Shown here in pieces: positions 1 through 64,000 of a stretch of DNA of 64,000 nt. The position numbers were made by a program, and so were the translations under genes. Every line of letters begins with the position of its first letter. Position 1 is the first letter of the stretch. The stretch comes from Squalus acanthias. Lineage: Eukaryota. The DNA is taken from the NCBI GenBank assembly GCA_030390025.1, contig CM059432.1, forward strand, positions 60,514,001 to 60,578,000. Direction: 5' to 3'. The notes under the pieces are model-generated. The model saw only the letters and a list, made by a program, of their open reading frames with translations, did no database searches and had not been told where the DNA came from.

Positions 1-375
1 AGGCAGAGAAAGGGGGGAGGGGAGGAAAGAACAAAAAGGACGGTCTGTGCTAGAGTGGAAGGCAGGAGAGATTAAATTATAGCTAAAGGAGATGGCAGAA
101 TCATCAACAGCTGCCATGTGAAAAAATAGGGGCATGGTTATAGACTGAAATTGTGGAATTCAATGTTGAGTCCAGAAGACTGTAAAGTGCCTAATCGAAA
201 GATGAGGTGCTGTTCCTCGAGCTTACGTTGAGGTTCATTGGAACAGTGTAAGAGGCCGAGGACAGAGTGGGAGTGAGCAGAGAATTAAAGTGACAGGTGA
301 CCGGAAGCTCAGGGTCACCCTTACGGACTGTTCCGCAAAGTGGTTTCCTCTACATTGGCAAGACCAAACGCAGCA
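1..375 (-). mobile_element. Penelope-like element fragment (GIY-YIG endonuclease C-terminal region, with a short inverted piece)
   Basis: The minus strand reads HFAE...LGLLHCSNEPQRKLEEQHLIFRLGTLQSSGLNIEF, typical of the PLE GIY-YIG C-terminus. The upstream motif GFLYIGKTKR lies on the + strand at ~342-371. Confidence 0.75.
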
Positions 376-390
376 TTTTCTGTTGCTTTT

Positions 391-2883
391 CACCCCTCAA
401 CCTCCTTTGCTCTAATGAAAACAAATTCAACTTCTCCAACCTGTCCTTGTCGCTAAGATCCCCCATCCTCGGAACCATTCTGGTAAATCTCGTCTGCACC
501 CTCTCAAGGGCCTTCACATCTTTCCTAAAGTGTGGTGACCAGAACTGGACGCAATACTCCAGTTGTGGTCTAACCAGCGCTTTATAAAGGTTCAGCATAA
601 CTTTTCTACTTTTGTACTCAATACCTCTATTTATGAAGCCTAAGATCCCATATGCTTTGTTAACCACTCTCTCAATATGTCCTGCCACCTTCAGGGACCT
701 ATGGACATTAACTCCCAGGTCCCTCTGTCCCTGCACACTCTTTAAAACTGTGCCATTAAGTGTATGTTGCCTCTCCCTGTTCCTTCTGCCAAAATGCATC
801 ACCTCACACTTCTCTGTATTAAATTCCATCTGTCACTTGTCTGCCCATTCTGCTAGCCTTTCTATGTCCTGTTGCAGTCGATTGGTATCATAATCACTGT
901 TTGCCACACCCCCAAGTTTGGTGTCACGGCAAATTTAGAAATTCTACTCTGTATTCCAATATCCAGGTCATTTATATATATCAAAAAAAGCATGGCCCCA
1001 GCACTGACCCTTGGGGAACACCACTGTCTACCATCCTCCAGTCTGAAAAACAGCCATTTACCACAACTCATTTTTTTCTGTCCTTAAGCCAATTCCTTAT
1101 CCTAGCTGCCACTGACCCACCTATTCCACGAGCCTCAATTTTGTTAACCAGCCTTCTATGTGGTACTTTGTCAAACGCCTTCCGAAAATCTATGTAGACA
1201 ACATCCATTGCATTCCCTTCATCAATCTTCTCTGTTACTTCATCAAAAAATTCAATTAGATTAGTCAAACACGATCTGCCTTTTACAAATCCGTGTTGGC
1301 TCTCTTTAATAAGCTTAAACTTCTCCAAGCGCCTGTTAATTTTTTCCTTGATTATTGTTTCTAAAACTTTACCCACCACTGATGTTAAACTGACCGGCAT
1401 GTAGTTACTAGGATTGTCCTTACACCCTTTCTTGAACAATGGTGTCACATTTGCCACTTTCCAATCCTCAGGCACCTCCCCTGCATCTAGGTAAGATTGG
1501 AAAATTATGGCAAGCCCTTCTGCTATCTCCTCCCCCAATTCCCTTAGCAACCTGGGATGCAAGCCATCTGGACCAGGCGACTTGTCCACTCTAAGTATAC
1601 CCAGCCTTTCTGGTACATCCTGTCTATCAATTTTCACCCCTTCCATTGCTTATACCTTTTCCACTTCTACCGATATTTTGTCAGCATCCACCTCCTTAGT
1701 AAACACCAATACAATGTACTCATTGAGTATTCTAGCCTTGCCCTGTGACTCTAAGCATATATCACCTTCTTTGTCTCTAATAGGCCCCACCCTGCCTCTT
1801 ACTACCCGCTTACTGTTTACATGCCGGTAGAAAATTTTTGGGTTCCCTTTTATGTTAACCGCCATTCTACTCTCATATTCTCTCTTTGTCAATCTTACTT
1901 TGATCTTCACATCCCCTCTCAACTTATTGTATTTGGTCTGCTTCTTCCTTGAAGAATTCATCTGACATGCATCATACACCCGCTTTTTTTGTTTTATCAT
2001 CTTCTCTATCTCCCTCGTCGTCCAAAGAGCCCTTGCTTTGGTTCCCTTACCCTTCCCTCTTGTTGGAATGTAGCTACCCTGTACTTGGAACATTTGCTCC
2101 TTAAAAATCACCCATTGTTCCATTACAGTTTTTCCTGTCAGTCTTTGGTTCCATTTTACCCTGGCTAGATCCTTTCGCATCCCACTGAAGTTAGCCCTAG
2201 TCCAGTTTAGAAGTTCCACTCTAGATTGTTCCTTGCTCCTCTCCATTGCTAATCTAAATCTTATGATACGCTGATCACTCGTACCCGAGTGTTCTCCCAC
2301 AGACACTTGGTCGACCTGGCCCACCTCATTCCCCAGCACCAGATCCAGCAATGCTTCCTTCCTAGTTGGGCCAAGAACATATTGGTCAAGGAAATTCTCC
2401 TGAACACATGTCAGAAATTCCTCCCCCTCCTTTCCCTTTACCCTAGCATTATCCCAATCGATATTTGGGTAAGTAAATTCCTCCAATATCACCACTCGAT
2501 AGCTCTTGCATATCTCTGTGATTTCCCTGCAGATTTGCTCCCTTACCTCCCACTCACTATTTGGAGGCCAATTGCGTGATCATACCCTTTTTGCTCAACT
2601 CTAACCAAATGGATTCTGTCCTTGTCCCCTCAAGAACATCCTCCCTTTCCAACACTACAATGTCTTCCTTAATCAGCACTGCCACCCCACCTCCCTTTTT
2701 TCCTTCCTTGTCTTTTCTGAACACCTTGTACCCTTGAATATTAAGTGCCCAGTCCTCACCGTTTTTAAGCCACATTTCCGTTATTGCCACAACATCATAT
2801 TGCCACACGGCTAATTGTGCTTGTAGCTCGCCAACCTTATTCACCACACTTTGTGCGTTTACGTACATGCATTCTAAACCCAT
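391..2883 (-). pseudogene. CR1 ORF2 (APE endonuclease + reverse transcriptase), frameshifted and partly deleted
   Basis: Motifs YVNAQSVVNK, VAITEMWL, GGGVAVLIK, LDLVL, KSPGPDGLHPRLL, QHGFVKGRSCLTNL, YIDFRKAFDKVPH and RPQLEYCVQFWSP. Confidence 0.92.
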
Positions 2884-3044
2884 TTTTGAATTTTTCGTAG
2901 TCTTTCTTAGTCTGCTCCTATCTAATATGGTACTATTACCACCTCTAGTACTATCTTATCTAGTAATATCCAACACACTCACTCTTTTATGCACCTTATT
3001 CCTCTTTTCTACTCCTATATGCTGGTGCCCATCCCCCTGCCAAG

Positions 3045-3994
3045 CTAGTTTAAACCCTTCCCAACAGCACTAACAAACCTCCCCGCGAGAATATTGGTCC
3101 TGGCTCTGTTGAGGTGTAACCCGTCCGGCTTATACAGGTTCCACCTTCCCCAGAAACGGTCCCAATGCCTCAGGAATCTAAATACCTCCCTCCTGTACCA
3201 TCTCTCCAGCCACGCATTCATCTGTTCTATCCTCCTATTCCTATATTCACTAGCACGTGGCACCGGGAGTAATCCGGAGATTACTACCTTTGAGGTCCTG
3301 CTTTTTAATCTCTCTCCTAGCTCCGTAAACCTCTGCCTGCAGGACCTCATCCCTCTTTCTGCCTATGTCGTTAGTACCGATATGGACAACGACCTCTGGC
3401 TGTTCACCCTCCCCCCTCAGAGTGTCCTGCAGCTGCTCTGACATCCTTGACCCTGGCACCAGGCTGGCAACATAACATCCTGGAGTCACGTCTACGGCCG
3501 CAGAAATGCCTGGCTGCTCCCCTAACCTTCGAATCCACTACCACTATTGCATTTTCACTCTTTTTCCTCCCCCCCTGTGCAGCTGAGCCACCCGTGGTGC
3601 CGTGAACTTGACTCTGGCTGCACTCCCCGGAGGAACCATCGCCCTCACCAGTACTCAGAACAGAATACTGGTTGGAGAGTGCGATGCATTCCAGGGACTC
3701 ATGCACTACCTGCCTGGTCCTTCTCTTCTGTCTGGCGGTCACCCATTCCCTCTCTGCCTGCATACTCTTAAGCTGCGGGGTGACCACCTCTAGAAACGTG
3801 CTATCCACGTAACTCTCAGCCTCGCGGATGCACCGCAGTGATTCCAGCCGCCGCTCAAGCTCCGAAACCCGGAGCTCGAGTTGCTGTAGCTGGCGACACT
3901 TCCCGCACATGTGGTTGTCCAGGCTACGCGAAGCGTCCAGGACTTCCCACATGGCACAGGTTGTGCACTCCACGGGACTGAGCTGCCCTGACAT
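3045..3994 (-). pseudogene. CR1 ORF1 (zinc finger/leucine zipper + SGNH esterase), frameshifted
   Basis: CTTCAMW..CGKC zinc finger, LQQLELRVSELERRLESL coiled coil, and esterase motifs VVDSKVRG, PGARV, VVVHIGTNDIG, DGLHLN. Confidence 0.9.
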
Positions 3995-5084
3995 GCCTCT
4001 ATTTAATAGACTAAGAACTAACCCAGCAGAAATAAACTTAAAACTTAACAAAAAACACTCCCCAGCTACTCACCAATCAGATCTTTCCCTCTATTTAATA
4101 GGCTATTAACTAACTTAGCAGAAATAAACTTATAAACTTAAAAAAAATACACTCACCAGCTACTCACCAATCAGCTCCTTCCCTTGTGCCGATATCAATT
4201 TTTTTACTCTGACGTCACTTTTTCAAAAACTGCCTCTGTTGAGTTGCTGCCGCTCTTTTTAACTGCTCCGCTCTCGCTGTGCTCCCTCCAGGTCCGCTCC
4301 GTCTGGTCTCAGGCTCCTGCTGCTCGGGACTGCTCCTTTTAGCTGCTCCGCTCTTGCTGCGCTCCCTCCAGGTCCGCTCCCTCCGGTCTCGCTTCCCCAT
4401 TACAAGAAACTCCCCATTACCAACAAAAACTTAAACAAGTCTCATTATCAGCACTTTCCCGATGAAATGTAATGAGCAATAAATTATATACAATTAATAA
4501 CTTGCAGTTAGATAGATGCTTTCCTGTTACAAAAAGCAAACACAATGGCCGGAATTTTCCCAGTGCTAAGTGTGCGGGTTTGGGGGCAAGTCAGCAGTAA
4601 AGATCGCGGAAATTGCCAGTGCGTCGGGAACCCACCGCCAACCCGCAGACTTCCGCATTGAACTCGGGATCATTTCCCAGCATGCCACGGACCCACTCGG
4701 GAGAGGCGGGCGACCTCATTGAAGTACTTAAATGCTTGTTGAGAGTCCCTTAAGAGACTTTTTAACATCAGGTTTTGGCTTTAACTTCTTCAGCACAGGA
4801 TTCACGCACCTCGGGAACCTCGCCTCTGAAGGGGAGGAGGAAGCTCAGTGGCCATTGTGCGAGTCCATTAAGTGACAGCTGGAAAAAACACATTAAATAC
4901 TCACACATTACACCTGCTTCTTTGCCTAATGGAAAGGCTCTTGCTGACACCATTTTGTGCAGAGATTTAGCTGTCAGGAGTTTGCAGGTCATTCGGAAGC
5001 CATTCTCACCACATTGCTAGTCACTATCAGAACATTGAGGGACTGTGCCTCTGATCTCCACTTTACCTGCCATCTATTAGATCA

Positions 5085-5244
5085 TGATGCGGAGATGCCG
5101 GTGTTGGACTGGGGTGGACAAAATTGAGAGGTCGCACAACACCAGGTTATAGTCCAACAGTTTTATTTGAAATCACAAATCTCCGAAAGCTTGTGATTTC
5201 AAATAAAACTGTTGGACTATAACCTGGTGTTGTGCGACCTCTCA
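5085..5244. mobile_element. Penelope-like terminal fragment forming a perfect 56-bp inverted repeat, 13-bp TSD
   Basis: Arms 5123-5178 and 5191-5246 are exact reverse complements. ATCTATTAGATCA is duplicated at 5072-5084 and 5245-5257. The Penelope assignment rests on recalled similarity to shark PLE ends. Confidence 0.75.
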
Positions 5245-5259
5245 ATCTATTAGATCAGC

Positions 5260-6524
5260 ATGGGTGCCGCTTATGCTGTCTCACCTTGGACCTCAGAATC
5301 GGACCACGATGAGCCCCAGCACCAACAACACCAGCCACACCAGCGGCAGCAGCAGCAGCAGCAGCAACAACACCAGCAGCAGCAGCAGCAGTCACAACAC
5401 CAGCAGCCTTCTCCTCAATGACCTGTTGCTCCACAGGAGAGAGAGGGTCAGCACAGGGCTGCACCACGCCGGAGGCGATACCCCCAATGCAGGGTATACA
5501 GGCAGAGGATGAGCTTCCTGGACATGACTGAGTAGCAGTGCTTCAGGAGGCTCAGGCTATCGCACCAGGTCATCGCAGACATGTGTAGCTTGCTAGAACA
5601 AGACCTGCTGCCCAGAGGACCTGGTGGACACGCCTTACCAGTAGCTGTCAAAGTCACCACAGCCCTCAGCTTCTTCGCCTCAGGCTCCTTCCAGGGATCT
5701 GCAGCAGACATTTGCAGGATCTCATAGTCGGCTACCCACAGATGCATCACACAGGTCACCGATGCCAAATTGACAAGTCAGCCACTGATGTAAACTTTGC
5801 CACTGATGAAGCCAGTGTTATTGAGCGAATGCTCGGCTTTGCGGCTCTGGCTGGCTTCCCGCAGGTGCAGCGCATCATCAACTGCACACATGTGGCCATC
5901 AAGGCACCCCATCATCACCCTGGAGTGTTTGTGAACTGCAAGGGCTTCCACTTCCTCAATGTGCAGCTCCTCTGCAACCATTAAAAGATCATGCATGTGT
6001 GCGCCAGATTCCCTGGCAGCTGTCATGACTCTTTCGTGCTGCGCAGGCCACTCTCCCTCAGCTCTTCGCACCTCCTAAACAGACTTACTGGCTGGTTCCT
6101 TGGAGACAAGGGCTATCCACTGAAGACGTGGCTGATGACACCCTTGAGGAAGCCAAGTAATGTGGTCGAGGAGTGTTATAATGACAGCCACATGCCAACC
6201 AGATGTATTGTAGAGCAAGCAATCGGCATGCTGAAGATGCGCTTCAGATGCCTTGGCAGATCTGGAGGTGCCCTTCAGTAGGCACCAGCCAGGGTCTCCA
6301 AAATCATTGTCGTTTGCTGCGTGCTGCACAACATAGCGCAGCAGCGAGGATTGGAGCTGCAGGAGCAAGGCGCAGAGCGCACAGCCTCTTCAGAGGAGGA
6401 GGAGGAGCAACAGGTAGAAGACGATGAGGAGGATGACAAATCTGAGGTGGAGATGGCACCAGGCGCGGCGCACATTGCTGCCCGGGAGTTCCAGGATGGC
6501 CTCATATTGGCCAGATTTATTTAA
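5260..6524 (+). pseudogene. Harbinger (HARBI1-like DDE) transposase, disrupted
   Basis: Motifs [103 protein letters not shown]. Several stops and frameshifts. Confidence 0.92.
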
Positions 6525-6685
6525 CCTGCTCCAGTGCATCCATATGGCTCCCAGATGCTACACTAACTCCCCCCACAACCCTCCATCCAACAACACCACC
6601 ACAAAGCAGTCCTACAATGACCAAGCCATTCCTCTCACCCGAACCTCCATAGCTCGAGGTTAAGTAATGTCTCACCATTCACTCT

Positions 6686-7147
6686 AAAAGACTTGCATTT
6701 ATATAGCGCCTTTCACGACCACCGGACGTCTCCAAGTGCTTTACAGCCAATGAAGTACTTTTGAAGTGGAGTCACTGTTGTAATGTGGGAAACACGGCAG
6801 CCAATTTGCGCACAGCAAGGTCCCACAAACAGCAATGTGATAATGACCAGATAATCTGTTTTTGTTTTGTTGGTTGAGGGATAAATATTGGCCAGGACAC
6901 CGGGGATAACTCCCCTGCTCTTCTTCGAAATAGTGCCATGGGATCTTTTACGTCCACCTGAGAGAGCAGATGGGGCCTCGGTTAAACATCTTATCCGAAA
7001 GACGGCACCTCCGACAGTGCAGCACTCCCTCAGCACTGCACTGGAGCGTCAGCCTAGCTTTATGTGCTCAAGTCCCTGGAGTGAGACTTGAACCCACAAC
7101 CTTCTAACTCAGAGGCGAGTGTGCTACCAACTGAGCCACAGCTGACA
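6686..7147 (-). mobile_element. tRNA-derived SINE, SacSINE1/DeuSINE-like, full length
   Basis: Head TGTCAGCTGTGGCTCAGTTGGTAGC (A box) and GGTTCAAGTC (B box), L2-like tail GCGCTATATAAATGCAAGTCTTT. Closely similar copies at 58066 and 61795. Confidence 0.85.
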
Positions 7148-7273
7148 AGGCCACTTCCCAGGTAGCAGGCAAAAATGGACAAGACGGGAAAGTTGTGCAA
7201 AGAAATAAATTTATGTGCGTCATAAATATAACTGAAATTTAACATTAACATTTTTTCATACACCCATGTGCAT

Positions 7274-9371
7274 CTAGGATTGTGTCTTTTGTCTTTTGCA
7301 CGTGCTTCTACAAGGTGCGATCCCTATGGCTTCAGCAGGCTGCTCACTTCCATGCTGCGACTGCTTTGACACTTTTGGCGGACGTCCTCTGGGTTTTGGA
7401 GCCTGTGAGAGCCCTGCCAAAGACTGCTCGTCCTGCAACTGCGCAGGAGGAAGATTTGGCAATCAGGATCCGAGGCTCTGACTGAGGGGGAGGCAACGGG
7501 GGAGAAGTAGGTGCGCTTTGAGAAGAGCCCCCACTTCCATGTCCCCTGTCAACATCATCCCTCTCACAGGCCACCCGCACTTCCCTGCTAGCAAGGTGCT
7601 GGAGAGCACCTTGCTGCACATCAGTGGGGTGATGAAGGCCCAAGTCTATGTTAATATCCATCCTCGAGATGAGCTCAATGAGTGTCTGCCATCTGTTGTT
7701 CACAGCAAGCATGTTCTTGTTGGACTGGCGCATGTGCTGCTCCATGCAGCTGGCCATCCTTTCCAGATGGTGGTGCTCATGTTGGAGACGGACTCTTCCA
7801 TTCTCTGTACATTTGCACACATCGTGGCTGAAAAAGCTGCCAGAGCCTCATGCAATTGTTGCTGCCCCTCCAAGATCACCCCCTTTCTCGATGGCTCCGA
7901 GGTTTAGCATCTGCATGCAGCTCAGCAGAGCTTGGAGCATCCTGTGCCCTCCGGCAAGGAGTCTCCACTGCTGTCCCTGTCAACACCATCTGCTCTCGGT
8001 CATTTGTGATGTGTGAGACACCAGGTGACAGCATACTCTATCTCGCACAGGACCTACTGAGGTGTGTGTATCTGCGCTGGCTGCGCATGGGTCTGCTGAC
8101 GGTGCACCCTCTGAGGAGTCGTCTTCCTCCTCCGGCTGAACAGTGGGCAGGGGGGTTGGGGGCAGTTGATGGGCCTGTGGGAGAGTAAAGAGATGAATTA
8201 TACGTGTTATGATAAGAATGGGTAATATTACCATTATGCACAGATGACATTTCACTGGCTGCTGACATTAGTCACCATATGAGTGACTGTTGTATGTCAT
8301 GTGGCTGTATGAGATTTAATTCTGTCACCAGGTTGCTGGGAGGTCCCCCTCTCTTCGTCCCCCACCGCCAGCAGCTCTGCAGCTCCAGAGATTTCAAAGG
8401 CGTGCTCCTCTGCTGCTGTCAAATTACATAAGACTGGAGGGCCACCTCTGGTTCTCTGCCTCTCCCTATTGTTCTGGGCTCTCTTCTCCTGCGAGGAGGG
8501 AAAGAAGAGAACTTTGAGTGAGAGTGATGGAATGAGTGTAAGGAATGGATGGGCTACATCTGTAGAGGGTGACTATGAGGGAGTGGTGTGACATTGTCAA
8601 ATCGCCTCCTTCTGTGGTGTTACTTGCTATGATTGCATTAGGATGAAGGTGTCAGTGGTGGTTAGTCAGATGGGGATGTGAGTAGGTACATAGACAGAGA
8701 GGGATGGGTGCACCTGCAAGGTAGGTTGGTGTGAGGAGTGATGTGCAGGGTTAGGCTTGGGAAGGCAGAATGATGGGGTTGGGGTGACACGCACATCAGG
8801 ATGTAGCTGAGTTTTTTTTATTCGTTTTTATGGTATGTGGGCGTCGCTGGCAAGGCCAGTATTTATTGCCCATCCCTAATTGCCCTTGAGAAAGTGGTGG
8901 TGAGCTGCCTTCTTGAACCGCTGCAGACCGTGTGGTGAAGGTACTCCCACAGTGCTGTTAGGTAGGGAGTTCCAGGATTTTGACCCAGCGACGATGAAGG
9001 ATCGGCGATATATTTCCAAGTCAGGGCGGTGTGTGACTTGGAGGGGAACTTGGAGGTGGTGAGGTTCCCATGCACCTACTGCCCTTGTCCTTCTAGGTGG
9101 AAGAGGTCGCGGGTTTGGGAGGCACTGCACTCACCTTTCCTCACCTCATGAGATCATTGAATCTCTTGCGGCACTGGATCCACGTCCTCCTTACGACATC
9201 CCTGCTACTGACCTCCTCTGCAATCTCTGGCCATGCCCTTTTTGTCTCTTTGGATGGTCGTTTTCGTCCATCCCCAGGGAAGAGGACCTCCCTGCGTTCT
9301 CGTACTGCCTGCACCAGCACTTTCAGGGAGGCATCTGCGAATCTTGCCGCTGCCCTCTGTCTTGTCTCCAT
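7274..9371 (-). pseudogene. Harbinger Myb/SANT DNA-binding gene, 3 exons (9371-9135, 8488-8329, 8174-~7274)
   Basis: METRQRAAARFADASLKVLVQAV..WPEIAEEV..RTWIQCRKRFNDL is a Myb/SANT-like domain. GT-AG introns. Basic C-terminus PRGRPPKV. Confidence 0.85.
8813..9127 (-). mobile_element. 3'-terminal fragment of the tRNA-headed LINE family
   Basis: Near-identical to 11645-11955 including the A-tail. Inserted just inside Myb intron 1. Confidence 0.88.
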
Positions 9372-9942
9372 GACCCAAAGATTCCGTAACTTAGAGCTCT
9401 TGAAACCCCTTTCTACACTCCTACATCAACCTTCAAATGAGATGTGTGCAAGACTGCTTTAAATATCAGCGCTGAAAACGAGTCATCGGTGATGTCATCA
9501 GACCTGCTCCATTTAATTGGGCTGGGAAATGCGCATGAGTCTTTCATTTTGTGCCATTAAGTTAAATACGCAGTGCAGAACGTGCTTTTCAAATCTTCGG
9601 GTTCCCAACCCGCTACGCGGCCCGCACGCACCCGACACGACTCCAAGGTAAGGATTCCGGCCAATGACTTGACAGATAAAGGATCAGATTCATCCTTTAA
9701 ATGTCAAAATCAGTCAGTAGCTGTTCTCAACTCGAGCTTTTAATATTTCTTTTCTCCTCTGAGAAGGGTCTGACAAGTTATTCTAGTCAGCTATAATAGT
9801 GCACAAGGTTGCCTGCAAATATCTTCATCTTTTCACTCCTCTCAAAACCTGGGTAAATATATTTCCAGTATCAATCCTAATGGAAGGTCAGTGCTGGAAG
9901 ATTGTTTTTAAGTTTTGGCTTAATGTATTTGCCTCAAACACG

Positions 9943-10022
9943 ACATAGGAACATAGGAACAGGAGTAGGCCATTTAGCCCCTCGAGCCTGTTCCGCCATT
10001 CAATGAGTTCATGGTTGATCTG
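9943..10022 (-). mobile_element. CR1 3' tail fragment
   Basis: CATAGGAACATAGGAACAGGAGTAGGCC terminal repeat, as seen at other CR1 ends in this window. Confidence 0.7.
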
Positions 10023-10534
10023 CAACCTAACTCCATATACCTGACAGATATGACACTACGCCTCTCTTCCTCTCAAACTGGAAGACAACACTAGACTGAC
10101 CCTGGGTGGATTTAAATAAAACGTAAAATTCAACAGTCTCTGCACAGGGAGAAGATGCCTATGGTGTGGAGACAAAGGGCCAATTTAAATAAAAGTTAAA
10201 ATGACCCCAACAGTCTCCGCATATTCCTGGGGAGAAGTGGGCTGATTTTTTTTTAAACAAATAAAAAAAATTGCCAGGCTAGGGAGAAGCAGGTCCAACA
10301 ATAAAAAAAAGCATCCTTTCAGATGGGCCAGTAATAGTTTTTGGTCCAATGGGAGCATGAGCAAAAGAAGTGTGTCCCACAGGGGAGCTGCAGATTCAGC
10401 AGCTAGCACACAAATGACAGCTGCTACAGTGCTACCACTGATAGTAGAGCTGGGCGACGGAACTGAATACATGCTGCAGGGACACCAATGGTGGGTGTAA
10501 GTATAGCATAATAATTTTACATTGACAAAACACA

Positions 10535-10900
10535 TAAGTGGGTAAGCGCCGTGCTACCTTTGCCGGGGCGCTAATTTTAGCGCCCCGAAAAAGTTAGCGT
10601 TCCTGCAGCCGATTTTCCCAGGTAGCGCCCCGAGAGGGAGGAGGGGCGCTACTGGAAGCGCCCCGCGTCCCTCTTGGGGCGCTGCGAGCCAATATCGTGG
10701 CGCTACGTGCCGCGGTACTGCAGGCCTTCCTCCCCTTATTAAAGGGGAGGAGCCTGGCGCAGCGCGTCCCGGCGCACAGCCGAGCCACCAGGGATCAGGA
10801 GTGCCAGCAAACGAGCCTGGCACTCAAGAGGAGTGCCGGGCTCACGGAGAGCAGCCGGCACACCGGCTTCACGGGGGCCGGGGACAGCAACGGGGGCAAA
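10535..10900. mobile_element. Fragment of GC-rich non-autonomous Harbinger-type element
   Basis: High similarity (inverted) to 54230-54500 and similarity to 52808-53120. Confidence 0.75.
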
Positions 10901-11093
10901 CCCATGATTGTTTTCTTTTGTTTGTCCTCATTAATTCATGAAGTTGTTGCTCCAAAGATATATAGTTACATCTAATATATAAAACAAGACTTCATTCTTT
11001 TTTGCTTTTTAATTCAAAAGAGTATTTTGTAATTGAACCTCTGACCTAACCCTTACACAAGCATATTCTATATCATTTTTAAACAAATCATAC

Positions 11094-11191
11094 CTGTTCC
11101 ATCAAGTCCGACACCGTTAACACACAGGTTTGTAGAAGTCATATCACTGGGAAGTTTTTGTTCAGATTCATTTTTAGCTGGTGTTAGATAT
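11094..11191 (-). CDS. CCDC178: CCDC178 coding exon 5 (YLTPAKNESEQKLPSDMTSTNLCVNGVGLDGT)
   Basis: Acceptor TTTTCTGTAG, donor GTATGA, 98 nt, open frame, phase 2 start matching the preceding exon. Direct similarity to the human protein is weak. Confidence 0.68.
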
Positions 11192-11644
11192 CTACAGAAA
11201 ACAGAGTTAGATCAGAATTTGCAATACAAACACAGTAGCCAAGGCTTGACAACATTATCAAATATGAACTGTAATTTTGTATAACATTTTTAAAATGCAA
11301 CTCTTAAAAGGGAAATTGTTTAATTTTGGACAATTTTGTCATATTAAGATATTAGAAAACTAAAATTGATATTTTCACATTTTCAAGTTTGCTCTTTATA
11401 ACCACAAAATTGGAGACACCAGCGGTGGAGCTTCAAACAGCAGGGGAAACAGCGCCAACCTGATTGGAGACACCAGCGTCGACGATTTCCAAAAAAAGCA
11501 TAGTGTGGCATCACAGGACAGCGGGTAAGTGATTGGTTGGTGAGTATTAAGTTTTATTTATCTCTAACCTAGGACAGTGGTTTAAGCTAGGTGCGGGAAA
11601 CTACAAAGTACTGTATTAAATTTATAGCTTAACTAGTTAAACTA

Positions 11645-14600
11645 TTTTTTTATTCGTTTATGGGATCTGGGCATCGCTGGCAAGACCAGCATTTATTGCC
11701 CATCCTAATTGCCCTCGAGAAGGTAGTGGTGAGCCGCCTTCTTGAACCGCTGCAGTCCGTGTGGTGAAGGTACTCCCACAGTGCTGGTAGGGAGGGAGTT
11801 CCAGGATTTTGACCCAGCGACGATGAAGGATCGGCGATATACTTCTAAGTCAGGATGGTGTGTGACTTGGAGGGGAACTTGGAGGTGGTGGTGTTCCATG
11901 CGCCTGCTGCCCTTGTCCTTCTAGGTGGAAGAGGTTGTGGGTTTGGGAGGTGCTGCCGAAGAAGCCTTGGCGAGTTTCTGCAGTGCATCTTGTAGATGGT
12001 ACACACTGTAGCCACGGTACGCCGGCGGTGGAGGGAGTGAATGTTTAAGGTGGTGGATGGGGTGCCAATCAAGCGGGCTGCTTTGTCCCGGATGGTGTCG
12101 AGCTTCTTGAGTTTGTTGGAGCTGCACTCATCCAGGCAAGTGGAGAGTATTCCATCACACTCCTTACTTGTGCCTTCTGGATGGTGGAAAGGCTTTGGGA
12201 AGTCAGGAGGTGAGACACTCGCCGCAGAATACCTAGCCTCTGACCTGCTCTTGTTGCCACAGTATTTATGTGCCTGGTCCAGTTAAGTTTCTGGTCAATG
12301 GTGACCCCCAGGATGTTGATAATGGGGGATACAGCGATGGTAATGCCATTGAATGTCATGGGGAGGTGGTTAGACTCTCGCTTGTTGGAGATAGTCATTG
12401 CCAGGCACTTCTGTGGCACGAATGTTACCTACCACTTATCAGCCCAAGCCTGAACGTCGTCCAGGTCTTGTTGCATGCGGGCATGGACTGCTTCATTATC
12501 TGTGGAATTGTGAATGGCGCTGAACACTGTGCAGTCATCAGCGAACATCCCCATGTTGGAGGGAAGGTCATTGATGAAGCAGCTGAAGATGGTTGGGCCT
12601 AGGACACTGCCCTGAGGAACTCCTGCAGCGATGTCCTGGGGCTGTGATGATTGACCTTCAACCACCACAACCATCATCCTTTGTGCTAGGTATGACTCCA
12701 GCCAGTGGAGCGTTTCCCCCTGATTCCCATTGACTTCAGTTTTACGAGGGCTCCTTGATGCCAGACTCGGTCAAATGCAGCCTTGATGTCAAGGGCAGTC
12801 ACTCTCACCTCACCTCTGGAATTCAGCTCCTTTGTCCATGTTTGAACCAAGGCTGTAATGAGGTCTGGAGCCGAGTGGTCTTGGTGGAACCCAAACTGGG
12901 CATCAGTGAGCAGGTTATTGGTGAGTAAGTGCCGCTTGATAGCACTGTCAATGACACCTTCCATCCCTTTGCTGATGATTGAGAGTAGACTGATGGGGCG
13001 GTAATTGGCCGGGTTGGATTTGTCCTGCTTTTTGTGGACAGGACATACCTGGGCAGTTTTCCACATTGTCGGATAGATGCCAGTGTTGTAATGTACTGGA
13101 ACAGCTTGGCTAGAGGCGTGGCTAGTTCTGGAGCACAAGTCTTCAGCACGATAGCCGGGATGTTGTCGGGGCCCATAGCCTTTGCTGTATCCAGTGCGCT
13201 CAGCCGTTTCTTGATATCACGTGGAGTGAATCGAATTGGCTGAAGACTGGCTTCTGTGATGGCGGGGACCTCGGGAGTAGGCCGATATGGATCATCCACT
13301 CGGCACTTCTGGCTGAAGTTGGTTGCAAATGCTTCAGCCTTGTCTTTTGCACTCATGTACTGGGCTCCACCATCATTGAGGATGGGGGTATTCTTGGAGC
13401 CTCCTCCTCCCGTTAGTTGTTTAATGGTCCACCACCATTCACGACTGGATGTGGCAGGACTGCAGAGCTTTGATCTGATCCGTTGATTCTGGGATCGCTT
13501 AGCCCTGTCTTTAGCATGCTGCTGCCGCTTTTTAGCATGCATGTAGTCCTGTGTTGCAGCTTCCCCAGGTTGGCACCTCATTTTTAGGTATGCCTGGTGC
13601 TGCTCTTGGCATGCTCTTCTACACTCGTTGTTGAACCAGGGTTGGTCCCCTGGCTTGGTGGTAATGGTAGAGTGAGGGATATGCCGGGCCATGAGGTTAC
13701 AGATTGTGGTGGAATACAATTCTGCTGCTGCTGATGTCCCACAGCGCCTCATGGATGCCCAGCTTTGAGCTGCTAGATCTATTCTGAATCTATCCCATTT
13801 AGCACGGTGGTAGTGCCACACAATACGATGGAGGGTGTTCTCAGTGTGAAGACGGGACTTTGTCTCCACAAGGACTGTGCGGTAGTCACTGCTGCCAATG
13901 CTGTCATGGACAGATGCATCTGCGACAGGGAGATTGGTGAGGACGAGGTCAAGTAGGTTTTTCCCTCGTGTTGGTTCATTCACCACCTGTCGCAGGCCCA
14001 GACTGGCAGTTATGTCCTTCAGGACTCGGCCAGCTCGGTCAGTAGTGGTGCTACCGAGCCACTCTTGGTGATGGACATTGAAGTCCCTCACCCAGAGTAC
14101 ATTCTGTGCCCCTGCCACTCTCAGTGCTTCTTCCAAGTTGTGTTCAACATTGAGGAGTACTGATTCATCAGCTGAGGGAGGTAATCAGCAGGAGGTTTCC
14201 TTGCCCATGCTTGACCTGAAGCCATGAGACTTCATGGGGTCCGGAGTCAATGTTGAGGACTCCCAGGGCCACTCCTTCCCGACTTTATACCACTGTGCCA
14301 CCACCCCTGGTGGGTCTGTCCTGCCGGTGGGACTGGACAAACCCAGGGATGATGATGGAGGAGTTTGGGACATTGGCTGAAAGGTATGATTCGGTGAGTA
14401 AGACTATGTCAGGCTGGTGCTTGACTAGTCTATGGGACAGCTCTCCCAATTTTGGCACAAGTCCCCAGATGTTGGTGAGGAGGATTTTGCAGGGTTGACT
14501 GAGCTGGGCTGTTGCTGTGTCTGTAGCCGGTGCCGAGGTTGATGCCGGGTCGTCGTCCGGTTTCATTCTTATTATTTTGTTTCGTAGCGGTTAGTTACAA

Positions 14601-14925
14601 CTGAGTGATTTGCTAGGCCATTTCAGAGGGCAGTTAAGAGTCAACCACATTGCTGTGGGTCTGGAGTCACATATAAGCCAGACCAGGTAAGGACGGCAGA
14701 TTTCCTTCCCTAAAGGACATTAGTGAACCAGATGGGTTTTTACGACAAGCCGATAGTTTCATGATTTCCATTACTGATACTAGCTTTTTATTCCAGATTT
14801 ATTTAATTAACTGAATTTAAATTCCCCAGCTACCATGGTGGGATTTGAACTCACGTCTCTGGATCATTAGTCCAGGCCTCTGGATTACTAGCCCAGTGAC
14901 ATTACCACTACGCTACCGTTCCCGT
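11645..14925 (-). mobile_element. Single-ORF non-LTR retrotransposon (CR1/L2-group RT, exact clade uncertain) with tRNA-derived 5' head and A-tail
   Basis: A broken ORF from ATG 14566 to ~11705 carries APE motifs (TNIWGL, LTESYL, RGGG, DFNVHH, LLDLVLTN) and RT motifs ([32 protein letters not shown]). No ORF1. AATAAA plus A-tail at the 3' end. Confidence 0.9.
14835..14925 (-). promoter_or_regulatory. tRNA-Gln-like head with Pol III A box (14915-14905) and B box (14852-14841)
   Basis: Sense sequence GGGAACGG-TAGCGTAGTGG-TAATGTCA-CTGGGCTAGTAATCCAG-AGGC-CTGGACTAATGATCCAG-AGACGT-GAGTTCAAATCC-CACCATGG. Confidence 0.75.
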
Positions 14926-16503
14926 GAATTTAATATAACTATAAATAATTGTTGAAGAAAGACGTTAACTAATTAAATAAATAAAATAAGGCTAGTCTAG
15001 GGTATGGCAGGGCAGGTTGTGTGTCTGGACTGCAGTATGTGGGAGTTTGTGGATGGCGAGACTGTCCCGAGCAAACATGTCTGCAGGAGATGTCTCCATC
15101 TCGAATCTCTCCGGTTCAGAGTCATTGAGCTGGACTGCGAGTTGGAGACACTCCGACACACAAGGGAGAGGGAGGAATTTCTGGACAGTTTTATCCAGAA
15201 TACAGTCACACCCCAGAGTAAAGCACAGGTTAGGTTCAGGAATGGGAGGGTGTGACTGTTAGGGAGCCGGGTAGCGGGGATTTACGAGAGGTTGAGAAGG
15301 AGATCTCGCAGACACTGGTCCTGTCCAACAGGTACGATGTACTCGCTACCTGTGAGGACAAAGAGAAAGACTGCAGGGAGGACAGCCACAATGCAGACCA
15401 AGGCACCGTGGCTCAGAAGGCTGTCGAAGCGGGGGGAAAGAGCAGAATAGAAATGTGGTAGTAATAGGGGACTCTATAATTAGGGGGATAGATAGTGTCC
15501 TCTGATGCCAAGAACGAGAATCTCGAAGGGTGTGTTGCCTACCCGGTGCCAGGGTAAGGGATAGCTCACGGCGGCTGGAGAGGAACTTGGAAAGGAGTGG
15601 GTAAATCCAGTTGTCGTAGTCCATATTGGAACAAACAACATAGGTAGGAACAGGGAGGAGGTCCAGCTGAAAGAGTTTCAGGAGTTAGGCTCTAAATTAA
15701 AAAGCAGGACCTCAAGGGTAATAATCTCTGGATTATTGCCTGAGCCACGTGCAAATTGGAATAGAAGCAGACAGATCAGGAGAATTAACACGTGGCTAAA
15801 GGGCTGGTGTGGGAAAGAGGGGTTCCTTTCCATGGGACACTGGCACTGGGACAGGAAGGAGCTGTACCAATGGGACGGGCTCCACCTGAACCAGGATGGG
15901 ACCCATGTCCTAGCGGAAGGGTAAATAGGGAGGTGGCAAAGCTCTTTAAACTAGTAAGAAGGGGGGAGGGATCTACAAAAAACGTAAGTACCCTAAATAT
16001 AAAAAAAAACAGGACAAGTGAGCATAGGAAAGAATAAAGTAAGGGAGCACATTGATGGCAAGGGAGCAAATAGAGTTATAGAACAGGAGTCTAAAAAGGT
16101 AGTTAAACATAAAGTGAGAGGAAATCCTATTACAAATGAGTTAAACTGTCTGTACAGCAATGCACACAGTGTCCGTATTAAAACAGGGGAGCTGGAGGCA
16201 ATCGTGCATTGGGAGGAACCAGATATAGTAGGGATTACTGAGACATGGCTACAGAAAAATCAGGACTGTACTTATTAGGGATAACATAATGGCAGTAGAA
16301 AAAAGGGACGTAGATATCAGCAAGATGAAAATTGAATCCATATGGATAGAGATAAAAGGTAATAGAGGATCAGTCACACTAATAGGCGTAGTCTACGGAC
16401 CACCTAATAGTGGAAGAGAGGTGGAGGAAGAAATATACAGACAAATTAAAGAAATGAGTAAAAAACAGAATAATAATCATGGGGGATTTCAACTACCCCA
16501 ATA

Positions 16504-16993
16504 CAGGAAACTCTTTGGTATCCGGCACCGACGGGACCGGCGTGGTGCCGGTTGATCGAAAGTTCCAGATAACGGAGAGTTATATCTACCGAGGCTATTT
16601 TTAACATAAAAAGATCAAGAAATGTGCAGTATACAGTATTTGGCTACTCACCTACAGAATGTTGTGTTAAATGGATGGTGGAAGATGCTTGATTAAGTAC
16701 AGTACTGCCAGTTGAGGGTAATCCATAACTCTTTAATTACTTAACAGTAAGTGAGACTCCCGGCAGCGCGGGAGAATCAGACTCCTGTTACTGCAGTGTT
16801 CGGACTTCTGACAGCGCCAGGAGGCCGAGTAGTGGCACTTTGGAGAACTACTCCCACTGACTAACTCGGCGTTCGCGGGAGACTCGGACTCGGACACATT
16901 GCCAGTTATTTGAGAGGAGTTTTCGGAGTATGATTTTTGCCGGTTAAGAGAGAATTCCGGATATTTAGGTGCCGGTTAAACAAGAGTTTCCTG
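16504..16993. mobile_element. Tc1/mariner (Tigger/pogo-like) MITE, 490 bp
   Basis: 26-bp imperfect TIR CAGGAAACTCTT-N6-CCGGCACC at both ends. TA TSD at 16502-16503 and 16994-16995. It splits the CR1 endonuclease motif GDFNYPN|INW. Confidence 0.88.
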
Positions 16994-19479
16994 TATTAAT
17001 TGGACAGAAGAGGCAGGTAAAAGGGATAAGGGAATGGAGTTCCTACAATGTCTACAGGACTCCTTTCTAACCCGATATGTAAAAAGCCCAACAAAGGAGG
17101 ATTCGATATTGGATCTAGTTATGGGGAATGAGCCAGAGCAGATAAAAGAAGTAAAAGTAGGGGAACATCTAGGCAATAGTGACCATAACATAATACGCTT
17201 TAAGATGATAATAGGGAAGGACATAAGTATGACAAAAGCCAGGTTAATAGATTGGAGAAAAGCTGATTTTGAGGGGCTAAGAATAGAACTTGGGAAGATA
17301 AAATGGGCAACAATATTAGCAAACAACGATGTAGAACGACAATGGGAAATATTTAAAAAGGTGTTCAACAGAGTGCAGGAAAAATATATTCCGCTAAAAG
17401 GAAAGAACAAACTAAACACTAATGAGATTCCATGGATGAATAAAGACAAAAGGGAACAATTGAGGGTAAGGAACGAGGCATACATTAAGTACATAGACAG
17501 CAGAGGAGTGCATGATAAGACAGAATACAAAGGGATTAGGAGAGAAGTCAAAAAAGCAATTTGGAAGGCAAAGAGGAACTATGAAATTAAATTATCAAGG
17601 AACATAAAACAAAATAGTAAAATATTTTACAGGCACATCAATAAAAAAGGAAGGTTGGGATGGGAATAGGGCCATTAAGGGATAGACAGGACAATACCAC
17701 AGGTAACTATAGGGAGATGGCAGAAATATTAAATCATTATTTTGCTTCGGTATTTACCAGGGAGATATAACAGGTGGACATGACATTGGATGATAAAATG
17801 AGTAATGAGATAAGTGCATTTAAAATAAAAAAGGGGATATATTAAATAAACTAATCAAACTCAAAGAGGATAAAACTCCTGGTCCTGATGGATTGCATCC
17901 ATGTATTTTAAAAGAATCTAGGGAAGAGATAGTAGAGGTATTACTACACATATTTAATAAAAGATGTGGTGCCAGAGGACTGGCGGACAGCTAACGTAAT
18001 ACCTATATTTAAGAAGGGGGATAGAACATGTCCAGGAAATTATAGACCAGTCAGCTTAACATCGGTGGTAGGAAAAATAATGGAATCCCAACTGAAGGAG
18101 AGAATAGAAGAACATCTAGAAATGAAAAGTATAATAATGAAGTCAGCATATATTTCAAAAGGGGAAATCTTGTTTGACCAACCTCATTGAATTTTTTGAA
18201 GAAGTAACAGAGAGAGTTGACAATGGTAATGCAGTAGATGTAATTTATCTAGATTTTCAAAAGGCCTTCGATAAGGTACACCATAATAAACTAATGAATA
18301 AGGTCAGAGAATGCGGAGTCAGGGGACAAGTAGCAGAATGGATAGCTAGCTGGCTTCAAGACAGAAAGCAGAGAGTGGGAGTAAAGGGTAGTTATTCACA
18401 ATGGCAGAAGGTGGGTAGTGGTGTTCCACAAGGATCAGTGCTGGGACCACTGCTATTCATAATTTACATTAACAATTTAGACTTTGGAATCAAAAACAAA
18501 ATTTCTAAATTTGCAGATGATACCATATTGGGGGGGGGGATAGTCATTACTGAGGAGGACATTAATAAACTTGCAGAATGGGCAAATAATTGGCAAATGA
18601 AGTTCAACACAGATAAATGTGAGATATTACATTTTGGTAGGAAGAATAGGGAGGTCACTTATCACTTGGAGGGTGCGAGTGTAGGTGGGGTAGAGGAACA
18701 AAGGGATCACGGAGTACAAATACACAAATCACTAAAAGTTGCGCCACAGGTTAGCAAGGCCATAAAAAAAGCAAACCAAGCACTAGGGTTTATTTCTAGA
18801 GGGATAGAATTGTAAAGTAGGGAAGTTATGCTAAACCTGTATCGAACCTTGGTTAGACCTCACTTGGACTACTGCGTACACTTCAGGTCGCCATATTATA
18901 AGAAGGATATAGAGGCACTGGAGAGGGTGCAGAGAAGATTTACAAGGATGATACCAGAAATGCAAGGGTATATATATCAGGAAAGGATGACAAGGCTGGG
19001 TCTCTTTTCTCTTGAAAAAAGAAGGCTGAGGGGTGACCTAATCGAGGTCTTTAAAGTTATGAAAGGTTTTGATAGAGTGGATACAGGGAGAATGCTTCCC
19101 CTTGTGGGGAAGAGCATAACTAGAGGCCATCAATATAAGGTAGTCACCAAGAAATCCATTAGGGAATTCAGAAGAAACTTCTTTACCCAAAGACTGGTGA
19201 GAATGTGGAACTCGCTACCAAAGGGAGTGGTTGAAGCGAATAGTATAGATGCATTTAAGGGGAGGCTGGACAAGCATATGAGGGAGAAGGGAATCGAGGG
19301 TTACGCTGATAGATTTAGATGAAGAAAGATGAGAGGAGGCTCGAGTGGTGCATAAATGCCGGCATTGACTGATTGGGCCGAATGGCCTGTTTCGGTGCCG
19401 TATATCCTATGTAATCCTATGTAACTGAAATTAAGTATCTTCTCCAAACTTTAGATTTTTTTTCTTCACTCCACTCCAC

Positions 19480-19830
19480 TTGTGAAGGCACTCACCTAAT
19501 GCTGTGGTATGGTTCCAAAGCACTTGCTGTATACCAGTACCTTCCCAAGTGGCTATTCTTCATGTACGAGATGAGACAGTAAGGAACAATATCAGAATCC
19601 TGTCCTCACCTGACATCCATACACACACATTTCCCAGTATAGGCTAATGACTAACGATTAGTATGGAAACTGGTTGATTTTACCCTCAGCTCAGGGGAAC
19701 TGAGATCAATTGTAGTACCCTTACTGTCACCCCAGGTGAGTTCAGCAAATTCAGCACAGGCCAGGAATCAAAACCGTAAGTTTTTGATCTGTATGATTCA
19801 GTTATACACCTTTACTAACTAAATCCTTAG
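19480..19830 (-). mobile_element. Old degenerate tRNA-type SINE (tentative)
   Basis: Degenerate head-like sequence at 19740-19830. A related segment (CTGTGCTGAGTTAG..GATCTCACC) occurs at ~24015-24045. Confidence 0.4.
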
Positions 19831-20027
19831 AGACACTTCTATTAAACAAAAAAATTGAAAATAAATCACATATTCTGCCTCAGTCCTTGAAATACAGACA
19901 AATTAAATCTGTTCAAAGTATTTCAGTATTATCAGTCAAAGCAGCTGTGAACCATAATCTAGTTGTATTTATTTGCCATATACTATATATTATATTGATT
20001 TGAATGCAAAACTGAATTACAAAAACA

Positions 20028-22490
20028 ATAGGGCAGTAATAGAAGGGGATTTAATCTACCCTAATATTAACTGGGATAGAATCAGTGTAAAGGTATAGAG
20101 GGAGCAGATTCTTAAAATGCATTCAAGAGAAGTTATTTAGCCAATACGTAGCAAGCCCAACAAGACAGGGGACAGTTCTGGACTTAGTTTTAGGGAATGA
20201 AGCTGGGCAGGTGGAAAGGGTATCAGTGGGAGAGCATTTTGGTGGTTGTGATCATAATTCAGTTCAAGTTAGCATAGTTCTGGAAAAGGACAAAGATAGA
20301 CAAGGAGTCAAAGTTTTCAATTGGGGAAATGCCAATTTTACTAAGCAGAGATGTGATTTAGCAAAAGTGGACTAGAAACAGCTACTTGAAGGTAAATCAG
20401 TGTCAGAGCAGCGGGAGGCATTCAAGGAGGAAATAGTGAGGGTTCAGAGCAAATATGTTCCCACAAAGAAAAAGGGTGGGACTCCCAAATCTAGAGCCCC
20501 CTAGATGTCAAGGAGCATACAGGGTAGGATAAGGAAAAAAAGGGAAGCTTTTGTCAGATACCGAGAGCTCAATACTACAGAAAGCCTAGAGAAGTATAGA
20601 AAGTGCAGGGGTGAAATTAAAAAGGAAATTAGGAAAGCAAAGAGAGGGCATGAAAAATACTGGCAAATAAAATCAAGGAAAACCCAAAGATGTTTTATAA
20701 ATACATAATGAGCAAGAGGATAATTAAGGAAAGAGTAGGGCCTATTAGAGATCAAAAAGGTAACCTATGTGTGGAGGCGGAAGACGTGAGTATGGTTCTT
20801 AATGAATACTTTGCGTCTGTCTTCACAGAAGAGAGGGTCGATACAGACATTGTAGTTAAGGAGGAGGATTGTGAAATATTGGATGAGATAAACATAGTGA
20901 GAGAGGAAATATCTTAGCATCTTTGAAAGTAGCTAAATCTCCAGGCCCGGATGAAATGTATCCCAGGCTGTTAAGAGAAGCAAGGGAGGAAATAGCGGAG
21001 GCTCTGACCTTCATTTTCCAATCCTCTCTGGCTACAGGTGTGGTGCCAAAGGACTGGAGGAATGCTAACATTGTACCGTTGTTTAAAAAGGGAGAAAGGG
21101 ATAGACCGAGTAATTACAGCCCAGTCAGCCTAACCATGGTGGTGGGCAAATTATTGGAAAACATTTTTGATGGAAAGTATTAATCGTCATTTATAAAGGC
21201 ACGGATAAATCAAGGACAGTCAGCATGGATTTAAGGGAAGGTCCTGTCAGACAAACTTGGTTGAATTTTTTGAGGAGGTAACAAGGATGGTTGATGAGGG
21301 TAGCATGTTTGATGTAGTTTACATGGATTTTAGCAAGGCTTTTGACAAGGTCCTACATGGCAAATTGGTCAAAAAAGTAAAAGCCCATGGGATCTAGGGG
21401 AAAGTAGCAAGTTGGATCCAAAATTGGCTCAGTGACAAGAAGCAACGACTAATGGCCGACTGGAAGGTTGTTTCCAGTTGTAATCCGCAGGGCTCAGTAC
21501 TGGGTCCCTTGCTTTTTGTGGTATATATCAATGATTTAGACTTCAATGTAGGGGCATGATTAAGACGTTTGCAGATGATACAAAAAGTGGCCGTGTGGTT
21601 GATAGTGAGGAAGAAAGCTGTAGACTGCAGGAAGATATCAATGGACTGGTCAGGTGGGCAGAAAAGTGGCAAATGGAATTCAATCCAGAGAAGTGTGGGG
21701 TAATGCATTTGGGGAGGGCTAACAAGGCAAGGGAATACACAATAAATGGTAGGATACTGAGTAGTGTAGAAGAACAGAGGGACCTTGGAGTGCATGTCCA
21801 CAGATCCCTGAAGGTAGTAGGACAGGTAGATAAGGTGGTTAAGAAGGCATACGGGATACTTTCCTTTATTAGCCAAGGCATGGAATACAAGAGCAGAGAG
21901 GTTATGCTAGAACTGCATAAAACACTAGTTAGGCCACAGCTAGAGTACTGCGTACAGTTCTGGTCACCACATTACAGGAAAGATGTGATTGCACTAAAGC
22001 GGATTCAGAGGAGATTTGCGAGGATGTTGCCAGGACTGAAGAATTTTAGCTTTGAGGAAAGATTGGATAGGCTGGGGTTGTTTTCTTTGGAACAAAGGAG
22101 GCGGAGGGGAGACTTAATTGAGGTGTACAAAATTATGAGGGGCCTAGATGGAGTGGATAGGACGGACCTATTTCCCTTAACAGCGAGATCAATAACCAGG
22201 GGGCATAGATTTAAAGTAATTGGTAGAAAGATTAGAGGGGAGTTGAGAGAATTTTTTTCAGCCAGAGGGCGGTGGGGGTTGCGAACTCACTGCCTGAAAG
22301 GGTGATAGAGGCAGAAACCGCCATCGCATTTACAAAGTGCTTGGATGTGCACTTGAAGTGCTGTGGCCTGCAAGGTTACGGTGCAAGAGCTGGAAACTGG
22401 GATTAGGTTGGATAGCTCTTTTTTGGCCGGCACCAACTCGATGGGCCAAATGGCCTCCTTCTGTACCATAAACCTCTATGATTCTTTGAT
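20028..22490 (+). mobile_element. 5'-truncated CR1 LINE (ORF2)
   Basis: KSPGPDEMYPRLL, FADDTK, RPQLEYCVQFWSPHY. Ends in CTCTATGATTCTTTGAT. Confidence 0.92.
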
Positions 22491-22494
22491 AAAG

Positions 22495-23505
22495 TGTATT
22501 TTAAGTGATTCCTGTTTCTCATCTACATGCTGCCCCTCGGCGAAATCATCTGAAAACACAGTGTCAGTTTCCACGGGTATGCTGACGACACCCAGCTCTA
22601 CCTCACTATCGCCTCTCTCAACCCCTCCACTGTTTCTAAATTACTTGTCCGACATCCAGTTCTGGATGAGCAGAAATTTCCTCCAACTAAATATTGGGAA
22701 GTCCAAAGCCATTGTCTTCAGTCCCCACCACAAACTCCGTTCCCTAGCCATCGACTCCATCCCTCTCTCTGGCAACTGTCTGAGGCTGAACCGTGATGTC
22801 GTGTTTGACCCCGAGATGAGCTTCCGACCACATATCCGCGCCATCACTAATACCGCCTATTTCAACCTCCATAACATCGCCCGATTCCGCTCCTGCCTCA
22901 GCTCATCTCCTGCTGAAACCCTCCACCATGCCTTTGTTACCTTTAGACTTGACTATTGCAATGCACACCTAACCGGCCTCCCATCTTTCACCCTCCGTAA
23001 ACTTGAGGTCATCCAAAGCTCTGCTGTCCGTGTCCTAACTCACACCAAGTCCGTTCACCCATCACCCCTGTGCTCGCTGACCTACATTGGCTCCCGCTCC
23101 AGCAATGCCTCAATTTTAAAATTCTCATCCTTGTGTTCAAATCCCTCCATGTCCTCGCCCATCCCTATCTCTGTAACCTCCTCCAGCCCTACAACCCTCC
23201 GAGATGTCTGCGCTCTTCCAATTCTGGCCTCTTGAGCATCCCCGATTTTAATCGCTCCACCATTGGCAGCCGTGCCTTCAGCTGCCAAAGCCTTCTGCTC
23301 TGGAATTCCCTCCCTAAACCTCTCCGCCTTTCTAACTCTCTTTCCTCCTTTAAGACGCTCCTTAAAACCTACTTCTTTTACCAATCTGCCCTAATATCTC
23401 CTTATGTGGCTCAGTGTCAAATTTTGGTTGATATTGCTCCTGTGAAGCACCTTGGGATGTTTTACTATGTTAAAGGTGCTATATAAATACAAGTTGTTGT
23501 TGTTA
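22495..23505 (+). mobile_element. L2 LINE 3' part
   Basis: YADDTQLY, LSDIQFWMSRNFLQLNIGKS, RLDYCNA, LADLHWLP, LWNSLP. Tail GCTATATAAATACAAGTTGTTGTTG. Confidence 0.9.
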
Positions 23506-23701
23506 TACATTTTAAAATATGTCTCTCCTTCAGCACAATGGAAGTTTTAAGATTCAGAAATTTTAAAAATACAACTTCCAACTTGTCCTTGGGATTGGGA
23601 GAAAAAATTTAAATTGGAATGAAACATTCCTTCTTAAGGTATTTCAAGAAAAAAACCTTGCTTCTAAAACAGCAAAATATTCACTTGTCTAACCTTCTCA
23701 C

Positions 23702-23775
23702 CTTTGAGCATTCCCATTCAGCTTTTCTGAAGATTGACTTCTTTCTTGGGTTTCCGACTGTACAGATGCTGTAAA
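23702..23775 (-). CDS. CCDC178: CCDC178 coding exon 4 (FTASVQSETQERSQSSEKLNGNAQ)
   Basis: AG acceptor, GTGAGA donor, 74 nt, phase 0 to 2. Corresponds in position to the recalled human FETSFEEWSR segment. Confidence 0.72.
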
Positions 23776-24311
23776 CTATCAGATAAGGTTTAATTAAAAA
23801 TTGTCAATACAGAGAATATTTATGACTTCACAGAAAATTGACTATTACCATAACCAACACAATCAGCAATTAGAAATTCTGGTTCTCGTCTTTAGCTGAC
23901 TGTAGTCAGGCTATTTTAGCAGATATTCTGAATATCTAGTAAACATGGCAATGTTTGTAGCTGCCATACAGATGAGAAGAGTCCAAGTTTAATTTCCAGC
24001 TTGTTCTTCAATTTCCAGCCTGTGCTGAGTTAGGTGATCTCACCTAAAGTGCTTTCAGGAGAAATGGGGTGGAGCTAGCTTACCTTAGCTACCCTAGTCA
24101 GGTCGTTGAAATTGGATCTGCACTGTTCATCACACCTTGGGGTCAGGGAAATACCAACGAGAGCCACAGCAACCTCTCTCCACAAGGTGATAACATGCAA
24201 GGGTATTAATCATCAGTGTATAGTAATACAGGCTGTAACCTTATTGAAAAATAATCCGCATCAGATCACCAAAATATTATATGCTCAGTAATCTGTTTCT
24301 CCAAGTCATAC

Positions 24312-24451
24312 CTGTTTGAACCATACTTCAGTCTTTGCTTCCAATTCATGGATATGGCGAATCACTTTGCAGACAAATGGTAATGAAGTTTTCATCCAAT
24401 CACAGTTATGGTATGCAGAGGAACCGAGATGATGTGAACCTTTGTTCATCT
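24312..24451 (-). CDS. CCDC178: CCDC178 coding exon 3 (EMNKGSHHLGSSAYHNCDWMKTSLPFVCKVIRHIHELEAKTEVWFKQ)
   Basis: Aligns with recalled human VNKG..HSCAVVNIPAPCVNKMISHIQDVESKIQEHLKR. AG acceptor, GTATGA donor, 140 nt, phase 1 to 0. Confidence 0.82.
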
Positions 24452-24619
24452 CTTGGTGGGAAAAAAACCCAAAATTAATGTCTATAATGAAATATAGCCT
24501 TTGTTCTTTCCATCCTCCAAATTGATGAATACATATTCTATGCTAGGAGGGCCCAAACTTTATCTCTGTGGGATATTTGTTTGCCTATTGGCTCACATAT
24601 AGAAAAAAAAGACAACAGC

Positions 24620-25135
24620 AATAAAAAAAAAGATTTACAAGGATGATACCAGAACTGCAAGGTTATACCTATCAGGAAAGAATAAACAGGCTGGGTCTCT
24701 TTTCTCTGGAAGAGAGAAGGCTGAGGGGTGACAAAATTGAGGTCTTCAAAATTATGAAAAGTTTTGCTAGATTAGACAAAGAGAGAGAGCTTCCACTTAT
24801 GGGGAAGAGCAAAACTACAGGCCAAGTTAGTCACCAAGAAATCAAATATGGAATTCAGAAGAAACTTTCTATGTAATTTTATGTAATTCTAATTCTTTAT
24901 CCAGAGAGTGGGGAGAATGTGGAACTCGCTATCACAGGGAGTAGTTGAGGTGAATAGTATAGATGCATTTAAGGGGAAGCTAGATAAGCATATGAGGGAG
25001 AAGGGAATTGAGGGTTATGTTGAGTTAAATGAGGAAGGATGGGAGGAGGCTCGATTGGTGCATAAACACCAGCATGGACTGGTTGGGTCGAATGGCCTGT
25101 TTCTGTGCTGTATATTCTATGTAATTCTATGTACT
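24620..25135 (+). mobile_element. CR1 3' fragment
   Basis: RLGLFSLEERRLRGD, MWNSL, and tail ATTCTATGTAATTCTATGTA. Confidence 0.88.
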
Positions 25136-26180
25136 ACTACTAGTCCTCCTCATTGAGAACTTGCTTGGGATGAAGCTGGGTTTCATACACGTTTTGCATC
25201 CTTTTGATGCTTTGGTTTCCTTCGCTTCCTCCTACTCCCTTCCGGTTCACAATGTGCACCTGCATTCAATTGCTTGGAACAGCAGGTAGAAGTCAGGGAG
25301 GGGGAGTTGGGTGCTGTACTGTGGACTGGGATGGAAGAGAGCCAGCAATAGTACTCCATGTATGCAGGCATGATGGCCTAAACTCACTGGCTGTAATTTG
25401 GACACCCCTGTTCTACACTATACCATAATAAGGATTACCAACAAGTGCTATAAGGTACACGTAATTTAAACACAACTTTTAGTTTAAACAAGACTAAGTC
25501 AATAAAAATAGTCATGCAGCAAATGAAAGATCTTGAAAATAAAAGCTCGTCACCAATAACATACCATGGTTATCGGGGCACCATAAGTATAGTTTGCCTG
25601 GTCACATGTTCTATAGAACAAATATTTCATGATATTTTATGGTACCATTTTCCCCCTCCCCTTTTCTGCACCACCCTCATAGCTTTGCCTCTTCCTTTTG
25701 CTAACTTTCTCAGTCGGACCTAACCTGGACTATTCTGGGTTACATGGAGGACTCAGCACAATGACTCTCCAATTTAATATCGGTCATAAAAATCAGGCAA
25801 CCTAACTAAAGCTAGACACTGAGTCAGGGAGACTCCCTGTTCAAGTTCAAAATGCCCCACGTAGCAAGTGGCTGCCAAAATTTATCTGCATTAAGAGTTA
25901 GAGTCACTATATTAATAATAGTATAGCCTGAAAATTTGGCCAATATACATTACATTTGTGCTACAACTTTTTAATATAGTTGCATTCAGAAACTCAGTGT
26001 ATATTAACTAAATTCAGCCTAAAGGGATAGGATTCATGCAGGTAGGTCGGATTATATAAATGAGGTTTGACTGGAAACGTTAGGTTATTCCACCATTAGA
26101 ACACCACGTTGGATGGCTTTTGATAGAGTTGACACAGTAATTTTTTAAATTTAGACACCTAGGTAAAGGGATAAAAAAAA

Positions 26181-27073
26181 GGGGGATAAATTCAGTATCG
26201 CCCCATTTGGGGCGCAATTATCGGCCGGGCGCAAAGATTAGCGCCTGGCGCTATTTATCGCCTCCGACTGCAAACTTGACTTTTATCGACCCTGGAGGTG
26301 ATTGGAGCGCTAAATCAGGCGCTACACACCTGTCTTAAGGCGCAAAGGCCGAGGAGCGAGGCGCTAGCTCAGAGTGCTGGCGAATCTCATGTGATGTCAG
26401 TCAGCAATGGAACACAGACACAATGGCGCCGGCCAGTTCTTAAAGGGGCGGGTTGATCTTGCTTTCCATCCACATCCTGCTCATTGCAGCCTTGAATCTC
26501 GGCCTGGAGAGACCTGTACATCAAGTCTGCTGGAAAGAACAATGAAGAGAACCAGGGAAAGAGCTCAGAGTGCAGCCCCCAGAGTCTCTTCTAAATCGAT
26601 ACAAGGAAGGGCAAATCAAAATGAACCTGCAAAGTGCTGCTCAGTACCCAAAACTCCTTCACACAGCGTTGAATCTCTCCAGAAGTCTCTCTCTCTCTCT
26701 CTCAGAATGCGTGGTTCAAAAATGTCACCAACAAAAAAAGGCAGGAAGCGGTCGCCTTTAAATAGCGCTCCCCCAGTCCCTTCCTGACTGCAAAACGCTC
26801 CCCTCAACCTGTCGTTGCTAGCGGCAGGCGGTAAGGCAGGGGGCGCCACTCAATATCCGCTCAGGGGCACTACCGGGGTGTTGCGCACTCGACTGACGTC
26901 ACGATCTGCTGGCGCAGGAGATCGTGGCGGTAGTGTTTAGCGCCGCCGCAAAATGTCTAGTTAATTTCGCGAGCGGCGCAAACATCGCCGCTCCCGGGCG
27001 CTAGTTGCTTTGCGCCCCATTAGCGCCCTCTTAAGGCGCTAACGGGAGGCGCAACCAACTGAATTTTTCCCCC
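26181..27073. mobile_element. Non-autonomous Harbinger-type element, 893 bp
   Basis: TIR GGGGGATAAATTCAG / CTGAATTTTTCCCCC, AAA on both flanks, many GGCGC/AGCGCC subterminal motifs. Confidence 0.82.
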
Positions 27074-27298
27074 AAAGTGTAGGACACTACCAAGGTTGAA
27101 AAGAGTAAACAATAAGATAACTAAAATCTGGAACTTGTGATTAGATGATGGAATGATGAGTAGTTAAAGTGAGCTGGAATGAGCAGTTATGGCATTTGGC
27201 TCTTAAAGTTCACATTTTTAAGAAGAGACCCATGAATTGTCACTTTTGTTTATTGTTCCTTTATGTTATTGTGATAGTTGCCAATCATGCAATCTGAC

Positions 27299-27397
27299 CT
27301 TTACTCAACGCTCCATGTGTATTATTGTGCTCTTCAGCTTGAGCTTCAGCATCATTCCAGTTTGAGTCCTGCTCGCCAGTGCCATTATTCGTACTTT
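27299..27397 (-). CDS. CCDC178: CCDC178 coding exon 2 (ESTNNGTGEQDSNWNDAEAQAEEHNNTHGALSK)
   Basis: Acceptor CCTTCAG, donor GTCAGA, 99 nt, phase 1 to 1. Ends HGALSK-E versus recalled human YGASK-E. Confidence 0.72.
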
Positions 27398-28215
27398 CTG
27401 AAGGTATATAAATGCAAGTTGAAGGGTAGAAGGGTGAGGATTTGAGAGTTTCTTTGCTTTTTTCAAAATACTTACAAACTGATGATTGAATTCTCAGATT
27501 TGTTTCAGGCAGGTCTCATTTAAAGTATTAACACATTTTCTATTATAAATTGCTCAGTTAAACAAGATCCTCGATTAACATATCTGTGATTAGTATCAGT
27601 TTCTTTGCTTTCCAAATATCAACAAAGATTGTTATTGAGAATGCATTTTTTTCTTAATCAAAAGATTAGCAATTCAGTTAAAAAATCTTTCTCTTCTGAA
27701 CCAATTTTGGGGGTTAAAGGAATTTGAATTAAAAACTAGAAAACTGCATATTGATGAACTTTTGGGAATTTTGGCCACGTCTGGCAGATGACATTTAATG
27801 TCGATAAATGGTTTGTTATACATGCTGGTAGGGCATGTACATACCATACAGGCTCGAAACTAAAGTCTGTTGAGCGGCAAAGAATCCTAGGTATTATAGT
27901 GCTTGAGTTTCTAAAGGATCACGGTCAGTACTACGATGCTACGAAAACTAAAAGGGGGCTAAATGTGATAGCCCCCGTAAACTTCGTTCGGCCTGCTAAT
28001 TTAAATGATAGTAGCGTGCAGCCCAGCTCTGAACGCGCTGTTGAGCGGCTGCACACCTCAGCAGGGAGCTCAAATTCGTGCGAAGCTAGCACCACCTAAA
28101 GTCAACCTGCACTACTTAAAGCCAGCTTGCACCTCTTAAAGGGAGGTGGATTATGGCTGGAGCAGGTGCTAGAAGTGGCTGGGGAAGACATTCTGAAAAG
28201 GAAGAATGCATACTA

Positions 28216-29270
28216 ATGACACAACAGGGGAGAGAGTAGGCTCCAAGATTTTCTGACGCAGCACTGGAGACCTTGGTGCAGGAGGTGGACAGGAGGAGAG
28301 AGGTCCTCTATCCACAGGGGGCCAGGAGGCCCTCCAACCAAACAGTGAGAAGGCAATGGGAGCAGATAGCCGTTGCAGTCAATGCCAGCAGTATAGCACC
28401 GAGGACCTGGATCCAGTACTGCAAGAAGAAGTTTAATGACCTCACACAAATGGTTAAGGTCAGTGAATTCATCTTCAAATGCCATATCGTTACAACTCAA
28501 CCACTAGGCTCACACACTGCTCAATTCACCCCCCCAACCCTGCTTCATTCACCTACCAAAAAAATCTCTATCAATCACGATTCATACCTCACATTCATAG
28601 CTTCACCTCACCCTCACACACTTAGCACTGCTGCAAGCCTCCTACCCACATCACACACTGCTAGTTAGTCAACCATGACAGCCAAATCACCCAAACAAAT
28701 TGCATCACAATCACTGACACACTTCCCTCTCTCTTGCAGGACAAGGTGGCTCATAACTGGAGGCAGCAGGGGCTACCCGCAGGGAGTCAGGCACACCTGA
28801 ATGACCTAACCCGCATGGAGGAGATGGTGGTGGAGATTATTGGAGCAGCCATCGCTGAGCCCATGGCCAGCAGCAGGGCTGAAACAATGGAAGATGATAG
28901 TATCCTCATACCTAACCTCTTTCTCACATCCCACTTCCCCCTCATCCCACAAGCTCTTCTGATTTACAAGCTGCAGATGGTGTAAGCATGCACTTCTTGC
29001 TTTCCCCCCACCACCCATCACCGCAACCCTACCCTTGTGTCTTTCTCCTTTCAGATAGCCAAGAACTGCAACCTGGCCAGGCAGTGGTGGAGTAAAAACT
29101 GGAAGAGAAATAAGTCAGTGATGCTGAAGACACAGCATCGTCACTCGATTTCACACTCGCAACCACCAGCTCAAATTTAGACACTCCGCGTACTTTAGAG
29201 GATAGCTTATACGGAAGATCTGCACAAGTTGAGTTATCGGGCATGAGTGGCCTGCAGCCAGGTCAGGGGG
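28216..29270 (+). pseudogene. Harbinger Myb/SANT gene (exons 28216-28458, 28740-28899, 29055-truncated)
   Basis: APRFSDAALETLVQEVDRRREVLYP..WEQIAVAV..RTWIQYCKKKFNDL, with GT-AG introns. Confidence 0.85.
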
Positions 29271-30072
29271 CAAGGGAAGCGGAGATGTTTAGGTTGCGGA
29301 GCGGAGTCATAAGCCAGGTGGTCAGCGGATAGTCCTTGTCACCCAGTAGCCAGCATCTGTCTTGTTTTGGTGGTTCAAAGACTGAGGGAACAGCGGATTG
29401 GCACAGAATAAAAGCATCATGACTGCTGCCAGGATACTGGGCATTCACCATCATGATGTGCTGAGCATGTTCGCACACCAACTGCACATTCAGCGAGTGG
29501 TAACCTTTGCGGTTGTGGTACACCTCAGCATTTAGATACGGTGCCCACAAAGCCACATGCGTGCAGTCAATGGTGCCACCCACCATGGGGAAGCCCGCTA
29601 TCCTGGCAAAGCCAAGTGCATGCTCCGCCTGATTCTCTCTGGTCACAGAGAAGACAATGAAGTCCCTCTCCTGGCATAGAGCTTCTGTCACCTCTCTTAA
29701 ACAGCAGTGGACGGCGAACTGCAAGATGTTACAAATGTCGCCTGCTCCAGCCTGGAAGGATCCCAGTGCGAAGAAATTCAGGGCCGCAGTCATCTTCACA
29801 GCCACTGGCAGCGCTGTCCTTGCCCTAGTGTGAGGCTGCATGTCTGGTTGCAAGAGGTGACAGAGTTCAGTGAGCACTTCCTTCGTAAAGCGCAAATGCC
29901 TCACACACTGCTCCTGGCTCAGGCTCAGGTTGGAGAATTGCTCTTGGTAGGTAGGTAAGGCCTCCTGCTGAGAGCCCTTCCCTCCCTCCTCCCTCTGAAC
30001 TTCTTCTTCGCTGCCTCTGCATCATCTCCCGTCATGCTGCAGGCCAAGGGAGATTACAACTAGAGCACCCAT
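29263..30072 (-). pseudogene. Harbinger transposase, C-terminally truncated
   Basis: 213-aa open stretch with ALPVAVK, GGTIDCTH, RKGYHSLNVQLVC, YPGSSHDAFIL, LLGDKDYPL. The final acidic catalytic motif region is absent. Confidence 0.9.
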
Positions 30073-30879
30073 GACTGGGAGCAATGGTCTGACCAGAACC
30101 CTTGAAGTCAGATGCAAGGTCTTCTCCACTTGCAGCACCACTCCCTGTCACCTCACCAACTTTAAACAACTCTAGAAAGCTGCAAACACTTCCACAAAAA
30201 TTACACAGAGCCAGTAGAAATGAATCAGCAACTGACCTGAGAGTGGTTGATGATCCCTTTAAATATTGCTAATGGTGGGCCTTTGCAGCTGCTGAACACA
30301 TGTTCAGCTGTGCAAGGTTAACACAGGGCATTACTTCCAGCGTTGAGGACGAAAATGACAGTGCTGGCGTCAAATCAGCGTTACACGCTGATTGATGTCA
30401 TGGTCTGCCTACTCTGCATACTTCTGGCGCACGCTTCCAGCACCGACACTACCACCCTCACCAAGATGGTGTCCGGCACGGCCCGCAGCAGAATTGTGCG
30501 CGCACTGTCCGGACGCCACTTTCGACCCAAAGCAGCATAAATAACGGGCACTACGCAATCGAATTTCTAGGCCTATATCTCTTACCTTCTAATTTATGAT
30601 TTGCTCTTGTTTTACTTTGACCCAATCAACAAAAAATGAAATATGAGAGACACATGACAGAAAGTGCAGGCAGGCATACACTTTTTAATATTAATGTGTT
30701 TTCCTCTTTCAACTATATATGCACATCAAAAAATTATTACAACGATATATGTGCCTATATAGAAACAATCAATACATGGTAATTATATTCAGTTAAATAG
30801 ATTAATTGGTTTAAAAGTTCTCATCATTGAAACACTGGAATTTAGAATTATACGAACAAGTTATTTTAGATTGACTGCT

Positions 30880-32378
30880 TGTTCGACCTCCTGTACTGGA
30901 TGAGCAAATATTTCCTCCAACTAAGTACTGTACTGGGAAGTCCGAAGTTATGGGGGGAATTTTAATGTTCAGGTGCGCTGGGAGCGGGAGGCCTGGTTGC
31001 GTGCAGGAAACCCAGAAGTCCGGGTCTCCCCACACGCTGTAGAGTTTTAACTCCACAGTGTGCAGGTGACGCCACTGACAGGTTCCCCACACAGAAGTCA
31101 GCCTGATTGATAGGTTGGTTTCCAGTCGTGCGGGGAACACTGGAGAAGAGGCTGCAGTCCCAGGTAAGTCTGAGTCCCGACCCCGGGGGGGGGGGGGGGC
31201 GGGGGGTGGGCGGAGGGGTCTGATCACTGGGTGTGGGAGGTCCAATCCCCAGGGGGAGTGGCTCCGATCCCTGACCTCAGGGGGGTCGGATTGCCAATCC
31301 TGGCGGGGCAGTCAGATCTCGGGGGGGGGTGGAGATTTGTAAGAGTGGGGTGGTGCTGATGGTGGGGGAGCTTGGGAGGCCGAGGGGAAGCACTCCTGCT
31401 CCTCCCGGCCCATAAGGAGTGCGCCACAAGGCTGTCCTCGCCTCCCTTCTGGTTAACTCTGCGGCTTCCAGCCTCATCATATTTAAAGTACCAACTCGCC
31501 TCCCAGGATTCAGATTTTTAACACTTTACCCTCCAACCCGACCATTTTATGGGGTTGAAATTCCACCCATTGTCTTCAGTCCCTACCACAAATTCCGTTC
31601 CCCAGCCATCGACGACATCCCTCTCCCTGGCAACTGCCTGAGGCTAAACCTGACCGTTCGCATCCTTGGTATCGTATTTGACCCCGAGATGAGCTTCCGA
31701 CCATACATCCGCTCCATCAACAAGACCGCTTACTTCCACCTCCGTAATATTGCCCAACTCCACCGCTGCCTCAGCTCATCTGTTGTTGAAACCGTCATCC
31801 ATGCCTTTGTTACCTCCAGGCACGACTATTCCAATGCTCTCCTGGCCAGCCTCCCATCTTGCATCCTACATAAACTTGAGTTCATCCACAACTCTGTTGC
31901 CCGTATCCTAACTCACTCCAAATCTCGTTTACAAGTAACCCCCGTGCTCGCTGACCTACATTGGCTCCCGGGCCGGTAACGCTTCGATTTTAAAATTCTC
32001 ATCCTTGTTTTCAAATCCCTCCATGGCCTCACCTTTCCCTATCTCTGTAACTTCCTCCAGCCCCACAACCCTCCGAGATCTCTGCGCTCATCCAATTCTG
32101 GCCTCTTGCCCATCCCCAATTTTAATCACTCCATCATTGATGGCCGTGACTTCCGCTGCCTAGGTCCCAAGCTCTGGATTTCCCTCCCTAAACATCTCCG
32201 CCTCTCTACCTCTCTCTCTTCCTTTAAGATGGTCCTTAAAACCTAACTCTATCTGTCCTAATATCCTCTTATGTGGCTCGTGTCAAATTTTGTTCGATAA
32301 TGCTCCTGTGAAACACCTCCTTGGGACATTTTACTACGTTAAAGGCGCTACATAAATGCAAGTTATTGTTGTTGTTGT
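30880..32378 (+). mobile_element. L2 LINE 3' part, interrupted by a TIR element
   Basis: Same family as 22495-23505 (FDPEMSFRP, LADLHWLP, GTT tail). Confidence 0.88.
30952..31568. mobile_element. Non-autonomous TIR element (Harbinger-type termini)
   Basis: GGGGGGAATTTTAA versus reverse-complement GGGTGGAATTTCAA (12/14). The L2 sequence GGGAAGTCCGAAG..CATTGTCTTC resumes across it. Confidence 0.72.
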
Positions 32379-32403
32379 TTATCTGTGAAAACAAGGTACC
32401 TAC

Positions 32404-32461
32404 CTAGTGGCTGAGCAGATACTCTACTGTTAGACTGACTTAACAGTTGCACCTCTGCCAT
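32404..32461 (-). CDS. CCDC178: CCDC178 first coding exon (MAEVQLLSQSNSRVSAQPL); exon spans 32487-32404, alternative in-frame ATG at 32470
   Basis: Acceptor TTTTTAAATAG, donor GTAGGT, phase 1 compatible with the next exon. Similar in length and character to the recalled human N-terminus MTENKTVSSSSTRDDQTNI. Confidence 0.72.
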
Positions 32462-32887
32462 TATGTTCATGTATGTGGATTTGGTTCCTATTTAAAAACA
32501 CAAAGCATGTTTCCTCTTAAAAATCATTGCACTAAAATTGAAGTGCTAATCTGCACTTTAATACTGACATTTGAATAGAATTATAGAATGATACAGCACG
32601 GATGGAGGCCAATAGTGTACAAAGTGTACTACTCACAAACTTACATCAACTTTAAGAACAATATAGGTTTACCTCTTTCCCCCAAAAACTGAACATACTA
32701 CCATGACGAAGAGAACTTTCATAGTATAAACAGAATGGCAGGTACACATTACATATTGTATTCAACTCATGACCCATCAATAAAACTCATTTGCAACGTT
32801 GATGTTAAGTTGGTTACTCAATTAATATTTCCAGTATTCAATGTCTCCCTACAACATATCCTCTCTATGATGCACATTTTAATATTT

Positions 32888-33550
32888 ATAGAATCATATA
32901 ATGATACTGCACAGAAAGAGGCCATTTGGCCCATCGTGCCTGTGCCGGCTCTTTGGTAGAGCTATCCAATTAATCCCACTCCCCTGCTCTTTCCCCATAT
33001 CCATGTAAATGTTTTCCCTTCAAGTATTTATCCAATTCTCTTTTGAATGTTACCGTTAAATCTGCATCCACCACCCTTTCAGGCGGTGCATTCCAGATCA
33101 CAGCAACTCGCTGTGTAAAAAAATGTTTCCTCATGTTGCCTATAGTTCTTTTGCCAATCAACTTAAATCTGTGTCCTCTGGTTACCAACCCATCTGCCAC
33201 TGGAAACAGGTCTTTAAGATAATGAAAGGGTCTGATAGGGTCGACAGAGAAAATGTTTCCACTTGGCATAAATATAAGACAGTCACTAATAAATCCTAAG
33301 GAATTCAGGAGAAACTTCTTTACCCAGAGAGTGGTAAGAATGTGGAACGTGCCACCACAAGGAGTAGTTGAGGCGACTAGCATAGATGCACTTAAGGGGA
33401 AGCTAGGTAAGCACATGAGGGAGAAAGGAATAGAAGGATATGTTGATGGAGTTAGATGAAGTAAAGTTGGAGGAGACTCGAGTGGAGCAAAACACCGGCA
33501 TTGACCAGATGGGCCGAATGGCCTGTCTATGTGATGTACACTCGTTGTAA
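32888..33550. mobile_element. Two CR1 3' fragments in opposite orientation (32888-33208 minus; ~33208-33550 plus)
   Basis: TRGHRFKL..FFTQRV on the minus strand, EFRRNFFTQRVVRMWN on the plus strand, with CR1 tails at both outer ends. Confidence 0.8.
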
Positions 33551-33734
33551 CAATCACTATTTTGTCAAAGGCACAATCGAGGAACTTGGTCCATCCTCAA
33601 GAAAATGTTTCATTCAAACTACTTTTTGGGGGTGGAGGGGAGAGAGATGGAAAATAATCAATTTAATTAAAGACTTAACTCATAATTAAAAACTCATAGA
33701 ACTAGCTAATCCCTGCAATTTCACTGATACTTAC

Positions 33735-33840
33735 AACACACGTCCCCTGGCTACATCTTGCAGCTGTGAGCAGTCAGATCGCGCAGTATTTCTGCCGGTG
33801 AAACCGCTGAATGTTTGGGCTTCGCACTCAGACAATCACC
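33735..33840 (-). other. CCDC178: Probable non-coding first exon of CCDC178 (5' boundary uncertain)
   Basis: Consensus donor GTAAGTAT at 33734-33727 at the edge of the CpG-rich region, just downstream of the X-boxes. Confidence 0.55.
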
Positions 33841-34358
33841 CGTTACCAGGCAGCGTCGGTAACCAGGCAACGGCGCCGCCAACACACCGAGACAGGGCGT
33901 GGCCACCCCTCCGACAGCCATCTTCTCAACAAACGCTGATTTCCAGTAAAGCGCACCTTTATGTACGAGAAATCATCGCACGGAAGTGATTCCCTGTCCA
34001 CGTTCTCCGGCTTTTAACCTCAACTCTTTTCAATAATAATAAACGAATGATTCCGAAAAAGATATGAAGTCTTGTCGTAATATCGCGAGAGGCGAGTGGG
34101 GGGGGTCGTGTGCGTGACCTTTGACTGGGGCGGCGCCAGGGACGCCGGGTATTGTATTGTTTTGGGTGGGCTGGGAGGAGGGGGATGGGATGGAAGAGCT
34201 GTCAGCTGGAGGGTGCAGGCGGGGGTAGCCGTGTACTGTATGTGTTAGTGTGATTGTTGTCTTCTAGTGTAGTCCTTTGCTCTTTGAGTGTCCCGTTTTT
34301 TTTCCGCTCTTCCCTAAAATAAATAATTATATATTCTGAGTGAAAAAGGAAAAAAAGA
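33740..34358. promoter_or_regulatory. CpG-rich bidirectional promoter region (CCDC178 / ASXL3)
   Basis: Non-repeat CpG cluster with RFX X-boxes at 33842-33854 and 33859-33871, YY1-like GCCATCTT at 33917, ETS CGGAAGTG at 33981, TATCGCGAGA (TMTCGCGANR) at 34081, and a GC box at ~34127. Confidence 0.75.
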
Positions 34359-34412
34359 ATGAAAGACAAAAGGAAAAAGAAGGACCGCACTTGGGCTGAG
34401 GCGGCCCGTTTG
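34359..34412 (+). CDS. ASXL3: ASXL3 (additional sex combs-like 3) coding exon 1
   Basis: MKDKRKKKDRTWAEAARL followed by donor GTATGC at 34413. Matches the ASXL3 N-terminus as recalled (ASXL1 has MKDKQKKKKERTW, ASXL2 MREKGRRKKGRTW). Synteny with CCDC178. Exon 2 was not found in the window. Confidence 0.93.
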
Positions 34413-37400
34413 GTATGCCTTTTTTTTCTTCTTTTATTTTTAATCAAATCCAGGTCAGGTCAGAGCCCAGCGGATGCAGCAACTGCTGTTGTCTGCCTAG
34501 GGCTTTGTTTACTGAGTGCATCAACGAAACCGGGCTCTTGCTTCCTAAAGTTTTTATTTTTTTTCTTAAGATAATGCAAAGAATCTTATAGGAGTAATTT
34601 TAAGATAAACTAACCTTCTAGAACCCAATGGTATGTTAGTAGGTTACAGTTATATATATATATTGTAAAAAAATGCAAACAATAAATTATTGGTGTTCTC
34701 AATCTTGTCTACAGTGTTTACACTTGATTACAATATTAATTTATTGAGCTGGATGATTAAAGAGCAAGCATGAATTTTAGCTAGTAAGAACAGATCTTCC
34801 TTAAACTACTGTAGTATATGGTAAAAGCAAATATTGTGCATGGTAGTACATATCCTGCTAGCATATTGCCACACAAAAATCACTCATTTTCTCCTGTCAC
34901 TTAATACTGCCATGTTTACGTCACATTAATGAAGGCAAAGCCAAAATACAACAGTGGCAATAAAGTTTCAAACTTAAACAGACAGAGATAGAAACAAATA
35001 TAAGGTATCTTAAATATAATTTAACATTTTAATCTAATTTAATATAGCCACTAATTAAATTAATTTGGGTTGCTTTAGTGCAATTCTCGGTAGTTTATAG
35101 CCTTCCAGCACAGAAGATGACTGTAATGGCATAAAATGGCAGTCTCACTTAGAGAGGCCAGAAAGATGACTAAAATGGAAAAATTAACATTACAACAGCA
35201 GAAGTCCTGAGGTTGGGAGGGGAAGCACACTATTGGGCAGAGTAGATAGAGCTTTTCTCTGCATCTGGCTGTTTTACGTCTGACCTGACTGCACCGGGTA
35301 CCCAAAACTGAAAGATTGTCTATTCACCAGCACTGACAGCATTTGCCTTTATAAGCACAAAAATTCATCAAACAAAAAATAATTAATTGTCTTGGATTTT
35401 AGCTGCATATAAGTTTTCCTCCAATTACTGTTGCATGTGGATATTGGATTGTAGGATTTGAGAAGGAAACTCAAGAAACAAAGTAACATTGGACTTCATA
35501 TTCTGCAAGTTCCAGAAGTGGTTTTATTTTTAGGTAAAACATAATTTCCAAGTTCTGCACTTTAATTATACCACACGTTAAATTTAGAGATGAAATGCAG
35601 CAAATAAATATATTTAAATTAACAAAGCAATTGTGAAAGCTAGAAGGGTGGCAGACTGATTCAGACATAATGTGGACTGAACCCTTAGTTTAGGTTGTAC
35701 TGCTCAGATCACATTGCATAAAGCTCGTGAAACAGATCCGGTGAAATGGAAAGAAATCAGATTGAAACGCAGTGACAGAGTCGTCACCAGATTAGAAGCT
35801 TAAGCATGCCCCGGTAAGAGGTCTTACATGAAATTCTTCAATTGAGGTTTAAAGAAAGCCATGAAGCTGTGGAAGAAATATTGAGACGGGGAGGAGAGAA
35901 TGTGAGACCATAATAAGTGATAGATGAGCAAGAACGATTTGAGAGTTACACTGACGACAAAGGGAGAGTCTTCTCAGGAAAGGGACAATAGAAGAGGTCA
36001 AGGTTTTCATTCTTTTGAGTTTTTTAAATTTGAAATTCAAATGTCTTAAACATATCATTGGGGTTGTAAATTATATTTATTTTAGATGTGAAATGGCTGT
36101 ACAGTCAAAAGACTTCTCTGTGCATTCCTGAGTTTCCACACCCCAATTTTTGAATGCATTACAGTCTGGAAACAATTGTGGGCCTGATTGGACTTGATCG
36201 AACGCAAGTGTTCCAAAGAAGTGTCCACAGAAAAATAAGCATCTTTTTCAGATCCACACGTGGTATACAAGGTTGTAATACAGTCTTGGTGTGCAGATGA
36301 CTTCATAAACTGCTTGAGCATTACTGTGACAGTTTATGACCTGTGAATCCCTTAATTGTGTTACAGTCTCATAGGCTAGAAGATCTGCTATTTGTGGTGT
36401 TTAGAAATTGGCATGTGGGTTATTTAAGTATGTTGTTCATTTTCTGCATTGTAGGTGACGGTGGTCAATATTGACATTAAAAACATAGTATGTTAAAATA
36501 TGACACATACCCCTGCATTTAAACACTGCCTGGTTACAATCATCTCTTTTAAGATTTTGTAAAATGTGTAGATAAAGTTTGTATGCTATGAAATTTACAA
36601 GGAAGCTCACTGACAATGCCATTTACTACAGTTACTAGTTTGACACCAGCATCTGCTTCAGAGTGGTACTGGCTGAAGCTGCTGAGTTAAACTATCAGCT
36701 CGACATAGCTGTATTTTGGAAAAGTAGAATTTGAGGCATGCCCATTTAAACAGATATGTAAAACTCTGCTTGGAATACCAATTATGTTTTTAAAGCTACT
36801 AAAGAGTCAATTATCTTGTTAGCTCTTTACTATCATTAAAAATTGTCATTGAGATTTTTTTACATTTAAAAAATAAAGCTAAACAAGGTCAGATGCATTT
36901 CTGACGTGTGGAAATGCATCTCCATGTTTAAAAATCTCCAAACCAAATTACTGAGCAATCCACACAAGTAAAGTTTTTGTTTACGTGATGTAGAGTGCAT
37001 GCACTCTTGCCCATTTGGATGCAGCTCACTTGCCGAAATCCAGACAACTAAGTTACAAGTTGGCAGAACCAAGTGTGCACAGTTGTATTGCCAGCTAAAA
37101 TTGCATAGCCTACCAACACAGAGCATTGATAAGGTTCTCATTGCTTTGGTTTTATAAATAACTTCAAAACTATAATGCATGGAATTTTAGGAAAACATAT
37201 CCCTGCCTGAATATTGGATGTTTATAGTGCACTGGTTGACTATGCAGAGAAAATTTGTGCTCAACAAAGTAAGCGACAATTGTATTAGGGCTCAGATGAG
37301 ATTTATGCAGATAAATAAAGTTCAGAGCTCCCACTAGATGATCCAAACAGTTCTTAACTCAAAATAACACTTAAACCCCAATGTAACATTTTTCATTTCC

Positions 37401-37848
37401 CACACTGACCATCATTATTGAGTAAAATTGGTCACATGCAATGGTGGTAATTATTGCTGAATTATAAACAGTTTTGTGTGGTCCACTGAGAACTGTATTA
37501 ATACAACTCAAATTCATTTCAGCAGAACCCTAGATGGCCATTCATAAAAAGCAAAATTTAATTTCATTAATACAATTTGAGATTCCAACCCAGGTTCCAA
37601 ATATGAAGGTCCATTGTTTTAATTCAGTGTTTCACACATAGTGTGCATGAACCATGATTTCTGGTTGGTTTCCGTCCCTTTCCAGAAGTTTTTCCACCTG
37701 CTTGCTCCGTTGTGCCACTTGCCCTGACACTAGGGAGGCAACACACCATTCAGGACTCCTGGTTACAGCTGCAAATCAGGTTGTCTGTCCCCTAATTATG
37801 GATTTCCCCACTAGTAACATGCACCTCTTCCAGTATGATGAAGAGTGC

Positions 37849-38100
37849 ACAAAAGCAAAATACTGCGGATGCTGGAAATCTGAAATAAAAACAGAAAATG
37901 CTAGAAATACTCAGCAGGTCAGGCAGCATCTGTGGAAAGAGAAACAGTTATCATTTCAGGTCGATGACCTTTTGTCAGAACTGGAAAAAGTTAGAGATGT
38001 AACAGATTTTAAGCAAGTGCAGGGGCAGGGAAAGGGGGGAGGAGAGGAAAGAACAAAAGGAAAGGTCTGTGATAAGGTGAAGGCACGAGTGATTAAATGA
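37849..38100 (-). mobile_element. Penelope-like 3' end with degenerate hammerhead motif
   Basis: AAAGCAAAATACTGCGGATGCTGGAAATCTG end. 38020-38097 matches positions 5-78 of this window. Confidence 0.7.
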
Positions 38101-38920
38101 CACAAGGTATGATAGTACAAAGCAAAGGGAGTGTAGAATAATGAAGAGTGTAGCCAACTGGTCCTTAATCTCAGCATTCCTGGTGCTCAAGTAATACAGC
38201 CCTCTGACACTTCATGCACATGCACTCTGGATACTTTGCACATCCAGGATGTCCCACATCTTGCATGCTAGATTGCCATCTACCCTCCATTTTATATTCC
38301 CAGCTGCTGTGGTACTCAAGTTCTAACTCTAGAACCAATTGTTATGCTTACCTGCTCTGGTGTTGTAGATTTAGGCACATGCCCAAGCACCAAACTGTCA
38401 CCTTTTCACTCAGTCAACCTGTTGTAGCTTGAAGAATTGTAAATTTGACAACTTGATGTTTAATTTTTAAATGATGAGTCCCAGTGTTAGCATTGAGATG
38501 GTGACTTAGAGGTTTTACTGATTCCAATAGCATTAAGGAGCTGAATTAGCATCTGTAAATAACCTGTACCTAGCTATTGCATTATCTGTAGCATATTAAA
38601 ATTGGTTCTGATTTGGAATTGCCAGGCAGTCAGTCATCCTTCTATGTATGCATAACTATAGTCCAATTTAGGGCTAGAAATAAGTTTTGTCAGATCCCAA
38701 TCTTGATTGCCAAATGGGTAGGATGTGACTGGGTCATATTTGGTTATCCATTGTTCATTAACAGATGGTAAGAGAAACAGAAACCCCTCTCCAAGCTGTT
38801 CTCCAGATGCCATCAGCGTTGCCGTTTAAACAAAATAAAGGGGAAAAAATTAAATGGATGGAATCCATTTTAATCCTAATTCTTTTTAGCTAAATGATTT
38901 CTAAATATGCGCTGGTGGTA

Positions 38921-38925
<5 letters not shown>

Positions 38926-38972
<47 letters not shown>

Positions 38973-39020
38973 TATATATATAGATAGATAGATAGAGATA
39001 TTTCTATAGATATATATATA
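38926..39020. repeat. (AT)n / (AGAT)n microsatellite
   Basis: Directly visible. Confidence 0.95.
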
Positions 39021-39984
39021 TTTTTTTTAAATGCAATCTGTTGTCATTCTGGTTTTCTCCCATGTTTTCCACTTTAATCTCTAGTCTTTTACAACATTAT
39101 TCACCAAAGGGAAATCTTCTGTAATTTACAGTAATTTTAACTACCACAGATGCATTTCCTATAATACAGTTGATCTCCTGTAGCACTGCACATGGGTAGT
39201 TGAGATCAAGTGCCTGGACCCCAGGTTGGCTCTACTTCTATCCCTGAGTCATTGAGTAATGCCATGGGAGATGTGCTAGAATATATATAATATTTGTTGC
39301 TATATTGTGCTAACCCATTATAGAAGAGAAAATAATAGATTGCTCGCAACTCTTGTTCTAAAACTGAGTATAATCACCTAGTTGTGTTTTCTATCCTTTC
39401 CTCAGCAGCTGCAGAAGTTGTCTGGTCTGTCTCCTCTTCAGAGATTCTAGTCAGATGACCTCTTCATTGGTTCCAAGATAAAACATATTGTTCTGGAAAG
39501 CACAGGCTAATAAAAAAAACCACCACCAGCACCTTCCCTCCCCCCACCCCCGCCAAAACAGTAACAAGAGCTAAGCAGTTATTTAAGTAATTGTCTGTTC
39601 AATTCAGAAAGCTGCACGTCACATACATATCTAAACAAATTACAAAACATATTTGTATTTGAATTGTGGTTTGCTTTTTAGCCCCTGATGTATCATGACA
39701 AAATCTAAAGTAGCTAACACTAAGCTAAATCTTAGTTAAAAATGCTTGACTTTTGTCACACGCTTGCTCATTGTGACATGCTACGTTCTGAACTACAAAT
39801 ATGAAATCCTCAGTGGAGGCACAAAGTTACATCATAATAAATGGTACTCAATCTTATCACAATTCCTGTGTAGGATTCCTCAGGGAAGCATGTTTGGCCC
39901 AACTCTTTCTCATCAGATATGAATGTTATCAGAAATGACATTGATCCCTTTTCAGCTACAAACATTTTGTTGTAAAATCAAGAG

Positions 39985-40222
39985 GAAAAACTGCAAATGC
40001 TGAAAATCTGAAATAAATATAGAAAATGCTGGAAATGCAAAGCAGGTCAGTCAGCATATGTACAGGTTAAAAGACTTAAAGTTAAAAGACATGTTTATCA
40101 CATTTCTGGTGTGTACCCTTTATCCGAACTGAAGGGTACACACTCAAAACATAATAACCTATCTTTTCTCTTTACAAATGCTTGGTGACCTGTTGTGTAT
40201 TTCCAGCATTTTCTTTTTTATC
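39985..40222. mobile_element. Old Penelope-like inverted-end remnant
   Basis: AAAATGCTGGAAAT..GCAGGTCA is mirrored by TGACCTG..ATTTCCAGCATTTT, with a central GTGTACCCTT/AAGGGTACAC hairpin. Confidence 0.6.
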
Positions 40223-40841
40223 ATAAACATTTAATTCACTGACTTGGTAATTTTAACCATTCTACTTTAGGGCAAATTAATGAAAAAGATGGAATCAATG
40301 TCAGCAACATCAAATTTGTGGAAATAATATATCCATTTAGCGATGAAATATTTATAGCCCGATTTGTCATCTGCTTCTGAACTCAGTCCAGTCCAGAGCA
40401 GTAGACTTGATGAGGATGGGCTACTCTGCCTGAATCCATACTCTACAATATAAAGAGATGTGGCAAGACTATCACTTCCATACAAGATTATGACAATAGC
40501 TGTGAAGCGTTGCTAATGCTGATGTGATAACTGCATATTTACTGCCAGAAATCAGAAATACAAAAGCGGCTGCAGATGTCCTTTTGCAATTTTTTCATCA
40601 ATCCAAAAAGACCACAAAAACATTTGGGGTAGTTTTTTAGACATTTTCTCCTACCTCTGGGTTAGGGTCTGAGTCAGGGTTACTGGAGCATATGCTAGTC
40701 TAACTGACTCATAGGCGCTGCAACACAACTTCACCAAGTCTTTCAGTGTTCTCAGCTACCATCAGGGACAAGTTCTATGATTTATCTGCCTTGATACAGT
40801 TGACTACAGCTTCACCCTATCCTTTTGCCAGATGTATCAAC

Positions 40842-43460
40842 TTACATAGGATATACGGCACAGAAATAGGCTATTCGGCCCACCCAGTCCATGCTGGCGT
40901 TTATGCTCCACTCGAGCCTCCTCCCGTCTTTCCTCCTCTAGCTCAGCATGACCCTCTATTCCCTTTTCCCTCATATGCTTATCTAGCCTCTCCTTAAATG
41001 CATCTATACTATTTGCCTCAATCACTCCCTTTGGTAGCGAGTTCCACATTCTCACCACTCTCAGGGTAAAGAAGATCCTCTGAATTCCCTATTTGATTTC
41101 TTGTTGACTATCTTATATTGATGGCCTCTAGTTTTGCTCTTCCCCACAAGTGGAACACTCTCTCTCTCTGTGGGTCTACTCTTTCAAAACCGTTCATAAT
41201 TTTAAAGACCTCCATTAGTCAACCCTCAGCCTTCTCTTTTCAAGAGAAAAATGACCCAGCCTGTTCATCCTTTCCTGATAGGTATAACCTCGTGTTTCTG
41301 GTATCATCCTTGTAAATCTTTTTTGCACCCTTTCCAGTGCCTCTATATCCTTTTTATAATATGGCGATCAGAATTGTACGCAGTACTCCAAGTGTGGTCA
41401 AACCAAGATTCGATACAAGTTTAGCATAATTTCTCTACTTTTCAATTCTATACCTCTAGAAATAAACCCTAGTGCTTGGTTTGCTCTTTCTATGGCCTTG
41501 TTAACCTGTGTCGCTACTTTTAGTGATTTGTGTACTTGTACTCAGAGATCCCTTTGCTCCTCTATCCTACTTAGATTTTTATTTTCCAGGTAATATATGA
41601 CCTCCTTATTTTTCTTACCAAAATGTACTACCTTACACTTATCTGTGTTGAAATTAATTTGCCAATTATATGCCCATTCTGCAAGTTATTAATATATTCT
41701 TGAATTTGTTGCTGTCCTCCTCAGTATTGACTATCCCTCCTAATTTGGTGTCATCTGCAAATTTATAAATTGTGTTTTTGATTCCAAAGTCTAAATCGTT
41801 AATATAAATTTTGAACAACAGTGGTCCCAACACTGATCCTTGTGGGACTACTTTCCACCTTCTGCCACTCCGAGTATCTACCCTTTACCCCTACTCTCTG
41901 ATTTCTGTCTTGAAGCCAGCTAGCAATCCATCCTGCTACTTGTCCCCTGACTCTGCATGCTCTGATCTTACTCATTAATCTATTATGTGGCACCTTATCA
42001 AAGGCCTTTTGAAAATCTAGATAAATTACATCTTCTGCATTATCCTTGTCTACTCTCTCTGTTACCTCTTCAAAGAATTCAATGAGGTTGGTCAAGCAAG
42101 ACTATTCCTTTTGAAATCCTTGCTGACTATTCATTACTATATTTTTGGTTTCTAGATGTTTTTCTAATTTCTCCTTTAGTAGGGATTCCATTATTTTTCC
42201 TATCGCCGATGTTAAGCTGACTGGTCTATAGTTCCCTGGATATGTTCTATCCCCCTTCTTAAATGTAGATATTACGTTAGCTATCCGCTACTCCTGTGGC
42301 ACTCCATCCTTTTCTAACAAATTATTAAATATATGTAATAGTGCCTCTGCTATCTCTCCCCCAGATTCTTTTAAAATGCATGAATGTAATCTGTCCGGAC
42401 CAGGGCTTTATCCTTTTGAGTTTGATTAGTTTATTTAATATTTCTCCAATTTTTATTTTAAATGTAGTTATGTCATTTCTAATCTCATCTTCTGAGGTCA
42501 TATCCACCTAATCTATCTCCCTGGTAAATACTGAAGCAAAGTAATTATTTAATATTTCTGCCATTTCGCCATCGCTGCCTGTGATTTTATTCTTTCAATT
42601 CCTTAGTGACCCTATTCCCATCCCGACTCCTTTCTTTATTTATGTGCCTGTAGAATATTTCACTATTTTGTTTTATGTTCCTTGATAATATAATTTCATA
42701 GTTCCTCTTTGCCTTCCTAATTGTTTTTTTGACTTCTCTCCTAATCTCTTCGTATTCTCCCTTGTCTTGCTCACCCCTGCTGTCCAGGTACTTAGTGTAT
42801 GCCTCTTTCCTCAGCCTCAATTTTTTCTTTGTCTTTATTTATCCATGTGTTATCCATTAATGTTTAGTTTATTCTTGTTTATTAGCGGAACATATTTTTC
42901 CTGGACTCTGTTGAACACCATTTTAAATGTTTCCCATTGCTTCTCAACATCATTGTTTGTCAATATTGTGTCCATTTTATTTTTCCAAAATCAGTTTTTC
43001 TCCAGTCTATTACCCTGGTCTTTGTCATACTTATGACCTTCTCAATTATTATCTTAAACGTATTATTATGGTCACTATTTCCTAAATGTTCCCCTACTTT
43101 TACTTCTCTTATCTCTTCTGATTCATTCCCCATTACTAGATCCAGTAGTGAATCCTCCCTTGTCGGGCTTCTTACCTACTGGGTTAGAAAGGAGTCTTTC
43201 ACACATTGTAGGAACTCCATTCCCTTATCCCCTTTACCTACCTCTTCTGGCCAATTAATTTTGGGATAGTTGAAATCCCCCATGATTATTAATCTATGTT
43301 TTTTACTAATTTCCCTAATTTGTTTGCATATTTCTTCCACCACCTCCCTTCCACTATTAGGTGGTCTATAAACTACCCCTATTAGTGTGATTGATCCCTT
43401 TTATCCCTATCCACATGGATTCTAATTCTGTCTTACTGATAGCTGCATCACCTTTTTCTA
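40842..43460 (-). mobile_element. CR1 LINE ORF2, same family as 11405-19422
   Basis: TNLIEFFEEVTERVD, YLDFQKAFDKVPH, KAKRNYEI, and a CR1 tail at 40842. Confidence 0.92.
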
Positions 43461-43714
43461 AATTGATAAATCCAGAGCAGTTACAAAAATGGCTGATGTG
43501 TGAAATAGACAAATTACACTAGTGTAGCACTGCTGAAATTTTGTTAATGGACAATGTTGAAGCATTGCAAAGAGAACTACACCCTGCATTTAATCCATAC
43601 AAGGAAGTACTTAATGTGGACACTGAGTTCAAAAGCAGAAGCATTAACCTTCCCCTAATTTTTTTGTTGAAGATCAAACTATTCATTTATCCAAGTCAAT
43701 AATATATGATAAGT

Positions 43715-44330
43715 TGAAACTCCAGTACAGATCCCTGGAGAACACCATTTGTCACTTCTCGCCAATCAGAGCACAGTACCTTTAACACTACTCTCTGTCT
43801 CCTACCTCCCAACGAATTACTGACCTATGTCACAAAAAAGAAAGACTTGCATTTATATAGCGTTTTTCACGATCACCGGACGTCCCAAAGCGCATTACAG
43901 CCAATGAAGTACTTTTTGAAGTGTAGTCACTGTTGTAATGTAGGAAATATTACAAGGTTACTTCCAATTCTGTGCGCTCTTATTTTTACTAATAATCCCT
44001 TATGCAGAACCTTATTAAATGCCTTCTGAAAGTCTATATAGACAACTATCCTATCCACCATGTTAGTGACCTCAAAAAAAAAACTAGATTATTCAGGTGA
44101 TGACCTACCCATCACAAATCCATGCTGACTCTCTTTGATCAACTGATATTTGTCCAAGTGTCACTCTGTCTCGAATGACAGATTCCAGTAACTTCTCTAC
44201 AATTGATGTTAAACTGATTTATCTCTCCCTTTTTTAATAATGGCGTGAGTGATATTTGCAATTTTCCAATCCAACGGCACAATTCTTGAATCAAGAGAGC
44301 TTTCGAAAATTATGACTAATGCATCTGCAA
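43715..44330 (-). mobile_element. Old CR1 RT fragment with a SINE 3' tail inserted at ~43835-43950
   Basis: Degenerate DFQKAFNKV and QHGFV on the minus strand. The SINE tail matches 6686-6793. Confidence 0.7.
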
Positions 44331-44779
44331 TCTGTAGTGTTGCTCACTGATAATTTGTGACCTGGAGTATGATTTCTGATGCTCACTGTTTGCCCATCAT
44401 TGTATTACAGCAAGTTTAGTAAAGCAATATAGCACATAACTGAATCAAGGTAAAATGTTACGCATCTTACTGATACTGAAAGAAACAGGGCCTTGGAGAT
44501 GTAATGTTTGTTATACTTTGTTCTTCCTGCAACCTTATTCTCAATTATTTACATGATAACATATTTTTTGCTTAATCACCCAAAGTGGATTTGCAATATT
44601 TTCTAAGATGGAAGTATTTGTTTTTTCTTCTCTACTTCCTTCCCAAAATCAACCTTCATCATAGTTCATAAATGATTTTGAAATATATTCTCCCCCCCCC
44701 CCCCCCCCCCCCACGTTCCCATTGTGGATTGTATTTCTTGCTGAAACCACCATTGGTGTAGTAGTGCACCTGGAACTTA

Positions 44780-45365
44780 CTGCAATTATATAGGGCCCTG
44801 GTGAGACCACACCTAGAATATTGTGTACAGTTTTGGTGGTCTTACCTTACCTATACTTGCCATAGAGGGAGTGCAACGAAGGTTCACCAGACTGATTCCT
44901 GGGATGGGGGGGTTGTCCTATGAGGAGAGGTTGAGTAGACTAGGCCTATATTCTCTAGAGTTTAGAAGAATGAGAGATGATCTCATTGAAACATATAACA
45001 TTCTAACAGGGCTTGACAGGGTATAGATGCAGGGAGGCTGTTTCCCCTGGCTGGGGAGTCTAGAACCAGGGGTCACAGTCTCAGAATAAGGGGTCAGCCA
45101 CTTAGGACTGAGATGAGGAGAAATTTCTTCACTCAGAGGGTGGTGAATCTTTGGAATTCTCTACCCCAGAGGGCTGTGGGGGCTCAGTTGTTGAGTCTAT
45201 TTAAGACCGAGATTGATAGATTTTTTGATATTAAGGGAATCAAGGGATATGGGGATAGTGCAGGAAAGTGGAGTTGAGGTAGAAGATCAGCATGATCTTA
45301 TTGAATGGCGGAGCAGGCTCAAAGGGGCCAAATGGCCTACTCCTGCTCTTATTTCTTATGTTTCC
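44780..45365 (+). mobile_element. CR1 3' fragment
   Basis: EGVQRRFTRLIPGM..RLGLYSLEFRRMR and a CR1 tail. Confidence 0.88.
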
Positions 45366-45835
45366 GACTACTAGTCTCCAATAATCAGCATCTTGAACAG
45401 ATGGCCATTCATCATGGTCCAAGCCTCACTGACTGACTTTGGCTACAATGTCCAAGGTCAGCATCTAAGCACCATATAATCATCCCCATCTGGCCCTACT
45501 GCAAACATTTGTCCCCCTCAGTGATGCAAAAAAAATTATCCAAACAACTGTTACTTTGGAATGTTTATTTAATGACTTAAACTGTATAAAGCAGTGGAAT
45601 TTTTTTCTGCTGCTCACACCTCAGATATTTGTAAATATTCTGCTTGGCTTTTTTAATACATTGGTTGACACAGTATACTCTGTGTATTGTAGTTCCACGG
45701 GGGGAGGTTGAAAAGTACAACTCCATGATGCAGCTCTTTTTTACATATAGAATTTGGCCATAGCAACTGAAAATCCCATCACCCAAGGCTCTAGTAAAAT
45801 CTCCAGCTCATACCCGGTGCCCCAGAAAGAAGAGT

Positions 45836-45837
<2 letters not shown>

Positions 45838-45878
<41 letters not shown>
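45838..45878. repeat. (GT)n microsatellite
   Basis: Directly visible. Confidence 0.97.
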
Positions 45879-45879
<1 letters not shown>

Positions 45880-47238
45880 TGAGGGGGGGCAGGAAGCAGG
45901 AGTGCTTCTTGCTACATTTCTAACATTAAACAACCAATATGATGGGTCATTTTAGTGATTTCACCCCCCCCCCCCCCAAGATTTTAAATTTTTAGTGTGT
46001 TCTTATGTTATAAATGAAAGCAATATGAAGAATTTATTTGATAAATTTGGTTCATTTTGCTATCATCGTTGGTTCCAGGTTGCTAGTCTGGGAAAAGCAA
46101 GAGTCATTTGTTTGAGTGGTTGTTCTGTGCTTGTGGGAGCTTTATTATCTGTCTAGTCAATGGAATTGGTTACTAAATGCTTTGAATTTAGTGAATGGGA
46201 TATATGAGCCAATCAGCAGGGTTAATTTAACATAGTAGCTATTTGAACCAATCTTGATGTTTGGATATACAGATGTATGATATTTTTGTGGAGTGACGCT
46301 GTGGTTGTGTACTAGAAACAAGACTTTTAGTTATATAAGTAAATCAAAGGAGCAGCTAGTTCCTGGGACAAAATTTGAGTCCATTGGATAGATAGTATTT
46401 CTGTGATTAAGCTTTTGAAGGAAATATTTAACTTTCTTGTGCCTGTTCTTGATTGGATTGCTTCATTCAATGGACTTTCATAGTTGACCTTGTATTTCAG
46501 ATGACTTTTTGGCAGATGTGGTGGTAAACAACTTGATATTTATTCACAGGGACATGGCACATGGCTCTATTAAAGCTAACACTTGTCAGTTGTCTACTGA
46601 CAAACTTGTAGCTATCCTCCTAGGGGGAGGTAATTAGTGTGTCTTTGGGGTTGAGCAGGTTCCAAGAAAAAAGACCTGATGCAGGAAGATTCAAACAGAG
46701 TCTACCCACTGTAGCAAGTTCGATAGTCTAATACCTGAGCCAGGCATTTCTGCAATATTTCAGGGCACTGTTAATAATTAAGCAGCCAGCCAGTCTGGCT
46801 CATCATAGAATCATAGAATGATTACAGCACAGAAAGAGGCCATTCGTCGCATCAAGCCTGTGCCGGCTCTCTGCAAGAACACTTAACCTTGTCCCATTCC
46901 TTTACTCTTTCCCTGTAGCCCTGCAAATTTTTTTCCTTCAGGTACTTATCCAATTCCCTTTTCAAAGCCTTGATTGAGTCTGCCTCCACCACCCATTTAC
47001 GCAGTGCATTCCAGATCCTAACCACTTGCTGCGTAAATTTTTTTTACCTCATGTCGCCTTGGTTCTTTTGCCAATCAACTTGAATCTGTGTCCTCTGGTT
47101 CTCGACCCTTCTGCGCCAATGGGAACAGTTTCTCTCTATCTACTCTGTCCAGAGCCCTCATGAATTTGAATACCTCTATCAAATCTTCTCTCAACCTTCT
47201 CTGCTCTAAGGAGAATAACCCCAGCCTCTCTAGCCTAT

Positions 47239-48565
47239 CATAAGAACATAAGAAATAAGAGCAGGAGTAGGCCATACGGCCCCTCGAGCCCGCTCTGCCA
47301 TTCAATAAGATCATGGCTGATCATCGACCTCAACTCCACTTTCCCGCCCGATCTCCATATCCCTTGATTCCCCTAGAGTCCAAAAATCTATCCATCTCAG
47401 CCTTGAATATACTCAAAGACTCAGCATTCACAGCCCCCTGGATCAGAGAATTCCAAAGATTCACAATCCTCTGAGTGAAGAAATTACTCCTCATCTCAGT
47501 CTTATATGGCCTACCCCTTATCCTGAGACTATGCCCCCTAGTTCTAGACACACCAGCCAGGGGAACAACCTCTCAGCATCTACCCTGTCAATCTCCTTCA
47601 GAATCTTGTATGTTTCAATGAGATCACTTCTGATTCTTCTAAACTCCAGAGAGTATAGGCCAATTCTACACAATCTCTCATCATAGGACAGCCCTCTCAT
47701 CCTAGGAATCAATCTAGTGAACCTTCGTTGCACCGCCTCCAAGGCAAGTATATCCTTCCTTGGATAAGGAGACCAAAACTGTGCACAGTACTCCAGGTGT
47801 GGTCTCATCAAGGCCCTGTACAATTGTAGCAAGACATCGTTACTCTTATACTCCAACCCCCTTGCAATAAAGGCCATTTGCCTTTCTTATTGCTTGCTGT
47901 ACCTGCATGCTAGCTTTCTGTGTTTCTTGCACGAGGACACCCAAATATCTCTGAACACCAACATTTGAAAGTTTCTCACCATTTAAAAAATATTCTGTTT
48001 TTCTAATCTTCCTACCAAAGTGAATAACCTCACATATCCCCACATTATACTCCATCTGCCACCTTACTGCCCACTCACTTAGTCTATCTATAACCCTTTG
48101 CAGACTCTTTGTATTCTCCTCACAGCTTACTGTCCCACCTAGCTTTGTATCATCAGCAAACATGGATACATTACACTCAGTCCCTTCATCTAGGTCATTA
48201 ATATAGATTGTAAATAGCTGAGGCCCCAACAGTGATCCTTGCGGCACCCCACTAGTTACAGCCTGCCAACCAGAAAAAGATCCATTTATCCCTACTCTCT
48301 GTTTTCTGTCTGTTAACCAATCCTCTATCCATGCTGCTATATTACCCCCAACCCCATGAGCCCTAATCTTGTGTAATAACCTTTTATGTGGCACCTTATT
48401 GAATGCCTTTTGGAAATCTAAATATACTACATTCACTGGTTCCCCTTTATCTACCCTGCTAGTTACATCCTCAAAAAACTCTAATAAATTTGTCAAACAC
48501 GATTTCCCTTTCATAAAACCATGTTGACTCTGCCTAATCATGTTATGATTTTCTAAGTGACTTGA
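47239..48565 (-). mobile_element. 5'-truncated CR1 of another family nested in the CR1 above
   Basis: Has its own tail ATAAGAACATAAGAAATA and a 231-aa RT stretch QHGFMKGKSCLTNL..GVPQGSLLGPQLF..FADDTKL. Confidence 0.9.
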
Positions 48566-49904
48566 TATCCACGTAACTGAAGTCCCTCATCCTTGGAATC
48601 ATTCTTCTAAATCTTTTCTGCACCCTCTCTAAGGCCTTGACATCCTTCCTAAGGTGCGGTGTCCAGAATTGGACGCGATACTCCAGTTGAGGCCATACCA
48701 GTGTTTTATAAAGGTTCTTCATAACTTCCTTGCTTCAGTACTCTATGCCTCTATTTATGAAGCCCAGTATCCCGTATGCTATTTTAACCACTGTCTCAAT
48801 CTGCCCTGCTACCTTCCACGATTTGTGCACATAGTCCCCAGGTCTCTCTGTTCATGCACCCCCTCTAAGATTGTACCCTTTAGTTTATATTGCCTCTCCT
48901 CGTTCTTCCTACCAAAATGTATCACTTCACACTTTTCTGCGTTAAATTTCATCTGCCACGTGTCCGCCCATTTCACCAATCTGTCTTTGTCTTCTTGAAG
49001 TCTATCACTATCCTCCTCACTGTTTACTATACTTCCAGGTTATGTGTTATCTGCAGATTTTTAAATTCTGCCCCGTACTCCCAAGTCGAAGTCATTAATA
49101 TATATCAAGAAAAGCGGTGGTCCCAGTACCGACCCCTGTATACCTTCCTCCAGTCCGAAAAACAACCGTTCACCACTACTCTCTGTTTCCTGTCACTTAG
49201 CCAATTTCGTATCCATGCAGCCACTGTCCCTTTTATTCCATGGACTTCAACTTTGCTGGCAAGTCTATAATGTGGCACTTTATCAAACGCCTTTTGGAAG
49301 TCCATATACACCACGTCAACCGCATTGTCCTCATCAACCCTCTCTGTTACCTCATCAAAAAACTCGATCAAGTTAGTTAAACAAGATTTGCCTTTAACAA
49401 ATCCGTGCTGGCTTTCCTTAATTAATCCACACTTGTCCAAGTGACTGTTAACTTTGTCCCTTATTATCGTTTCTAAAAGCTTCCCCACTACCGAGGGTAA
49501 ACTGACTGGCCTGTAGTTGCTGAGTTTATCCTTGCATCCTTTTTTGAAATAGGGTGTAACATTTGCAATTCTTCAGTCCTCTGGCACCACCCCCGTATCT
49601 CAGGAGGATTGGAAGATTATGGCCAGTACCTCTGCGATTTCCTCCTTAACCTCCCTCAGCATCCTAAGATGCATCCCATCTAGTCCTGGTGACTTATCAA
49701 CTTTAAGTTTAGACAGCCTTTCCCGTACCATCTCTTTATCAATTCCTATCTCATCCAGTATCTCCACTACCTTCTCTTTCACTATGACTTTGGCAGCATC
49801 TTCTTCCATGGTGAAGACAGATGCAAAGTACTCATTTAGTACCTCAGCCATGCCCTCTGCCTCCATGCGCAGGTCTCCTTTTTGGTCCCTAATCGGCCCC
49901 ACCC

Positions 49905-52310
49905 CTTTTTTTATTTGTTTATGGGATGTGGGTGTCGCTGGCAAGGCCAGCATTTATTGCCCATCCCTAATTGCCCTTGAAAAGGTGGTGGTGAGCCGCC
50001 TAGGGAATTCCAGGATTTTGACCAAGCGACGATGAAGGATCGGCGATGTACTTCTAAGTCAGGATGGTGTGTGACTTGGAGGGGAACTTGGAGGTGGTGG
50101 TGTTCCCATGTGCCTGCTGCCCTTGTCCTTCTAGGTGGAAGAGGTCACGGGTTTGGGAGGTGCTGCCGAAGAAGCCTTGGCGAGTTGCTGCAGTGCATCT
50201 TGTAGATGGTACACACTGTAGCCACGGTACACCGGTGGTGGAGGGAGTGAATGTTTAAAGTGGTGGGTGGGCTGCCAATCAAGCGGGCTGCTTTGTTCTG
50301 GATGGTGTCGAGCTTCTTGAGTGCTGTTGCAGCTGCACTCATCCAGGCAAGTGGAGAGTATTCCATCACACTCCATACTTGTGCCTTGTAGATGGTGGAA
50401 AGGCTTTGGGGAGTCAGGAGGTGAGACACTCGCCGCAGAATACCTAGCCTCTGACCTGCTCTTGTTGCCACAGTATTTATGTGGCTGGTCCAGTTAAGTT
50501 TCTGGTCAATGGTGACCCCCAGGATGTTGATGGTGGACGATTCAGCGATAGTAATGCCGTTGAATATCAAGTGGAGGTGGTTAGACCCTCGCTTGTTCGA
50601 GATAGTCATTGCCTGGTACTTCTGTGGCGCGAATGTTACCTGCCACTTATCATCCCAAGCCTGAATGTCGTCCAGGTCTTGTTGCATGCTGGCATGGACA
50701 GCTTCATTATCTGAGGAGTTGTGAATGGCGCTGAACACTGTGCAGTCATCAGCGAACATCCCCATTTCTGACCTTATGTTGGAGGGAAGGTCATTGATGA
50801 AGCAGCTGAAGATGGTTGGGCCTAGGACACTGCCCTGAGGAACTCCTGCCGCGATGTCCTGGGGCTGTGATGATTGACCTTCAACCGCCACAACCATCTT
50901 CCTTTGTGCTAGGTATGACTCCAGTCAGTGGAGCGTTTTCCCCTTGATTCCCATTGACTTCAGTTTTACTAGGGCTCCTTGATGCCACACTCGGTCAAAT
51001 GCTGCCTTGATGTCAAGGGCAGTCACTCTCACCTCACCTCTGGAATTCAGCTCCTTTGTCCATGTTTGGACAAAGGTTGTAATGAGGTCGGGAGCCGAGT
51101 GCTCTTGGCGGAACCCAAACTGGGCATCAGTGAGCAGGTTATTGGTGAGTAAGTGCCGCTTGATAGCACTGTCGATGACACTTTCCATCACTTTGCTGAT
51201 GATTGAGAGTAGACTGATGGGGCGGTAATTGGCCGGGTTGGATTTGTCCTGCTTTTTGTGGACAGGACATATCTGGGCAGTTTTCCACATTGTGGGATAG
51301 ATGCCAGTGTTGTGGCTTTACTGGAACAGCTTGGTTAGAGGCACGGCTAGTTCTGGAGCGCGTCTTCAGCACAATAGCCGGGATGTTGTCGGGGCCCATA
51401 GCCTTTGCTGTATCCAGTGCGTTCAGCCGTTTCTTGATATCACGTGGAGTGAATCGAATTGGCTGAAGTCTGGCATCTGTGATGGTGGGGACCGCAGGAG
51501 TAGGCCGATATGGACTTCGTCTCCACAATGACTGTGCCGTGGTCACTGCTACCAATGCTGTCATGGACAGATGCATCTGCGACAGGTAGATTTGTGAGGA
51601 CGAAGTCAAGTAGGATTTTCCCCTCATGTTGGTTCTCTCGCCACCTGTCGCAGGCCCAGACTGGCAGTTATGTCCTTCAGGACTCGGCCACCTCGGTCAG
51701 TTGTGGTGCTACTGAGCCACTCTTGGTGATGGACATTGAAGTACCCCACCCAGAGTACATTCTGTGCCCTTGCTACTCTCAGTCCTTCTTCCAAGTGGTG
51801 TTCAACATGTCGGAGTACTGATTCATCAGCTGAGGGAGGGCGGTAGGTGGTAATCAGCAGGAGGTTTCCTTGCCCATGCTTGACCTGAAGCCATGAGACT
51901 TCATGGGGTCCGGAGTCAATGTTGAGGACTCCCAGAGCCACTCCTTCCCGACTGTATACCACTGTGCAGCCACCCCTGGTGGGTCTGTCCTGTTGGTGCG
52001 ACTGGACATACCCAGGGATGGAGGAGTTTGGGATATTGGCTGAAAGGTATGATTCTGTTAGTATGACTATGTCAGGCTGTTGCTTAACAGTCTGTGGGAC
52101 AGCTCTCCCAATTTTGGCACAAGTACCCAGATGTTGGTGAGGAGGACTTTGCAGTGTCAACTGGGTTGGGTGTGCCGATGCCGAGGTCGATGCCGGGTGG
52201 TCCGTCCATTTTTATTCTTATGATTGTGTTTCGTAACGGTTTGTTACAACTGAGTGGCTTGCTAGGCCATTTCAGAGGGCAGTTAAGAGTCATCCACATT
52301 GCTGTGGGTC
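49905..52310 (-). mobile_element. Second copy of the tRNA-headed single-ORF LINE (5'-truncated, internal deletions)
   Basis: Colinear with 11645-14661. About 570 bp is deleted at ~51512, and a small deletion lies at ~50000. Confidence 0.9.
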
Positions 52311-52807
52311 TTACTACCCCTTTACTGTTTCTATGCCTATAGAAGACTTTTGGATTATCTATATCTTTCCCACTAGTTGGTAGCCCATAGAATACACCTA
52401 GTAGTGTAATGGCACCTCTATTATTTCTTAACTCTAACCAAATAGATTCTGTCCTTGACCCCTCCAGGACATCCTCTCTCTCCAGCACTGTAACATTCTC
52501 CTTAACCAATACTGCCACACCACCTCCTTTCTTTCCTTCCCTATCTTTCCTGAACACCTTATATCCAGGAATATTTAAAACCCAATCCTGCCCTTTTTTG
52601 AGCCGGGTCTCTGTTATCGCCACAACATCATATTCCCATTTGGCTATTTACACCTGCAGCTCACCAACCTTATTTACCATGCCTTACACACATGCACTGT
52701 AAACCTGTCTTAGACCTTCTTGTACTCTCTCTTAGTCTGACCCTACCTAATTCCTTACTATTTCTTACTCTTGTGCTATCTGTCTCTCCCCATCCTTTAC
52801 GCACTTT

Positions 52808-53463
52808 AGCGCCCTCAAAAAGTTAGTGCCCCTGCACCATAAATTCAGCGGTAGCGCCCCAAGCAGGAGGCGAGGCGCTACTGGAAAACACTTCCCCTCC
52901 TCCCTGGGGTGCTACCAGTGAATATCGCGGTGCTACATGCAACAGCGCTACGTTCGTCAGCACGTAGCGCCACGGTATTGCAGGACTCCCTCCCCTGATT
53001 AAAGGAGAGGGGCCTAGCGCTCCGCGCACCGGGGCCCTGCTGAACCACTGGGGAGCTGGGTGCCGGGAAAGCAGCCCGGCACTCAAGAGGAGTGCCGGGC
53101 TGAGTGATCGCGGCCAGCACCCTGAATAAAAGAGGGGGAAGGGGGCATGCGCTAAAAATGGCCGCCCGACACCTGTCCCTTTAAATACCGCCGCCGCAGC
53201 TGCAGAAACGCAACCCTGACCCTGTCGGACATATCATCCGGTGATAGGTCAGGGGGCCCTACCGAAGTTTGCGGCCGGAGCGCAAGTGGGGTGCTGTGCA
53301 CGGCGATTACGCTGGGGCTTTACCGGCTACCACTGCTGCTAACACCCTGCTGAATTTTGCGGGAGGCGTTAATGGCACCGCGCCCGGGCGCTAGGGGCTT
53401 TGCACCCCGTTAGCGCCCCCCAGGACGCTAACGGGAGGCACAAATCAACCCAATTTCCCCCCC
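52808..53463. mobile_element. Non-autonomous Harbinger-type element, left end missing
   Basis: Right terminus CCCAATTTCCCCCCC. Inverted similarity to 53854-54521 and similarity to 26900-27073. Confidence 0.75.
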
Positions 53464-53853
53464 TTTGTTTCTCCTTTCTAATGCTACATCCTGGTGCCCA
53501 TCCTGCTGCCAAATTAGTTTAAACCCTCCCCAACAGCACTAGCAAACCCCCCGCGAAGACATTGGTTCCGGCTCTTATGCTGCGGGGTGACCACCTCCTG
53601 AAACGTGCTATCTTGGTAGCTCTCAGCGTCATGGATGCATCGCAGTGACGCCAGCTGCTGCTCAAGCTCCGAAACCCGGAGCTCAAGCTCCTCCACCTGA
53701 CGACACTTCCTGCACAAGTGATTGTCCAGGACATGGGAAGCGTCCTGGATTTCCCACATGGCACAGGATGTGCATTCCATAGGACTGAGGTGCCCTGCCA
53801 TGCCTCTATTTATTTGACTATTAACTAACTTACAGCAATAAACTTAAGACTAA

Positions 53854-54521
53854 AGGGACTAAATTCGGTTGATTTGCGCCTCAGGGCGCTAACGGGGCAC
53901 AAATCAACTAGCGCCTGGGCGTGGCGCCGCTAACACTTCCTGCGAAATTCAGCGGGAGGTTAGCGGCGGTGCTAACCGTTAATGCCACGCGGTGCTGCGC
54001 CGCCGGTGATGACGTTATCGCCGTGCGTAGCGCCCCGCTTGCGCCCCGGCTGTAATATTAGGTGGCGCCACCCAACTTACCGCCGGACGCCATGTCCGCC
54101 GGGGCCAGGAGGGCCTACCTGCGGCCAGGGCGGCACTAGTTAAAGGGGAGGTGGTGGGCGGCCATTTTTGTTGCTGGCCGCCTGCCAGCACCTGCCCCTG
54201 TTGCTGTCCCCGGCCCCCATGAAGCCCCCCCGCAGGGTGCCGGCTGCTCTCCATGAGTCCAGCACTCCTCTTGAGTGCCGGGTTCGTTTGCCAGCACTCC
54301 CGATCCCTGGTGGCCCAGCTGGGCGCCGGGACGCGCTGCGCCAGGCCCCTCCCCTTTAATAAGGGGAGGGAGGCCTGCAGTACCGCGGCGTGACGTGCTG
54401 CAGCGCCGCAATATTGGCTCGCAGCGCCCCAAGAGGGACGCGGGGCACTTCCAGTAGCGCCCCTCCTCCCTTTCGGGGCGCTACCTGGGAAAATTTCGGG
54501 GCGCTACCCAATTTCTACCCC
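53854..54521. mobile_element. Non-autonomous Harbinger-type element, 668 bp, TAA TSD
   Basis: Termini AGGGACTAAATTCGG / CCCAATTTCTACCCC, with TAA at 53851-53853 and 54522-54524. Confidence 0.82.
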
Positions 54522-54774
54522 TAAGAACCTTTATCTCTGGCCACTTCTCTCGCTCTCTTAGTTAAAGTCTTTATTCACCATTATTTATAGTTATGTTAAT
54601 TAGTTTTTCTAGTTAAGTTAGAGAGAATAAAACGCTAATACTCACCCACCAATCACCTACCTGCTGTCCTGTGACTTCACTCCTTGATTTTGCTGTTCTT
54701 TTGGAATTCGGCGGATTTGTATCCGGTGCTGCCGACTCCTTCCAGGTCCAGACCCTTCCAGACCCCCCCCCCTT

Positions 54775-55688
54775 CCAGGGGGGTGGCGGGGGTAGTCAAT
54801 ACTGAGCAGGACTGCAACAAATTACAAGAAGACATTAATAAACTTGAAGAATGGGCATATAATTGCCAAATGAAATTCAACAGATAAATGTAAGGTATTA
54901 CAGTTTGGTAAGAAAAATAGGAAGGTCACATATTACTTGGAAAATACAAATCTAAGTGGGGTAGAAGAGGAAAGGGATCTCGGAGTACAAATATACAAAT
55001 CACTGAAAGTAGCGACACAGGTTAACAAGGCCATAAAAAAACAAACCAAGCACTAGGATTTATTTCTAGAGGGATTGAGTTGAAAAGTAGAGAAGCTATG
55101 CTAAACTTGTACCGAACCTTGGTTAGACCACACTTGGAGTACTGTGTACAGTTCTGGTCACCATATTAAAGAAAGGATATAGAGGCACTGGAGAAGGTGC
55201 AAAAAAGATTTACAAGGATGATACCAGAAATGCAAGGGTATACCTATCAGAAAGGATGAACAGGCTGGGTCTCTTTTCTCTCAAAGAGAAGGCTGAGGGT
55301 TGATCTAATAGAGGTGTTTAAAATTATGAAATGTTTTGATAGAGTAGATACAGAGAGTTTCCACTTGTGGGGAAGAGCAAAACTAGAGGCCATCAATATA
55401 AGATAGTCACCAAGAAATCAAATAGGGAATTCAGAAGGAACTTCTTTACCCAGAGAGTGGTGAGAATGTGGAACTTTCTACCAGAGGGAGTGGTTGAAGC
55501 GAATAGTATAGATGCATTTAAGGGGAGGCTAGATAAGCATATGAGGGAGAAGGGAATAGAGGGTTATGCTGATAGAGTTAGATGAGGAAAGATGGGAGGA
55601 GGCTCGAGTGGAGCATAAACGCTGGCATGGACTGGTTGGGCCGAATGGCCTGTTTCTGTGCTGTATATCCTATGTAATCCTGTGTAAA
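54775..55688 (+). mobile_element. CR1 3' portion
   Basis: DCNKLQEDINKL, RPHLEYCVQFWSP, and tail ATCCTATGTAATCCTGTGTAA. Confidence 0.9.
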
Positions 55689-56927
55689 CTAGAATTCTTC
55701 CTATTTGTTTCCAGATAATCCTTAATAGGTAAGATATTTCTAGTTGGACAAACAATGGGAAGCTTAGGAGCACTTTGCTGGTAAATTGCACAGTGTTAAT
55801 TGGTTAAACTCCAGCAATACCCCTGCATACACTTGGGGTCCCTAAAACTTGCCTGTTCCGTACTTGCATCCAAGTTCTCCGGACCTAAGTGAGTGAGTGT
55901 ACCTAAATGGGGCTATCTACAAGGAAAGAATGTGCACTTCATAATGGACAAAGAGAAACTCTACCTGTGTGGATTTCTGACTAGCATGATTTAGAGACTC
56001 TCGATTATGTGGATGAGTTTCTGTGCATGTCGGACAATCAGCTGACCAAAAATAAAATAACTTTTTCTCAAAGAGGAACAAGGGCAGGGGGAGCTGATAT
56101 TGTAAGCAGATGACAATCTGAGACTCATAACATTTGAACGTTGTACTTTCGGCAATCAGATACTAATCTTTGCACTTGGTATTCCTCTTATAACAGATCA
56201 AGCAAAGGTTACAGGTGCAGATTAAAAACAGCCATTCAATATCAACTTTAAGTGTCCTGAGGTGATCAGAGGAATTGGTTAGTCTAAGTAATCTCTAGCT
56301 GGGGGAAATCTTGTTGGATGAGTCTATTAGCAATTGTAAAAGGCAGCACCCATCAGCTATGGTGAGTTTTCTTTTGCTTTCTAGTTAATTATCAGGTCAA
56401 TTGAAGTTGCAGATTAAAGAATGATGAATCTAGAAATAGATGATTGAATTCTGTGGATAGTATTTAACAAACAGGCAAAAACAGAATCGTCTGCAGATGG
56501 TAGACAGCAAACTGTAATGGAAAGGCTATTCCTCTCCTTGAGAAGTAATTTTTGGCCCACAGTTTCCTTTGAAATGCTTCCGCTCCAGCGCCATATCAGC
56601 GAAAGTGCAGCAGAAACTCTGCAGGGTGAAGTTATGATGGCGGAACAGCAGTAGTTACGATAAAAATTCTGGGTAGAGTGAGCTTCTTTGGTGTGGCTGC
56701 TTCAGCCGGATGCTGGTCATATATGTAGGGTATCTCTTTACAAAGCCCTTGCAGAACTTTCAGCCACTAGGCAGAGCTAGTATATGAGTCAGTTATTCTG
56801 AAGGGTAAACACAGCCAGACAGTGCCCAAGCCCCTTGCCATGTTGTATACAAGACCATAACAACTGTAAAGTGCAGGTGCTAATTAGTAAATGGGAAGTA
56901 AGTCTTTCAGACAGATTTCTACACATT

Positions 56928-57445
56928 CAACAACAACAACTTGCATTTATATAGCACCTTTAATGTAGTAAAACATTGCAAAGCACTTCACAGGAGCGTT
57001 ATCGAACACAATTTGACAATGAGCCACATAAGGGGATATTGGGACAGGTGACCAAAAGCTTGGTCAAATAGGTAGGTATTAGGGTGCGTCTTAAAGGAGG
57101 AGAGAGAGGCGGAGAGGCATTAGGGAGGGAATTCCAGAGTTTAGGGCTGAGGCAACTGAAGGCACAGCCACCAATGATGGAATGATTAAAATCGGGATGC
57201 GCAAGAGGTTAGAATTGGAGGAGTGCAGATATCTCGGAGGGTTGTAGGGCTGGAGAAGGTTACAGAGAGAGGGAGGCGTGAGGCCATGGAGGGATTTGAA
57301 ACAAGGATGAGAATTTTAAAATCGAGGTGTTGCTGGACCAGGAGCCAATGTAGGTCAATGAGCTCAAGGGTAATAGATGAATGGGACAGTGCGAGTTAGG
57401 ATACAGGCAGCAGAGATTTGGATGAGCTCAAGTTTACGGAGGATG
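56928..57445 (-). mobile_element. L2 3' fragment
   Basis: Reverse complement of the 23000-23505 family, with a (CAA)n tail. Confidence 0.87.
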
Positions 57446-58065
57446 TACTGGAACTGCAGAGACAAGTAAATAAAGATATGGCCAAAATACTGCCAGATAG
57501 GTCTCAAGGCACAGAACTGTCAATACAGAACTGTAAATCAAACCAGATCAAAGGCATAGTGGTGAGAGATGCTTGCATTCTGAATCTTACTTTCAATGGC
57601 TTAGCCATCAGTGATGAAGACAATGTTTAGCTCATATTTTATGACACTTGTCAATTGATAAATAAAATTATTGCTAGCCTTCAAAGGAACCAGAATTTGA
57701 TTAGCTCTAGATCAAAACCTACTTGGGCAACAAAAGTTTTACAGCCAGAAGAGAATTTATGTTGCACTTTAACATGTAATGAGAGTATTGTGTGTATACT
57801 CACACACATTTAACATGTGCCATGTTTGGCCTAGCTAACATTTCATGAGAAGATGTAAAAAATAAATATCATCTAGCATGATGCAGGATGTAGTGTACAT
57901 CCAGCACAAGAATATTCTAAAATATAGCCTGTATTCTAGAACTGTCATTGGTAATTGACCTATCCTGTTCATCAGTACAATGCAGCATCTTACCAGTCTG
58001 TCAATATTTGATGTCAGACAAAGAGATAATTTTGAGCCCTGCAACAAATAATCTTTTACCAAGCT

Positions 58066-58468
58066 AGGGACTTAAGCACATAATCTAGCCTCACACTTCA
58101 TTGTAGTGCTGAGGAAGTGCAGTACTGTCAGAGGTGCCATCTATAGGATAGAACATTTAACCAAGGCCTCATCTGCCCTATTGGTTACATGTAAAAAAGC
58201 CCATGGCACTATTCGATGAAGAACAGGGAAGTTCTCCCAGTGTCCTGGCCAATATTTTTCCCTCAACCAACATTACAAAAACAGATTATCCAGTCATTGA
58301 TCTCATTGCTGTGTATGGGACTTTGCTGTGTGCAGATTGGCTGCCGTGTTTCCCTACATTACTACAGTAACTAAACTTCAAAAGTACTTCTTTGGCTGTG
58401 AAGCCCTTTGAGATGTCCTGAGGTTGTGAAAGGTGTTATATAAATGCCAGTTCGTTCTTTCTTTCTTA
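58066..58468 (+). mobile_element. SacSINE1-like SINE, head missing, more diverged
   Basis: Similarity to 6686-7147 and 61795-62225. Confidence 0.8.
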
Positions 58469-58477
58469 TATTAGATG

Positions 58478-59690
58478 TTATTGAGTATATTCAAGACTGA
58501 GATCAATAGATTTTTGGACACTAAGGGAAATAAGGGATATTGCGATAGGGCGGGGAAATGGAGTTGAGATAGAAGATCAGCCATGATCTTATTGAAAGCC
58601 AGAGCAGGCTCGAGGGACCGTATGGCCTACTCCTGCTCCTATTTCTTGCATTCTTATTGTGAAAATTATTTAATCCTTTATGAAAGGTAACACTCCAAAT
58701 GCAGACTATCTGATGTACTGTCAGAACAACAGTTCTTGTCATTATTCAGGTGAATTAAGAGCCCTTTTGTCAGTTGTCATTGTGCCCTTAGAAGATCCTG
58801 AAAATTGTAGCATATTTTCTGCTGGTTTTCTATATGTCCATGTCATCTCATAAGAACATAACATAAGAACATAAGAAATAGGAGCAGGAGTAGGCCAATC
58901 GGCCCCTCGAGCCTGCTCCGCCATTCAATAAGATCATGGCTGATCTGATCCTAACCGCCAATCTACTATCTATCACAGAACCATCTCCTGCATCTAACAG
59001 AATTGCACACACGAAATAGGAGCAGAATCAGGCTACACAGTCCCTGGGCCCGCTCCACTACCCACAGGGCCATGACCGATCCGAACCTAGACTCATGTCC
59101 AAATTCCTGCCCGCTCCCCGTAACCCTTAATGCCCTTTACTTCTAGGAAACTGTCTATTTCTGTTTTAAATTTAATTAATGTTGTAGCTTCTACAGCTTT
59201 TTGTGGCAGCATATTCCATGGACCTACCACCCTCTGAGTGAAGTAGTTCCTCCTCATCTCAGTTTTGAAAGAGCAGCCCCTTATTCTAAGACTATGTCCC
59301 CTAGTTCTCGTCTCACCCGTCATCGGGAACATCCTCCCCGCATCCACCCGATCCAACCCCTTCACAATCTTATATGTTTCAATAAGATCGCCTCTCATTC
59401 TTCTGAACTCCAATGAGTAGAGTCCCAATCTACCCAACCTCTCCTCATATGACCACCCCCTCATCCCCGGGATTAACCGAATGAACCTTTTTTGCACTGC
59501 CTCGAGAGCAAGGATGTCTTTCCTTAAGTAAGGACACCAAAACTGTATGCAGTATTCCAGGTGCGGTCTCACCAATACCTTGTACAACTGAAGCAATACC
59601 TCCCTATTTTTATATTCTATCCCCCTAGCAATGAAAGCCAACATTCCATTTGCCTTCTTAATCACTTGCTGCACCTGCATACTAACCTCA
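58478..59690. mobile_element. Cluster of CR1 3' fragments (58478-58660 plus; 58848-58955 minus; ~59010-59690 minus)
   Basis: CR1 tails, and the ORF KANGMLAFIARGIEYK..RPHLEYCIQFW..FTQRVV. Confidence 0.85.
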
Positions 59691-60199
59691 TGCATATTGT
59701 TGTAATAAGTTGTCACTGGACACAGTAGTTTGCTTTGCAAAATGGCCCTGCCTGTTAGTCAGATTATTGTGTCATAATAGTTTTAAATTTGGCTCATTAT
59801 TCCACAGTGCTTGTCCTGGGTGAATTTTCCCCCTAATGGAAACAGATTTAAGTATTGTAACAGTTCATTAGGGATGATTCTGGTCCATGTGATGCTTCTG
59901 TCTATAATTTTTTATTTGAAATGTAAGACTATGTTTTCAGATTATTCTCCCAAATTTCTGGTTAGTTCTATTGGAAGTACCTGTCTGGTTTCATCTATAA
60001 ACTTGATGTAAACAGCAAGCTGCTGGTTTAATTGGCAGCCCTTCAATTTTGGATATAATGTCATCTCATGCTGCCAATGCACAATTCTGAATAGTCCATA
60101 CATGAATTGTACAAATTAGAAAAATATGTAAGCATTGAAAATTAAAAAAAGCATGCATCTGTCCAATAATTTAGTGAGTCACTTAAAAAATACTGCAAC

Positions 60200-60800
60200 T
60201 ACATCAGTTAGCAGATTTTGGTTAGCAGTGAATGAAGGGTGCCAGCCGTTCATTACACTTACACTTGCCCGCAGACTCTCTCTGGGCTTTTCCACTGGAA
60301 CTTGCGGTGATTAGAAATCCATTTCAGTGCGGCGCCCTTTACAGGGGATCTGGGACCTGTGTGAACAGGGCAAGGAACTGTGTCTCTCCTTAACCAATCA
60401 GATTGAAGAATCCTTACTGAGACACACAGGGCTGAGTTGGGGTCAGTTCAGAGGTTAAAATTGAAAAAGTCTGAAACAGGAACCCAACCCATCAACTTCC
60501 CGTTTAAACGGAAGCGGGATGAGGGGCGGGCGACCAACCAATCTGCTCGTAGGCAGCAGGTTGTTCATTTAAATATTATAATAATGCTGCATGGCTTCAT
60601 TTTAACAGTCATTCTATTTTTAACTCATGTCGGCTGGGTTTCCCAGGCCTCGGGAAACCCGGCAGGTGAAAGGAGGCGAGAAGGGGTGAATCCGTGAGGT
60701 CAGTGCCTTTACAGCACTGCTTGTGGGCCAGGAGGAGCAGGAGTGTTTCCTCCAGGCCCAACAAGCTACCCAGTAAACCACCGCCCCCCCCCCTTGAACC
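60200..60800. mobile_element. Possible old non-autonomous Harbinger-derived sequence
   Basis: Local similarity to Harbinger subterminal sequence at 4640-4830 and to 31380-31420. No clear TIR pair. Confidence 0.4.
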
Positions 60801-61214
60801 CTGAGACCTTCTGGTCTATAGGGGACAGGTACACAGTAGCTTTTTCAAACTAAGCTAACTGGAGTTATGTATATTATATTGTTGAGAAGCCTACATGAAG
60901 AGCCATAGTGCAGGACATGATCAAAGCTGAAAAGAATAAAAGAGAATTTGATAAGGTTCTGCACAAGAGATTATTAGCAGAAATGAGAGCGCACAGAATT
61001 GGAGGTAACCTTGTGACATGGGTTTTAACGAAAGAGAGAGAAGTAGGGAGGTGTACATATTTAAGAATGGAGTTCCAGAGTAGGAATGAGGCAGATGAAA
61101 GATCCAGATGGTATCTGGTCACAGAAATTTGGTACTGCATAAGAATGCTAGTTATCCAGGGAACTCTCCTGATACTTTATTATGCAATAGTTTGTGGTGC
61201 CTGTTTGTGTTTAA

Positions 61215-61560
61215 GGCTCTGAGAGATTGAACAAATGGCTGTTGAGAGACCAGAGCTACCCTTTGTATCTGTAGCTGATGACCCATTTAGAAACACCAAA
61301 CTACAGCAAAGTGCAAATACAATAAGACGCATGCCACCACCCAAAATATTATAGAGCACATCATTGGGATGCTAAAGCAACAATTGCAATGTTTATACCA
61401 TTCAGGTAGGGCCTTGTTGTATAGTTCAGCCAATGTCTACAAGAAGAACAGGAGACTGACATAGAGGGATTCGAGGTGCAGGCCGGGAGATTTTTGCAAC
61501 ACCCTGATCGATAACTACTTCTGGGACATTTTTGTGACACACTGATCAATAACTACTTCC
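61215..61560 (+). pseudogene. Very old Harbinger transposase C-terminal remnant
   Basis: LRDQSYPL..LMT..NKTHATTQNIIEHIIGMLKQQLQCL resembles LGDKGYPL..LMTP..HxxTRxxVExAIGMLKxRFRCL. Confidence 0.6.
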
Positions 61561-61794
61561 AGTAATGAACACATCTGGCCCCTCACCAGCTTTTCATTGC
61601 AATGAAACCTCAAAAATTGTACCCCCCAAACAAAAATATAGCCTATTACCCACTACTGAATCCCATCATTTGTTACTTTTCATTGCCAATCACAACATGG
61701 TCCGCAAAGAGTATTAATGAAATGATTATAATTTATTTTGTGCCATCTATATTAATGAAATGCTCTAATTCCTACCACATCAGTAATTCTACAG

Positions 61795-62225
61795 TGTCAT
61801 CCGTGGCTCAGTTGGTAGCACCCTCGCCTCTGAGTCAGAGGTTGTGGGCTCAAGTCCCACTCCAGTGACTTGAGCACAAAAATCTAGGCTGACACTCCAG
61901 TGCAGTACTGAGGGAGTGCTGCACTGTCAGAGGTGCCATCTTTCGGATGAGATGTTAAACCGAGGCCCCGTCTGCTCCCTCAGGTGGACGTAAAAGATCC
62001 TATGGCACTATTTCGAAGAAGAGCAGGGGAGTTATTTATCCCTCAATCAACATCACTAAAACAGATTATCTGGTCATTATCACATTGCTGTTTGTGGGAG
62101 CTTGCTGTGTGCATATTTGGCTGCTGTGTTTCCTACATTACAACAGTGACTACACTTCAAAAAGTACTTCATTGGGATGTCCGGTTGTCGTGAAAGGCGC
62201 TATATAAATGCAAGTCTTTCCTTTT
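61795..62225 (+). mobile_element. SacSINE1-like SINE, full length
   Basis: TGTCATCCGTGGCTCAGTTGGTAGC head and GCGCTATATAAATGCAAGTCTTTC tail. Confidence 0.87.
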
Positions 62226-62729
62226 ACAAGTTATGCTTTTGTTGTACAGTGAAGATGTCACTTGCTCCATAGTGCTCTGCACTTGAGTCTGCAGTGATGC
62301 CAGAGGTGCACTGCTGTACATTCTCCATAAACCACTGACAATTGTTCCTCCATTCGGTCCCATCTGAAGGTAGGCACAAAAGACTCCAATCCCGAGCCCA
62401 TATGGCAGAGAAACACCTTGAGCTTCCACCCTGGTCTGCTGTTTCTTGGTTTTCTCCTATTACCTCCACTTGCTCCTCCTCACTTGTGAAGTGATGCATC
62501 ACCCAATGTTCCTTCCTCTAGAGTTCGTAAACTGCTCGGATCTGTGTTGGCTTTTGGGACAGGTGGGGTGTTTGATGCAATCTGCTATAATGGAAGAACA
62601 TATAGGGAGAGGAAAGGAAGAAGAATTGCAATGGATCCGTGATGTAATAACTTCAAACAGAGGTAAGTTTACAATGCATATATGTCACGCTGCTGCTTGA
62701 TTGAGGTTAGGAAGGTTCCACATGTCTGT

Positions 62730-63318
62730 AATGACACCCAGCTGAATCTCTCCACTACCGCTCTCGACACCTCCCCTACCTCTGTGCTGTCAGATTACGT
62801 ATCTGACATCCAGTCTTGGATGAACTGCAACTTCCTCTAACTAAACATTGGGAAGAGCAAATCTATTGTCATCGGCTCCCACCACTGAGCTTCTGACGCA
62901 ATATCCTCTCCAACACAAAGACTGTCTACTTCCACTTCTGTAGCATTTTCCATCCCTACCTCAGTCCATGCAGCACTGAAACTCATTCATCCTTTATCAC
63001 CTCCACTCAATTACTGCAATACTCTCCTTGCCAGTCTCCCATCGTCCACCTGCCATAAACTTTAGCCATAAAATTCTGCTGCCCATATCCTATCCTACAC
63101 CAAGTCCTGCTTGCACATCATACATGTCCTCGCTGACCTGCATTGGCTCCCTGTACTCCAATGCCTCAACTTTAAAATTGTTATCCTCATGCTTAAAACC
63201 CTCCATGGCCTTGCCACTCCCCATCTGTATAATCTCTTCCAGTCTTACAATCTGCCTTGCACTCTCGGTTCTTCTAACTCTGCCCTATTGAGCATCCCCC
63301 CACTTTACTCCATCATTA
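62730..63318 (+). mobile_element. Old L2 fragment
   Basis: SDIQSWMNCNFL, LADLHWLPV..FKI. Confidence 0.78.
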
Positions 63319-64000
63319 TAAGCATATGAGGGAGAAGGGAATAGAAGTTATGCTGATAGAGTTAGATGAGGAAGGATGCGGGGAGGCTTGAGTAGAGCAT
63401 ATGAGGGTGAGGAATTTAATGTAATTAATATAATTAAAAGCCGACAAATCCCCTGCACCTGACAGCCTACATCCTAGGGTTCTAAAAGAGGTGGCTGAAG
63501 AGATGGTGGATGCATTGGTTTTGATCTTCCAAAATTCCCTAGATTCTAGAACGGTCCCAGCGGATTGGAAGGTTGCAAATGTAACACCGCTATTCAAGAA
63601 GGAGGGAGAGAGGAAACATGGAACTACAGGCCAGTTAGCCTGACATCAGTTGTCAGCGAAAATGCTGGAATCCATTGTTAAGGAAGTGGTATCAGGGGAC
63701 TTAGAAAATCATAACATGATTAGACAGAGTCAACATGGTTTTATGAAAGGGAAACAGTGTTTGACAAATTTATTAGAGTTTTTTGAGGATGTAACTAGCA
63801 GGGTAGATAAAGGGAAACCAGTGGATTAGTATATTTGGATTTCCAAAAGACATTCGATAAGGTGCCACATAAAAGGTTATTACACAAGATTAGGGCTCAT
63901 GGGGTTGGGGGTAATATAGTAGCATGGATAGAGGATTGGTTAACGGACAGAAAACAGAGAGTAGGGATAAACGGATCTTTTTCAGGTTGACGGACTGTAA
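63318..64000 (+). mobile_element. CR1 fragments (short 3' piece, then RT running off the window end)
   Basis: DKSPAPDSLHPRVLKE, DWKVANVTPLFK, QHGFMKGKQCLTNL. Confidence 0.9.

Follow-up and report, generated by a model that had tools for sequence, protein, structure and literature searches.

The textbook division of non-LTR retrotransposons places coding elements transcribed by Pol II among the LINEs and non-coding elements transcribed by Pol III among the SINEs. SINEs have been said outright to be unable to encode protein (PMC5786205), and the known Pol III retroelements are described as short, with 100 to 700 bp for SINEs and up to ~1.3 kb for TRIMs (PMC10886601). One review, in a passage that gives no detail, speaks of the 5' regions of LINEs as having a "Pol II (or pol III)" promoter (PMC3894237).

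LINEs that carry a small-RNA head are known and represent partial precedents for the family described here. The crocodilian Tx1-Mar LINEs Tx1-2_Crp, Tx1-2B_Crp, Tx1-4_AMi and Tx1-11_Crp have a U1 or U2 head in common with their short partners, the SINEU elements. They differ from the present family in that U1 and U2 are Pol II genes with upstream promoters and that their clade is Tx1; for most SINEU families, Pol III was ruled out because of internal oligo-T (PMC4494074). RTE-1_DAn and the elements related to it are LINEs with a tRNA-like stretch to which many SINE2 elements match, but they belong to the RTE clade, and the text devoted to them gives neither the position of that stretch nor promoter boxes or transcription (PMC5786205). 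Bov-tA, SINE2_Gav, SINE2-1_EC and CoeSINE4 are built of a tRNA head, a middle part and a LINE 3' tail, as are the short forms of our family. Such SINEs on bipartite LINEs are non-coding, and deletion first, followed by head capture, is thought likely for them (PMC5786205), whereas in the present family it is the full-length coding element that bears the head, and the short forms are joined at many different points.

The Zenon and Persaeus elements of Lepidoptera resemble the present family in their CR1-group APE-RT, their A tail and their recurrent short, internally deleted offspring. In contrast, Persaeus is described as lacking both a Pol III promoter and homology to tRNA, 5S or 7SL (PMC6740152); in the present family, A and B boxes are found on long and short forms alike. 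Lepidopteran CR1 elements are reported to have a single ORF (PMC6740152), and single-ORF CR1 and L2 elements were already known (PMC6740152, PMC4120745, 10.1101/788562); a single ORF without ORF1 is thus not itself new in the CR1 group. A CR1-Zenon-like class has been reported in the whale shark genome (10.1101/443036). We found no description of the family, or of a Pol III-driven coding LINE, in the literature searched, which included the available text of PMC7245038, PMC4824008, PMC11481361 and PMC10294476, covered subscription journals thinly and left Repbase, Dfam and the SacSINE1 alignments outside. The supplements of PMC7245038 and PMC5786205 contain none of three motifs taken from the window, and one of the two supplements of PMC4824008 contains neither of two such motifs. 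New in the present family are a sense strand without TTTT, the significance of which depends on the null model, and the lack of an in-frame AUG before the endonuclease.

The tRNA-like head as a trait of a high-copy family

The window, i.e., the 64,000-nt stretch of Squalus acanthias DNA that was analyzed (contig CM059432.1), contains on its minus strand, from 14923 to 11645, a worn, decayed copy of an abundant 3.3-kb non-LTR retrotransposon family. The earlier note, made from the letters of this stretch, had recognized a tRNA-like head with A and B boxes, no A tail between head and ORF, one broken APE/RT frame, an AATAAA and A tail at the 3' end, and no ORF1, and all of these features were recovered. 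ARAGORN calls a tRNA at 14829-14901, within the tRNA-derived head (14829 to 14923), and the Rfam tRNA model matches 14837-14916 with 22.3 bits (E 0.046). As the gathering score is 29 bits, we call the head tRNA-like rather than a tRNA gene. The match in the window copy spans model positions 7-64, leaves out the acceptor stem and includes a 22-nt insertion; the score is under the family threshold in both copies tested, and beyond this weak match the Rfam scan yielded chance hits only. Of the two putative boxes of a type-2 Pol III promoter, the A box (14905 to 14915) was assigned by sequence and by its position at +9 to +19, and the B box (14842 to 14850) by sequence and by the Rfam T-arm alignment, using what we take to be the consensus of each box.

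The head is followed by a non-coding leader or body (14595 to 14828), common to long and short forms. The single APE-endonuclease/RT frame (11705 to 14594) is interrupted in the window copy by stops and frameshifts. Its Pfam domains are PF14529/PF03372 for the APE endonuclease, found in the window copy and in sister copy L049, and PF00078 for the RT, found in sister copy L050. A short 3' UTR (11645 to 11704), also common to the short forms and presumed to be the RT recognition tail, carries AATAAA and a 7-nt A tail; one AATAAA lies at 11692-11697, and another merges into the terminal A run at 11645-11656. Two further copies lie on the same strand. The second copy (49906 to 52311; 89-91% identical) has its 5' end cut inside the leader, which is common up to 14662, and misses ~563 nt internally; its shared leader and missing head had been described correctly, with coordinates off by one or two bases. 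The third (8813 to 9128) consists of the 3' end only, 316 nt at 91%. The other RT repeats of the window have 25-37% identity with the RT of the element.

Genome searches confirmed a real, high-copy family and showed that the tRNA-like head is a family trait, with head, leader, ORF and tail transposing as one unit. The exact head motif has 5,480 matches in the 3.7-Gb genome, the exact leader-to-ORF junction pattern 917 and the exact leader-to-tail junction pattern 435, with 0 for the control in each case; these exact matches are floors and not copy numbers. With head, leader and ORF start as the query, the 40 matches scored, out of 7,314 candidates, comprised 39 non-window matches at 94-95%. 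All 29 other loci fetched with this query begin no more than 13 nt from the query start, their flanks being unrelated, and 20 of the 29 continue to the end of the fetched stretch, ~1.9 kb. A whole-element query returned 29 other long loci, 5 of them unbroken from head to tail and the others 5'-truncated or interrupted.

Heads were also searched alone to avoid selecting on the head-ORF junction. In 17 of the 20 loci fetched from the best 40 head matches, the sequence runs on into the endonuclease region, and in the other 3 it ends directly after the leader. When heads were sampled by position (every fifth of the first 100 listed exact matches, all on one contig; n = 20), 10 ran into the APE-RT frame, 7 were short head-leader-tail forms and 3 broke off. 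A chance SINE insertion in the window copy alone, a possibility that the earlier note had raised against its own reading, is ruled out by the attachment of the head in many copies.

The 5' end is also fixed. Sixty-eight copies begin at +1 to +3, with near-random bases upstream except for an A at -2 in 38 of them, and the family 5' end is placed at 14923, possibly 1-2 nt further up. At four site pairs, variants in the head are associated with variants at the start of the ORF (Fisher p 7e-5 to 4e-3), indicating that at least two subfamilies carried the head. Copies extending upstream to an ORF1 had likewise been considered beforehand; neither an ORF1 nor an alternative 5' end was found in the 300 nt upstream of each of 30 long copies, where the five matches between flanks were short and none adjoined the element in both partners. 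The dispersed copies have a common 3' end, an A tail and varying 5' truncation, as is typical of LINEs. By eye, 24 listed copies revealed no consistent target site duplication, with a possible 7-nt one in copy L033. The B box diverges by 1.1%, compared with 2.6-3.4% elsewhere, in a copy set where many were selected on the head, and for that reason its conservation is not used as evidence.

Coding capacity, initiation and relatives

Twenty-five of the 30 long loci could be aligned over >2.8 kb and yielded a majority sequence of 3,313 nt, from which they diverge by 1.9-3.9%. The majority contains a single stop-free frame of 973 codons. A second long frame is absent from it and sequence upstream is not shared, making this a single-ORF element without ORF1. 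The ratio pN/pS is 0.99 for private substitutions, 0.75 for doubletons, 0.53 for those shared by at least 3 copies and 0.35 for those shared by at least 15% of copies, a class of 20 sites only. Private substitutions are neutral and shared ones are depleted of amino-acid changes, showing purifying selection. This indicates that translation of the frame took place during the activity of head-bearing master copies. Neither the 61 best-scoring copies nor the 30 long loci include a wholly intact frame; 8 of the 61 have no stop in the searched 736-aa stretch, and the longest open frame among these is 874 aa. In an older fragment of 79% identity, for which 40 relatives were scored, differences are even over the codon positions (14/14/14), so that it reflects decay and is uninformative on selection.

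Ahead of the endonuclease, the family majority lacks an AUG in frame. Its reading frame has its first Met at residue 287, past the endonuclease, and none of the nine AUGs within the first 420 nt is in frame. A leader of ~350 nt had been proposed from the window copy. The AUG that ends this leader (14563 to 14565) is in frame there only through small private deletions; of the 47 other copies that hold both markers, 3 have it in frame with the endonuclease and 44 out of frame, and it was rejected as the start codon. It opens a 48-codon upstream frame in most of the family and is absent from the second subfamily. Among related metagenome frames, of which 46 were examined and 30 could be scored, 29 of the 30 have a Met before the endonuclease motif. 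The lack of an in-frame AUG suggests that the family needs non-canonical initiation. The leader, a candidate translation-initiation element, folds no better than its shuffles (z -0.43).

The only named proteins that match closely are gene models, from Heptranchias perlo (87%) and from Mobula birostris (79%), in line with a host among the cartilaginous fishes. Of 24 listed sequencing runs, 14, under six organism labels, contain half or more of the sampled words, ~30% of the query being flank; four runs from metagenomes or without a label, in which the share of words was at most 0.05, were ignored. Two runs presumed to be RNA consist of contigs, which carry no information on transcript start, strand or level. 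Contigs of organisms E and F cover 30 of 30 bins of one full-length copy, head included, and past the head their coverage falls 16-fold and 165-fold, respectively. Leader-to-tail joints are present in both; the head-to-ORF link is indirect there, since the element is not spanned by any one contig. The fit of the raw DNA reads from organism H, 162 in number, is partial: 92% of them continue into unlike sequence, and the last head bin received none. Organism I contributed 0 reads. ARAGORN detected a tRNA in 0 of the 51 loci scanned out of 80 related metagenome loci, and no B-box motif was found upstream of 63 long related frames, many contigs in these sets perhaps being cut short. Thus, the tRNA-head arrangement has no outside support beyond close relatives.

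The full tree (27 rows, rooted on RNase H-bearing LINEs), with which a quick 61-row tree agreed in its main result, places the family in a 95/98 group with five metagenome proteins, the best at 45% identity. This RT phylogeny, a check proposed in the earlier note, sets the family outside vertebrate CR1 proper, as represented by a 100/100 group holding two bird CR1 proteins, and does not join it to the group of the Colias (butterfly) protein P0031. We take P0031 to be Zenon or Zenon-like, and it shares a diagnostic-looking motif with the family. We call the family a putative Zenon-like member of the wider CR1 group.

Oligo-T runs and short forms

Pol III terminates at oligo-T runs, and TTTT occurs 0 times on the sense strand of the 3,313-nt majority and 0 times in 20 of the 25 copies, with 14 internal AAAA runs. 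This absence has a P of 0.017-0.019 versus base shuffles and of 0.031 versus recoding with the base frequencies of the element, but it is not significant versus own-codon shuffles (P 0.16) or dinucleotide shuffles (P 0.22). TTT was observed 7 times versus 19.5 expected, a value that 0 of 1000 base shuffles reached and that has a P of 0.13 with dinucleotide shuffles. TT is at 0.71 of expectation; the own-codon and dinucleotide nulls absorb this deficit, which selection or another kind of bias may itself have left behind. With dinucleotide shuffles, C runs likewise come out low (P 0.02-0.03). All 63 related frames examined in other hosts contain TTTT, the median observed/expected ratio being 1.24, but these controls are not matched because all are more T-rich (0.215-0.36 versus 0.188). 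The terminator-run evidence for Pol III is suggestive, not decisive. On the element strand of the window, the first TTTT lies at 11497, ~150 nt beyond the tail.

The short forms consist of head, leader and tail, have A and B boxes as in the long forms, and are joined at positions that differ between copies, showing that SINE-like forms arise with many different junctions. An older short form is also present in the genome. Compared with SINE2 elements, the family has a head with boxes and no internal terminator, and its short forms alone are short and non-coding. The head may be either a ready SINE front end captured by a LINE or a bare tRNA joined onto the LINE's own 5' UTR. The SINE-like offspring and the missing in-frame AUG are both features beyond those listed in the earlier note.

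We take SacSINE1 and HE1 to be elements other than the short form described here. Like the latter, these shark SINEs are tRNA-headed and found in cartilaginous fishes, but SacSINE1 (Deu domain) has an L2-type tail and HE1 (V domain) a HER1 tail, differences that set them apart by description only (PMC5499810, PMC3747384). Identity of the leader with SacSINE1/Deu was considered and dropped because SacSINE1 is described with an L2 tail, a comparison made by description only.

A proposed Pol III-driven coding element and its alternatives

We propose that the family is a once-autonomous, single-ORF, CR1-group (Zenon-like) LINE with an internal Pol III promoter, non-AUG translation and SINE-like deletion offspring, and we assign this reading a probability of about 0.58. 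Use of Pol III is something that we infer from the intact boxes, the fixed start and the lack of TTTT. TFIIIC would bind the A and B boxes of the head, and Pol III would start there and read through 3.3 kb, which in this proposal it could do because there is no terminator inside the element. Termination would take place in the flanking DNA, at the first run of T, which for the window copy lies ~150 nt beyond the tail. The resulting RNA would be uncapped and translated by non-AUG, cap-independent initiation using the leader, a cap state and an initiation mode that we propose from the sequence. The APE-RT protein would then bind the 3' tail and insert the RNA by target-primed reverse transcription, so that every full-length insertion would bring its own promoter. 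An internal deletion that keeps promoter and tail would produce a SINE in one step. The earlier note had called the element a SINE-LINE hybrid that encodes its own RT; the hybrid nature is upheld by the transposing head-plus-ORF family and by purifying selection on the frame, and its transcription by Pol III is probable on the grounds just given. A more sweeping version, in which a cartilaginous-fish LINE lineage switched wholly to SINE life, with a 3.3-kb Pol III coding RNA, purged terminators, cap- and AUG-free translation via the leader and SINE birth by one-step deletion, is tentative and in our view has slightly less than an even chance of being correct.

The protein-coding RNA of the same family might instead come from Pol II, initiated at a leader promoter or arising when transcription of host genes reads through. 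In that case the head would be a captured passenger, or Pol III would produce just the short forms and the RNA that serves as template, with the protein supplied by rare transcripts that are capped. Pol II transcription is what has been described for LINEs (PMC5786205, PMC10886601), the AATAAA ahead of the A tail is as in Pol II LINEs and speaks against Pol III, and the TTTT gap fails two null models. A small-RNA head need not be a promoter, since the U1/U2 heads of the crocodilian Tx1 elements hold no internal promoter (PMC4494074), and lepidopteran Zenon and its deletion form Persaeus are described as spreading without a Pol III head (PMC6740152). However, a cap does not solve translation, because on a capped RNA the scanning ribosome would encounter nine AUGs within the initial 420 nt, all of them out of frame. 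The 5' end fixed at tRNA +1 in 68 copies, and the head kept through at least two subfamilies, also argue against a passenger. We consider a Pol II origin of the coding RNA unlikely, although it carries appreciable weight.

That missing AUG would be accounted for if the element were non-autonomous, i.e., a very long SINE that had swallowed a LINE ORF, was untranslatable and was moved in trans by an unseen sister LINE. No wholly intact copy was found among those scored, and a rarer driver family could be missed among the best-scoring copies examined. Yet the majority frame is open for 973 codons, shared variants are poor in amino-acid changes, which points to translation in cis or from the same family, and the 30 long copies share no alternative 5' end; this explanation is improbable. 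An uncapped RNA, which also fits the missing AUG, could arise in another way if the head were a processing signal, the element being co-transcribed with host RNA and cut by RNase P at tRNA +1, comparable to the ribozymes of R2 and some RTE elements. The element start does coincide with the mature tRNA 5' position, and several clades with a single ORF are known to have self-cleavage at the 5' end (PMC5786205). In contrast, the tRNA match lacks the acceptor stem (model positions 7-64) and has a 22-nt insertion in the window copy, the Rfam score is under threshold in both copies tested, and it is the promoter boxes that are clearly kept, not the cloverleaf. Cleavage by RNase P thus appears very improbable.

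If a Pol III-driven, once-autonomous LINE is the correct reading, the family would be a high-copy vertebrate lineage that breaks the LINE/SINE split, providing a natural 3.3-kb Pol III mRNA together with a natural route for its translation. It would reveal a second route to the birth of SINEs, with the head first and the deletion second. The leader would in that case represent a SINE "body" with translation initiation as its original role, and the family would offer a case where this otherwise unexplained part of a SINE has a testable function.

Short forms and their junctions

The short form, composed of the head, the leader and the tail, lacks a fixed junction: the position at which leader and tail meet differed in all seven sampled loci (L163, L164, L167, L168, L169, L177 and L179). 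On the leader side, the junctions fell at positions of about 300-345, with one at 424, and on the tail side at about 3200-3255, with one at 3081. Among the 100 genome-wide pattern matches listed, the junction was 46 to 74 nt long and the commonest was a 52-nt form. This spread of lengths and the recurrence of one of them suggest that deletion has recurred at a short microhomology and that true SINE subfamilies exist as well.

Rearrangements in and around the copies

Small internal deletions (10-60 nt) are present in many copies among loci L061-L080 and often lie between short direct repeats. Judged by eye, these exceed the expectation for 2-4% divergence. In three loci (L025, L030 and L078), a fragment of the family in inverted orientation directly adjoins the head. 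Two near-identical copies on one contig (L065 and L066) are interrupted just after the leader by the same foreign sequence, and the pair is likely a segmental duplication. In the window, the sequence flanking the head immediately upstream, at 14930-14972, has a 42-nt match (88%) at 54558-54599, indicating that the window element adjoins another repeat.

Relatives and other RT-encoding repeats

Numerous decayed copies of other RT-encoding repeats are found in the window at 401-2513, 17067-19280, 20097-22134, 41302-43400, 47602-49920 and 63434-63984, with protein identities of 22-44%. TTTT runs are regular in them, unlike in the family, and one clusters with bird CR1 in a quick 61-row RT tree. 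In two relatives from other hosts (L102 and L114), the endonuclease is immediately preceded by an NPGP motif, as in 2A-bearing single-ORF LINEs (PMC3894237); the tRNA-headed family has none. Two public gene models include pieces of the family ORF: one is an aldo-keto reductase of Heptranchias perlo (P0013; 87%, covering 29% of the query), the other an uncharacterised Mobula birostris protein (P0117; 79%, covering 16%). Both inclusions are probably annotation artefacts; even so, they put close relatives of the family in a shark and a ray.

Age of the family

An older short form is present at L057:838-1130, with a tail of the same kind and a head and leader about 76% identical, which shows the short form to be old. 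Older 3′ fragments with 77-84% identity (L044:4040-4575 and at least 40 scored genome matches) possibly represent an earlier subfamily. The 5′ end of such a subfamily, if real, would date the capture of the head.

What the first reader, a model, noticed from the sequence alone, without database searches (positions are those of the whole stretch)
11655..14925. No TTTT on the sense strand across 3.3 kb of the tRNA-headed LINE (terminator avoidance)
Seen: reading the + strand line by line I found no AAAA and only about eight AAA runs, so the element's sense strand has no T4 and few T3. Sense-strand A4+ runs are common, and neighbouring CR1 elements carry sense T4+ runs. Copy 2 has a single sense T4 (~49980), at the extreme 3' end, where copy 1 differs. 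A rough hand estimate at ~21% T would expect several T4 runs and roughly 20+ T3 runs. Established: vertebrate Pol III terminates at four or more T. Inference: the coding sequence was selected for Pol III read-through, which supports the Pol III model independently of the head.
Basis: partly seen in the sequence, partly recalled or inferred. Interest (0 to 1): 0.85.

Follow-up and report, generated by a model that had tools for sequence, protein, structure and literature searches.

The report
Shark LINE lacking Pol III terminators
This decayed copy of a 3.3-kb shark-and-ray jumping gene (Zenon LINE) starts with the tRNA-like promoter of a SINE, and its coding strand is unusually free of the T-rich signals that stop RNA polymerase III, so it may be a protein-coding element copied by that polymerase, which sequence alone cannot prove.

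Summary
Observation confirmed: no sense T4 and 8 T3 in 11655-14925. The family consensus (30 copies) has 0 T4 and 7 T3. The element matches the published elasmobranch Zenon LINE. Its five-species consensus set all begin with a tRNA/Deu-SINE head that the paper never mentions. T4=0 alone is weak: P 0.02 against base shuffles, 0.15-0.37 once codons are kept, and a headless CR1 here has 2.55 kb without T4. The wider signal is stronger. All 7 T3 are isolated, the form that is inactive in vitro. Only one interrupted T-tract occurs (4.1-14 expected, by null model; P 0.06 to 0.0001). None of 70 related LINE ORFs or three shark LINE families is as depleted. Mutation bias, splice-tract and poly(A)-signal avoidance do not explain it; general TT avoidance is not excluded. 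Best reading (0.6): a Pol III-transcribed coding LINE purged of terminators. No transcript evidence exists, and translation is unexplained (no in-frame AUG before the endonuclease). The scan reported this family before on other DNA (87 notes fit); none named Zenon.

The parts
11645..14925 (-). Copy 1: near full-length, decayed Zenon-type LINE (96.5% to the 3314-nt family consensus), inserted between CR1-like flanks
   Evidence: first 170 nt of my consensus equal SquAca_Zenon-1 by eye, same length 3314
14829..14925 (-). tRNA-like head; element 5' end lies 10 nt before the A box
   Evidence: ARAGORN hit 14829-14901; Rfam tRNA 22.3 bits, below the gathering score of 29; 7 of 30 copies start within 13 nt of this end, and the five that start within 3 nt have unrelated upstream flanks
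14905..14915 (-). A-box-like motif
   Evidence: sequence against the recalled type-2 promoter consensus
14841..14852 (-). B-box-like motif
   Evidence: sequence, T-arm of the Rfam alignment; canonical GGTTCGAATCC in three other species' Zenon (read by eye)
14598..14828 (-). SINE body (Deu-like; label recalled, not tested against a reference), shared with short SINE copies that join it straight to the tail
   Evidence: L046, L033; joints 11701-11765 to 14589-14628 in four runs
11705..14594 (-). Single AP-endonuclease + reverse transcriptase frame (973 codons stop to stop in the consensus; frameshifted in this copy); first in-frame Met only after 286 residues, beyond the endonuclease
14564..14566 (-). 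ATG out of frame with the endonuclease, opening a 48-codon overlapping frame; seen in all five species' Zenon-1, not in two old copies
   Evidence: (by eye)
11959..11963 (-). The only 4-of-5-T window of the consensus (T2CT2, a weak non-canonical terminator type)
   Evidence: PMC3141230 section 14
11645..11760 (-). 3' tail shared with the SINE: hairpin, AATAAA and oligo-A
   Evidence: hairpin in the MFE fold but z only -1.1
11491..11497 (-). First sense T-run (T7) in the flank, about 150 nt past the tail: where Pol III would stop at this locus (inferred)
49906..52311 (-). Copy 2: 5'-truncated (starts at consensus 264), internal deletion of about 560 nt, one copy-specific T4 at 49980-49983
8813..9128 (-). 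Copy 3: 3' fragment

Best explanation
An ancestral ORF1-less Zenon LINE took over the tRNA head and body of a SINE with which it shares its tail, or the SINE is a deletion product of it. Since before sharks and rays split, the element has been transcribed from the internal A/B-box promoter by Pol III. Pol III runs through 3.3 kb, passes the oligo-A tail and stops at the first T-run of the flank, as for Alu. Only masters without canonical or interrupted T-tracts made full-length RNA, so the lineage lost them at synonymous sites, at codon junctions and by dropping dispensable Phe. The same uncapped RNA is translated by a non-standard start and reverse-transcribed from its tail. Shown: structure, family-wide head, T-tract depletion, purifying selection on the ORF, absence of mutation bias. 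Inferred: Pol III use, selection on termination, mode of translation.
For: 30 copies, 89,899 nt: 10 T4+ vs 412 A4+, 282 C4+, 229 G4+; 22 of 30 have none. Consensus ORF: T3 5 vs 11.4 in codon shuffles (P 0.0045). 4-of-5-T windows: 1 vs 6.0 (P 0.008), while the same windows for A, C and G are not depleted. Whole element vs dinucleotide shuffles: 1 vs 6.7 (P 0.003). These windows are the T3VT, TVT3 and T2VT2 motifs that terminate human Pol III in vitro, while isolated T3 does not (PMC3141230); 7 of 7 consensus T3 have no T within 2 nt. Controls: 70 of 70 related ORFs hold 2 or more T4. Observed/expected ratios are 0.17 (tracts) and 0.43 (T3) vs minima of 0.66 and 0.65. Regression on T content predicts 14.1 tracts, 20 T3 and 4.3 T4 (P 0.0001, 0.0009, 0.026). 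Three shark LINE families are not depleted. The nearest relative with DNA (L097) has 20 T4 and, by eye and by ARAGORN, no head. Phe is 1.8% vs 2.6% or more in 70 relatives, and all 3 TTT codons precede G, as from CpG decay. Mutations after insertion create T-runs at normal rates (C>T 0.015-0.022 at risk sites vs 0.018). An older subfamily, 11.6% diverged with 134 of 232 changes at third positions, also shows no T4 in 2001 called sites. Head with both boxes starts Zenon-1 of five species.
Against: T4=0 is not significant under codon-aware nulls (P 0.15, 0.18, 0.37). With CpG context kept, the tract deficit falls to 1 vs 4.1 (P 0.061) and T3 to 5 vs 9.5 (P 0.026); isolated junction TT is also low (6 vs 10.2, P 0.078). 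With the TT count fixed the excess vanishes. By z-score, 1 of 70 relatives (tracts) and 2 of 70 (T3) are as low against codon shuffles. Phe is only 1.6 SD below the T-content fit. Lineage tests are underpowered and negative: shared vs rare variants P 0.42; subfamily changes P 0.15 and 0.23. Only 2 of the 70 controls with DNA fall in the element's own clade; they are not independent and come from other hosts. 'Headless' is untested for the many 5'-incomplete contigs. The tail keeps an AATAAA + oligo-A end that would suit Pol II. No data on polymerase, 5' end or cap.
Confidence: 0.6

Rival explanations
1. Pol II transcribes the element. The head is a passenger, a translation or RNA-stability element, or a Pol II promoter. 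Low T and UU reflect selection on the RNA, for example escape from UU/UA-cutting nucleases such as RNase L (recalled) or from U-rich binding proteins.
For: Junction TT O/E 0.34 and TA 0.73; no excess deficit once TT is fixed; isolated junction TT 6 vs 10.2; translation needs no special mechanism if the RNA is capped; AATAAA-oligo-A end.
Against: TA is within the control range (relatives' minimum 0.63, shark L2 0.66) while TT is outside it (minimum 0.55; shark families 0.82-1.01). Runs of exactly two T are not short in the ORF (64 vs about 65). Pyrimidine tracts are enriched (18 vs 12.4) and poly(A) signals are at expectation (1 vs 1.0). Two AATAAA sit in the first 140 nt. The 5' end sits at type-2 promoter distance from the A box.
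Confidence: 0.2
2. Chance plus composition: a C-rich, T-poor LINE (19% T) with CpG decay has few T-runs anyway, and the pattern was picked after the fact.
For: Expected T4 is only 0.9-1.7 under codon nulls; a headless CR1 has 2552 nt and an L2 1264 nt without T4; several statistics were tried.
Against: Composition-matched relatives (T 16.5-21%: L105, L121, L122, L163, L174) keep 2-11 T4 and 5-23 tracts. The CR1 T4-free stretch holds 19 T3. In the window, the six 2.5-kb slices with fewest tracts (1-7) all overlap the two copies, and the lowest slice clear of them has 11.
Confidence: 0.12
3. Split labour: Pol III makes the RNA that is copied (hence the purge), but the protein comes from capped Pol II read-through transcripts of copies lying in host transcription units and acts in trans through the shared tail.
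For: No in-frame AUG before the endonuclease in the consensus or in the 18 copies read; the SINE with the same tail is mobilised in trans (inferred).
Against: Third-position bias between subfamilies implies selection on the ORF of the replicating RNA, which is easiest with cis action; Pol II read-through does not supply the missing AUG either.
Confidence: 0.08

Closest known systems
Elasmobranch Zenon LINEs (SquAca_Zenon-1 and the CarCar, RhiTyp, ScyCan, HypSab Zenon-1 consensus sequences; PMC13343379, 2026)
   Same: No ORF1, poly-A tail, APE+RT, 3.2-3.3 kb; 5' sequence and length match my consensus.
   Different: The main text has 0 occurrences of 'tRNA' and of 'promoter': head, Pol III reading and T-tract depletion are not described there. 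Only the first 400 nt of each consensus could be seen.
Other Zenons (Lepidoptera, PMC6740152; hagfish and coelacanth in PMC13343379)
   Same: Single ORF, poly-A tail.
   Different: The lepidopteran Zenon-derived SIDE, whose 5' part is the Zenon 5' UTR, has no tRNA homology or Pol III promoter. The two hagfish consensus starts show no such head and several T4+ runs by eye; the coelacanth start is low-confidence sequence.
SacSINE1 / LmeSINE1 Deu-SINEs (PMC5499810)
   Same: tRNA head, Deu body, LINE-type tail, in cartilaginous fish; short head-body-tail copies exist in this genome (L046, L033).
   Different: Non-coding, about 0.4 kb. The paper assigns the tail to L2-2_CM at 78.6%; here head, body and tail all lie on one coding Zenon. 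I could not compare with the SacSINE1 sequence itself.
RTE-1_DAn and relatives; Bov-tA, SINE2-1_ACar (PMC5786205, PMC4494074)
   Same: tRNA-like sequence in a LINE, or a tRNA head fused to LINE ends.
   Different: Other clades; the fusions are non-coding SINEs; for RTE-1_DAn only a passing mention was seen, no Pol III claim.
R2 retrotransposons (recalled, no call)
   Same: Works like: a coding non-LTR element not made by Pol II, uncapped, without a conserved AUG.
   Different: Pol I co-transcript in rDNA, ribozyme-released, different clade.

Membership tests
Zenon (CR1 group) | No ORF1; single APE+RT frame | tested here: met
Zenon (CR1 group) | Poly-A tail | tested here: met
Zenon (CR1 group) | Identity to published elasmobranch Zenon consensus | tested here: met
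   5' part and length only, by eye
Zenon (CR1 group) | RT groups with named Zenon references | tested here: inconclusive
   clade of 14 (support 0.98) apart from shark CR1s, but no named Zenon reference in the tree
tRNA-derived SINE (SINE2) | tRNA-related head with A and B boxes at the 5' end | tested here: met
   (sub-threshold)
tRNA-derived SINE (SINE2) | Short and non-coding | tested here: not met
   3314 nt, 973-codon frame
Deu-SINE superfamily | Deu domain in the body | not tested
   no reference sequence at hand; label recalled; supplement of PMC5499810 not readable
Pol III type-2 transcription unit | No internal T4+ on the non-template strand | tested here: met
Pol III type-2 transcription unit | Few interrupted T-tracts beyond composition | tested here: inconclusive
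   P 0.0001-0.008 in four nulls, 0.06-0.10 in two stricter ones
Pol III type-2 transcription unit | Pol III/TFIIIC occupancy, 5'-triphosphate RNA, box-dependent transcription | not testable with these tools
   only assembled contigs were available
Canonical L2 clade | RT closer to L2 than to Zenon/CR1; no poly-A tail | tested here: not met
   poly-A present, said to be unique to Zenon in the group; the shark L2 fragment was too short for the tree

The most novel reading that the evidence does not exclude
Sharks and rays carry an autonomous, protein-coding retrotransposon lineage that has been transcribed by Pol III since their common ancestor. Its 2.9-kb ORF, down to its amino-acid choice, was reshaped to avoid Pol III terminators. 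Its SINE body serves as the cap- and AUG-independent (or frameshift-coupled) translation element, which would give the long-unexplained Deu domain a function.
Probability: 0.3. Interest if true: 0.92.

Novelty: new variant of a known kind. Interest (0 to 1): 0.7.

Why it matters
LINEs are taken to be Pol II and SINEs Pol III transcripts (PMC5786205, PMC4494074). A natural 3.3-kb coding Pol III unit in a vertebrate would break that divide. It would show how an uncapped Pol III RNA is translated and offer a testable role and origin for a conserved SINE body. The T-tract rule also gives a sequence-only screen for further such elements. The family is large (28,509 candidates in the first look) and its consensus is already public, so the test is cheap.

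Tried and rejected
Viral contigs: 11 pattern hits, 0 relatives. Searches seeded with three diverged 3' fragments returned mostly the same young family. Two searches with old copies gave places but no loci, so the old subfamily rests on 10 copies aligned pairwise to the young consensus and leans towards it. Sequencing runs: near-identical sequence (share of words 0.42-0.76) in 17 of 24 listed runs from six coded organisms; the four laid were contigs only, and the two 'RNA' labels are guesses, so nothing on start, strand, cap or expression. Folding of the region before the ORF: no unusual structure (z +0.65), so no support for an IRES fold. No canonical slippery heptamer seen by eye before the endonuclease motif. 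No clear target-site duplication at copy 1 (by eye). Rejected: splice-acceptor avoidance and poly(A)-signal avoidance, mutation bias, a SINE inserted by chance next to a LINE. Literature: nine searches found no paper calling this or any autonomous LINE Pol III-transcribed; subscription journals and Repbase/Dfam records were not searched.

Full report
1. Observation. In 11655-14925 the + strand has 8 AAA runs and no AAAA at 20.2% A, and 13 TTTT+ runs; this is the longest AAAA-free stretch of the window. The element lies on the - strand from 14925 to 11645. Copy 2 (49906-52311) has one sense T4 at 49980-49983, a copy-specific change; copy 3 (8813-9128) is a 3' fragment. The description is accurate.

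2. What it is. A genome search gave 28,509 candidates, 40 scored. The 30 loci fetched (window copy included) give a 3314-nt consensus, about 97% to the copies, with one 973-codon endonuclease-RT frame and an oligo-A tail. Seven of 30 copies start within 13 nt of the same 5' end, 10 nt before an A box. A tRNA-like head is found by ARAGORN and, below threshold, by Rfam. Short copies join the first 330 nt straight to the tail (L046, L033; joints in four runs). Luchetti et al. (PMC5499810; part 2 of the text and passages; supplement not readable) describe SacSINE1 with tRNA head, Deu body and a tail assigned to L2-2_CM; that my SINE is SacSINE1 is recalled, not tested. A 2026 survey (PMC13343379; passages; supplement rows cut at 400 characters) defines Zenon by no ORF1 and a poly-A tail and finds it in five elasmobranchs, coelacanth and hagfish. 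Its SquAca_Zenon-1 is 3314 nt and equals my first 170 nt but for two leading bases. By eye, Zenon-1 of all five species (four sharks, one ray) begins with the head, both boxes kept and the spacer varied, with no TTTT in the 400 nt shown. The two hagfish starts lack it and have T4+ runs. The main text never uses 'tRNA' or 'promoter'. A lepidopteran Zenon 5' part has no tRNA homology (PMC6740152, passages). So the head is a lineage trait, older than the shark-ray split, on a known LINE.

3. Is the T-run lack more than chance? Family-wide: 10 T4+ in 89,899 nt, 22 of 30 copies with none; 24 in 203,713 nt over 154 segments. Consensus: 0 T4, 7 T3. T4 expected: 3.7 (bases, P 0.02), 1.4 (dinucleotides, P 0.23), 1.6 (synonymous shuffle of the ORF, P 0.15), 0.9 (CpG context kept, P 0.37). 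So T4=0 alone proves little, and a headless CR1 consensus has 2552 nt without T4. T3 in the ORF: 5 vs 11.4 (P 0.0045) and vs 9.5 (P 0.026). Orioli et al. (PMC3141230; abstract and section 14) show that T3VT, TVT3, T2VT2 and longer interrupted tracts stop human Pol III in part, whereas isolated T3 does not. These motifs are the windows with 4 T in 5 nt. The consensus has one (T2CT2, window 11959-11963), against 6.0 (codon shuffle, P 0.008), 9.6 (bases, P 0.001), 6.7 (dinucleotides, whole element, P 0.003), 4.1 (CpG-stratified, P 0.061) and 3.4 (TT count fixed, P 0.10). All 7 T3 are isolated. A, C and G show no such deficit in 4-of-5 windows.

4. Controls. Of 80 related loci from metagenomes, 70 had a frame of 400 codons or more; 10 were dropped. 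All 70 have at least 2 T4. None has an observed/expected ratio as low for T3 or tracts; by z-score against codon shuffles, 2 and 1 of 70 do. Regression on T content predicts 14.1 tracts, 20 T3 and 4.3 T4 for this ORF (P 0.0001, 0.0009, 0.026). ARAGORN on 60 of the 80 found one antisense hit inside an ORF, a weak test since many contigs lack the 5' end. Only L096 and L097 fall in the element's clade of 14 (support 0.98; 88 of 92 sequences in the tree); they have 4 and 20 T4, at 26% and 30% T. Two CR1 families (14 copies each) and an L2 family (20 copies) from the same genome show no depletion under the stratified null. Junction TT O/E is 0.34 vs 0.82-1.01 in these and 0.55 or more in the 70.

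5. Cause. It is not mutational: rare C>T changes arise at 0.015 (tract-creating), 0.022 (T3-creating) and 0.018 (other) per covered site. It is not splice or poly(A) avoidance: pyrimidine tracts 18 vs 12.4, signals 1 vs 1.0. Phe is 18 of 973, below all 70 relatives and all ten closest proteins (3.0-6.2%). Conserved Phe are kept (11 of 13) and half-conserved ones lost (2 of 25, vs 7 of 27-28 in three relatives), but this is only 1.6 SD below the T-content fit. TTT:TTC is 3:15 (P 0.28 against other NNY); all three TTT precede G, leaving 0:13 elsewhere (P 0.07). An older subfamily (10 copies, 2001 called sites, 11.6% diverged, changes 58/40/134 by codon position) has no T4 and 3 T3. Direct lineage tests point the right way but are not significant (P 0.15, 0.23, 0.42). 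General UU avoidance remains open: isolated junction TT is 6 vs 10.2 (P 0.078), although TA is within the control range.

6. How it likely works. Shown: the anatomy, the depletion, selection on the ORF. Inferred: Pol III starts 10 nt before the A box, reads through, and ends at the first flank T-run (T7 at 11491-11497 for this copy); the RT recognises the tail hairpin shared with the SINE. Unexplained: translation. The frame has no AUG before the endonuclease in the consensus or in the 18 copies read, whereas the closest invertebrate proteins begin with Met. An out-of-frame ATG (14564-14566) is present in all five species' consensus (by eye) but not in two old copies. The region has no unusual fold. 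This fits an uncapped, non-standard start, as recalled for R2, but does not show it.

7. Novelty and verdict. The family is published as Zenon; the head, the Pol III reading and the tract depletion were not found in nine literature searches. [quoted passage not shown] Kojima 2015 (PMC4494074, passages) uses internal oligo-T to exclude Pol III for SINEU, the same logic in reverse. PMC7245038 (first part) and PMC11481361 (passages: Zenon partners for Deu and other SINEs in bivalves) were also seen. The scan noted this family before (87 notes fit, 8 shown); none used the word Zenon. Verdict: observation confirmed, interpretation partly supported, Pol III model 0.6, new variant of a known kind, interest 0.7.

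Noticed in passing
window 14564-14594 and 14420-14566 (- strand): No in-frame AUG precedes the endonuclease; a conserved out-of-frame ATG opens a 48-codon frame that overlaps its start. Non-AUG initiation or a non-canonical frameshift is implied.
   Followed up: partly
window 14787-14807 (- strand): Two AATAAA and one ATTAAA in the first 140 nt of the element; AATAAA is also seen there in three other species' Zenon.
   Followed up: partly
L046:168-552, L033:4701-5087: Short SINE copies made of the LINE's head, body and tail; Zenon rather than L2 may be the partner of the shark Deu-SINE. The vertebrates with Zenon (elasmobranchs, coelacanth, hagfish) are also known hosts of tRNA-headed Deu-SINEs.
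   Followed up: partly
window 350-4100 (- strand): CR1 family whose consensus has 2552 nt without sense T4 but 19 T3; all 9 ORF2 T4 lie in the RT half.
   Followed up: yes
window 7836-9475 and 29263-30021 (- strand): Fragments that look like Harbinger-type Myb/SANT and nuclease genes (by eye, from recall); the first is a 1.6-kb AAAA-free stretch interrupted by copy 3.
   Followed up: no
L296-L305: An older subfamily about 12% from the young one; L296 keeps B box and body joined to the ORF, its A-box part is replaced.
   Followed up: partly
L117:1965-2039: ARAGORN calls an antisense tRNA-Ile inside a related LINE ORF; this ORF also has few T4 (3 vs 7.5). Probably chance.
   Followed up: no
proteins P0008, P0012, P0016, P0018: Annotated shark host proteins contain 74-88% identical pieces of this ORF, probably gene-model artefacts or exonised copies.
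   Followed up: no
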